64,000 nucleotides of DNA from Camelus ferus (GCF_009834535.1 NC_045696.1:15254001-15318000); one strand, 5' to 3'; numbered from the stretch's first letter, positions 1-64,000 are shown. Notes: a model not told the origin generated them from the sequence alone. Program-made: numbers and translations.

Positions 1-175
1 TACAAATTACTCTGTATAAAATAAGCTACAAGGATATATTGTACCCAGGGAATAGCCAATATTTTATAATTACTATAAATGGAGTATAACCTTTAAAAAG
101 TTGTGAATCACTATATTGGATACTTGTAACATATAATATTGTACATCACCTATACAGCAATAAAAGAATAAAAAT
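1..175 (+). mobile_element. LINE-1 3' UTR end (artiodactyl type), cut by the window edge
   Basis: Reads 'gggaatagccaatattttataat...ttgtgaatcactatatt...gtacatcacctatacagcAATAAA' followed by an A-rich tail, a typical L1 terminus. Confidence 0.8.
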
Positions 176-1974
176 AAATTTTAAATTTGTTTAAATATAA
201 GAAAAAACTTCATACTAAAAAATATATATAAGAATAGTTAAATAAATGCTCCATTATTTTTGTGTCACCAATTAGCTGCTATTTTGGAAATTGTAGAAAT
301 ATCTTTCTCAGTTAAAAAAATGGTTAACAGAAATTAAAAAAAAAACATATCTTTAAAAAAACGCATTATCTTATCTTTGTTGTAAAGGTTTATTCTTAGA
401 GCTTATGCATAGAAATTCAATAACAATTTTGGTATTAAAAAAACGTCTCATTCAAACTATTTTGCACTTCTCTCCAGCCACAACTGTATTAAAACAGACA
501 GAGCAAATAACTGGATAGACAAAAGACCAGCCACTACAAAGAGCAAGAGAAATCACTGTGGTAAAAGAAAACAGATGATGCAGAAATTAGATACTAAGAT
601 CACCGTGGAATTTCTGAGAGTAACTATTGACTCAAGAGTGCAAGATGTTTTTGTCTTTAAAACATTATCTGTTGTAAATCTATCCCACTTCAAGCCCACA
701 CTACTTGATTGACTAATTTACCTTTGTCTAGACTTAATATAGTTCATTTCTTACATACATAAAAACGAACCCATGAAATAGATTCCAAATTTATTTTCTC
801 CATAGGAAGACAAATAAAAGGGGGTGGGAGACAACTGCAATTATTACCTTTTGTTTTTATCAATGGTCTCACAAGGAAGAGCAACAAAAAAAGGTTATGG
901 TTTTTTTTTTCTTTTTCTCAAAATCCATTGTGGAGAATATTCAGAGACACATCGATTCAAAAAATATTTGTTGACCAAATGTCCACTTCATTGTACTTTT
1001 TGCACCTCACTGTATTCCTGGTTATAAGTAACATATTAAAACCTTAATCATTTGAATTAAGTTTTGACGCACAACTTGTAACGATGAAGGCTAAAACTGA
1101 TAGCAATTAAATTATCTATCTTAAACATACTAGTCAATTTAAAATGAACATAATTTGACAATGTTAACACATGTGTTCAAGGCTCCTTTTCTACACCATT
1201 TACTTCTAAGTAAATGTTCTGAGTCAGTACATTAAAGAGACAAAATCAGAAATAGTTTCCATTATTATCATTGTTGTTATTGCTATCACTATTATTTTAA
1301 TTCTGTTATGCTAAATACCAGGGCAGTTAAAACACATTTCTCAATACTATGTAGGATGAAAAATAAAATCAGCTACTATACTCAGATCTGTTGGAAACAC
1401 ACCATCTGATAGGTCTATATTGTTCCAATTATATACATTTTGAAGCAACTCTAGATATCTAAAAGATTGTAAAAAGATAATTGACTTTTTAAACTTCAAA
1501 GCAATAAGAATAACTATAGAAATTATTGGTCGAGATAAAAGGAAAAAGAAAGCCAAGAAAAAGTGTCTCACCTGGGAGATTATTTTGCAGAGAACTTGAA
1601 TAAGCTATTTGTTAAAAGCTTAGCTGACAGCTGTCATGTCTAATGGACTCATAATAACATTCAATTATGCTTAAAAAGTCATATAAGAGTGCTATTCTCT
1701 TCTATCCAAAATGCTGCATGATGATCAAAATGATAAGGAAAGATCTAGTTTCACACACAAAAACAGCTTATATTAGGAGCCACAATTCATTTTTTAAATC
1801 GGTAAAGAAAAAAACATTAACCAGCCTGAAATAAAGCATCATATTTGTGCACTTTTGATTCCATACAACTAGGAGAAAAAGGCCTCGCACACTGAGAAGA
1901 GCCTTGAACATGGAACCAGGAGCCTGGGTTTGGATTCTGGCCCATTAACTTTTAATGTTATTATTTGAATATCA

Positions 1975-2215
1975 CATATTTAGTGCTTTCAGTGCTAAGA
2001 CTTTTAAATATCTATTTAATCCTCACAATAATTGTGTGATGCAAGCCAAATAATCTTTAATTATTTATATAATTTATATACTTATGTATTATACATACTT
2101 ATTAACATCTCTAACAAAACTGAGAGTCCGAAATTTTAAGAAATGTAAATTCACGCAGCTAGAAAGATGAAAGCTAGACTTAATCTGACTGACTAGAAAG
2201 ATTCTGCCCTTAAAT
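1975..2215 (-). mobile_element. MIR SINE, degraded
   Basis: Contains 'atttaatcctcacaataa' and 'aaactgagagtccgaaattttaag', MIR core motifs in antisense. Confidence 0.6.
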
Positions 2216-3439
2216 GTTATGTCATTGATAAATAATAGGGCATAAAACAAGATATATAGATATATAATATTTTATTCACTTAAAACGGTGTTGAAGTAAC
2301 TAGATTATTAATTTTTATTAAAGTATGCACATATCTTTTTAATATTCTGTGTGATGAAACAGGAAGTCCACAAATACAATACTTGATATATTCCTATGTC
2401 ATATTTGTCAAAAGGAACAGAAGTTATGTTTGATCTGTGAGCTGAGTCAGAGGCCTTCTTCCAGATATGCTATATTTGCTTGAAATACTAACTAATAGGT
2501 AAACTCAAATCCAAACAATTAATGGGTAAGTAAGTGTAAACTCTTAGTAGGAAGTAGATTTGACCTGCCTTTTGCAAATGAGGAAACTCAGGCAAGAGAG
2601 GGTAAGCCTTTCAAGCAGACACACCTACTGACTGATGAATCTTGTTTAGCATTTGGTTTATGTCTGCAACCAAAGCTAATGCTCTTTCTCCTTCACCAAG
2701 TGGTAAGTGGGTACACATGTCTCAGATGGGAGGGATAATTGATACAACAGACAATTTAGATAGCAGTAGTAAACAAGAATCAAGTCCATTCTAGTTGTTT
2801 TGCAGAAACTTTATAAAATTTTTCAGGCCTTGTTTTTATCCAGTCTGAACAGTGATCAGACCATTCGGCAGCTGCCTCCTCGTGTACAACTCCCATAAAT
2901 CCACCAGGGCAGCTGAGAGGCTATCAACTGCAGCTGCAAAGGGAGACTTTGAAACACTGAAATCTGACCAATACCATTTGAACTTAGTACAGAATGATGA
3001 AATATGTCTGTGGCAAAATCACCCAGAAAAATATTCAAAATTGTTTTCATTTTTGAAACAAATTTGTCAAATTTTAAGCAATCTGTGTACATGACCTTGA
3101 CTTGAAGAGTTCTGAAATTTCTTAAATAATTGTTTTTTCCATTCAGGAGACCACAATAGTAGAATTATTGCGGTTTTTTAATTACTGGAATTGTAATAAA
3201 AATAAGCAATAAAATAACTACTAAAAAATAGCAAGAAGAATGCATAAATTGCAACTTGACCAAAGTTAATTTCTAACAATAAATATAGGATTATTAATTT
3301 CAAAGACCCCCCCATTCTAAGAGCTTGTTGGAATATTTTAACTTAATTATATTTGAGATTTCAAAAAAAGTAAAATTTGATTGAAAAAGTACAGCTTTTA
3401 AAAGCTACAGCTTTGTATTGAATTCTTTGCACATCTGTA

Positions 3440-3935
3440 AATGTTAAATATATTATGATTCACCTTTAAAATGTGTATACTATTTGACCCAGCATTTTCA
3501 TCTTGGGAATTTATCTTAAACAATAATTGAAGAGGTACATTAAATATTGATTGAATATACTCATTGTAACATTGTTTATATTATCAAATTTATGGAAAGT
3601 CAATTCAAGTTTATCAACACAGGATTGTTGAAATAAAATAAGATATTATGGGCACATAACATTTTGTGTGGAATTATTTTAATTGCTGTTTATGACAGAA
3701 TTGAACGAAGAAGCAGTTTAAAAGATTCAACAAATGTTCCTATTTATATATATTATTTGTACATGTTTATTTCTCCTTATGTATGCAGAAAAGGATGTTA
3801 GGAGTTGTTTGTCAAAATACCAACAGTGCTTAACTAAGAGTATGGAGATGGAGGTAAATTTTTTTTTATCATTTTGCACTTTCTTATATTACTGAATTTT
3901 GTTTGTGATTGTATATTATTTTTATAATCTAATAA
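3440..3935 (+). mobile_element. Ancient L1 (L1ME-like) ORF2 end and 3' UTR fragment
   Basis: Contains 'tatttgacccagcattttcatcttgggaatttatc' (PFDPAIxLLGIY-like) and 'cattgtttatattatcaaa', then a decayed 3' UTR. Confidence 0.6.
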
Positions 3936-4473
3936 AGTTATTGTCATTTTTAGATAGTTGACAATTTGAATAAGTATGTGAACGGTTGAAAAAATAGCTT
4001 GATATTGGCATGTGGACACAAAGGTAGCTTTTTCTGCTTCCTCCTTCTAATATTCGTGTAAATACTTGCAATCATATGACTCCAATAAGCATATTAACAT
4101 TAGAGATTTTAGGCATTTTTTTCACTTCATTTTCCTTATTTTCCAGCTGTTCCTTGATCAAACTATTTAAGTCCCTTTATATTAAAATTGGGAGATTAAC
4201 TAGATTGAAAGATTTTGAAGAAAAATTAGTATCTAATATTAAATGTAATTATTTTATATTTAAAAATGTGTAGCCATCCAAAGTAACAAAAGGGAAATTA
4301 ATTTGCTGTTTAAAGAGAATCATAAACATAAGAGGGGGTGAAAGTTTATATTCCTTACTTTGCTCCCTATATCCCACTCTGTTTTCTCTATTTTTATAAC
4401 TCTAATTTTTAATTTATAGCACTTTTATCTACAAAATGAGTTTTAGAACACCTTTCAAATATCATGTGTTTTT

Positions 4474-4765
4474 AACAGACTCAGGGACATAGAAAAAAAA
4501 AAGCTATGGTTAGCAAAAGGAAAAGGGAAGGGAGGGATAAATTAAGAGTTTGAGATTAACGGATACACATTACTATATATAAAATAGATAAACAACAAGG
4601 GCCTACTGTATAGCACCAGGAACTATATTTAATTTCTTATAATAGCATATAATAGAAAAGAATCTGAAAATATGTATATATGTATATGTATGGCTGAATC
4701 ACTTTGCTGTATACCTGAAACTAACACTGTAAACCAACTTCAATAAAAAACAAAATTAAAAAAAA
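4474..4765 (+). mobile_element. 5'-truncated LINE-1 (3' UTR plus polyA) with 17-bp TSD
   Basis: L1 3' UTR 'acagactcagggacatagaa...gggagggataaattaagagtttgagattaac...caataaaaaa'. TSD is AAATATCATGTGTTTTT (4457-4473) and AAATACCATGTGTTTTT (4766-4782). Confidence 0.92.
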
Positions 4766-5598
4766 AAATACCATGTGTTTTTCAGTTACTGTTTGAACTG
4801 AGGCCTTCATTAACTTGGTGTTTTATTTTGTGCAGTATCCTACATGACAGGTTTGCAAGCAAGATAAAATTTAAACTTATATTCTAATATATTATTTTGA
4901 ACAAATTTAAATAAACACCAGGATATGTATACAGGCTTCAAGGACATATGATTTCATGGAGAAGAGCTGATCTTTTTTAGAATCATTGGCTTATGTACTT
5001 TTACTGGTACCCTCTGTAATTGGGATGTGCAGCAATAGGCATCATGATCCCGGTCCTTTAGCGACTAGGGATGCATTCACAGTTTTGGAATTTTAGGGGG
5101 GAACTGTGGTTCTATCCCTTCACAGAAACCTGCCTGGGGAAAGATTTAGTACAATTTCTCAACAAAATCTCCCTCACACGGACCCCTTCACTTTTCCATC
5201 ATGGAGTCTACGAACCTACTAGTACTTGAGCTCATCTTTCCATCATTGCTCCCATTATAGACCAAGGGTTCCTCCACCATTCAATACAATCACTTTTTGT
5301 AACGATTTCCTCTTCTTTCTCCTTGAATCTCTTGGTATTCCTTCTTTCTCTGCCTCATTGGTTTCAGCTAAATTATTTAGAAATATATGTGTGTGTATTT
5401 CATCCCAAGAGACATAATCTACCTACCATATAATTTCACTCCATTTCTCAGGTTTTCTTAAGAGCTAAAATTTTGGAGCTGTTTCCAATTCACACTGATT
5501 CAACTTCCTTTACTATAAACTACTCAAAGATGGTTATTTTTGTTTATTTTTGTCAGCTCAGTTCTCAGTTGTGCATTAAAAAGCTTTCTTTTTTTTCC

Positions 5599-5600
<2 letters not shown>

Positions 5601-5632
<32 letters not shown>
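5601..5632. repeat. (TG)16 microsatellite
   Basis: Perfect TG dinucleotide run read directly. Confidence 0.97.
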
Positions 5633-5633
<1 letters not shown>

Positions 5634-5842
5634 ATACCTTTCTAACAAGTCAACGTTTCTGTGAAGGAAACTTCTGTGAAGGAATGCTGTACACATTATC
5701 TGAGTTCTCATCTACATCAATTATATACACTTGGCACTTACCATCCTGAAATGTGTTCTTCTCTTGGCTTCAAGAACATCTTGATTTTCTTGTTTTTTCT
5801 GTTTCTATAATAGCTAAATTGATTTAATCTCCTCTTTCTGAC

Positions 5843-6286
5843 TGAAACAGAAGGAAGAGGGGCAAGGCACAACTACTGAAGGAATGACACAGCAATTGAG
5901 GACAGGACGAACTGGTTAGGACCAAGATGGTGGAAGATTTGACTTCCAGGAGATCTTGAACCTCATAGCACACCCACAGGCACCAGGACAGTTCCTGGGC
6001 TGACCATAAAAGGTCAAAAAGTAGGTGTGGGGGGTAATGTTTCCTAGAAATTCTCGCCCCTTCCCCAAAGTAGCTGGAATAATCCTCCTCATTAGCATAT
6101 GAAATTACTAAACCCATAAAAACTAACTCAGCACCCGTGGTCATTCTCTATCTCTCTCTTGCCTCTGAGAGGGCTCACACTCTGTCTATGGAGCGTGTAT
6201 CTCTCTAAATAAGCTTGCTTTCACTTTACTATGCCTTGCTTTTGAATTCTTTCCTGTGCAAGGCAAGAACCTATTCTCTAACAACA
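5843..6286 (+). mobile_element. ERV1-class solo LTR, MER41-like
   Basis: TG...CA termini with a perfect 4-bp TSD TGAC (5839-5842 and 6287-6290). The 3' half resembles MER41: 'gaataatcc..ttagcatat', 'ctctgtctatggag', 'cttgctttcactttact', 'tgaattctttc..caagaacc'. Confidence 0.88.
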
Positions 6287-6910
6287 TGACCTCTATATTT
6301 GGGAGCCACTAGAGTCCTGTCCTATTCTCTCCTGATATTTACTACCACCAATATAAGTATATCACCATCCCCAACATCCACCTGAACTCCATTTTCAAGG
6401 AGGCAAATGCCCATTCTACTTCACTTGGATGCTAATAGGTGTATCAAATTTAACATGTTCAAGTCAAATAGAACTATTCATTTACCTCAAAAAACCTACT
6501 CCCTATTTTCTTAGATTCCAGTCCAGATTACCATTATCTCTTTCCTGCTGCACTCCAACGTCTTCTTAACTGGACTTCCTGTGTTAACTCTTCTTCCCCA
6601 AACCCCCTGTCCATTTTCCCAGTAGCATCTCTTAAATCCTTGCAAAGTCTTTCCTTTGGCTTAAATTAGATTTCATACTCTTTATTCCCACATAATCTAG
6701 ACCCTTACTACTTAGTCAACTTCACATCCTACAACTCTTAACCTCACCAACTATTCCTTCACTCACACACAGTTTCTAATTGTTCCTGGAACCCATTAAG
6801 CTTGTTTAAAACAGGACCCTATATTTGTGCATTTCTTTTCCTAATAAATTGTTACTGCAGCTCTTCACATGGATGGTTTGGTATTCACATTCTGGTCTCA
6901 GTACAGTTAT

Positions 6911-7553
6911 TGTTAGAGCAGGCAGATAGCTAGATATGAGCAGAGAAAGGGGGACACAGGCCAAATGGCAGGAATTGGGCAAAAAAGGAGGAATAGAGGC
7001 CAAATGCAGGTAACCATTGCAATGTAAACAAAAGGGATCCTTGGGTAGACAGAAAAGCAGGAATCTTGGGACTGATAAGAGATCACACATTTTGGCACGA
7101 AAAGTGGCCTGGAGGCCAGCAAAGAAAGGTACAAAAAGTCAGGAATCTCCAGTGTCTGAATGTAACTTATTGTTCATTATGCCCTCATTATAATAAAATT
7201 ATCTTTGCAGATTAAAAGTACCCATCACGCACCAACATCATGACACTTCTGATCCAGACTAAATAAGGACAAAAATCCATCTTCTCCTCTGGAAGGTAGA
7301 CCTGGAATGAAAATCAGAGAATACGACCCCAAACCCTTCCCTCCCCCAATGAATAGTCCACCCCTTCATTTTCACACCCTATGTAACCAATTTGCCAAAG
7401 AAACTCAGGGCAGCTGCTCACCTGAGCCTGCTCCCTCTCCCTTTGAGAGTGTACTATCCATCCCTTAATAAATCTTCACCTTACTTTCTTAACCTCCATG
7501 TCTCGTCTCTCAATTCTTTCTGCCATGAGACAAGAACCTAATCACCAGCAACA
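6911..7553 (+). mobile_element. ERV1-class solo LTR (copy A)
   Basis: Runs TGTTAGAGCAGG...CAGCAACA with a perfect 4-bp TSD TTAT (6907-6910 and 7554-7557). AATAAA at 7467-7472. Closely similar to 11892-12502. Confidence 0.92.
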
Positions 7554-8120
7554 TTATCACAAAGACTCCTTTGAATGCCATTTGTAAAACATTCTTCCTC
7601 CCTTTTTCTCTCCACCCCTTGTCCTGTTTTATTTTCATTACAGCTTATCACTACCTGAAATTATGTTATTTATTTGTTTGATTGTTTATTCTTTCTTTCC
7701 ACTACTATAAAAAGTAAGTTCTGGTGCTCAGGGCCTTTGTTCCCCTTGTCAACCATTGTATCCCCAACATTCAGACAAATAGCTGGCACATAGGAGATTC
7801 TCAATGAATATCTGTTGAAAAAACAATGATTGCATATTTCTGGCAAAAGTCACAATTGACCAATTTTAATTTACTTTCAACTGCTGAAGATCTAATTCCA
7901 GATGTAGAATAAAATCACTCCATCTGCTCTAGAGATAACCTAAAACTTCCTTTTCTTTGCTTACAAAATTAAATTCAAAATTCTTGCCTTAGGCATTCCA
8001 CTCCCTCCATGTCAAACTGTGTTTCCTTGACCCTAGATCACACAGTCCTCCCACACACATGCAACACCAACTACCCTTCTTTCCCCCTCTTACTGCTGCC
8101 ATGAGCCCAGGCACAGAAAA

Positions 8121-8345
8121 GCAGTGTAGACATGGTAGAGAAGGTTGACTCTGGAGACAAGATATTTACTTCATTCCCCTACTTCACCATCACCAACTGT
8201 GCAATCTTAGGTCAGTGGCTCAACTTTTCTAAGCTTTAGTTTCTGCATCTGTAAAATACAAATTAAAAAAAAAAAAAAAACCTGCCTGTCTCATAGGGTT
8301 GTCATGAGAACTAAATGATACAATGCATGTAAAGCACTGAGGAGT
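8121..8345 (+). mobile_element. MIR SINE
   Basis: Reads 'gcagtgtagacatggtag...ctgtgcaatcttaggtcagtggctcaacttttctaagctttagtttctgcatctgtaaaat...tcatagggttgtcatgagaactaaatga'. Confidence 0.85.
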
Positions 8346-11300
8346 GCAATGTCACCACATCTCAATTTTGTTTTCTGAAAGACAGTAATATGTATACATA
8401 AAGAAACCAAAACTCTTTCAAGTCCTTCCCCTACCTAAAATTCTGTAAACACCAAATATTTATGAAGAATGTTAAACCGAGGATTTGTAAGAAGAAAGAA
8501 AAAGTTGGTTAATAAGGTTGCGGTAGCTCACAATGTCTAGCTCCTTACCTCATGATCCTGATAAAATGCTTGCCAATATAAAATCATGACAAAGCTATTT
8601 CATGGGTGTGAACCTTGAGAAAACTACTTCAACATCAAATTTTTTGGCTTAGTTTATTTTCACAGGTCATTTTTTGTGGGTTTCAAAATCTAATGATATT
8701 TCCACTGAATAATCTGACCTCCTGAGCAATCATGTATTTTTGTAAGGCCATCAAACTATTTCTACCAGAAAGGGATCTGTGTTATTAATTTAAAATTTCC
8801 TTTGGTTTCGAGGTTCTGTAGCACACAGTATTTCTTTTACTTTCCTTTATTATTATCGTATTATATTTTACCTAGTAGGCATCAATAAAAGATTTTCAAA
8901 GAAAATACATTTATTATACATAAATAATAAAACTCATTTTCCAAATACTTTTCACTTGAAAATGGTATTTTGTTTTATTGCTGCGGAAAAAAAATTTTAA
9001 GCTATAATAAAAACTCAGGTTATTTTTAATGTGAATTCCATTTAAGTACTAACAGAGTACTGATTAAAATTTATATAGTATTAGCAAAATGAGCAACTTT
9101 CCACTCTCTGGGGGCCGAGGGGGAGCAGAAGTCAGATCTTACATTTGTGTTTTGAAAAACTACATTTTTGCAACATTAATACCCATTTCATGCTAATAAA
9201 CTTAAATTTTCAAACTTCCCATACAAAGCTATATCCCATATACACTAGAAATTCATTTGCATTTTTAAATAAAAGTACCCTATAGAGTTAAGTATTTTCA
9301 AGGAAAATGATAACATGTAACTTTTTCCAAAGGCTAATTAAATACAGAATATTTCAACAGAAAGATTCAATATTATACTGAAACTAATATGTCCCTATAA
9401 GATGAAAACCTCCTTTAGTTACTTAAAGCTTTAATTTTTTTTTAACTTCTAGCTATAAATTAAAGTACAATAAACTGGATTTACATTAATAAGGTTTCAT
9501 TTTACAGCTGATATATATTTAAAAACCAGATCAACTCAGGACTTTTTTGTTTTTGTTTTTGTTTTTTTTAGTGCTGACTAAAGCACTAAAAACCCACTGC
9601 TTTCTAACTCTGCTTCTAACACAAAGAATCTGACACAACAAGAAATGTCTTGCCCTGCTCGTGTCAGTTCAAGTCAGATGTTTAACATTGCTCTAACATG
9701 GTGTTTTTTTGAGGTTTAATCTCCATTCAGTTCCACTTTTTAGAAAGCAATGGTGCAACTTAGTATTACAACAACACAAAAAATCCCAGCCACATGGTAA
9801 AAGCTGATCCAAAAACAAATGAGTAACATCAAAACCAGGCCAAAAATCATATCCCAAGAATTAAAAAAAAAAGAAATCTAGCAACTTCAATGGAAACTTC
9901 TACACTAGTTGGGTTCATAAACACAAAGTAAAGGTGGAGAAAGTCATTATTTTATTAACTCTGCTTAAGTACTAAAAGTAAGAGACCAAGGTAAGCTTTC
10001 TTTCTCTATAAGAAAGGCAGAGAATTTTTAAATTACAGGGTTACATTTTGTTAGTTAATGGTCTTTTAAACTAAGTTCTGTTGAAAGTATAATCATGTGA
10101 GCAGCTATATAACTTCCTGTTTATTTAAACTTTTCCTGAAGTTTTTGCCCTAATAAAACCTAAGGAATATCTTCTTTCAATCTTAGCATCATCTATTCCT
10201 TTAGATCATATTAAAGATGAGATTGAAGTTAACCTCTGTAGATGAAAAAACACTGACCATTTTTTTTTTCATAAACCAATTTGTTTTTTCTTAAATCAAT
10301 TCTTTAAATAACTAATGCTTTTAGGCTCTATCTCTAAGTTCAGATAAGAGGGTTTTTTTTTTTTCTTTCCTGGTATGACAATGTTTTGACCAGAGTAATG
10401 TTCTAATAAACATCAATTAACTTTTATGTACTTTAGGAAATGGGGAGTAAGTCCCACATGCATCCATGTTGCTACACCAAACTTTTTCAATGACAAAAGC
10501 AATGTGCTTCTTCAGCCATAAAACAGTCAGCAACTTATTATTTGTGGCTCAGACATCTGTATAACTCTGGCTAACTTTTCTAACCTCTCAATATTTTATT
10601 TTTCTTCTCTGCCTAAAAATGAATATGGATTCTTAAAATTATATGGGTTCTTAGCAGTATATTCTGAATATCAATGAAATACGAGTATTCAATGACATAA
10701 TAGATATAAAACCAACCAATAACACGACTAGCCAATAATGATATTTTTTCAAACTGTAAAATATGTAAATACAGAGGACTCACATTGGTACAAAGAGATA
10801 TTAGGCTAAAGATGAGTTTTTCAAGAATACTTCTGAGATTCTACTGAAAAATACATATATATTCAAGGGCTTTCAGGGACATCTCTAGATTCTTTAAAGA
10901 AAAACTGCAATCATTTTTATATTTAATTAAAACTTATATTCTAAACTAACTTATGCTTTTAATTCTGCTTTGAAGTCATATTGTGACCAACTTCTACAAT
11001 CTCTTTCCTTTGGTCAGATCATAAAAATATTGGAAAATATATTTTAAAATAGTGTGAATGCATTGACTCCCCCAGAAACACAAAAGAGAAGTTACTTTTA
11101 AGAATAAAAGCAGATGAGACTCAAACCAAGAGGAAAATGACTTCTTAAGATTCTTAGGCGACCCTGTGGAAGAGAATACCAAAAAAAGTGGGAACAGTCC
11201 AAAGGATTTCTATGCCTAAAGATGGTAGATGCTCAGAGTGAGGGATAGGCAACCAACAGGGACCACCTAGTGAAAGGTCCGAACCAGTCAAAGCTGAGAA

Positions 11301-11891
11301 AAGATAAGAAAGATCAGATGCAAAGCTATTGTCTCATCATATTGAAAAAGTAAGAAACATGAACTCTGGAAATTCCTACTTCTCACTCTGCTGCAAAAAG
11401 AGGTAGCAAGAATTGCCAACTTGAAGCAGTCAAAAACCCCAAGCATGGAGACTGAAAACCACGGAGACAATAAAATCAAATAACAAACCAGAGTACCGAG
11501 TCACAATAAAACAGTAGTACTAAAGAAATAAAAAAAAAAAAAGACGTTAAAACAAGTAAAATTAATAAAGATTAAAGTTGCATCTATGAGACAAAGACAA
11601 AAAACAAGTTGCCATAAAAAATAATCCTTTAGAGATACTTGAGATAAGTATAGCTATTGGGAAAAAATTGATATATAGGTTGAATGAAATAATGATTATA
11701 GATGAAGCACAAATTGGTGGTCTAGAAATGCTATGGATAGTAGATATCAAAAGTTGATATTTGCTTCATAGGAATATTGAAAGAGGGAACTGAGAAAAAT
11801 GAAGCTGAGAATCATAATTATAGAACTAACACTTGGAAGTGACCAAAAAGCTAAGGACCATGCCCAAGATGCTACGGAAAGATGCTAAAGG

Positions 11892-12502
11892 TGTTAGAGC
11901 AGGCAAATAGCTAGACATGAGCAGAGAAAGGGGGACACAGGTCAAATGGCAGGAACTGGGCAAAAAGGAGGGGCACAGGCCAAGTGCAGGAAACCCTGCA
12001 TCATGTAAACAACAGGGATCCCTGGGCATAGAAAGAAAATCAGGAAACACTGGGCTGATAAGTGATCACACATTTTGGGATTTAGGGGTGACAAACAGCC
12101 TGGAGGCCAACAAAGAAAGGTGGAAATAGGCAAGAATCTCCAGTGTCTGAATGTAACCTTTAGTTTATTATGCCCTCATTTCAATAAAATTAGCCTTGCA
12201 GATTAGAAGTACCCATCATGCACTGACACTATGACACTTCTGATTCAGAGTAAATAAGGACAAAAATCTCTCCTCCTTTTGGGAAGATGGGATGAAAATC
12301 AGAGAATATGACCCCACAGCCTTCCCTTCCCCTTGAATATTCCATCTATTCATTTTTACATCCTATGTTACCAACTTGCCAAAGAAACTCAGAGCAGCTG
12401 CTTACCTGAGCCTGCCTGCTCTCCCCACTTTAATTTCTTAACCTCCGTGTCCCATCTCTGAATTCTTTCTGCAATGAGACAAGTACCTAGTCACTGACAA
12501 CA
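11892..12502 (+). mobile_element. ERV1-class solo LTR (copy B, same family as 6911-7553)
   Basis: Runs TGTTAGAGCAGG...GACAACA with TSD AAGG (11888-11891) and CAGG (12503-12506). It lacks about 35 bp around the AATAAA present in copy A. Confidence 0.9.
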
Positions 12503-12659
12503 CAGGGAAGTACAATAGAGAATATTTTTAGGCAGAAATGGGATAAAACAAAAACTTTTCCTGATAGTATTGTACCAAGTATATATTACTCAATACTCTG
12601 GTTCTAATATACCTGTGGATATTAGTAAGTGTTTTGCACAGAAAATGATGGGACAGCAG

Positions 12660-13030
12660 TTTATCAGTCAAGAGTCATGGAGAAGGAAGAGACACTTGAA
12701 TGGAAACTGAAATACTGCACTGAATGAGAATAAGCCAGCAATAAATGGAACGGTGCTCTCAGTGAAAGACTCTTAAGTGTGAAATGAGCTGGACATATTC
12801 GAGGATCATTAGAAAAAGCATTGAATCTTCTGAGGAGTAAGCATGGAGGAAGACAGAAGGAAGGAGAAGGGTTCAGAGGGAGTCAAAATCCAGATCATAT
12901 AGTACCTTGTGAAGAAGACTGGCTTTATTTTACATGCATTGTGAAGGCTCTGGAGGATTTTAATAGAAAGTCATGTGAACTAAGACGTATTTTGGAAGAT
13001 CACTCTAGATTCTTTGTGGAGATTAGAAAA
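12660..13030 (-). mobile_element. L2 LINE fragment
   Basis: Purine-rich antisense L2 motifs: 'ccagatcatatagtaccttgtg', 'ctggaggattttaatag', 'ttttggaagatcactctagattctttgtggaga'. Confidence 0.7.
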
Positions 13031-13569
13031 CAGCATAGAACAACAAGGCAAGTATGTTGGGATTTATTTTTATATCTGTTGTTGGAAATGCAGTTTGTCT
13101 TGCGGGTATCTATTTTGAACAAAAATATGAATTTCAATATTTTGAAATTAATTCTTACTAGTCAGTATATAAGTTGTTATTCATATAATGCCACTTACAT
13201 TATGTGATCTGATTTTTTTCCATCAGATTATTGGCAATAGCTTTGTACCAATCTCTCAACACACATTCAAGTACTTTGATGACAAATAAGAAGACTTTGA
13301 AATATTATTTCCAGGGTTTGAAGATACAGGGATTAAAAAGTTAAAGAGGGAAGAAACTGATGATGCTCAGACAAGAACATCTTAAGCACATTCATTGGCC
13401 AATTACTAAAACAAAATAAGCACTTATTACTTGTCATGTATTAAATCTAATCTGAATATAATAATTTATTTTGAATTCCTAAACTCTGAGGGACTATGCT
13501 ATCTCTTAAACCTTGTATTGTCAGATAACACAAGCCTCGCCAATGAAGAGGCATAGAATAGATCTATTT

Positions 13570-13990
13570 ATAGAGTGATTACAAAGAGCTTGGCGTATAT
13601 ATACAGTGTTTTACTTACTTGATCTCATCAAATCCTCATGACTAGTTGATTTGGGGATTACGATTTCCATTTTGCAAGTGAGGAAGCTCTGTCTCAGAAA
13701 GACTAAATCATTTTTATGTCCAAATGGCTAACATCAAGTCTGAGATCCAAACTCAAGGACCTCTGACTTGATAGTGGTCTTAGCCACTACTTTATGTACA
13801 TCACAAAAAGTCAAAATAGCAGACATGATTCTAATTCCACTGCAGTCACTAATTGGTGATGTGGAGTGAGTTACTGAAATTGTTCAGAGTAAGTTCTTTA
13901 GTATAAACAATAATGCATACTCTGCTACCATGTATGTATCATGGTAAATGAAATCATATTTATGAAAAATTCATCACAGTGTTTGACAGC
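13570..13990. mobile_element. Two adjacent MIR fragments in opposite orientations
   Basis: Antisense core 'aatcctcatgac...ccattttgcaagtgaggaagctctgtctcagaaagactaaa', then a sense core from about 13830. Confidence 0.65.
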
Positions 13991-14889
13991 AGAGTTGAAT
14001 TTAAATATATATATTTATATACATATATATATATATATTTCCCTTCACTCTAACACTTAACCCTTTTTAAAAAAAATATATTCTAAAACAAAAATCAAAC
14101 GTATCTATCTTCTAACCATAGATACTTACTGCAAATTTACCTTTTCTTCAAGACTAAGGGCACACAACCATTATTATGCCAAATGAAGGGGGGATGTCAG
14201 ACAATTTGCCATCATGCTAGATGCATAGCTTTACTTTGCTGTGCTCTTTTATGCTCAGAATTTCTGACTTCCAGGTCACCCTTCATGCTGTCATGTATAA
14301 CTCTAATATCAGGTGTCTTCCTCTAATCGTTGCCACCATTTTACATGATTTGCAGTGGGCTGAACAAGTAAATTTCAGTTCTTTCATTTTTTCTAAACTC
14401 TAAGACCCAACTAATACCTCATGACAATGATTGCTTAGCACAGAGTTTTATATGTAAAACTGTTTGATTGGAAGACAGTGGGCCAATAAAGGTAAATAAG
14501 ACAACACCTATGACAGCCCTCAGTCTTAATTTATTTCTAAATTTATTTCTATATTCCTAGAGCCTCAGTCACTGTGTGGCATATTGTGGGTATTCGATAA
14601 ATGCTTCCTGATTTGAAGACTTAATACATGAATCCAAATGATACTTTTCTGTGAGCTCTTCCTATTAAGACATTGTGGTTTGGGGTTTAATATTTTTGGT
14701 ATTTCTATTTCATAACATTTCAAAGATGTTACATGAATCACATTTAGTACCTTTTAAATCCTCTGAAATATACTGCCTACTGATTTTTCAAAAGAAAAAA
14801 AGCTATAAATCTACAATCAGATCATGAGAAGGGTCATCAGATAATGAGATTCCAACAAATTTATGGTGGGATAAAAAACATGTGGTGAG

Positions 14890-15115
14890 GAGTGGGCATC
14901 ACAAAGCACTGGGGGAAAGATGCATTATTTTTCAATGATATTGGCAAGATCAGCTCATTAGAAAGGAAAAAAAAATAGATTTGGGTCCCTTCACATCACA
15001 TCCCAAAATTAACTTCAGATGGAATAAATATCTACATGTGAAAAAAAAATGCATAGCTAATAGAGAAAAATATAAGAGAAGATCTCTATGGACTCAAAGT
15101 GAGGGAAGAATTTTT
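14890..15115 (+). mobile_element. Ancient L1 ORF2 fragment
   Basis: Contains 'gggaaagatgcattatttttcaat' and 'cacatcacatcccaaaattaacttcagatggaataaatatctacatgtg' (TPYTKINSRWIKDLNV-like). Confidence 0.65.
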
Positions 15116-16196
15116 TGGCTCACTCTAGTCCAAAAACTGTTCTCATTTTACAATTTAAATGATGTTTATTTCTCCTTAATCAGGAGAAAATCCAGAACCA
15201 AGGGTTGACTCCCAGTTCTGTTCTCTTTCCAAGAAATCTTTCCTCATTTATTTATCAGTCTCAAATGGAACATACATTATCTTGAATCTTTCTGCTCCTT
15301 GGAGATCTAGTGAAATCAGGCCTGACACACAATTTCACAGTCCATGATTATCCAGAACCCTCCTCATGGTTTCTGGAATCTGCCAAGACTAAGGTTTTCG
15401 AGGTTTCCTCTGACTACACATGTGCATGTTTGTGTGGGTTTTTGTCCTGTGTCAGCTCAGTACCCAGCCCTATTGCTGGTGTGTGTACACACCCACAGAC
15501 ACACAGCACATATGCACACTCACACCTTCTCCCAACAAGCATTTCTCAGTTTGGCAACTTCACCCAACATCTGGGGGATAATGGGTGGAGTTACTTTGAA
15601 TTCCATACAGCTTTCTACCATAGCTCCACTCCCTTCGTTGTTTCTCTCCTAGATTAACAGGTAGATGATTATTATTATTTTTAATCTCACTTAAGACATT
15701 TTCAACAACTTCTAGGTCCCTGAAGATCTCACCTTCTCTCAATCACTTGTCAAGAAGTTTTGTTTTCTTTTTCTCTGAATAAAGTCATTTGCTTTTCTAA
15801 AAGGAATTCTGATGGCAACTACTAATAAAATATTCTTGTCTCATCACAAATATGTATCTAGCATAACCATAACTATCATACAACATGCCACAAATAATTA
15901 GTGACTCTAGATTAAAGGGTCCAGGAAAGAGAGCTGAAAAACAGAAATTAGACTGGAATTAGTCTCGAAGCTGAAATCTGGTTAGAGGTACCAGAACTTA
16001 ACCCACTGAGAACTGTCTACTAAGTTGCAATAATTAAGTCATTGGGACTGTGTGGTGAGCCTGTGTACTGATTTCAATACAATATGAAAGTTCATTTTCC
16101 TCATCACCTATTGAAAAGCACTCAGCAAAACCAAACAACCAAACAACAACAATAACGAACAGATGTTGGCTTAAATGATACAGTCAAAAAACACAC

Positions 16197-16386
16197 CATG
16201 TAGATCTCTTCAATATATTCACAACAAAATCTGCCAGCGTACAGCTCCTTGTCCTGCAGAAAGCTACCTAGGTCAAGAAGGGGGTGTGCAGTTGAAGAGT
16301 TGAGATCACACAGAGATAGCTTTACAAGAGTGCAGGAAATGTCGGGTGCCACTATCCATGCCCTGTACAGTCACCCAAGCTGCATG
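16197..16386 (-). other. Candidate 190-bp spliced exon (5' UTR-like, ends in ATG) of an unidentified host gene
   Basis: Unique sequence. On the minus strand a ~50-nt pyrimidine tract precedes 'ttcacag|CATGCAG', and the exon ends 'CTACATG|gtgtgt'. It contains two uORFs. No transcript evidence is available. Confidence 0.45.
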
Positions 16387-17924
16387 CTGTGAAGATAGAG
16401 ACAACAAAAGAGGAAGTCAAAGAAAAGAAGAAAATAAGTAAAAATATAAGGAAAAGTTAGTTTCCAGACAGATCTAACATCTCATTTTAGACAATCCTAA
16501 GTGAATATATTTATGCTAAATTTTAAATTTAATCAGCTGATAAGAAAGTACTCACTCTTCTGGAAGTATTTCATTCTGGAAATAAACTTTTTCTTTGAAA
16601 TTTTTTTTTAAATCAGTGAGAATTTTCAGTGAAAATAAACTAAATAATCCCAAATGAAAAGTAGAAAGACATTTTCAAGGCAAATTTATTGAAGTGATTT
16701 GTTTGATTTGTGAGATTTTAATGAGTTGATATTTAATATGAAATCCTGCCTTCACATTGTCTCCAGAGCTTCCTTTGAAACTACTTAAGAACATTTCTTA
16801 AAATCTACAGTGATTTAGCTATTTTAGCATCAATTTAAATTTCTATAAACCAAAAGAATGGTTGGAAAACATCATTTAAAAAATTTTCTACTCTCAGAAT
16901 ATCAGCCTATAAAGGATTACTATGGTTATCAACCATATAAAATGTCAGGCAGTCCTATTGTCCTAGTGAGTCTTAATGTATGTGATTTGGGGGATAAAGT
17001 ACCTAGTTAAGCATGTGGTTCAGGTGCTGAGGCATTTCACTGGGGCTCCTGCCACTAGTATACTGGCTCGTACAGTAGTTGATCATGAAAGAGAAATCAT
17101 CTGATTCTCTCTGCCAATTCCACTATTTTATACTTTCAAAGCCCTCATACTCCTGAATAACTTAGAGTATGCTACTGACTGTATATTTTCCACATATACC
17201 TTTGGACTCTGCAGGAAAAGAATGAGGCAGACTCTTCATTAAACTGGCTAGTCCCAAATTTACGTGAACTGGCAAACTTTCAGAAGTCAGATTCTTTCTT
17301 AATCTATTTCCCATTTGGGAATAAATAAGCTCTTCTATTTATTTTTACGGCAAACATGTAAAGCTTTAGAAAATAGCTCAAGTATTATTCAGCTATGGCA
17401 TGGTGCAATTTTCCCTGAAAGCAAAAAACAAGAAAAGTTTCAAATAAGTTCTATTAATAAAAAAAGTGTCATCTTTAAGCATGAAGTTATTAATTATGTA
17501 AAATCTTCAACAATGTTGTGTTGTTTTATGAGAGCACATAATTTTCTTTAATATTATAGGTTTTAATAAAAATAAATTAATCAGTTATCTTTTTTTTCTA
17601 TTATGAGAGATTTTTTTTCTAAATTTGTACTATGACAGGTGATGTTAGCAACCTGGAGGATGAGGAGGTCCAACACCCATCTCTCTCTCTCACACACACA
17701 CACACATACACACAAAGAACAAATAACTTTAAAGCAACTAAAGTATGTCTGGGAAATCTGTCTTACAGTGAAGAAGCAGTAAAACTCTGTGGAGCACAAA
17801 AAACAAAGGGTGGCTGCATAGAAAAGCATACCCCATACCCTAGACCAGAGCAACTCAGCACCAAGAGTGATGCCTTTGGAGAGATTTCACAGTAGAGGAA
17901 AAAGAACAGGTGGAACAGGTTTGA

Positions 17925-18203
17925 AAATTGAACTTGATCTCCAGTTCCCCATTCCTCCCCTAGAAGTGGGGCAGAGGCATCATGGGACTGAAAGTTTCAA
18001 CCCTCTAATTACTTGGTTGGTTGGTTGTCATGGCAACCAGCTCCCCTCCTCGAGAGTGAGGTCCCAAAGTCACCTCATTAACATAACAAAAGACACCCTT
18101 ATAGCCCTCAGCATTTAGGAAATTCTAAGAGTTTTTGGAGCTTATTCCAGAAACAGGGTCAAAGAGAAAATAAATGTTTCTTATTATAAATCACACTATC
18201 TCA
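17925..18203 (-). mobile_element. MER21-like LTR fragment
   Basis: The reverse complement begins TGAGATAGTGTGATTTATAATAAGAAA, a MER21B-like start. Also contains 'aaagtcacctcattaacataac'. Confidence 0.75.
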
Positions 18204-20723
18204 GCACTATATTTATACTTTAGCCTGTGATTGGGTAGTAATAAATAAGTAAAACCTGTCACAACCGAGTACGCTTTCTAATTTTCCTCTGACTCGTTAA
18301 AAGATGATTCTGCTTTCCCAGCGAAAGGCGTGCTCTTCTGGTTAAGATTCAGGTGTATAAATAAGCAGAGAAATAACCCAGGCCAGAAAAGCAGCACGCT
18401 TTGCTTCCTTCCACTTGTTAATTTAGGTTTTCAGAAGAGGTATTCCTAGGAAAAATGAAATAATATAAATATATATATGTATCTCCATATGGACACCAGA
18501 ATTAAATTGTTAGGGTTTCTAAAAAGAATGTTTAGCAGAAGAAAAATTAGAAGTTCTGAGGACAAAGGAAATAAACTTTCATGAAAAACAGTTGCTGTTC
18601 CCAATGACCACTAAATGTGCTTTATTCCATGGGTTGTAATTCTATTTCTTTTCCCTGTGAGATTCTTGGAGAACGTCCAGTTCCTATTTTCAAGGGCCAG
18701 GAGATCTTCGAAGGCAAGTGACATGGAGAAGGAAGTAGATTCAATGGTGAAACCAAATGAAGAATCCTGGACCCCCTGGTTCAGTCAAACCTCTGAGATG
18801 CTTGGAGGAGATTGGCTCTGAGCTAACACCTCTTGGCACTGCACTGTCTACAGACACTCAGTCCTGAAACCCAGCCAGTCATAGCAGTCCCTGCCCACAT
18901 GAGCAATCACAGGCATTTCAGAGTTTAGTCTTACACTTTGGCTGTAAGTTTATAATGAAAATATGCTATTCAGTGTTTGCAGACTGAGGAAAGCTCACTG
19001 GCCAGGTGGATTTTTCCAAGCTATCAATTATTTCTAGAATCTGGAAGTATTTTCCCTTTTCTTCTTTTTAACAGTGACATTTTGCTTGCTTATAGTTCCA
19101 TTTGTAACTCCTCTTTTGTATCATCTGACGTGCCTACAATAAGAGTAGAAATTTACAACTCTTATGAAAACTTTGTCATCACCAATCAAAATTATAAATC
19201 AAATTAGGTGCAACTTTCTCTTTAAGAATCTCATTAGGGCTTCTCTATTAGAACTAGCTCATATTGCAAAACATCTACTTTCAGGCGTAATTGGTGCAAA
19301 TCGGAATCAATGACATGCCCATCATAATACCTTCCAGTGGTTTACTGCTTTCTTCATGTATTTTTCCTCTACCAGTTATTCAATGCATAGTATTTATTCA
19401 AATTGTAGAAAGTAAAAGGCAGGTCAGCCATGATTTTATCCTAAGCCTCAAAGGATTTCCAATCTTTTAGGAAGGCAAATTTGGGGAAAAATAGACACAC
19501 ACAATATACAATAAATACCTGTAGATACAGTGGATGAGTGCTCTGTTTTTTCCTGATTGTGGCCATATGAATGGAGTCACATTCTCCAGACTTGCAGTCT
19601 GTTCTTCCTAATCCAGCACCTTCAAGATCCATCCCCAGGTAGGTTTGTCCACCTCTTGTCGGTACGTACTAGCCAGGTCTGCAGCTATATGTTGAATGGT
19701 CCCTGTCTTCCCTTGGCAGGAATGTGATTTTCCTAGTCATGCTATGTTAAGATTTGATCTATATGGTTTGCTAAAGAGCAATTAGGAGAAGTAAGAATTG
19801 ATAGTGAGGACATTTATCTTGAGAAGCATCTATCTTGAGTGAATCTTTTCCATAGTTTCAGTCAATGTGGGACTATCAAGACGGAGGGAGGGGATGTACC
19901 CCCGCTGGCACATAGCACTCAAGTGTGTTCTCTCAAGTGTCTCCATCCAGGCTCAGGATTCTAGCACTGCCCTACCAGGGCCCAGAATTCAAGACAGAAG
20001 AATTTGCCAAGAAGAGGACCTTTCAACTCTAACCCTCTTAATTTCAAATCTCCAGCCTGGTTTTCAGTGTATTCTGCTCTTCAACTGAAGAAAATGTGAG
20101 TCTTTTTAAATGCTGCAAAGAATAGCTTCTGTTTTCACGCTGAGACCTTATCTGATAGTTTCCTATTGTCTTCCTTCAGAGCCTGGATGGCCACTGACAA
20201 CAGCTAACCAATTTGATACTCTTTATAATGATTATTTATCCCACGTATTTCCTGTGAAGAGCGATTACAAAACCAACCAGTATCTCCTCACTTGTACGCC
20301 AGTCCACCTCAGATGGTGAAAAGTGGGGTGCTGATAACCTCAACTGGCCTCTTTGAATTTTGGAAACAAGGGGTACCGCACTTGGGAATACTGTTTTACC
20401 CATGAAGGGCCCCTGAAGGACTCAGAAGGCAGACAGCCTTGAATGTGGCCCAGAGAGAGATCATTCTGCAGTAGTTTCAGGGCTGTGGTCCAAATAACCC
20501 TTCCACTTGGTTCAAATGATTTAGCCAATTCCACGGTGCAGGAGGTGTTTTTGGTAAACAGGACATTATGTCCCATCTCTGGCAAACAACAGAGAAAATG
20601 ACAGCATAGACCTAGATATTAGAGCAAAGCTACACCATCTTTTAGCAGAGAAGAAACAGCTTCTTATATGCTACTAGGCCCTACTAGAGTCTAAGCAGCA
20701 GAACATATGATATCAAGTGGCAG

Positions 20724-21258
20724 TGCTACCCCCCGAGGTAAAGACCTCAGTTCTTGTCACACATGAAAGACAAGTTTGCAGTCGGCAGATGGTGCATCGT
20801 GTAGCAAAAGATTTATTTAAAAAGGAAGGAAAAGTGCACCCCCAAGAATGGGAGGCAGGCTGATCCGGGGGAGGAAAAGCAGCAGTTTTTGTCTCCTCAT
20901 TTTATTTTATCCTTGCTTAAAGGTGGTTTCTTGATTGACAGTTCTTATCCCTGAAATGCTTAGTCATGTTTGGCCCCTTTGCGCATGTCCTTACCCACGG
21001 TGTACACAGAAAAACTCATTGGGGTAGGGGAGCTAGACTGCAGTGTTAATTATAATACAATGAGCATTAGGTTGTGTCTGGTTAAGTCCTTTCTGCTACC
21101 GCACAGTTGTGCCTGTAGGGTTCTAACCAGTTCTTGTTGGCGCTTGTGTAGAAGTACAGCCCTTTTATACTGGAGGCGGGCATAACGTCATCTTCCAGAC
21201 CATCCTCCCTCCCCTCCACCTATCTGCCCAGTGCCCCTACTTATCTAACTACCTAACA
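20724..21258 (-). mobile_element. Younger ERV1-class solo LTR inserted in ERVL pol
   Basis: Minus strand runs TGTTAGGTAGTTAGATAAG...GGTAGCA. AATAAA on the minus strand at 20812-20817. TSD GCAG (20720-20723) and GCAA (21259-21262). Pol homology resumes directly after it. Confidence 0.85.
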
Positions 21259-22985
21259 GCAATGTGATAGGAGACGCCCATCAAAAGCTGGATGTTGTCA
21301 GATCCACTAAATTGTAAGTTAGGTTGAGCACAGGAACATCTATCAAATGAAAGAAAGTGGTTGAGTATTAAGCCTGAACAAATTATACAAGTGGATGACC
21401 AAGATTTCAAGTTACTTATGTCTCTTTCTCTGAGACCAATCCTTTAGCTCAAATCTATGAACTTGCGGTGGATTCCCAATAACCAGATGACAGAGAGGAT
21501 AAAAAACCTATCCTAGTTTTTGGATGGATCAGTTCGACATGTTGCTGTGAGTCAAAATGGACTGTTGTCACACGGCAGCTTCATTCTGGAATGACCTTAA
21601 AAGATACCGATGAGAGAGAAAATGTGTCATTGGGAAGAACTTTGAAAAAATTTTGTGATCATGAACTTTGTGTTGAAAGAAAAGTGGCCAATGAAGTTAA
21701 TGAAGTCCTGAGCAGCACTTAATGACCGAGCTGCATAGTCAACTGCCTGGAAACAGCAAAATCTGGAAGGCACTAAACAGACCCATACACAGGATGACCC
21801 AACCAGTGGAAGCAAGACAGCCTTTGTCACCAGCCACCCCAGTGTATGCATAATGGGCCCATCCCTAAGTAACTGGTAGACAGGGTAAGCACAGGCCCAA
21901 GAGTAAAATCTTTTAATCCTTTTCACCAAGCCTCACCAAGTTTCACTGCTGCTAAATGTTTAGCCTATCAAGAGCAGACTGAAAAAAAACCTTTGAGACC
22001 AGCCAGCTCTCTCTTATGAGCAGTGACACGGGCACAAAAGATGTGCATTCTTCAACACTGGAATGTGGAGAAGCAGCAGTTTTCCCTTATGTTATCTCAG
22101 TATTGGCTTGCCTGTTATGTTTACCGTGTCTTGACCAGCAGCAAGATGCAAACTCATTAAAAATTCTGTGATTCTGCATAACAGCAAATATTACCTTGAA
22201 CCAAGGGACCAAAACGTAAGAAGGACCTGTGACCCTAAGCAAATGGTCACAGGGTCGATAATTTGTAGCATGTACTTCATCGCCATGAAGTTGCCTGCCT
22301 GATAGGGCATTGCAACAGCTTCTGAAAGGCACAGTTCAATGTTGATTGTATGTTTATGACAGCCTACGACACTGGGGCATTTTCATTCAACACAGGATAT
22401 ATACTTAGAGTCATGTAGCCATGCCATGGTACTGTAACTCAGGCAGAGCACATCTGTTTGAGAATCAAGAGGTAGAAAGAAGTATGGCGCCTATGACATC
22501 ATTTTCAGGGACCCACTGAAATAATGTGTACTTCTCTTCCCAATGACATTAAAGCCCTGCTGAACTAGAAGTACAGATTCCAGGTGAAGGATGGGAAGGG
22601 TAGGGAGGGCTCTTCTACCAAGAGCAGTAGTAAGGATTTAACTTAAAATAGTAAGGAAGGAACTTAAAAATTACTAATTCCATGTAATCATTTTGGGCTC
22701 TTCATGCCAGTAGACTTGGGAAAAAAAAGATGTTACTGTGCTGACAATTATAATCAACCCAGATTATCATGAGGAAATTAGATTGCTGTTAAAAAAAAAT
22801 AGAGGCCTAAGTGTCAAGGAATTCCTTGGGGCATGTTTAGAGACATCTTAACTCATTAACAATCACAATGGGCAAGGCATAAGGAATTAGTAAGTGGGAC
22901 TTCACTCAAAAATGCAGATCTGCCCGTGGGAAGATTCCACCACATCATTGTTTTTGAGGCTCAAGTTCAGTGGGCCTAAAGTGTG

Positions 22986-23370
22986 TGCCTTAGTCAGCTC
23001 AGTCCTCTATAACAAAATGCTGGGTGGCTTAAACAGCAGACATTTATTTCTCATAGTTATGGAAGCTAGGAGGTCCAAGATCAAGGTCAGTAGATTTTGT
23101 TATTGGTAAGAGCCCACTTCCTGGCTTGCAAATGGCTACCTTTTCACTGTGTCCTCTCCTCTTGTGGCAGAGAAAATAAGTTCTGGAGTTCCTTCCTCTT
23201 TTTATAAGGGCACTAATTCCATCATGGGGGCTCCATTCTCATGATGGCAGCTAAAACTAATTACCTCCCAAAGGTCACACTTTCTAATACCATGAACTTG
23301 AGGGTTAGAGCTTCAATATATAAAGTGAGGCTGGTTGGGTGTGGATGGTACAAACATTCATTCCATAATA
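22986..23370 (-). mobile_element. MLT1A-like MaLR solo LTR
   Basis: Reads 'tgccttagtcagctcag...gggtggcttaaacagcagacatttatttctca...caaacattcattccataata' with a perfect 5-bp TSD GTGTG (22981-22985 and 23371-23375). Confidence 0.9.
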
Positions 23371-23773
23371 GTGTGATAGTTGTCCGTTTCTAGCCCTCAG
23401 CAACACACTGAGCTGGTCCATGAAGCAAGTCGATATCTTTCCTTTCTCTTTTGGGTCATTGTAAAGTCCCTTCCTGCAACTCAAGGAAAGATGTAAAAAA
23501 AAAAGGAAAGGAATAAGTACAACAGAGGTAAGTAACATGGAAGTTATGCCCTCTATACCTGTATGATCTTATCTGGATCCCCTGCTCATGCTATGGGCAA
23601 GCAAACCAGACACACAGAAGTGCTATCAGAGGAGAGAGAAATTTAGAATGGATAGAAAGAAGAGAAAAATTATGAGGTTGGTATCAACTGCAGTGGTGGG
23701 GAGTGTAGTTTATTTTACTTAATCTTTATTTTGCAAGGCTTTAAATCATGACTGGTCACTGGTATAGGTGTTT

Positions 23774-24550
23774 GTGTAAATTTTCTATTGCTGCATTTCA
23801 AATTGCCATTCGCTTAGAGGCTTAAGAAAATTCTCTCAGAAGTCTGCAAGTCAGAAGTCAAGGAAGGCTGCCAAAACTAAGGTGTTGGCCAATCTGGTTG
23901 TTTATCTGGTGGTTCTGGGGAAGAATGTCATCTGTGCCTATTTAGGTTGTTGAGGCAGAATCTAGTTCTTTGTGGGTTTAGGACTGACATCCTCATCTTC
24001 TTGTTAGCTATTGGCTGAAAGTTGCTTTCAGCTCCTAGAGGTTTGTTACGAGTTAAGTTGTGTCCACCTCAAATTTTATATGTTGAAATTTTAACACACA
24101 GTACCTTAGAATGTGACTACATTTGAAGATAGTATCTTTAAATGGGTTATTAAGGTAAAATGAGGTTATATGGTGGGTCCTGTTCAAACATAACTGATAT
24201 AAGAGGAAATTTGGGGTCAGGTATGTACAGAGCAAAGATTATATAAAAAAACACAGGGAGAAGATGACCATCTACAAGCTAAAGAGAGAAGCTGAAAAGA
24301 AATTAACCCTACTGACACTTTGATCTTGGATTTACAGCTTCCAGAATTATTGAGAAAATTAATTTTTGTTGTTTAAGCCACTCAGTCTGTGGTCCTCTTT
24401 ATGGAAACCCTACCTAAATAGTGTAAGGCTGCTCTCTGGTCCTTGCACATGGCCCCTTCCATCTACAAATGAGCAATAGCACATCAAAACCATCTTATGC
24501 TTTGAATCTCTCTGACTTTCCTTTTTGCTACCAGCCAGAGAAAACTCTCC
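23774..24550 (-). mobile_element. MLT1E-like MaLR LTR, split by an MLT1B
   Basis: Reads 'ttttctattgctgc...aggttgttgaggcagaatctagttctttgtggg...ctcctagagg', then resumes 'ctgctctctggtccttgcacatggcccc'. Confidence 0.75.
24044..24425 (+). mobile_element. MLT1B-like MaLR solo LTR
   Basis: Reads 'tgttacgagttaagttgtgtcc...gaatgtgact...ttgtttaagccactcagtctgtgg' with TSD AGGTT (24039-24043) and AGGCT (24426-24430). Confidence 0.88.
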
Positions 24551-24554
24551 ACTT

Positions 24555-24847
24555 TCCACATAACTGTAAGAGATTATGCCACTTAAATTTCTGCTATTAC
24601 ATAGAAAAGTTCTCCCTTCCTCCTGCTTCCAATAACATCTCCTTTACTTCCTTGAGTCCTTATCAAAGGGCTCATAAAATCCATATTTAACTTACAGTCT
24701 ATTAAAGACAATGTGGGCTTTCTCTGCCATATTTTCAAAGCTTTTCTTAAATGTATTCCAGACTCCACCAACTTAATTCCAAAGCTCCTCACCCACATTT
24801 TTATGTATTTGTTATGGTAGCACTCACTTCTAGATACCAAAATTTTC
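24555..24847 (-). mobile_element. MaLR-type internal 5' region
   Basis: The reverse complement starts GAAAATTTTGGTATCTAGAAGTGAGTGCTACCATAACAAATACATAAAAATGTGG, as MLT-int does. Confidence 0.65.
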
Positions 24848-25404
24848 TATACAAGTCAGAATTCAACCAGATGTGTAGAACCTGAAGAGGATGGATGTGT
24901 GTGTGTGTGTGTGTGTGTGTGCACAAGATAGGTGATAAATAGATAACAGATAGATAGATAGATAGATAGATAGGGAGAGAGATAGAGAGATAGAGAGATA
25001 GAGGTCATGGTTATGGGAAGTGGCTAACAAAGTCTGAAATCCACAAAGCAAGTGGTTAGGGAGAGGAAGCTTTGAAGCCATGGTACAGACTGAAACTGTC
25101 ATCCACAAGAAGGCAAGATAGCAAACAGGATGGAACTCCATGTGAAGAGATCTAAGGTGTTGCCTAGGAGAGGAATATCGTCTGTCTGTCTTGGAGAAAT
25201 ATCAGCCCTCTTTTTAAGGTTTCACAGCTAATTGACTTAGTCCCACTCTTATTATCCAGGATATTTCTGCTTACTGAAAGATACACTATTAGGAGCTTTA
25301 ATTATATCTACAAATCACCTTCACAGCAACCCCTGGATTCGTGTTGAATTGAATAACTGTAAACACTAGCCTAGTCAAGCTGACACATCACACAAGCCAT
25401 CATA
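24848..25404 (-). mobile_element. MLT2-like ERVL LTR containing a compound (TG)n(GATA)n(GA)n microsatellite
   Basis: Contains 'caccttcacagcaaccc...gcctagtcaagctgacacat...ccatca'. The repeat at about 24897-25003 is at the usual MLT2 position. Confidence 0.8.
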
Positions 25405-25429
25405 AGGTTGGCACTCTCTCTGTGTAAAC

Positions 25430-25806
25430 CCTTAGTCCAGGACTCACTCTTCCCACATGGGCAGAAAGTGTCCTACTCTAAGTATTTGTGGCTCTGACAC
25501 TAAGAACCTTTTCTCAGTTTGTGAGCCCGACAGTATGGAAAAGTTGAAGAATTATCATCCCCAGGAAGTGCTCTCAGTCAGTGACAAACAGAACTTTGAG
25601 GATAAATACTTCAGTTTCCAAACTCCTCAGGAGAAGCGCTCTTCTCTCTGGTCCAGCTACCCTCAGCTGTAGTCTGCTCATCACCTCCTTCTCTGTCTCA
25701 CTTCCTACTTCCCCACCAGTGCTTCCTGAAGTTACCTTCCAAATAAACCACTGCCACTCAAATTGTTGCCTCAAGCTTCATTTCCAGGGTAACTCTTACT
25801 ATGATG
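25430..25806 (+). mobile_element. LTR16-like ERVL LTR
   Basis: Reads 'ctgtctcacttcctacttccccaccagtgcttcctg..accttccaAATAAAccactgccactcaaattgttgcctcaagc'. Confidence 0.75.
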
Positions 25807-27344
25807 CCTTTTCTCAGTGTTCTTTTCTTCCCGACTCCTGGCCAAATTAGTCAGCATTCTCGGTTGCAAGTAAAACAAACCAATTCTAGTGAACTTAGTA
25901 GGAGGAGGCCATGGCAAGGATGCAGTCAGTTGGCTCCAGAAATGAGTGAAAGCCTGGAGTACTAGGCTTAGAAAATGAGAGAAGCAAAAGAGAGACGGGT
26001 GGTTGAGAAGATAGTCATGATCCTTTCTTAAAAGCTGCCTACTTAGAAAGCCTCAATCGCTAGAAACTCACTGTAGCACATTGAGTTCTCAATTGCCAGT
26101 TTCTCAATGGATGTGTCTGCCTCTGTGTCTTTGTGCCGTTTTCCCAGTGGGGGGCATCTGACTGGCAGGCACAAGGTCAAATGGCCAGCCTTTGGCAGCT
26201 AGGGATCAAGAATGGTACCTACCTCCTTCCCAGGATAGGAAGCTTGGTAGAGAGGGTAGCTAAGGAAGGCCAATGTCCTTTGTATTCACAGTAGCCATTT
26301 ACAGTAAAGAACTGGCCATCTGGTGCATCTTATTTTAGTGTATGCAGTGATATTACAGGACATACTGGATTCTTACACATGGAGCCCCAATATCCACTCA
26401 TTCTGTCTCTATTGTCAGAATTTTCCCGTATGAAGCTTTGGGTAAAACAAAAGTATGCGTGTACATATGTTCACACACATAGGCGCAAACAGCAGGGCGT
26501 GCCAGGGTGAAGAATATTTCATAGAATTTTAGCTAGTGAATAATCTCTTGTTCTTTCCTGTCTATGTGAAATCACATTGAAGAAAACCCAATGTCAGGAA
26601 TAACTGCTTCCGGCATCGTAAGGGTTCTCTATCAAAACGCAGCTGGTTAAAGTTGGTAGGAGATCTCGGATTTTCCAAAGTGAACTAGCAGCATTTGAGT
26701 TTCATATGCCAAACTAACACTTAACAACAACCAAAAACACGTATGTGAGGGACGGAAGCAGAGCTGTAGTTGAGAGCTATCCAGGTCATGGTTAGGATAA
26801 ATCAGGGGTGAGGCCGAAAGAAGGATGAGAAATTGTGTAAGAGGATCTTTTAAATACAGATCCCTATGCCTGAAACCACCCAAAACGAGTTATTGATGAG
26901 AACAGTGACCTATGGGAACTCTCAAGCATATTATTTAAAAAGGAAAGAAAAGAGAGAGAGATTTAAAAAAAAAAAAAAAGTGGCAGGGGGCAAGGAGAAG
27001 GAAAGGAGAAAGAAAAAAAGAGAAAGAAGAAGAAACAGAAAAGAACACGGCACGTATTTTAAACACATGGAAATTCTGGACAAACATATTTTATTTAAAA
27101 TATGTTTATATATTTCTCACAAAAGCGTACATGCTTTCTAGGTAGTCAGTATAATTTCCTGCTTTATTAAGACCTAATATTTCTCTTTAATTTTCCCACA
27201 TCCCCCAAGCAATGCATTAGGCCAGAGTTCTCATGAATTATTAACTCTCCCAGAACATTTACACTAATCCCTTTTTATAATTTGAAAGGGTTTAAAAGCC
27301 TCTTGGTCGTGAATTTACCAAACCAAAATAACAGACTTTATCAT

Positions 27345-28110
27345 TGAAAATGCACGTTGGGCTAAAGACTCAGCTAAGTGCTGGGGACATAAAATCAAAG
27401 AAGAAATGTCTTCAAGAAACTTACAGTTTAGAAAAACACAAACACAGTTGATTACAACACAGCACAAGAGATGTTACAGAGCCAGGGCTGGCCAGGGTCA
27501 CGTCAGGAGAATCACAAGACTCAAGACTGAAGGAATGTGAATGAGAGCAAATGAACCGCAAGTGAGTAGCGGAGTCCTGTGATGTGTAACAGGAAGTTGT
27601 AAAAGACACAGCGAAAGAAATAATCAGGGACAAGCTCATGTGCAACGTGAAAGAATGTGTATGATCATAGGCAGCGGTGAGACAGTAAAAGGCTTAACTG
27701 TAGGAAATGTATTTTTCATTGTACATGGAACCCTGGGGAGTACATTTGAGGGAACAGGTTGGGGACAGAGAACACAAGCTATTATAGCAGTTCAGATGAT
27801 GATAAACAAGATCTGAACTGGGAAAGAGGTCGTAGGAATTAAGCAGAGGATAAATGCCCTTGGAGATATGTAGCAGTTAAAAAAATAGTCAGATCTTGGC
27901 TTTGGTACAAGTAATGGTGAAAACACTCAGGTTGGGCCAATCCCTAGTTCTCTAGCTTAAGTGATGCACCAATGGTGTTCCAATGGAACCGAAGCCATCA
28001 ATTTAGTGGGAGAAGAAAAAACACCCGTCTTTGAGCCTGCTGTGTTTGAGATGTCTCTGTCCGTACATGCAGTTGGGAAGCTAATGGAGCTGAGGGGCTA
28101 GGAATAGAGG
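27345..28110 (-). mobile_element. L2 LINE fragment
   Basis: Contains 'ctaagtgctggggacataaaatcaa', 'agctattatagcagttcagatga' and 'gtttgagatgtctct'. Confidence 0.7.
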
Positions 28111-28124
28111 CCACAAGTCATCAC

Positions 28125-28519
28125 TGAGGTTGGCAGGATAACACTCCATCCCCCCATGTCTCTCGAACTTGTGAATATATTACTTTATATGGCAAGAAGA
28201 GATTTTGCAGATGTGACTAATTTATGGATCACAAAATGAGATTATCCTAGATTATCCAGGTGGCAGAATATAATCTCAAGGGTCCTTTACAGGAAAAGCT
28301 AAGAAAAGGAGCATCAGAGGAGGAGCTGTGAAGAAGGAAGCAGAGATCATAGAAAGAGAGAGATTTGGAGATCCCACCTGGCTGACCTTGAAGCCTCCAG
28401 AACATGGAAGAGGTAAGCGCACCCAGCCTGACCTCCAGAGCTACGAGATAGTACATTTATGTTACTTTAAGCCACAAATTTGTGGTGATTTCTTACAGAG
28501 GCAATAGGAAATAAACACA
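28125..28519 (+). mobile_element. MLT1D-like MaLR LTR
   Basis: Reads 'ttgtgaatatattactttatatggcaag..attttgcagatgtgactaa...gattatcctagattatccaggtgg...gcaataggaaataaacaca'. Confidence 0.82.
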
Positions 28520-29836
28520 AACAACATCTGACAGTTAGCCAAATACAGAAGTGTGCTTTGCAGGTCAGGGTAAATGCTGAGAGAGAAATGGCGGTCAAAC
28601 AGAGCATTGGAGAAAATCAGCTTTTAAAGAGAAAGCAAAGTGAATATGCAGTTAACAGCTTCACAAGTTAAAAAAAAAATGTAGATGTATATAAACATAG
28701 ATGTATTTCAAATTTGGATCCAATATGGGAAGAAAGGATCAAAAGAAATAAAATAAGCATAAAAGATGTAGTTACTTTTCATGTGACATTTTCCCATATT
28801 CCTTTGATGGGGAAAATTGTTTTGACTTACAGGAGAGGTTGCTCAATTGGACACTTTTTTTTTCTTTTAAAAACTAAATGGAAGCAAAACTAAACCAAAT
28901 ACCCACAAAACAAAACTTAGCAGATATTCCTGGATGCAGCTTGCTGGACACAGTTTCTAGAGATCATAGAATATCGCTATGTATTTCCTCTACTGGAAAA
29001 GTACAAGGGTAGGTTACCCCCAGGAAATGAATGACTTCTCTCTCGGGCACTCTGTGCCTCCCCAGGAGTCTATATTTAAATAAATACTCCCTGTGAAGTA
29101 AAGGTCAGAAGACTTTGGTTGTGGCTGCAGTATTAGGAATCCTTTGCCCTAACAAATGAATGTGTGAAAGAACGTCATATAAAAGGAAACTGAAGGCACC
29201 AAATATTTCTCAACACTTTTTTCCCCTTTCCTCTCATTGAATCCAAATATTTTACCATCTTCTGCCAGCATAGGATTCAAATATGCACTGTGGGCATCTG
29301 AGGAGCAAAAATCTCAAGAGGCCAAGAAAAGCATGAGCTAATCCTGTAGGTTTCCCAGTCATTTCCAAATTTGCCTTTCAAAGTAAGAAACAGCCAGGAA
29401 GGTGAAAGACTGGGCTGGTGGTTTCAGCAACAGCCTCCAAATGAAGACATAGGTTCTTTTTTCGTAAGATTAATGTTTACTCACTGATGAATTCTGATGA
29501 ATTTTTTTCCGGCACAGAGAAGAAATTTAATTAAACTTTTTTTTTATTATTCTATTAAGGTTGAGTCATTGAGATTTAATACCACAGGCTTTTTATAGGG
29601 TAAAGAAGTTATTGGATGGGAGCTATTTAGACTTCAAAGTCTGGTCCCTGCTCGTTTCTCCATCCTCTTCTGCTGCTAGTCCTTCATACTAGCCATAAGG
29701 TATGAGTTGAAGGTCCTCACACTGTTCCATTCTCAAGGCTTCACACATTCTCTGTCTTGATTCTAAAGCCCCTTCCTCAGTGAGGTATCCCTGATTTTCT
29801 CAAGTATGGATAATCACTCCTTTCATTGGTCTAGAT

Positions 29837-30173
29837 CTGCTCTGCCCAATATGATAGCCACTACTTGCACACAGCCATGGAGCACTTGAACATTGTCTGG
29901 TCCAAATTGAGATGCACTGTATAAGTGTAAAATACATGCCAGATTTCAAAGACTTAATAGAAAAAAAGAAGTCAAAATATCTCATGAGTCCTTTTTCATG
30001 TTGATCACATATAGCAATGAAAATACTTTGCTTGCATTAGGTTAAATGAAATATATCATTGAAATAAACTTTACCTGTTCATTCTTACCTTTGTACATGG
30101 CTGATAGAAAATTTTAAATTACATATGTGGATCACATTTCTGGCTCAATTTATATTTCTATTGGATATTATTG
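29837..30173. mobile_element. MER33-like hAT-Charlie MITE
   Basis: Decayed TIRs 'ctgctctgcccaata' and 'tattggatattattg'. Flanked by GTCTAGAT and CTCTAGAA, the NTCTAGAN Charlie target. Confidence 0.85.
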
Positions 30174-31007
30174 CTCTAGAACTTGTCTAACTCAATCACT
30201 GAACTTGGCTAATTCTACGGTTGATGCTTTGACCTAACTCCTCTAATAGACTGGTTTTCCTTAATGGGAAGACTCATACCCTATTGATCTTTGGTCTTGG
30301 CTGCCTATGACAACACCTAAAATTTATTAGATACACAATAAAAAATCTGCATAACAAGTGGAAATGGAAATGAAAGCATAGGAAAATATTTTACAAGCAA
30401 TTATACAGCTCAAGTTATATTGTTGAAGCATTATTATTGAGTAAAATGGTGTAGGATTATATTTCCTCATTTTTCTTTTTGGTTCTTGGGGGATGTTTGC
30501 TAATCTATTATTCAAAAGTTATGAAAATCTACCACTAAAATAATGTTCCTACCACTTTAACTCTAAAAAACTGATCATATGCTTATGCCACCAAGAAGCA
30601 TAAAATTATTATTGACTTAGCTAATCAGTACTCACTTAACAGGAAACAGTGCATGTTCTCTTTTTTCTTTACCTCAAGAAGACAGTATTAAAATAAAGTA
30701 TATTCATTCATTAATATTCATATTACATATATTTATGAATGTGTCTTTCAGAATATAACATGCCATTGCAGATTTTCAAACAAAAGTCAATTCTACTGTC
30801 AACATTAAGGGTTTATTCCAACGGATTGCATCTCTTCAATTGTACTTGAAATTGCTATAGAAAGAAAATCATTTTTAAAAATTAGCTTTAGGACAATAAA
30901 GTCCTCTGATCACCAAAGAAAGCTTCAGTTATATTTTTTGACCTATACTTAGTAAAATCAAATAACTAATTGAAATATTTTATACAATTTTCACTGAACT
31001 AAAAATG

Positions 31008-31107
31008 NNNNNNNNNNNNNNNNNNNNNNNNNNNNNNNNNNNNNNNNNNNNNNNNNNNNNNNNNNNNNNNNNNNNNNNNNNNNNNNNNNNNNNNNNNNNN
31101 NNNNNNN
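31008..31107. other. Assembly gap (100 N)
   Basis: Run of exactly 100 N. Confidence 0.99.
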
Positions 31108-31324
31108 AGAAAGAAGAAAGAAAGAAAGAAAGAAAAAGACATAAAGGAAAGAGGATGTTTCTTTCCTACTTTCTACAGATGCTTTAAGTGAAAACAGGGC
31201 ATATTTATTAGGAAGATAGAGATTTCTAAAGCAGCTACTACTTGCTAATTTAAAATACAATGCAGTTATGTATATAATGTAAGTAATAAAAATACTGTAT
31301 ATTACTTTATTTTACATACTAGAA

Positions 31325-31530
31325 TAAGAATCAGCAAGCTTTTTCTGTAAAGGGACAGATGTCAAATATTTTAGACTTTGTGGGTTATAATGTATTGGTT
31401 GCAACTAATCAACTGTGCTGTCATAGCACAAAAGCAGTCATGTAAGCAAATAAACATGTCAGTGTTCCAATAAAACTTTATTTGCAAAAGAGAATTGGCC
31501 AGCCCATGGGACATAGTTTGCCAATTCTTG
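31325..31530 (+). mobile_element. MER58A-like hAT MITE
   Basis: Reads 'tcagcaagctttttctgtaaagggacagat..aaatattttagactttgtggg...gtgttccaataaaactttattt...atagtttgcc'. Confidence 0.85.
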
Positions 31531-32444
31531 GTACAGACTATAAAATAATTTGACTTTATTGGAAAACACATAATTTAACATATAATATAATAATTATTTT
31601 TTAATCAGGAAATATCATTTTAAATGGATAATATTGAATCATGTATAATTACTATGAAGAAATGGAAATTATCCCATTCTAGAAAGCATTCAGACTCATC
31701 ATTATTATATACTCTTCTGAGTCTAGGTTATTTTCTCCCTCAGTGGTAGAGTCAATTAAATCCAAAGCCATTTCTTTAAAAGTAAGTAAGCAAATAAATA
31801 AATAAATAAATGGGCTGTTTTATTGAAGAGGTCTCTTTTTCAAACATTTAAATTAATTATGTGATCTAATTAGCAAACTACATAGCTAACAGTTAAAGGC
31901 ATTTCTAGTTTTTAATGGTCTGTTTACCACTCTCATTTGGTTTTCTTCATTTTAAATGGAATAAATTAATTAAAAAGAGCTCAATGGACTGAATACCAAC
32001 AAGAAACACATCTGTGTTGGTCACACAACACAGTTTAATTACCAGCACAACTTAGTTTCACATTCGTTACTTAACAGTCCTCAGTTCTCATGGCACATTC
32101 ACTGAATTGCTTGTCTTTCTTAGGAGCCCTGAAGTGTCTCTCAAACAATACAAAGTAAGATTACATATGCAAAAACCTCCAATATTCACTTTCAAAGTAT
32201 TAAATGAAAGAAATTGACCCCTTCTTGAAAATATATAAGAATATGTCTCATGAAACTTTCATAGATCATGGAAACACTAGTTTTGCAGAATATCGGACAG
32301 ATGTGATATTCTTATCATTCGTTCCTGCAAGTGTAGGATACTCCTAGAGAACTCCAACCCCTTCCCATACCTTCAAAACCCATATTAAGGGGACAGAAAT
32401 AATCTGTATTGTAGCTTGGGGAAAACTATCATAATAAGTCATTC

Positions 32445-32447
<3 letters not shown>

Positions 32448-32519
<72 letters not shown>
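32448..32519. repeat. Compound (TA)~24(CA)~12 microsatellite
   Basis: Read directly from the sequence. Confidence 0.95.
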
Positions 32520-33064
32520 TATATGCACACACTTAATTTCTTACTTATTGGATCTTCCCTATTAGGAAGGGAGAGTAAACTCATTTTAAATATTCTATCT
32601 GGTTCCAAACTGTTTTCAGAGGGGATTCTGAAACATATTATTTGTCATCTTCCTTGGATGGAGGAATGCTTGCATCATCTAGACTAGATTTCCTTGGGTG
32701 AAAAAGTTGAAAGTCAGTTGAAGACTGATCTTTCCTGCTTTGGAGAGGAATTTTACAGAATAAGAATGGAGCCTACTAGCATGGATAATGGGTTTAGAGT
32801 GCATCACCACTTTTTTCCCCTGTAAATGGCTTCCAATAAAGCCCATCTATTTTAGAACATTACACTTTCAAAACAAAAAGTCTTAGTTTTCTCATACCTC
32901 TCACTAAAACTTCATATATCATATATGTATAAGAATTCTTATTTTTTTTCCCAACATACAAAGAGGAGAAGATTCAGACTTTCTTATTTTTAGTTCTCTG
33001 TGTTATTTTCTTTTTGGAAATTACCAACAAATAATCACTGGTAACCATCACCCATCTATGTTAC

Positions 33065-34787
33065 CCAAATTCATGACTTGAGGACTCTGAGAGTTTCCAG
33101 CTCCTGCTGGGTAGCTCTAATCACAAAGTCACTTGGCAACTCATGATTGTATATTCTGACTCTGTCAGGTCTCAGTAGTGTGTCAGAAGCTGCTTTATTA
33201 GTGGTGTGTACTTCCCTGCTGCAGATGGCATGACCTTGCTCCAGGACACTAGGGATTTTCATTGCAAGTCTCCCTTTGGAGTTTGCCAGAAACATCATGA
33301 TGTCTTTTTGTTTTGCTTTAAACCAGATACCTTTAGAACCATGGGATCTACCTGAGCACATGTCCTTATGGCAAGGACTGCTTGTTGTAGCCATTTAAGT
33401 ATCTTTCTCTCTGCCCCACTTACAACTAGAGACCTTCCACGCCATTTAATAAATGGGTTGGAGTAATGTCCCTAAATGTGGACTTGAAAAAGTCTACCAA
33501 CTTGGGCTTCTGTTTTAGTGGAGGGAGAGACAAAGTTCAATAACTTTTCCTTGACTTTAGAAGGGCTACCCCAGGTTGCCCTAGACACCTGGAGTCCTTA
33601 AAATAACACCAACGTAGTAGGCTCTTGGATGTTTTTGAGTTCATTTTTCATCCTCTGGAGTGCATATTTCTTATCAAAGCATCCTGAATTGATATTACTC
33701 GCTATCAGTTCTAATTGACATGACGTCTTCAACACTGTGGACCAATGAGGATTCTGAAGAATAGCCAGATGGACCAAGGTCGTTTGGACTATCTATTGTG
33801 ACCAAGAAAGAGTAGGAAATTTAACAGAATCCTGGAGCAAGACTATGGATAAATACAACATTTTTACTTGTGAATTGTTTCTAATCCTATTTTCCAAGGA
33901 CTTTTTGAAAAATAATGCATTCACTGTATCAACAGCCACACCAGAGGTTGTGTTAATCCAGTTTAGTAAGGACACCACATCTGACACAGCATCTGTGATT
34001 TGGTATGCTACTTAATTAAATTTGTGGTTGTAGTTACTCCAGTTGTGAGGCACATGGGGTCGGGAGGCTAAGGAGATAGGGAGCTGATTAGCCCCTAAGG
34101 AGGGCAAGCATTATCTTGTAAGACACCTGACACATCTGAGGGCTTCTGGAGGGTCTTGAAGGAAGGAAGATAGAGTCAGGTTGTCTTTCAATAAGGGAGG
34201 AGGGGGATATTTGTTCAGTCTTAGTGGGTTCAGGGAAATCTGGAAGTTCTAAGATTCAGAGCCCCATTTTTTTCTTATCAGAGCCTTTACTTGGGCACAG
34301 ACTTGATGAGCTGATCAATCATCTTTGAAGTTCTGCTATTCTTGTCATTAGGTTATAAGCCTGGTCTTTAAATTGGTCATTGATCAGGCTATTAAGGATA
34401 TGTGCTTTTAAAACACTGCCAGGGAGACCCTCTGACATCCACTGTCTTTCTGAATTTGTGTCTGATCTCCTTGCACCTGTCATTTTTACTTTTGAAGTCA
34501 TGAGCAAAAGTCACTCAGTGTCACAGTCATTGTGATTACTATTTCCCCATGCCTCTCAAACACCCAATATATTGCTCAAGCCAGTGCATTCCTTCCACCT
34601 GCATCCTATTTCAGTTCACCAGGAATGAAAAATTTTTTTGTTTTACTTCCATGGTATTCCAGGAAATGGTGATACTCTGATTCTCCAACTACTTTCAGTG
34701 ATGTCCGCATTGTCACACAGCCAGTGGGAGGTTTAACTCCGGACTCATTCTTAGGGACTGCTTCCTAGGGTCATTCCTTGAACAAAC
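33065..34787 (-). mobile_element. Decayed ERVL internal region (leader, gag, RT)
   Basis: ORF 33793-33987 gives SDVVSLLNWINTTSG..VDTVNALF (ERVL PDVVSLLEQINT..IDLANAFF). DPMVL and WSKxMPS motifs lie near 33340-33225. The region directly follows the LTR at 34788-35308. Confidence 0.85.
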
Positions 34788-35308
34788 TGTCTTAGATTAG
34801 ATTTTCTAGAAGCAAAGTCTAAAACAGAAATTTGAGTGCATACACTCTTTAGGAAAAAGAATTCATGACAGTGAAAGAAGCAATGGAAAGGAAGGCAAAT
34901 GGCTGAGCAAGGATGCATCTCAGGTAAAGTCTAATACTGACCTGATCAATGGGGCACCCTTTTTTTTTTTTAATGGCAATACTGGGGATTGAGCCCAGGA
35001 CCCTGTGTGTGCTAAGCATGTGCTCCGCCACTAAGCCATACCCACTCTCCAGTAGGAAGCTCTTGGGCAAAAACCATGAGTTGCCTAACCTTGAGACAAG
35101 GGGATCAAGCTTTGTATCCTCATAACAGTAAGTCTTCACAATGGGCTATCTCCTGTGGTAAACAGTGGAACATAAGCTTCTTGCCAGGCAGCACCCATGG
35201 GGAAAGGGGAATGAGCATTATGAGAGGTATAATCAACCCTTCTAGCAACTGGGAAATGTGTACACTAGCTTGTGAAGGGGATCCAAGTGGGACACCGAAT
35301 GCACCTAC
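34788..35308 (-). mobile_element. LTR16-like 5' LTR of the ERVL remnant (contains a SINE)
   Basis: 'tgtcttagattagattttctagaagcaaagtctaaaacagaaatttgagtgca' is an LTR16-type 3' end in antisense, abutting the internal leader. Confidence 0.75.
34960..35050 (-). mobile_element. tRNA-derived SINE (Vic-1-like)
   Basis: Reverse complement is GGGTATGGCTTAGTGGCGGAGCACATGCTTAGCAC..GGTCCTGGGCTCAATCCCCAGTA plus polyA, with A and B boxes. Confidence 0.88.
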
Positions 35309-36522
35309 TACTCTTTAACAAAAAAAAAAAAAAAAGAAAAGAGAGAGAAAGAGATAGAGAAAGAGAAAAAGTACCATTGTTTGCACTTATTCTGATTCCA
35401 GCAGAATTTTTCCTGCTTTACTGTATGTATGTACATGAAAAATGCTTCTAATTTTATAAATTTACTCACATCCTGACAGAAGAGATAAAAGAACGGCACT
35501 GTATTTTTCAATAAATACTTACAAAGCACCTGCCTTGTGACAGCATCGTATGTTGATTCTGTCACACTGCACACATGTGTATAGCAGGAGTAGTAGACAT
35601 CTTTACAAGTTCTTATGCATCACCAAAATATTATCCAAAGTAAGTTTGCAGCTTGTAACTACAGTGACCCAAAGCTGAAAATATTCTATGAAATAATATT
35701 TATTGTATCTCTGTAGCACAAAACTGGAAACATTTGGTCATGCCATCAATGAAATGTACTTTGCAGATGATGTACATGACAAAATACATAATTGTTTACG
35801 TAAACAAAATCAGCTTCCTAGTATGTCTCTCAGACTGGGTCCAGGAGAAAACTATTCAGATCTGGGTGTGCTGAAAATGATCAACATGGATGATTGCAAG
35901 GCAGTCAACACTTAAGATTATTATAGTGCAATCTAGAAAGCATATGTCAAAAGAAATAGAAATATCCTGAACATCGTAAGAGATAATGGATTGCCATTAG
36001 AGTAGAAATTTAACTATATTAGCCAACATTATGCTATGGATTTAAGCTAAGGAAAAAAATTGACAGAGCATTCATTTTTGTGTGTAAAAAAAGTGTTATG
36101 TCAGTCAGAGTTATGCTATGGTAATACATTATTCTAAAAACCTCAGAGGCTCGAACAACAAAGGATTGACTCTTTTGTGTGCAAGGCAATGAATGTGGAT
36201 CAACGAGGATGACTTTGTTCTCTGTGGTCACTCAGGTTGACAAAGGATTCATCATCATATTATGATGCTGAACAAACACAGGGTTTCTATTCAGAATAAT
36301 AGAACAGAGCAAGGAAGACCATACTTTCGCTTTGAAGTGCTTTGTCTGAAAATTGACAAGGGTCACCTTCAGTAACATCCTTTTTTAACCCATCTGTTAA
36401 CCCTCATATCCCCAAATAAATAGTAAAACATACAGAAAAGCATATTTTAGAAACAGGTGGAAAGCTGAATACCAATTAAATAACTGATGATATTAAGGCA
36501 TTTTTTTTTTAGGCATAAACAC

Positions 36523-36767
36523 TTTTTTTAATTGAAGTACAGTCAGTTACAATGTGTCAATTTCTGGTGTACAGCACAATGTCTCAGTCATGCATATACA
36601 TACATATATTTGTTTTCATATTCTTTTTCATAAAAAGCTATTGCAAGTTATTGAATATAGTTCCCTGTGCTATACAGAAGGGGGTGGAAAGGAATAAATT
36701 TGGGAGTTTGCGATTTGCATACATTAGCCAGTATATATAAAAACAGATTAGAAAAACAAATTTCTTC
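36523..36767 (-). mobile_element. 5'-inverted (twin-primed) truncated LINE-1
   Basis: 36523-36678 is the L1 terminal 3' UTR plus polyA on the minus strand. 36679-36767 is the immediately upstream 3' UTR segment on the plus strand (compare the uninverted copy at 60480-60720). Confidence 0.88.
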
Positions 36768-36959
36768 AGTATAACCACCTTCTGGTTATGTTTAAAACAT
36801 ATTATGATATAAAAAAAAACTCATGATCTAGAAATTTTCTGGAACTAAAAGCTAAATTAAAAATCTAAGAATTTGCATTTGATTTGAGTCATCAGATAGA
36901 TTGGTTAACAAAGTTATTCAGAATGTCTCTGCTTTCTCAATGAGCTGAGTCTAGATTTG

Positions 36960-37063
36960 AATTTATACTTATTTATTTTTAATTGAAGTATAGTTGATTT
37001 ACAATACTGTGTTAAATTCAGGTGTACAGCATAGTGATTTGTTTCTGTTTTTTTGCAAATTCT
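36960..37063 (-). mobile_element. LINE-1 extreme 3' end (about 85 nt plus decayed polyA), joined to a 7SK copy
   Basis: Reads 'ttttttaattgaagtatagttgatttacaatactgtgttaaattcaggtgtacagcatagtgatt'. Confidence 0.88.
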
Positions 37064-37064
37064 A

Positions 37065-37287
37065 GGATGTGAGGGCAATCTGGCTGTGACATCTGTCACC
37101 CCGTGTTGATGTGCAGTGTTGATCACCAGTGTTGATGTCATCTCCTGATCCTGCTGACTAGGCGGATGTCCCGTTCCTCTGTCCTCTGTCCTGTCCCTGT
37201 ACCTTTCCAGATAGAGGAGGACCTTTCTTCGGTCAAGGGTACACGAAGAGTTGCGTTCCTCTGCTAGAACTTCCAAAGAAGCTCTTA
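37065..37287 (+). pseudogene. RN7SK: 7SK snRNA retropseudogene, 5'-complete and 3'-truncated near nt 240
   Basis: Starts GGATGTGAGGGCaATCTGGCTGtGACATCTGTCACCCC. Contains GATAGAGGAGGACC..TCTTCGGTCAAGGGTA and CTGCTAGAAC.TCCAAA.AAGCTCT. It has internal indels, no 3' hairpin and no upstream promoter. Confidence 0.93.
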
Positions 37288-40200
37288 GCCTAGATTTTAA
37301 ACCTCATTCATATTCCATAATTTATTCTTAGCAGCTTCAGTTTTCAAATATCCCTTGCTGTACATAAACATCATACATCAAAATTTTAATTGCTAATAAT
37401 TTCAGAAAGAAGTCAAAAGTTTTCACTGATTTCCTAAATTAAAAATCTTATGCAAAAGGTGTTATGCAATTTTATCTACATATGTTGGAGATACTCCTTC
37501 TGTCTGTGAACTTCTTTAGTCTTATTTATCTTATCACAAAGAAATGCTGACAGTAGGCAATCAATATAATTGATGCATGAAGTATAGTATCTTATGACTG
37601 ATAAATGAATGATTCCAAAAAAAAATAATGAATAAGTGGTGTTTACAGAATGTCCTCACTTGACTGCCATGAAACAGGACTTCTTAATAGTTATATTAAA
37701 TGTAAGTTTTTCTTCTCCACACCTCCACTCCTCTCCACCTCCACCCTGTGATTAGAGAAGCCAGAAATTTAATTTAAAGATTACTGCAAGAAATACAATT
37801 TATTCATAATAAATTGATGCAATAAATTGATTCAGAAATTTTGAAGAACAACAGAACTTCTTGGTCTTTCCATGCACACTAAAGAATTAATAACGAATTA
37901 TTCAGTCAGTCACATTTGAGAATGATTTTTTAAGAAGAATGAAGATTATACTCTTGTATTAAAAACTGTGAAAGATATTGAGATGTCACAGGGTTGCCAA
38001 ACCTTAAATGACCTTTCTAAAACATATTTTAATGCCAAAGGCATGTGATGGAAAATAAATTTCTTTTTTAAGAGATAAATTTTAGATATTTATTATAATA
38101 TTACAAAATAACCTATTGGCATAATTTTGCAAAACCACTAATGCTCTCTTTATCATGACCAAGTTGTTGTGTCTAAGTTTTTCAACCACAAGTGACTAAA
38201 GCATCAAACAAAACATAAGCCAATGATATCTTTTTTTTCTCAATTTACTTTGATCAGTCTTGAATTTAATTATTCAGGACTATTCAGAAGCAAATAATAA
38301 CATAAGTTTGTGGGTAAAAAGCGGAACCATGAGTTCTATTGTTTAATGTTACCAATTGTTTCAGATATGAAAAAACATAAACACAAATACCAAACTGTCT
38401 TAATACCAAATGCTACATTTGTCTTTTATTCAAATTAATGAAGTAAACACCAGACATTTTCCTTTAGAAGTTATGTAATTTTCACTAAGCTTCATAATAT
38501 TCAACCACATGAAATGTTTCTTTCATAAATTCAATTGACATGCTTTTCTTGGTTCAATCAGAGAAGTCTAATTTCAGTAACTCAAAAGACACTATCTTAA
38601 TTACACAGATTAAAATGACAGGTGTCCCTAAACAAAAAAAGCCCTAAGGGGTTGATTTGGCACCATTTTTGTTCTGTCTGTCTGCAGAGGTGGAAAGAAA
38701 CTGTCAGATTCTGTCTCTTAGACCAATTATTTAAGTGAACTGGTGATTGTAGTTTAATCAGAAAAATACTTTTTAAGAGAAGAAAATGACTGTACTTGAC
38801 ACTCTTAATAAGGACTTAAACAGGATTAACATATTGAAATCTTCATGTTTTCTGAAGAAGAAAATGGGGTTGGAGCAGCAGAAGGAAATTGGAAAGTTGG
38901 CAGAAATATTTCACCTCACCCTTAATAACAGGAATTAGAGGTATATGGAAATGCTGTCCAATGTTAATATTTTTTCACCTCAAAAATCAGGATTGAAACA
39001 CTGAAGCTATTTTAAACACATAGCTATTCTCCACTATAGTCATTGAGGTTTTATATATGAAATCATAGTGATACTCAACAATAAACTTGAATCAAGCAAT
39101 TTCTGGGGTGAAAAACGGAAAAAGACACTAGGTAATAAAGTACAGGTTAATATATGTTGAAACAAAATCAATCTTGGTATCACGTAATGAAAAATAACAG
39201 GATATGAGTGTATTAAAGCAATTAAAACAAACATAGAAATTGATAAAAATAATAATTATGGTAATTTAATTGAGAGGAAAAGAAAGTCATTGATTTCTGC
39301 CATTAATGCCAATATATTTCTTTGAATAATGGATCTTGAAATTCTAGCAATATATAATAAGACTTGGTTAATAATGTGACTTTTTTTCAAATTTACAGTA
39401 CTACCATATACAAGAACAGATATCTTCAAGAAACTAATGATACAGAAGGAAGTTAAAAATTTAAAAATTGGAGCCCCACTCCCTTCCATTTAAAACTGCA
39501 ACGAATTTTGTTATAATATTCACCAACCTGCATACAATCTCATATATTTAGTCTTCAAGGCCTTTAAAATATACATTAATTATGTATGACAAATTTTATA
39601 TTTTATACTTTCTGTCTATATCTAGTTATAGTATTACGGTAAGTCTGTCTTAGATAGTCTTAAAATCAGCTCCAACATTTTAACAGTAATTTGCATTTAA
39701 ATGTGCCCTTTATATAGGGAAAATCAGCCCGAGAGGAGATCATTTGTACTATTCTTCAAGGAGCAAAATCTCCATGGAACTAAGCATTATAGTGACACCA
39801 AAAATTAAGACTAAACCATGAGAACATGGCGCAAGGCCACAATGCAGAATGAATATTTGCACATTGGTAACATTGAGGAAACCAATTTTATTAGAAAATC
39901 TTTGCTAGGAAAAAATTCTGCACAAGAATGGGTTGTAAAGGTCCGGCTTTTGCTGGGAAGAGCTGTTCGAAGAGGCCAAGAAGAGCTAAACAAGTTATTT
40001 AAATAGGAGAGTATTACAAAGAAAAGTAGTGAGCAGAATAGCCAACCCCAAATTGCTGCCCTTGGAAACATTGGAGGTAGAGAGATGCGATCAGATACTG
40101 CTTTCGTTATCTCCCTGAGAACTAATAAAAACCTAATCTAGGGAGCTAATAGAGAAAGAGAGAATTCTCAGCCGATGTTACACAGGAAGTAGAAATATCT

Positions 40201-42186
40201 ACCTGAATCCGAAGCATCTCCTCAATCCAGTGCAAATGATCCTTCCCACGAAATAATCTCTTGTTTCAAGTATTCTCACAGAGTGCTTGTGTTAGTGGGA
40301 GCTCACTTGGTTTCTTTGTTCACAAGCAACAGAATTCTAAATATCAAAAACTGAACTCATTGATAATGCTTAGGATAGTTTACAGAATCAGGGTGGTGAG
40401 TCATGCTTCCTGACACTAGTGCGGCTGCCTATAACAGATCTTTTTTCTTTTTTTTTCCCCAGAAGCAGGAAGGAAAGCTGGATGAGACCCAGGAAGGAAA
40501 ATAAGCGGATGAGACCATGATTCATGAATGGAGGAGGCTGTACATCCCCTGCCAAGGCTCCTCAAGGAAGGAAGAGGATAAACAGGGAGAAGGATGGTCT
40601 GTTGGGCAAAGTAACGCATCTCAAGAGATGGAAAAGTTCAAGATTGCCAAATGCCCCAAAGTGATCCAGCAACTCGGCACTACTTTATTTGTTTCTTCTC
40701 TCTCACTAGTGAAAGTTTGCACCAAGGGGTGTTAATATCACCCACACTATCAGGTTCTCAATCCCAGTCCCTCTGGCTGCCACCAGGAAAGCCACACGTC
40801 ACACCCCATGGATTCTTCTGAGCCCAGACTGGATGGAACAAGCACAGCCAACATGGCACAGTAGGGTCAGGCTGAGGTCCCAGCATTAGTGCAATTCCCA
40901 CTTCAACAGGAACAGTGCAGACCAGCCTCACTCCCAGGGAGGCAGAGTCAAGCACAGAATAAGAAGATGGATGTTGATAACTGAAGTCTTGGCCATGGCA
41001 AGGGCAAGAGGCAAGGCCAAGAGAAGTTGGGGGTAGGCTTAAATCGGGTCAAATACAGATGAGATGACATCTAAGGTTTTTACCAGTTTTAGGATTCTAG
41101 AGCCATATGGGTCTCTTCGTATGAAATCCCAGAGCACCCAATAATTAATCAATTGAGATGATTCAATAATTACAGAAAAGTCTATTAGTTTTCCATTGGC
41201 ACCATTCCAATGACTAGCAAGAGTTTATTATCCTTTTTTTCTTTCTGTAGCAATGTCTGAGTTCCATGAAATCAAGTCAAGAAGTGAAATATAGAATTGT
41301 GTGCTTAAAAAAAGATGTACTACAGAGGCAAATCTGGCCTCAGTCCTGAATTCCATAGACAGTCCCTTATTGCTAACAGCTGTGCTGGTTTGGGCTCACA
41401 CAGCAGCCCCACATCCTCCTATATATGGAGTAGCTGACACATAGCGATGACTTCCTTGGATCTGCTAGATACATTTGTACATAAAGGTGAGTGATTGCAC
41501 TCCTTCTGCAAAAAAAAAAAAAAAAAGTACTATGTTTAAACAAATGAGATTTTTGATAATATTTTTAGTTTTGTAATCTTGTCCTAAACCATCTTTATGG
41601 CTACAGGAAAATCCTCAATTCTAAGGAATCCCAAAAAGCTAGTTCATTTAAAAATTAAGCAGTGAGAACAGAAGTAAATCGATTAAATATGGTTGATACA
41701 CTCCCTGTTCCCTTGGTTGCTCTTGGTGATATGCACAAATATAATTATATAATTTATGTAATAAGCCATGCTTCGTGTCAGGGAAAGGACAACATGACTA
41801 CTGAAGGCTCCCACACCTGTTTGCTTAACTCAGTTCTTCCTAGATGAAAAGAGGTGGAAAAAAATAGCTCTGTTTGGGGATCTCTGTGAATTGCACCCCT
41901 GAGTTGTGCAGTGCACAACCTGGATGGACTTTCAGTCAGTCTTGGGAAGAAAGCACACCAGTCCCCGTGGTCAACCTTATTTCTGTGATAGAGGTGAACG
42001 TTATCCAGAAAAAGCTGAATGATTTGTCCCTTAAAAAGGGAGAGAGTAGAAAATAGCCCAGGTCTTCTGATTCTTGCTCCAGCATTATCTTGTTTTGAAA
42101 CCCTCAGAGATGAGGAAATTTAATGAAGCATCACACATTAATACGACGTGCAGTAGGGATTAGCACAAATTAGTAAGTGACTTGCC

Positions 42187-42298
42187 GGGAGGATATAGCT
42201 CAGTGGTAGAGTGTGTGCTTAGCATGCATCAGGTCCTGGGTTCAATCCCCAGTACCACCTAAACAAATAAATAAACCTAATTACTACCCCCCAAAAAA
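42187..42298 (+). mobile_element. tRNA-derived SINE (Vic-1-like)
   Basis: Reads GGGAGGATATAGCTCAGTGGTAGAGTGTGTGCTTAGCATGCATCAGGTCCTGGGTTCAATCCCCAGTACC plus the tail 'aaataaataaacctaattactacccccc'. A box 42196-42206, B box 42239-42249, AGTGACT on both flanks. Confidence 0.92.
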
Positions 42299-44132
42299 CA
42301 GTGACTAACATATGACTTTGGACAACAAATTATCCTCTTTCAGGCTACAGTACATACTCAGTCCAGCCACCGCCAGGCACCAGGCATCCTCCTTCACCTC
42401 AGAGGGAAAACTTTTAAGAAGAAGGCATATTTTGTGTTTATTTTTCAACAATCTTTTTGCTCTATTGTAATTTTATGTCCCTGAGCCTTGAGGTGGTAGT
42501 GCAGATTGGAGTGTTTTGTTGATGTCAGGATTTCAAGTCGATCTGAATTACAGGAATATGAAAGAATTAACAAAACATTGGGCAGAAGAAAAACAAAAGC
42601 TAGAAGGCAATTCAGTCCAATTTGATCAGTAAAATGACCCTTTCATTAAAGTATTCAGCACAGGAGAGCTGGAAACCAGGAATACCAATAATCATCAGAA
42701 AAGAAGTAAAAGAGCTATTAGTAATTTCAAGCCATAATAGATCAAATGCTCATTTATTACCTGGCTTGGGGCTAAGTGCTTTACATACATTATTTCAGTC
42801 AGTCCTTTGGAGAAACCTGTGAGCTAGAAACCGTTACCCCTCCTTAATAAATGAGAAACTAAAGCAAAAGTTGTGGGCGTGTGTGTGGTGGGGGTTGGGG
42901 TGGGGGAAATGGGGAAATCATTTCAATTCAATCTATCTTTATTGCGTATCTACCATTATATAGTAATTTTATGTTTATTGTTGTGTGGGACAAAGATAAA
43001 TGAGACATAGTTCCCAGCTGGAGTGATTTGCAGTCTAGAGGATTAGAGAGGCATGCACATAATTATAGGACTGTGGACATAATTTATTCACATTCTCACA
43101 GTCTTCCTTTATTATGGAAAATGGATGATCTGAATACAAAAACCAAATGAACTGTAGTCATACCTGATGATGGCTAAAAGAATAAGTAAAATTGATGAAC
43201 CCATTAAAGACAAGTCTTAGAGAAAATTCCACTGGTGCTTCAAATAAAAGCATATTAATAATTCCCTTCTAGTCTCCCCCACACACATAAAGAAAAGAAA
43301 TGAAAACAAAAAGGTAAAATTAAGATGCTATTTTTTTCAGTCATCTCCCATTCCATTACCCAGGCAAAGTTATTAAACAAATGGAAAGCAGACATAAACG
43401 GGGATTTTAGAATGTATTAGCTTTAGAAAAGCCAGTTTAGTCACCATATTGCCATATCACATATCCTCTAAAAGGTGTGGGCGTGAAGCTGATGACTGAT
43501 TATGATCACGAGCAACCTTGTTTGAGTGACTTGACCCTCTAAATCTCAACGAGGAGACCAAGGAGGAAAATGACCCCAGGCTGAACTCCATATTCTATTA
43601 GGACATTTAGAGCCTCATGACTTTCCAGCTTAGAGCTGCATCTATCTGAGGGATATCTAGGAAATCTTGGCATCGTGGGCTCAGGGCACTTACAACTCCT
43701 TGACAGTCGGATAAGAGCCTGTCCAATGTGAATTGATCACCAGCCGTCCAAACAATCTTGTTCTATTATCTCATTGCTTTTGATATTTACAGAGGGTGAT
43801 ACAACTTAATAAGATTTTAAATTGGATTATTTTAAAGCTGTTGAGTATTTTGGGAAAAAGCAAAGCATTTTTGTTAAAAAATGGGGAACACAGAAATGGG
43901 ATTGTGATATGACTTTTGAATAGCGGGATAGTTTTCCCTTGAGGAAAGAAAAAAATGGCAGACTTGCTAATTGCTTCAGTTAATGCTACCTGTCTCAGCT
44001 ACACTTTCTATTCAACTAATTTGAATAATTAGAGTATATATGCTTTATTTACATAATCTTATTAATAATTGAGTAAGTGAAGTTTTTTATAGTTAAGAGC
44101 AAGTAGCAGAGATGACAGTTACTATTTTAGAA

Positions 44133-44311
44133 CAGTAGTTCTCCAAGTGTGCCTCCTGGGCTAGAGATACCAGCATCACCTGGCAATTTGTTAGAAATTA
44201 CCAGATCCTACCCCAGGCCTACTGTTTCAGAAACTCTGGGGGTGAAGTTAGCAATCTGCTTTAACAAGCCCTACAGGTGGTTTAGATATGTGCTAAATTT
44301 GGGGAACCACG
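44133..44311. mobile_element. MER5A-like hAT MITE
   Basis: Reads 'cagtagttctccaagtgtg...cagcatcacctgg..ttgttagaaat...tttaacaagccct...gaaccac'. Confidence 0.88.
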
Positions 44312-44865
44312 ATTAATGCTTTCAAACACCAGAAAGGGTAAACCAATTTGTGTAACTGGCTTGCAAAAAACAATTAAATGATTTAGCCATTGGCTTCCTG
44401 GAACTTCAGGCCCCAGTTAAAAGCATTCATATTCACATTTTGTCCATCTCTATGCTGTTCAAATAAATTATGTTTGCTCGTGAAACATAACTGTAGGCTG
44501 AATTTGACCCACTGACCCTTAGTGTGCAACTTTGGTTTTAAAGACCAAGGTATTTAGCAACTCAATTTTAGAAAAGGTTTACAGTATTAAGACGGATTTG
44601 CCACAATTTATAAGAAAGCAAATATTTTTCTTGTAGCTTACCATCCTGACACCCACCTTAGAAGCTTATCCCACATCTCAAAAGTTTTGAAGTTGTTGAC
44701 ACCCAACTGATATTTCAACTGGTTGCCTAGTCTGATGATGATAAAGAAAGAGAGGAAACTTTGGCTCCCAGAGATCTATGACCATAGCCATGTGTGCAGT
44801 TGGTCCAATCAGGATGGGCTATATAATTTAAAGAGGTTAGTGGAAAAATTTTAAAATGAAGAAAA

Positions 44866-45014
44866 ACATGTGTGCTCTATTGTCCAAATTTCACTTATAA
44901 AACACAAGTTCAAGAAAAAAATCATTAAGAATTTCAAGATGATGACTGCAGAACAGAGATTATTGAGCAGGGAGCCTTGTGTGACAGCACAGATTGTGCA
45001 CCTGTGGATCCTGG
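44866..45014 (-). mobile_element. hAT-Tip100 (Zaphod/MER91-like) terminal fragment
   Basis: Reads 'cacttataaaacacaagttcaag..attaagaatttcaagatgatgactgcaga...ccttgtgtgacagcacag'. Confidence 0.7.
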
Positions 45015-45779
45015 ATCCAATGGTGTCTCTTTTACCTCCTGTGGTTGTCATTTGCCTCTATTACCTGGAAGTGAATAGGCAAAATCTAGGGGAAAATTGT
45101 AGGAAGAGAAAATGAAACAGATCAATTTTATACTATGGGACATGTGATGCAGTTGGTTGAAGCTTCAAAAGGATTCCAAAAATAATAGCGAACATTAAAC
45201 ACATAAGATAATTGATCTTAGCATTTACTTCCAACAAGACTTTGCTCTTAGTATATTTATATGTGGACTGTCTTAAGTTGAAAATTTTGTAATGACAGAA
45301 CATTCTTATTCTGAATTATTTCTGTGACATGATTGACAGTAACCTATCATGCATTATACTGATAATGGTATTTGATAACCAAATTTTCCAAGTGAATAAA
45401 TTAAAAAATTTGGAAGCTTATACAAACTTGTTCAGGTCATGTGGATGCTGCAAACATCACTGATGGAGTCAATGCATCTTCCAGATTTCCTAAATTATTC
45501 CCAGAATATAGCTCCTGGGAAGAAAACAGTCAACAGACCACCTCAGATTTAGGCAGAATAGATGCCCACTTACTTGTGTAGGGATTTAGAGGAACACATT
45601 CCAAAGTCTTCCTTTCACCATAATGTGAAATGTAGCTTTGCATTTTGCCTGGAATTTCTTTCCTTGTAGAACCACTAACTTGATCAAGGCATTGCATTTT
45701 CAACAAACACAAGCTCCTGACTTCATACTGTGTCAGGGCTAAACATTACTCCAGAATTGAGCAAACTACAGATTTCACA

Positions 45780-46320
45780 AGAGCATCTCCTTACTCTTAG
45801 AACAAGATCCAAACATCTTATGATGGTTTAGGGTCATTTTTAAAAGTATGCTCCTCCCTACCTTTCCATCCCATTTCACATTATTCTACCATTTGTGGAT
45901 TGTTTCCTGGACACACTGTTCTGGAACAGGTGGAGCTGTGTTCTCCCCTGACTCTTTACCCAACTGGCTTTTATTTGACCTTCAAGCCTAAGCAGAAAAA
46001 CATCTCAGAGAGGCCTTCTATGATTTTCCTATAAAATATGCTAATATTAATATTCCACTAATATCCACTGTCTGTACCAACCATAATCACTCTCCATGAT
46101 TATGATCTTCATGGCTACATTCTTCTTGACAATTATTGCAATCAGTAGTTCTGTCTCATTTTTATTTGGTTATTTATTTAGATTAACTACTTATCCTCTC
46201 TCGAATATAACACCTTTAAGACCAGGACCTACGGTCTTGTATATCTCCATATCTTTAATGCCTATAAGTGTCTGGCCCAGAGTAGACAATGACTATATAG
46301 TGACAAGTGTTCAGTGAAAT
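45780..46320 (+). mobile_element. L2 3' region
   Basis: Contains 'ttagaacaagatccaaacatctta' and 'ctcagagaggccttct', and ends 'gtgtctggcccagagtagac'. Confidence 0.65.
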
Positions 46321-47864
46321 ATAGAAAAAAAGGATATCTGAGTGGTTCCTTGGAAAAGGAGTCAGTGAAAGAAGATGGGGGATGGGAAATCATGGAAAGA
46401 AAAACTGGAAAGAAGGAGACTAGATGAGGACCCTCCATACGAAGGTCCTGGAGCAGGAATGGGGGAGTAGGCAGAAGCTGGGACCTCAGGAAAGAAGAAA
46501 CACGAGAAAGGAAAATTGAGAAGGAACTAAAATACTTGATTCTACTCACGATATTTTCGTAGGTGTAGTTTTATTAAAATCTAACAATATTTATGAGAAA
46601 GCAGTCTCAAATACTGTCTCATTCTAAAATTGCTCACAATTTACCTTCTCAAGAATATATGCAAAGTAAGCAACACTCTATTTTGAAGACTGGAAAATTA
46701 AAAATCTGATGTGTTGAGTTAAGTTCGAAAATCAACAACACAACTGGGTTTTAACGGAGGCTCACACACAGATTTAGAAAGCACTAGCAGTTTGGGCTTA
46801 CAGTTATTTTCCAGAAAATACTTGGTCAGGGTTAAATTTTACAAGTGAAAACCATTCTTCATCGACCTCCTTTACACTCAATTATGACTTTTTTTAAAGT
46901 GCTTTGAGAAGAAATTTTCCTTGTTTAGTCACAACTTGGAGGAATTTTATTTTTAGTTTTGACCTAAATCAAATAATGTGGAACCATTGCATTTTTTTTT
47001 CAAGTGGAAGGGGGAAGGGAGCAATAATTTTCCCTATTTTAAGAAACCTGAACTCTATTTGCACTCAGAAAAACAACACTCTCAATAACCTGAACATGCA
47101 AACTTCAAAACTTGGCAACGTGAGAGTCTGATTAAGGAAAAAAGCAACCAAAGCCAAATCCAGTGAAAAACAGTCTCATAGTTTTCAAGTCACCCAGATT
47201 TAACTAGAATGTCTTGACATGAGAGGGAACACAATTTCCTCCATTAAAAAAATGTTATCTCCATTTATGATGGTTCAGTGAATGGTAATGAAGCTAGAAG
47301 ATTTGGTTCAGGGTACCATAAAGATGACTATATAAGTCAGAACTAGTGAAGGTGCCTGATAGCACTCACCAAAAGCCAGTCTTTAATTACCTTCTCCATC
47401 ATCCTTCCTCATGAGTAATAGGTGACAATCCAGACACCGTTATGAATTTATCTTGAATCCTACAGTCTGAGTTCAACTATCAGAATCTTAGAATTATCAC
47501 TACATTGATTGGCATTGGGGAAAACCTACTCAAAATTTCATGTTCTTTATTTTAGGGTTGGAACATGTTTCAGGAGTCAGTGACTGATTTTTTTTTTAAT
47601 TCCTCTTTGTTTTGATAGTCAGCATATAAGTTAATACTCTACATACACAACTGGAAGTAGCCAAAGAGTGAAGATAACTTATAGTCACATACCATGAGAG
47701 TTCCCCCCTCAGTAACTGAGAATAGAAGAGAGCACTGCAATTTGTGAAACCAAATTGAATAGTTTTTAAGAAACATCTTATAATCAGTGTGAGAGAATTT
47801 TCATCTCCTGGTTGATTGTAGACTTACTTGTGAATCTCAATATGTTCATTCCAGGCCATTATGA

Positions 47865-48075
47865 TAATAAAATTGTTAAGAACTCAGACTTTAGCATGAA
47901 ATAAATGGAGTTTCAGTCTTAACTCTGACACTTACTTGCTATGTGAATTTGGGCAGATTACTCTAGAAGCCTAGATTTCTTCATCTGAAAATTGGAATGA
48001 TAAAAATCCATAGATCCTAAAATTCTGAAAAATAATAGTCAATGTTATGGAGAGCTTAACATAGGTTCTAGAATT
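47865..48075 (+). mobile_element. MIR SINE
   Basis: Reads 'ctctgacacttacttgctatgtgaatttgggcagattact...tttcttcatctgaaaattggaatgataa'. Confidence 0.8.
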
Positions 48076-48707
48076 GGATAGAATATTTATATATTGATGG
48101 TGATAGCAGTAAAAAGTGATGGATGTAGTATTGCTGATGGTAGCAGCAGCAATGGTAGTAAGAGAAAAACATTGTATATCAAGAACATAATATGTAATGT
48201 AATTACAGAATAATCTAGATTTTCTTCAGAGATGAACTATATAAAAATATCTCTTATTATGGACTATTTCAGCCATATCATTTGACTGGAGTAAATTATA
48301 CATTTAAAAGACATTTTAGGTGTTTTTGTGTATCCTGGTCTGTTGACTATAAGCGTGTTGCTTTTCTGCTTCATAAGGAAGAGTTCCATACCATATTCTG
48401 TTAGCAAAATAGTTTCAAAGAAAAAGGACAAGAAATAGGTCAAAGAAGCCTTTCCTCCTATAAAAGATGTAAGGATGACGAAAACAGAGTCCCTACTATC
48501 AAGGGAAGTTCAATCCATAGAGTACAGGATGATAAAGAAATACAGACACAATGAAAAAGTGCAAATCAGTATGTGTCTTAAAAGAGAAACACAAAATGCA
48601 GCAGGGTTGAAAGGAGAAAAAGATAGTTAATTGGTGGAGTCAAGAAAGAATTCATGAAGTAGAGTGTGAGGTGCATTTTGAAAGTCTGAGCAAGGAAAGT
48701 GTCAGCA

Positions 48708-49000
48708 TGTTGGGAGACAAACCCCCATGGGTCTCTTACATTTCTGCATGTCTTGTGGGCACTGGCTGCTTTTGTTCTAGATTGTTCTCTCCAAGAGTTA
48801 AGCATGCAAACAGCTTTGGGAGATATAGTCTCCCCCAATGGAAAAAAAAAAAGCAGGTTTGATTGTTTTCCAGTAAAATAAAATAATGTCTCCCACTGAG
48901 GTAAGTGTCAGACAGGTTTGCCTGCAGCCCACTGTAAAAGATTTGGGTGTCCCAAACTTGGAGTTTTTCAGGTATGGCGCAAATCTACTGTTTACACAGC
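48708..49000 (+). mobile_element. LTR40-like ERVL LTR, 3'-truncated
   Basis: Begins TGTTGGGAGACAAACCCCCATGGGTCTCTTACATTTCTGCATGTCTTG. Confidence 0.8.
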
Positions 49001-49989
49001 AAACAAAACTTAATCCTAAGTAGAACACTTTGTGTAAAAGTAATCAAGATAAATCTTGTCTTATAACATATAAGATTATATCTGGTATAGGAACAAATGG
49101 GAATTTAAAGAACGAGTTTTCATCACTTAGAGCGCTGTATAAATATCTAGTTCCATTATTTTCTTTATACATTCCAATCATTTGGCCTTAAGTGATTTTT
49201 AATATCAGTGATAAATAAGTAAAATGTACTTTGAAGACATCATTTTATACTAAAAGTTACTTAAAATCCTTTTTCAAATTATATTTGCTGAAAGAACAAA
49301 TCTGTAAACTAGAATTGTGTGTGGTAAAACAAATACTTATTTGGTAAAACAAAAAACAGAAAACAGAAATATATTATATTATAATCAGACACTAATTTAG
49401 CCTTGGTAAATATTTAATTGTGTTCTGAGTCTAAAATCAAAGTTTTCTAGAACTAACAGAGATGGATGACAGACATTTCAATTTAACAGTGTCAGAAGGG
49501 GGCTTTGGTAGAAGTCCAACAAGGGAGGCAGGAAAGGGGGAATGAATGTAATAAAAGGGGGGAGGTCTTTGAAAAATCTGTCTCCCCCAGTTTACGTGGT
49601 TCTCTGAGCATTTAGTTACTAGAGGAACCTGTCAGATACACTGACATCTCACTCTTGAGATTAGAAAACAATAGCAAAGACATTATGCCAGCATCTCCCA
49701 AAGTTCTGATTTCCCAAGATATCTTAATCACAATCTCCTTAATGATTGGTGCTTTTTATTGTCAGTCTTTTTTAAACCATATGTTTTCAGCATGACTCTG
49801 AGACTCTGTGTCCACGGAAGTCTTGGGGGAAATTTGAAGGAAGTTCAAATATCCTTTCTACATTGTCTGGTAAGGCAGTCAGCCAAGAGTCACAAAACCT
49901 AAGTAGTGACTACAACTGTCTATAACTGCAGTCTCCAATTTCTTCAGAAAATAATCTTTTCATTTTCAGTCAACAAAACTAAGACCATG

Positions 49990-52125
49990 AAGAAGTTCAA
50001 GATGACTGCATAGGAAGATTCTGAACTCACCTCCTGTCGTAGACACAACAAATACACAGTTACATATGAAACAAATTTCTCTAAAAAAAAACAAAAACCA
50101 CAACTTGAGAACTAGCTGAACACTTGCTCCACATCTAAGGATATGGAGGCTACACAGAGACGTGTCGGAGAGACAGAGACACACTCTTACCAAAACTCTG
50201 ACCCCCTCACCATCCCCACCCACCATGTAGCAACTCACAATCTGGAGAAATGTCAAAAATATGTACATACATACATAAAATGGAGCTTCTATCAGTCACC
50301 TGAATCCTTGGGTCCTTCACCGGAGAGACAAGCCCCAAAATGTCTGGCTTTGAAAAACAAAAATGGGTCTTATGTTAGGGAGAAATATGAGCCTATAGAG
50401 AATGAAGATTCTGCTTTTAAAGGGCTCACACAGAGAGCCATTTGTCCCTGGGCCCAGCACAAAAAGCGGCAGTTTGAAAAGAACCTAGACAGGAAACACT
50501 GAAAGATGCCATTTTTATGGGTTTCCTCAACCTTGCTGGCACTGGTGCTGGTGGGCGTCATTTTTGCCTTCTCACTCTAACCTGATAATAATGTCAGGTG
50601 AGCAGCCCCCAACCCCTGCCCATATCCACCTGCATGTAACATTAACAGATGCAGAGGGCAAACAACCCCATGTCCTCATGCCACTTGTGTGACCCCACCA
50701 GAACCAAAAGGCAAGGAGCCTTGTCCCACCCATGTCACTCACACAATCCCACCAGAGCCAACAGGCACAGGCAATCTAGATAGGGGACATGCTCTTGAGT
50801 GCCAAGATCGGGACAATGGCAGGATTGCATTTCTGGACCTTATGAGGCTGAAATAAGTGGAGAGGTAGTTTGAGAGACAACCAAGAGCTACAGCAAGTTT
50901 AAATGATAAATTCCATCTCCTACACAGGGCTACTCCTCTAAGACAGGAAGAGATGGTTGTTTTACATAATACACAAAACACAGAGTCAAACAAAATGAGG
51001 AAACAAGAAAATGTCCTAAATGAAGAAACAAGATAAAACCACAGAAAAGCAAAATCTTAACAAAATGGAGATGATTAATTTATCTGATAAAGAGTTCAAA
51101 ATAATGGTCATAAAGATGCTCACAAAACCCAGGAGAGGAAAAGGATGAACACAGTGAGAAATTAAACAAAGAAACAGAATATATAATAAAGTTCCAAACA
51201 GAACTCACAGAGATAATATAGTAACTGAACTGAGTGAAAAACACATTAGAGGGAATCCACAGGAGACTAGATGACACAGAAAAATGGATCAGTTACCTAG
51301 AAGACAGGGTAGTGGAAATCACCCTAATACATCAACAAAAAAAAAAGATTTTTTTAAATGAGGGTAGTTTAAAAGACCTGTGGGACAACACCAAGCATAC
51401 GAATATCTGCATTATATGAGCTCCAGAAGGAAAAGAAAGAGACAAAGGGACAGAAAGCATATTTGAAGAACTGATGGCTGAAAACTTCCATAACCTGGGG
51501 AAAGAAACAGACATCCAGCCTCAGGAAGCACAGTGTGTCCCAAACAAGATAAACCCAAAGAAATCCACACCAAAGTACAGTATAGTTAAAATGTCAAATT
51601 TTAAAAATAAACAGAGAATCTTAAAAGAACCAAGAGAAAAAGAACTAGTTATGTACAAAGGAACCCCCCTAAGACCATTAGCTGATTTCTCAGCTGCTAC
51701 TTTGCAGGCCAGAAGGGAGTGGCACGATAACAAATTAATGAAAGCTTCCAGCCAAGAATGCTCCACCTTGCAAGGTCATTACCCAGAATTGAAGGAGAGA
51801 GAAAGTGTTTCTCCAAAAACAAAAGCTCAAGGAGTTCATCACCACTACACCAACCTGACAAAAAATTTTAAAGGGACTTCTTTAGGTTGAAAAGAAAAGA
51901 CCAGAGCTATAAATGAGGGAAAAAAAAAAAACCTCACTGGTAAAGGCAAATCTATAGTAGAAGTAGTGGTTCAACCACTTTGAAAACCACTCATGAAGGT
52001 CCAAAGACAAGAGTAGTAAAACCTACTGTAACTATAATAATTAGTTAAGGGGTACACAAAATTAAAGAGATGTAAAATAGGACATAAAAAATAAAACATG
52101 GGGGAGGGGAGTTAAAATGTAGAGC
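49990..52125 (+). mobile_element. LINE-1 5' portion (5' UTR, disrupted ORF1, inter-ORF spacer); no ORF2 or polyA
   Basis: Starts 'ttcaagatgactgcataggaagattctgaactcacctcc'. ORFs 51234-51419 and 51474-51890 give ORF1p motifs (LKDLWDNTKHTNI; MAENFHNL..EAQ..P..KGTPLR..ADFSAATLQARREW). Confidence 0.92.
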
Positions 52126-52139
52126 AAAATAAATTTTTT

Positions 52140-52535
52140 GTTCACTTTAGGTGGCTTTAGTATCCCATTTCCTGTGCCAGGAATGTTCTTTCTTCCGAGA
52201 GCCCTCATGGGTCACTCCCTCACTTCGTCCTGGTCTTTAAACATCACCTTATCAGAGAGGCCTTCCTTGATAATCACAAATATGAGACAGCACCTGAACT
52301 GTTCCTTTAACTTTCCCTTTACCCATTTATTTGTTTTACTTTTGTCTATGGTTCTTACACCATCAGACAATATTTATTCATGACTTTGTTTACTGCCCAT
52401 CTCCTCACCCCACATCAGAAAGTAAGCATTGTGATATCATGGATTTTGTTTTATTTACTAACTTCTAGCAAACCCTAGAGAAGTGCCAGGCACAGGGATA
52501 CCTGAAAAGGTTCTACTGAAATGAATTAGGAATGA
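52140..52535 (+). mobile_element. L2 3' end
   Basis: Contains 'cctgtgccaggaatgttctttc' and 'tcagagaggccttccttga', and ends 'cctagagaagtgccaggcacag...gaaatgaat'. Confidence 0.75.
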
Positions 52536-53814
52536 ATATATAATTTAAGCAAGATTTAAAGAAACAACATTGTAGGATACTTATTTAAGTGATTTCTACT
52601 CAGAACTTTCATTTTTTGAAAATTGCCCCTTTCCTTTCTATTTCACCTAACTCTTTAAGCCCAAACAGATGGTCCCTATGAGTGCTCATATGTCCAATTA
52701 GTTCCCTAGCTCTTGTCTATAATAGCTCTTCCTAGTGATCATTATCTGACCCAAGATGGGCAGTCTCTGTCTCCAAGATTCCACACCTGGACGCAGTTGA
52801 TTGATCAGGAGTGGATGTCACTCCTGAGTTAGAATATTTAGGAAAGATAGTACATAGAGTTTGTCCCTCCTTATGTGATTAAAGTTGAGGCTCCAGAACT
52901 GTTGGCTGACCTGTTTTATGCAGAAACCTGGTCACTGTGTAAACACAATGAAGTCAAAGACCTAAAAACACATAATACAAAACGGTGGGCTCTTAAGTCA
53001 AAATCCAGAATCCTGATTTCCTGAGTAGTGCCTCAAGCAGTAAAAATAGTTCTCAACAAATTCAGGGAAGAAATAAATTAGCACTTAATTCTTGAGCTGA
53101 AAAATATTAAAGCATGACTTCATCTTTAATAATGCTTCCAATATTTGTCTCTTTAGAGGTAAGAGCAATGTATCTATTTTAACATGGGTGTGATTTTTCT
53201 ACGACGTTGCCATTAGTTATAGCTCCAGGTCAAAAGAATTAGTTCTATATTCTCTATGGGAATATCAAAGTTGAGTATTTTATTGTTGTTGGGAAAAGAA
53301 CTTTGAAACAGCATCTGATGTAACCAACTAAATGCAAACATAGTGAAGGAGATTTCATTTCATAGTGATCAAGTTATTCATGGAATTTTATTTAATCATA
53401 CCCTGACTTAACAGCTAAAAGAAGTGGATAAAAATGACCATTATCCTTACTTGGTAATAAGACAGTAATAATATCAGTGATCTATAGCCTAGTGACCAAC
53501 CCCTGGAGGGATGAAACTGTAACTCATTTTTAAATGAGAATTTACAAAACCAAAATGGACAGTATAATTCTAAAAATCATCTTGCCTAACACAGCAGAGA
53601 GAGATGTCTCAATGCAAAAAATTTCCACTTCGTAACTTTGTCAGAGCTAATCCATTATGTTATAGCCACTGTCAGCATTATCTTCTTCTTCTTATTTTTA
53701 TCCATTCTATTTTCCTTCATAGGTGTTGAAACTACATTAATATGTGTCCATTATCTCTAACCATTACCTGCGTTTGAATAACAGTCACTCTCCCTTTCCA
53801 ACTCTTATATACGT

Positions 53815-54208
53815 TGTCTAATGGGGTGAATGGTTTGTCCTCTCCATTTCTGTGTGTTGAAGTCCTAGCTTCTAGTAGCCCAGCATGTGGCCTTATTTGG
53901 ATAGAGGATCTTTATAGAAGTAATTAATTTAAAATGAGGTCATTAAGTTGGGCTTTAATCCAATATGACTGATATCCTTATAAGAAGAGGAAATTTAGAC
54001 ATAGAAATGTACAGAGGGAAGCTCCAGGGAAGACCCAGGGGGAAGACAGCCATCTACAAGCCAAGGAGAGAGGCTCTCAAAAGGAATCAGCCCCACCAAA
54101 CCTTGATCGCAGGCTGCTGGCCTCCATAACTGCTTGTTGTTGCTTTCTGTTATTTAAGCCACTCAGTATGTGGTACTTTGTTATGGCAGTCCCTGGCCAA
54201 GTGATACA
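53815..54208 (+). mobile_element. MLT1B-like MaLR LTR within an L2 remnant
   Basis: Reads 'taaaatgaggtcattaagttgggctttaatccaatatgactgatatccttataagaagagg...tttaagccactcagtatgtggtactttgttatggcag'. Confidence 0.87.
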
Positions 54209-55460
54209 CATGAGGAGTCGTCTCCTTATCCTTCAAGTCTCAGCATCTCAGCTCCCTCTCCTAAGCTTCACGTTCATAGATTTAACCAAGTGTCTTTCCA
54301 TCTCTATGACACCCATGGCCGAAAACCATTTGAGTGAACCCATCCATTGCTCTCAGGTCAAGATACAGACCCTTTCATATTATATTGCAAATACTCCATC
54401 ACCTGGCCCCTGTCTACATATTTAGTGTTGCTATGTACCACATTCCATTCCTCTTGACCACCATGTTCTAGCAGTACCAAACTACTATACTTCCATTCCA
54501 CAAATTTTCTTTCTTCTTGTGCTTCCAAGTTTTGACTCATGCTGTTTCTTCTGCTATGAATCCCTTCCACCCCATCTCCCTACCCTCTTACATCTTTATC
54601 TGACTGAATTTTAATAACCATTTGGTCTCAGCTTATACAACTTCCTCTTGGAAGGCTTTCCCTGATGCTTATTGACTAGCTTACATATCTACTATTGTCA
54701 TAGCACCAAAGAAGTTTTCCTTCCAGTAGCACTAGGTACTTGCTTTTGTATGTTGAAAGATGAAAAGCTCTTTGTATCCAGGGATGTGTTTGATCATGGT
54801 GTTTCTACAACCTAGAATGATACTAGGCAAGCAGCATGTAATAGACACTCAAATTCTAAAGCACGCACACCTTTGTAAAGCCCTACCATACTATTCCAGG
54901 CTCTAATATTCTGAATCCATTGTATTTTAAATAGTACCATATTTATGTACTTTAGGTCAAAAATTTGTACGGTGTCTCCCTGTTCATATGACCCTGTCAG
55001 TCAAACATTTAGTTTACACACAGAACTCTACTTAACAGTTTTATGATAAAATAGTGTCTCACATTTTTCATGTTTTGTTGCACAGTTCCAGTATAGTCCT
55101 CGGTGTATTGTAAGCATTCATGATGATCATTAATAAAGAGTGGGGAAAAAAAAACAACCCCACAAAGAAAAGTAAATCTCTGCCTTGGTATGAGGGCTGA
55201 AAGTGCTTTGGATTGATGTCTGTTTAGATCCATTCTAACAAAACTGGAAACCACATATCAGAGATCAAACCAATCGCAAGTAACTTAACTGCTTATCAAA
55301 CAAATGTCACACTCTTAAAGAAACACAAAAGATTCCAGGCCCTCAACAATCTAATTTCTCAATATCCAATCAAAAAAGTACTAAATATTCCAAGAAGCAG
55401 GGAAATATTATCGTGACTAGGAGAAAAATCAATCCATATAAACTTGGATGCAGAAATATC

Positions 55461-56013
55461 TGTAACAACCATGTTTTCTAGTTTCCATACTTGATGCTTT
55501 GACGTTGGGGGGTGAGGGGGCCATGCCTTGCTGACCCTGAAGGGATTGCTCCTCCCAGGGTCAGCCAACTCCTAAAGATTGTAAAGGACTCATCTGGAAA
55601 CACGCCTTTCAAATGTAAACTAACAAATCCTGAGTCCATACCCTAATCAACCCCTTTTTTCAGGCTCTCCCACTCAGGGCCATTACCCCTGCCCTAATCA
55701 CCCCAGGGCCAGGAACCAGACAATTAGAGACAACCTTATGCACCAAAACTCACTTAAATTATTCAAACTAGCCAATCCCAAACCTTTTTACACCACCTCT
55801 CCTATTCCTTCCTACAAAAACCGCAATAAAGGTGTCCACATTTTCTCCTTGCTCTCTCTGTCTCCTGACTGACCCTGTGTGGCCTTTCACGAGATGGTAC
55901 ATCCCCTTTTTTCGAAACTGTGAGCATAGTAAACTATCTTTGCAATGGCAGTAGTCTCCCAATCTGCTGGCCTTGCCATAGCTAAATAATAATAGAACTT
56001 ATATCTTAAGACA
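55461..56013 (+). mobile_element. MER74-like ERVL solo LTR
   Basis: Runs TGTAACAACCATGTTTT..CTTGATGCTTTGAC..CCTTGCTGACCCTG...CTTAAGACA with TSD ATATC (55456-55460) and ATGTC (56014-56018). Confidence 0.88.
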
Positions 56014-56485
56014 ATGTCAGAGATGACATAATTAGAAGTCAAGCATGTCAAGACACCCTTTATAACTATATTCCATTACTCCATTATTTAAAGAAGAGCA
56101 TAAACATAACTGAGATGGAGGAAAGAAGAGGAGAAAAGCAGAGATTTAAGAAGTGGAAATAGTAATAGAACCTACCCAAAATGAAATACAGAGAGAAAAG
56201 TCTAATAAAAAAAACCGAATGACTTAGTGACTTCTGGAACAATATTAAGTGGTTTAACATCTGTGTAATGGAAACCCCTGAAAGAGGAGGGAGCCAGGAA
56301 AATATTTAAAGAAATTATGGCCACTTTTTTCTAAATTTGACTGAAAATTATCAAGCCACATTTCCAAGAATCTCTGCAAACACCAAGCAGGATAAACATA
56401 CATGCATGCAGGGAAAAGAAAGAAGATACTGCTGTGCAAACCTGAAGACTTTTCTCTGCATGCATGCATATATGTATCCTGCACA

Positions 56486-56623
56486 GAAAAAGGAAAAAAA
56501 GAAAAGAAAGAAAGAAAGGGAAAGAAAAGAAGGAAGGAAGGAAGGAAGGAAGGAAGGAAGGAAGGAAGGAAGGAAGGAAGGAAGGAAGTAGGAAGGAAGG
56601 AAGGAAGGAGGAAGGAAGGAAAG
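56486..56623. repeat. Polypurine (GAAA)n/(GGAA)n repeat
   Basis: Read directly; near-pure purine tract. Confidence 0.95.
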
Positions 56624-57429
56624 AAACAGAAAACCATTGAGTCTTGTCATCAAATTACTAATAAAATCAATAAATGATAAATCTTAAAAGTACCCAGAGA
56701 TAAAAGACATATTACCTTCAAATGAATAAACATAAAAAAAATTGCATACTTTCAACAAATACTAATAAAGACTGAGAACAGCATCTTTAACATCTAGAAA
56801 GTAAAAGACTGTCAACTTAGAATTCTATATACAGTCTTCCATATTCATGAAAGTCGGGCCCCCTAATACTTACCTGGAAGAGATCCTTTGACTTCTAGGT
56901 AAACAGAGAGAGAAAATAGAGGAAAAGTAAAGAAGAAATTTGAGAGCAGATAAGCCACTAACTTCCAAACAATGATTTCATAGAGTAGTTCCCCAGTCTT
57001 TTGTATCATTACATAATTTACTTAAGAAATGGGTGGAGCTCTTGTACTAGAACTGTGTTTACACCCTCAACTGACAGGCTGAAGCATCAGCTCCAGCACT
57101 GTGCTGGACGATCCCGACTGACCACTATTTTGTATATCATTGGTTTTCGTTAGTTGTCAAGGTGTCATAAAGCAACTAGCTGGAAAATAACACAGCACAA
57201 AATTCAATAAAGACACCAGGCAAATGTTTGGTCAGCAAGTCAAGTGACCTTGACCACATATCATAATATAATTATTTCTTAGCAAGAAATAAAGCAGTCA
57301 GATTGAAAAGTTACTGTACATTCCATTTCTCTCAAAACTGTTTTTAAAATAAAGCCTATGTGTTATTTATATTACATATCCATAACATAATGTCTCTGCA
57401 AACGTAAGTTAATTATACTTCAAAAATGC

Positions 57430-57955
57430 AGTGTTTAGCACTGAACAGAGTTAAAACCAGGACACCTGAGTCAGGCTGCATGGTTCCTTCTCTGCTCCAC
57501 CATCACATACTTCCATGACCTTGGCCCAGTTACTCAACTTCTTAGAGCTTATTTTTCTTGTATCTAAAATATGAATAATAACAATAATACATATTTTGTA
57601 TAATTTTTGAAGTTAAAATTGATTTAAGCATTTTATGTACAATGGTTAGCCCAGAGTAAGTATACAATTAATATTAACTTCTATTGTTACTGTTGCTGTT
57701 GCATGGAGTTGAGGGAAAATAAATAATAATAATGCCTATAATTTATTTTTTTCTACATACCAAACTCTAGTAAATTTTGTGAGTTCTTTACATGTATTAC
57801 TCACTTTATTCTCATGGAACCCTAAAATATAGATAAAATTATATCCTCTACTTCTTAGAAGGAAAACCGAGGCACTGAGAGATTGAGTAATACTGGGATA
57901 AATGCAGTAGTTGACATTCAAATTTAGGCAGTTTGGCTCCAAAGCCTAAACTTTC
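57430..57955. mobile_element. Two MIRs in opposite orientation
   Basis: Sense 'catgaccttggcccagttactcaacttcttagagcttatttttcttgtatctaaaat'; antisense 'aaggaaaaccgaggcactgagagattgagtaa...aggcagtttggctccaaagcc'. Confidence 0.75.
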
Positions 57956-59620
57956 CAACTTCTTTGCCACTTTCTTTCTTTAATTTCATTATAGAGATTA
58001 CATTTAAAAAATATGCATCTCCCTTTATTTTAGGGTTGATAACATCAATGATTATAGTTAGAACTACATCATCTTTAAGTTCCTCTCTTCTCTTAAAACA
58101 TTTTATCTTTCAGAATTTCAAGCTATGGAATAACTTTATTCTGAACATTTTAAAACCTGTCTTCCTAAAGCCGACAGCTCACATTGGACTCTTTCTTCCT
58201 TCCAGCCCCTTGTTTATTAAAGGCAATAGAATGGCATGGTCTCTTCTCCTCAAGTTCCGACCATGGGGAACTATGATAGGAACTTGGGGAGGAACTAATC
58301 AGTTACTTCCTATTGGATGAGAATCGTATAGTTTGATGTAATCACTTCAATTCTTTCCTCTGCCTTCTTTCGAATAGGATTGGAAAAAGCCAAAAAGTTT
58401 TCAATCTTTCTGTACGTGTTTAGTTGAAAGAGATTTTGTGCAAATAGACTGTTAGTTGAGGCTCCTTTTTCAGAATTCTAATTCATTTTTGCACCAGTTT
58501 ATTATCTGTATCAGGAATGAATCATTTATTTCTCTTTGTTGGCTGGAAATTCAAAGTCTTATAACATTTCTCTTTCTCTCTCATTTTTGTCTGCACATAT
58601 CACACTTTGTTTTTCCTTAACTCCAGTGTTCTCTGCAGTTCTCTACAGAAGTGATCGGAAAAGCCCATTTCTCTTGGGTAAACATTCCTTCAATAAAATC
58701 TTCTTAGATCCTACATTGTCTTCAGCTTGTGACCTTCACTAAAATGTGATCTTCCTGATACGAGAGTCAACAGATATTTATCCCCTATAGTGATTCAAAA
58801 GCTGTGCTAAGCATCTTACAAACATTATGTCACTTAGTCCTCACCCAGACCATGCACACAAGATATTATAATCATTTAAAGGTAAATAAACTAATGTAAC
58901 TACCTTGTAGTGACAGATCAGGGTTCTGCCAAGTTGTCTGGTTCTGAGTCCAATTCTCTTCCCTTAAAGAATAGTGTCTCCAGGTTTGTCATCTGTCTAA
59001 TCAACCCTACTAGTCAGTGGCCCTATGAAGTCAGTCATCAAAGGGACCGGATGCCCAGAAGGGGCGTTTGATCAAAACAGAAAAGTGAGACATAAAATAA
59101 TTGTCAGGCTGGATTTTCTCTCCTAATTGGATTCCGTCCCTTGAGAGAACAATTGGTGGTATAATCTCCACCCACAATGCTGTAGCATGCTCATTATCAA
59201 TTGTTTTTATGCAACAAAGGACTAGACTGCCTTGCGTTTTCTGCACAAGCATTATACATTTTCCTTTTTTATGTGGCTTTCACATTTTTATTTATTAACA
59301 GTTCTGTTACCTGCAGACCTAATGATTTTGGAGGGGTCAGGACAAGGAGTTAAAAACATGCTTTTGAAAATCACATTTATCCAAAAGTAATCAATATGAA
59401 AGCTCAAATTACTATAATGCTGAAGGACTTCCCAAAACTTCTACCTACACAATTCCATGATTTCAATAAGAAAATTCAGAGAAATGAGCAAGCGTGGGTT
59501 CCCTGTTCTTCCGTGGATGATGTTTAAGGATACTATATTGCAGTCATTGAAAGTAATAAACAATTTGCTTAAAGTATTTTCTTATTGCCCTTTCCTGTTG
59601 TCGATCAAAATATATGGGAA

Positions 59621-60741
59621 AACATACAAGCTTTTGCACAGCAAAGGAAATCATAAGCAAAGCAAAACAAAACAACAATTGGAATGGGAGAAAATATTTG
59701 CAAAAGGTGAAAATAACAAGGGCTTGATTTCCAGAATATATAAACAACTCATATGATTTAATAAGAAAAAAAACAAACAACCCAATCTAAAAATGGGCAG
59801 AAGACCTAAACAAGCAATTCTCTACTGAAGACATACAAACGACCAATAGGCACATTAGAAAAAGCTCAGTATCACTCATTATCAGAGAAATGCAAATCAA
59901 AACTACAATAAGGTATTACCTCACACCGGTCAGAATGGCCATCATTCAAATGTCCACAAATGATAAATGCTGGAGAGGCTGTGGAGAAAAGGGACCCCTC
60001 CTACACTGCTGCTGGGAATTCAGTTTGGTGCAGCCATTGTGGAAAACAGTATGGAGATTCCTCAGAAGACTAAAAATAGACTTACCATATGACCCAGCAA
60101 TCCCACTCCTGGGCATATATCCAGAAGGAATCATAATTCAAAAAGACACCTGCACCCCAATGTTCATAGCAGCACTATTTACAATAGCCAAGACATGGAA
60201 ACAACCTAAATGTCCATCAACAGGTGACTGGATAAAGAAGATGTGGTATATTTATACCATGGAATACTACTCAGCCATAAAAATGATAAAATAATGCCAT
60301 TTGCAGCAACATGGATGGCCCTGGAGAATGTCATTCTAAGTGAAGTAAGCCAGAAAGAGAAAGAAATATACCACATGATACCACTCATATGTGGAATCTA
60401 AAAAAAAAGGCAAATGAATGCATTTCTAAAACAGAAACAGACTCACAGACATAGAATACCAGACTTGTGGTTGCCAGGGTAAAGGGGGGTGGGAAGGGAT
60501 AAACTGGGAATTTGAGATTTACATATACTGACTGATGTATACATAAAACAGGTAAACAACAAATTTATACTGTATAGCACAGGGGAACATATTCAATATC
60601 TTGTAGTAGCTCATGGTGAAAAAGAATATGAAAATGAATATACATATATTCATGTATGATTAAAGAATTGTGCTGTACACCAGAAATTGACACAAGATTG
60701 TAAGCTGGCTATGCCTTAATAAAAAAAATTTAAATATATGT
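59621..60741 (+). mobile_element. 5'-truncated LINE-1 (ORF2 C-terminus, 3' UTR, tail) with TSD
   Basis: ORF 59890-60294 is the L1 ORF2p Cys-rich C-terminus ([43 protein letters not shown]). TSD ATATATGGGAA (59610-59620 and 60742-60752). Confidence 0.95.
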
Positions 60742-61496
60742 ATATATGGGAACTAGAACCTCTGGAAGGAAAGTTCAGAAGGTTCTCATGCTTTTTTGAT
60801 AACTCTGCTCCCAAATGGAATGTCAATGTAAAGTCAAATAGAGGAGAGAGAGAGGGGCCCTGTAAACAGAAACCTCTTACAAAGAAAGTTCAGCAGTTTT
60901 CCACTCGACTTTGAATCCTAGTAGAGAACAAAAAAGTACACAGAAGAAAGTCTTAAACATTTAAACAATAAACTCTGAACTCCAAAGAAAAAGGATTTAA
61001 AAGCCTAGCTGATTCAAGAGAATGATTAAGAAGTAGGAAAAAAAGAACAAGGCAATGGGCTTATAAAAGACAATAAATTTTATTTTTAAAATGTAATTTA
61101 TAAAGTAACACTGAAAAGAATTTATAGCTTCTGAGTCCCCTGCCCCAAATCACATGATATTTGTAATCAAAAAATAAGAATTACAGCTGTTTTGTAAGGA
61201 AAATTATGCAATTGCATAGTCCAGTCTTAGGCAATTTTTTATCTACTATTTTACCACTTACCATAAATCCACAGGTATTACAATGCACATGCTTTTTTAA
61301 TGTGACTGTTTTGAAATCACAGTTGGTCTTCCTAGTTACGTTAGCTGCAGAGAAAAATATGTGCCATAACTAAAAATCTAAAACAAAGCATCAGTATTAA
61401 ATCTAATACAGGATATATTATAAAATGAACTCAGTGTTTCAGTAGGTAATACACCTGGAGATGATTGGGTAAAGAAGATATGTATGTGTGAAATAC

Positions 61497-61976
61497 ATAA
61501 AATAGAATGAAATGATGCCATTTGTGGCAACGTGGATGGACCTAGTGATTATCATAATAAGTGAAGTAAGTCAAACAGAGAAAGACAAATATCATATGAT
61601 GTCACTTATATGTGGAATCTAAAAACAATAACACAAATGAACTTATTTACAAAACAGAAACAGACTCACAGACATAGAAAACAAACTATGATTACTAAAG
61701 GGGGAAGGGCTGGAGGGAGGGATAAATTAGGAGACTAGGATTAGCAAATACAAACTACTATATATAAAATAACAAAAATCCCAACAGAGTTGTTTCTGAT
61801 AAATAACAAAGTCTTACTGGATTGTCAATGGCTTGTAATAACCTGTAATGAAAAAGAACATATAATAATTGAATCACTATGTATATGTGTATACATATAC
61901 AATTGTATAATTGAATCACTATGGTGTACACCAGCAACCAAAACAACATTGTAAATCAGATATACTTCAATGAAAA
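61497..61976 (+). mobile_element. 5'-truncated LINE-1 3' end
   Basis: Reads 'atgccatttgtggcaacgtggatggacctag...tcacttatatgtggaatctaaaaa...acagactcacagacatagaaaac...tatacttcaat'. Confidence 0.9.
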
Positions 61977-62354
61977 GCAATTTATTTATCCAAGCTGACA
62001 GAGTGCTAGTAAATAGAAATGTAGAAAGGTGTCAATTTATTTATTTGTTAAATTATCATCATTATTATTATCTCCATTATCAACATCACTCTGGAAGGAC
62101 CTTGGAAAACCAACTGACTTCTTCAACAACTTTCCTTATCCATGGCAGACAGAAGAATGTGGAGATTTAAAGTAATCTGAGAACAAAAGCAATTACCCAT
62201 GTTTGTGACCTTCTCAAATGGAGATATTGTCCTTTCTGAAATCCATTTTAAATGATTAATAATAGGTTTACTGAGAGCCAGCTATAAGCAAGATTTCAAA
62301 CATAAAATTATTCTACAAAAGCACCAAGGGAAAAAAAAAGCATTTATATATTCC

Positions 62355-62641
62355 AGCCACTCATTTCAAATCCAGTTGAACACTGAAATCTCATAAGGTG
62401 AATTTTTAAGAATTCATAGGTTCAGGTCCCAATCCTAGAGAATTTACTAGAGTAGGTGTTGAGTAAAGATTTCCCTGAGTGATTCTATTGAAATAGCAGC
62501 ACATGGAAAATTGGAAATACAAATTCCCAGTCTCCATGCCAGACCTACTAAGTCAGAATCTCTTGTAGGAGTATCCAGGAATTTGTATTTTAAGAAACCC
62601 TCCCTGTGATTTTTACACATGCTAAAGTTTGATGATCACTG
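62355..62641. mobile_element. MER5-family MITE fragments
   Basis: Reads 'ccagacctactaagtcagaatctct...ccaggaatttgtattttaa..ccctgtgatttttacacatgctaaagtttga'. Confidence 0.75.
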
Positions 62642-63029
62642 CCCTACACTATCTCACAGAGATACTTGAACTCAGAAAGATGAAATAATGAAAACAAAGG
62701 AAGTATCATATAAACCATCTCTTATTATTTTGACTTTAAGCTAGCCATGCCTTTAAGCTCCGTCTTATTACAGATGGTTTACATAAGTACCTGTGTTTTA
62801 GCAGCTGTCGGGGAATCTCTTGGGTAACAAGAAATTCCCACTTAGCTGAAAATTATTTTTCAGAAACCAATGTTTGTTTGTTAGATGGCAGTGATAATCA
62901 AGATAAAACAATGTGTCTTCTTACATTGTTGTGTGTGCTTCTGAAATGCTTCATTTAAAAATGCATCCATGATCACACCTAGCCATCAGGCGATAGCAAT
63001 GCCTCCTAGGAGGGCCAGTTGCTTCCCTC

Positions 63030-63143
63030 TGTCTATGGTTGCTTTTGAGTGACAGAGAGGCTGCTGTTGTGACAGAGACCACATGGCCCACGAAGTCAAA
63101 TATATTTATTATCCGGCCCTCTGGAGACAAGGTTTGCTGACTC
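63030..63143 (-). mobile_element. MER58-like MITE fragment
   Basis: Reads 'gttgtgacagagaccacatggcccac..aaatatatttattatccggccctct..ggtttgctgac'. Confidence 0.75.
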
Positions 63144-64000
63144 CACCAAATCTAACATATCCAAGAACACACTGTCTAATTGTATTTTCATAGTTTTTCT
63201 TCTTAAGAGAAAAACAAAAGTACGTTCCTAGCCTAGAGTAAATTGGTACAAGATTTGGATTCCAGGAGAATGAGATTAAATTCCTCATGTAAGATCTTGG
63301 CTATTTATAACAAACCTGGGTGGATTCGATTAACCATGTCCTGTTCTATTTTGATGACATGAGTAATTTAGGTACCAGTTCTTGGTGGTCAGATCCTGTT
63401 CATTCCAAAGAGGACTGTTGTTGTTTTGAATAAAAGTAGATATTTCCCTCTGGAGAAACTACTTTGTCTATTCAAAATTCAGTTCCCAGCATCATCAAAC
63501 TGTGTTTATCCCACTATTAAAAAATATGCTGAACTTACAAATAAGCATGGTGGATTTGATAGTTACCTGGTTCCACATTCTCCTGGGACCTCACAAATAT
63601 GTCAACAAAGGTTATGGGGTTTTTTCAAAAGAAGTCACCCACAAAAATAAAAGTGATGGGGAGGCTAAAAGGATGAAAACAGCAACAAAACTTGAGAAGT
63701 TGGAAAATTCATGGACAAATGCTAACTGAATTAGCAGACCATAAAAAGCGAACACCCAAGGCAGTGTGTGAAATACCCTAGCAGGCCCAGCTCCAGAAAA
63801 CTGATGAAACTGAAGGCACCAGACAAGTGGAAGAGCTCAGGAGGGTAGCTACCAGCTAGAGTTTTGCTTGAAATGTCTTACCATTTTAGGAATGCAGAAT
63901 TTGTCATTTGTTTTGAGATATGTGATTTATAGAAGCCTGAGCTGTGCTAATCACATGAACAAATAGTCACATGACTGTGCAAGATATATCTACTGCTATT

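Follow-up and report, generated by a model that had tools for sequence, protein, structure and literature searches.

The stretch of Camelus ferus DNA analysed here (the window; NC_045696.1:15254001–15318000) is 64,000 nucleotides long. At positions 36948–37300 it contains a LINE-1 (L1) tail piece and a truncated 7SK retrocopy, which lie head to head inside a single target-site duplication (TSD). The features of the locus, in order along the plus strand, are:

36948–36958, no strand: left copy of the TSD, AGTCTAGATTT, read directly and matching the right copy at 10/11 positions.
36959–36981, minus strand: degenerate A-rich L1 tail of 23 nt, between the TSD and the L1 3' terminus; the plus strand is T-rich.
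36982–37064, minus strand: last 83 nt of a LINE-1 3' UTR, 5'-truncated, placed by alignment to L1 3' ends in the window and in the genome.
37065–37285, plus strand: 7SK retrocopy, nt 1–238, with no A tail, placed by Rfam and by alignment to the genome's own gene.
37286–37288, no strand: ambiguous junction bases T, A and G, from alignment to the genome's 7SK gene.
37287–37298, no strand: right copy of the TSD, AGCCTAGATTT (37287–37297), plus a T, read directly and assessed with a repeat-score control.
37295–37300, plus strand: L1 endonuclease site TTTT/AA, exact, read directly (TT/AAAA in the L1 sense).

An earlier reading of the same DNA (the original prediction) had listed these elements, and each was found where it had been placed, exactly or to within 1–2 nt. 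No effect of the chimera on a gene was evident.

The plus strand from 37065, where 7SK starts, reads GGATGTGAGGG... The Rfam 7SK model (RF00100) matched 37065–37325 with 76.3 bits (E 6.4e-19), the portion of the match beyond about 37285 being padding across gaps. Genome-wide, the top Rfam 7SK match among 20 scored hits was L001:1501–1833 (395.5 bits), which was taken as the functional 7SK gene and used as the reference for alignments. Alignment to this gene placed gene nt 1 at 37065 and nt 238 at 37285, with 174 of 201 ungapped columns identical (86.6%). This identity is the second-lowest among the 58 truncated copies of the survey described below, and the age of the copy can only be ranked. 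Compared with the gene, the copy has gained 15 nt through an internal tandem insertion that follows nt 38 and 4 nt through a second insertion; three deletions have removed about 5, 29 and 2 nt. Its 5' end is complete, and it ends at nt 238, in a single-stranded region, without an A tail. A240 of the gene possibly lies at 37287, and the junction bases 37286–37288 may represent either 7SK nt 239–242, with one substitution and one deletion, or the start of the TSD, with 1–2 nt of microhomology.

The minus strand of 36982–37064 aligned with a sense L1 3' end elsewhere in the window (61780–61975). A 21-base motif from the L1 piece recurred once in the window, on the other strand at 61948–61968, the end of a plus-strand L1 fragment, and 0/100 shuffles gave any match to it. 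A search of the 2.09-Gb assembly (2043 contigs) with 36948–37300 as the query gave 1210 first-look candidates and 40 scored matches. One of the scored matches was the locus itself (query positions 1–353), and the other 39 covered the L1 part only, within query positions 5–117 and at 81–94% identity. Only the self-match spanned both parts, and no second copy of the L1/7SK junction was present among the 40 scored matches. Twenty-nine genomic L1 3' ends were fetched and aligned, nine of which reached query position 116–117. This position corresponds to the base preceding 7SK nt 1.

One of the matching loci, L027, contains an ORF on the same strand as the homologous 3' end and about 320 nt upstream of it, and this ORF matched residues 1119–1227 of human LINE-1 ORF2p (E 2e-42, PDB sequence search). 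A Pfam search with this ORF fragment returned 0 families. Because the L027 ORF lies on the same strand and matches ORF2p, the identity and orientation of the L1 are fixed, and the L1 piece is antisense to the 7SK copy. With 7SK on the plus strand (37065–37285) and L1 on the minus strand (36982–37064), the locus is unlike the co-oriented U6/L1 type of chimera.

The L1 3' terminus reads ...CTTCAAT on the minus strand and is followed by the tail. Where other L1 copies have A runs or patterned A-rich tails, the locus has 36959–36981, a degenerate tail in which 14/23 bases are A. In multiple alignments, the antisense strand of the L1 subfamily reads ...AGTGATT..TTTTTGCAGATTATATTCCATTATAGG.... The locus agrees with the subfamily as far as ...GCAAATTCTA, after which 7SK begins at once, the join containing neither filler nor a base common to both parts. 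The other L1 copies carry on with unrelated bases past this point. No L1 of comparable identity was found on the far side of 7SK.

The TSD is short, consisting of 11–12 nt with one mismatch. The right copy is followed by a T and then by AA, so that 37287–37300 reads AGCCTAGATTTT/AA on the plus strand. In the TSD scoring, the slack allowed was 0–30 nt between the end of the left copy and the L1 core, and -5 to +6 nt between the 7SK end and the start of the right copy. With the same slack, random placement within the window gave a repeat of the observed score 56 times out of 3945 (1.4%), a chance figure that leaves out the exact TTTT/AA motif. Comparably high scores arose by chance elsewhere in an unconstrained 700-nt search (9 at L051, 8 at L091 and L089). 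TTTT/AA is the L1 endonuclease site in the available text of PMC13174262 and PMC5322556. The opposite TSD boundary, CTG/AGTC, is neither endonuclease-like nor A-rich.

A distance of 106 nt, taken up by the tail and the inverted L1 piece, separates the left TSD copy from 7SK nt 1. No TSD was found around 7SK alone or around L1 alone, and when the 45 nt preceding 7SK nt 1 were aligned locally with the downstream flank, the score was 5–6, similar to those of the unresolved chance cases. The original prediction had described a head-to-head 7SK-L1 pair inside one TSD, in which the 7SK copy has neither a tail nor a TSD of its own. The 10/11 repeat, the TTTT/AA site and the opposite strands bear out the former, and the tailless end at nt 238 with no abutting TSD bears out the latter.

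The 7SK retrocopies of this genome were surveyed with a pattern consisting of the first 38 nt of the gene, allowing up to three mismatches, which gave 63 sites, compared with 0 for a reversed control pattern. Seven of the best 20 Rfam matches, missed by the pattern, were added, and the gene itself and a duplicate on an unplaced scaffold (L100, the same as L081) were dropped. The final set of 69 retrocopies thus covers copies differing from the gene at no more than three of their first 38 nt, together with the seven Rfam additions. The majority (58/69) end at nt 233–250, none of them with an A tail. A further nine (9/69) reach nt 328–333, seven of which then show an A-rich run, judged by eye. 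The other two (2/69) end at nt 56 and nt 223.

A TSD abutting both nt 1 and the 3' end was found for 50 of the 58 truncated copies, including L056, L058, L083 and L089, whose TSDs are ordinary abutting ones once mismatches are allowed. In most tailless copies the TSD begins with A-rich bases (by eye), and its start usually overlaps 7SK ...CAAG by 2–5 nt, similar to the overlap at the junction of the chimera. The eight copies lacking an abutting TSD (8/58) are the chimera locus, L008, L013, L051, L070, L090, L091 and L092. Candidate TSDs lying far from the copy in L051, L091, L089, L002 and others were rejected as chance repeats, as they contain 7SK bases or low-complexity runs.

The survey of 3'-truncated 7SK copies for an antisense L1 at their 5' base, proposed in the original prediction, was also carried out. 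An antisense L1 3' end at 7SK nt 1 was found at the chimera locus alone (1/58), which makes it a single case within the survey. In L066, an L1 end lies 130–200 nt upstream in the other orientation, and the 7SK copy has an ordinary abutting TSD.

The end points of the 7SK copies are concentrated in a hot spot at nt 238–243, where 49 of the 69 surveyed copies end. The 7SK half of the chimera has the usual tailless form, and its end at nt 238 falls in this hot spot. In the Rfam consensus structure, the hot spot corresponds to the unpaired apical loop of the third stem-loop. A minimum free energy fold of gene nt 196–280 likewise has nt 237–241 in a loop, in a fold that is no better than those of shuffled sequences (z -0.97).

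We consider it likely that the chimera arose in one L1-mediated integration event with two RNA templates, i.e. by heterologous twin priming. The sequence of events, in which 7SK is primed at the target and both halves arrive together, would then be as follows. The L1 endonuclease would nick the plus strand at TTTT/AA, between 37298 and 37299, and the resulting T-rich 3' end would prime on the poly(A) of an L1 RNA, copying only about 83 nt plus the tail. The second strand would be cut 11–12 nt away from the first nick, and its 3' end (the complement of AGYCTAG...) would prime on 7SK RNA in the apical loop of stem-loop 3, at nt ~238–242, by 1–2 nt of pairing (AG). This priming place would be the same as the start site of ordinary tailless retrocopies. 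The 7SK cDNA would extend to nt 1, and the two cDNA ends would be joined without visible microhomology. For a single event of this kind, the pre-insertion site would hold one AGYCTAGATTTTAA and neither part.

The geometry of the locus is that expected from this scheme. Priming of a minus-strand L1 at the plus-strand nick places first a T-rich tail and then the antisense L1 next to the left TSD copy, as observed, and the canonical TTTT/AA nick is on the strand that would prime the L1 poly(A). A second-strand end priming on another RNA gives a sense, tailless RNA copy ending at the right TSD copy, also as observed. Because the 7SK end point is the usual internal start of tailless copies, the use of an accessible loop by the second-strand end is the simplest account of it. 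The suggestion in the original prediction of twin priming on two different RNAs is therefore supported, by this geometry together with the single TSD and the direct join. The simultaneity of the L1 and 7SK halves is suggested by the anatomy of the locus.

The original prediction had also pointed out that the 7SK sequence after the break partly matches the TSD, in keeping with target-guided priming. Beyond nt 238, the gene reads CAAGGTCCATTT and the window TAGCCTAGATTT, with 6/12 positions identical, so the partial match is real; the complementarity between the second-strand end and 7SK comprises 1–2 nt at the junction and 6/12 overall. As support for target-guided priming, however, this match is weak evidence, having a chance of about 9% by our own binomial estimate, which is not the output of a tool.

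The 7SK end point could instead have been set by the RNA rather than by complementarity to the target. For example, 7SK might be cleaved in the apical loop of stem-loop 3, and the resulting 5' fragment might accompany the L1 particle and be reverse-transcribed starting at the extreme 3' end of the fragment. We regard this as possible, though not probable. It is suggested by a break at nt ~238–242 that recurs under two kinds of priming: the T-rich first-strand nick serves as primer for the 58 tailless copies, and a non-T-rich second-strand end does so for the chimera and three human chimeras. If this is true, an unrecognised processed form of 7SK would be a real retrotransposition template in mammals.

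Another alternative is a single event in which 7SK was not primed at the target. A free 7SK cDNA might have been end-joined at the 5' junction of the truncated L1, or the roles might have been reversed, with 7SK first and L1 second. Both cDNA capture and reversed roles are still single events. The join of the cDNAs without microhomology and the weak complementarity of the TSD to 7SK (6/12) speak for such an event. However, the 7SK end abuts the TSD with no extra bases, and it lies in the nt 238–243 hot spot of target-primed tailless copies. The canonical TTTT/AA is on the L1 poly(A) side and not on that of 7SK. We therefore consider this alternative unlikely.

Two independent insertions are more improbable still. 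An antisense L1 could have inserted first, followed by a tailless 7SK between the L1 5' end and the right TSD copy, or 7SK could have come first, with L1 inserting between the left TSD copy and nt 1. The ingredients for either order are abundant, since tailless 7SK retrocopies are common (58/69) and L1 fragments are everywhere (1210 first-look candidates). The second insertion would nevertheless be expected to come with a TSD of its own, and no TSD lies directly beside either part. This lack is informative because 50/58 tailless copies have an abutting TSD. The second insertion would also have had to hit the boundary of the first with single-base precision.

It is very improbable that a tailless 7SK landed in an older and longer antisense L1, the remainder of which would lie in the right flank. 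The right flank at ~37305–37370 is collinear with the L1 sequence just after the truncation point in several copies, and its best score of 20.5 was reached by 4/300 control segments, which is marginal. Even the best of 29 flank alignments, however, has an identity of only about 71% (47/66 columns), compared with 81–94% for the L1 piece, and the median score was not above that of the controls (39/300). In addition, this scenario leaves without explanation about 20 nt of filler, the TSD copy among them, that separate 7SK from the supposed L1, and a genome search with the right flank gave only the flank itself. The similarity of the right flank to L1 is a loose end. The left flank was also considered as an old L1 remnant, by which the two flanks would have formed one collinear, interrupted element; this was rejected, with 63/300 controls reaching the median score and 107/300 the maximum. 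The left flank (36700–36960) matches other loci over its first 65–79 nt only, corresponding to a repeat ending near 36775. With the left flank matching partially and the right flank matching only itself, no paralogous empty site was found in the genome. Of 23 sequencing runs listed for the stretch, 20 contained at least half of 125 sampled words (shares 0.68–0.94), 19 of these runs being labelled organism A and one, with a share of 0.78, organism B; these shares do not bear on whether the insertion is present.

Retrotransposition or duplication of a pre-formed chimeric template, either a master locus or an RNA of antisense 7SK fused to an L1 3' end, is the least probable of these alternatives: a single such RNA could yield the chimera through ordinary target-primed reverse transcription, but there is no other junction-spanning locus among the 40 scored matches in the 2.09-Gb assembly, and no source is known for an antisense 7SK transcript that stops exactly at the complement of nt 1.

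Heterologous twin priming as proposed here shares its central steps with classical twin priming, which reportedly goes back to Ostertag and Kazazian in 2001 and accounts for 5'-inverted L1 copies. In both, two target-primed cDNAs from one staggered break lie head to head within one TSD. Both arms of a classical twin-primed L1 derive from the same L1 RNA, whereas in the chimera the inverted arm is 7SK.

Twin priming has also been proposed for antisense small-RNA/L1 chimeras (PMC13174262; Cell Genomics 2026, with a February 2025 preprint). As described in the accessible portion of that study, its 5S rRNA, tRNA and U5 segments are mostly antisense and truncated at recurrent positions, and the L1 junction is where the RNA begins. 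Four human 7SK/L1 chimeras appear in Table S3 of the study, and in three of them 7SK is on the opposite strand and directly 5' of L1. The three antisense cases cover 7SK 15–238, 10–235 and 12–238 in RepeatMasker coordinates, and one human 7SK/L1 locus (chr12) has a TT/AAAA site. The original prediction had left open whether such a structure was already described; these three human cases show that it had been published.

The camel locus resembles the human chimeras, to the extent that these are detailed in the material available from that study, in having an antisense 7SK directly 5' of L1; the human copies end at nt 235–238 beside the upstream TSD. It differs in being from another mammal and in its L1 piece, which is 83 nt long compared with 0.5–2.5 kb. 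The 7SK start was mapped here to exactly nt 1, whereas it lies near nt 10–15 in the human cases. The simultaneity of the two parts is backed by a multi-species alignment in the human chimeras, whereas at the camel locus it is suggested by the anatomy.

A similar comparison can be made with the antisense 5S rRNA/, tRNA/ and U5/LINE-1 chimeras in the part of PMC13174262 at hand. Like the 7SK of the camel locus, these RNAs have their first base at the L1 junction and are 3'-truncated at recurrent loop positions; likewise, one TSD surrounds both parts, often with an endonuclease motif. The RNA species differs from those of all three groups. For the tRNA and 5S chimeras, PMC13174262 favours pre-cleaved RNA fragments. 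The U6/LINE-1 chimeras, as far as they are covered in the available sections of PMC6789731 and PMC13174262, are related in that they combine, inside one TSD, a 5'-complete snRNA with the 3' end of a 5'-truncated L1. They are, however, co-oriented and usually contain full-length U6, and the RNA ligation or template switching proposed for them cannot give opposite orientations.

Tailless 7SK retrocopies were first reported in PMC2912911, which also describes twin priming. The accessible text of PMC5322556 gives 139 human tailless 7SK retropseudogenes, truncated at single-stranded regions, with target complementarity. The 7SK half of the chimera is like the copies described in the available parts of these two papers in being 5'-complete, 3'-truncated in a single-stranded region and without an A tail. 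In a tailless retropseudogene, the TSD copies directly flank the RNA copy on either side and the target begins with A-rich bases, whereas in the chimera the left TSD copy is 106 nt away and the boundary on the 7SK side is not A-rich.

Both the structure and its explanation are thus already in print, in the part of the literature covered here, and the locus adds to the class a member from another mammal, one whose L1 arm is very short and whose junction was mapped to 7SK nt 1. It leaves current views unchanged. It provides a clean, base-resolved case, from a second mammalian order, for the recently described class of antisense small RNAs at L1 5' ends. The 7SK end point common to the chimera, the ordinary tailless retrocopies and the human table is a usable clue to the initiation of L1 reverse transcription on RNAs that lack poly(A).

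The 7SK copy in the chimera (window 37065-37285, + strand) has both gained and lost sequence relative to the organism's own 7SK gene. A tandem insertion of 15 nt follows nt 38 (numbered from the first base of the gene) at window 37103-37117, and about 34 nt of the region spanning nt 129-171 of the gene are missing at window ~37190-37200. Each may be a post-insertion change or a reverse-transcription slip.

The orientation of L1 was read against a reference copy within the window, which is listed below with the other repeats and small-RNA-like matches, and with a second 7SK copy on the same contig.

34153-34273, + strand: weak U6atac-like match (22.9 bits against a gathering score of 33; E 0.014)
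34974-35045, - strand: tRNA-like match (22.7 bits, below the gathering score; E 0.31)
36700-36775: end of a repeat family with copies elsewhere in the genome
61470-61975, + strand: decayed remains of an L1 in sense, covering the C-terminus of ORF2 and the 3' UTR (the orientation reference)
G000:C1:15568285-15568615, minus strand: L003, a 7SK retrocopy that is full-length and carries an A-rich tail

The right flank of the chimera (37305-37370) shows weak collinear similarity to the L1 segment lying just past the point where the L1 piece is truncated, with 47 of 66 columns matching in the best alignment; the top score was attained by 4 of 300 control segments. This similarity could represent an older L1 remnant, or chance. 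For the repeat at 36700-36775, other genomic copies accounted for 39 of 40 scored matches and were 83-91% identical to the query across its first 65-79 nt. The tRNA-like match probably comes from the head of a tRNA-derived SINE, and the U6atac-like match, which has a T run at its end, may be a decayed pseudogene or a chance match. L003 lies ~277 kb from the chimera and is unrelated to it.

A survey of the same genome (loci L002-L020 and L051-L100) covered 69 7SK retrocopies. Nine were full-length, with A-rich tails in 7, and 58 were tailless, ending at nt 233-250; in 49 of these the 3' end fell at nt 238-243. In tailless copies, the start of the TSD usually overlaps the 7SK ...CAAG by 2-5 nt.

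At one tailless copy (L013, G000:C10:11532722-11536032; nt 1-241), no TSD adjoining the 7SK sequence was found. An AT-rich 16-nt repeat (14/16 matching), preceded by TT, occurs 569 nt upstream; the feature maps to ~585 nt on the 5' side of the first 7SK base. L013 may be a co-oriented chimera with a 569-nt 5' segment, or else the repeat may reflect chance in low-complexity sequence.

The tailless retrocopies of this genome share their 7SK end point with the published human 7SK/LINE-1 chimeras (PMC13174262, Table S3).
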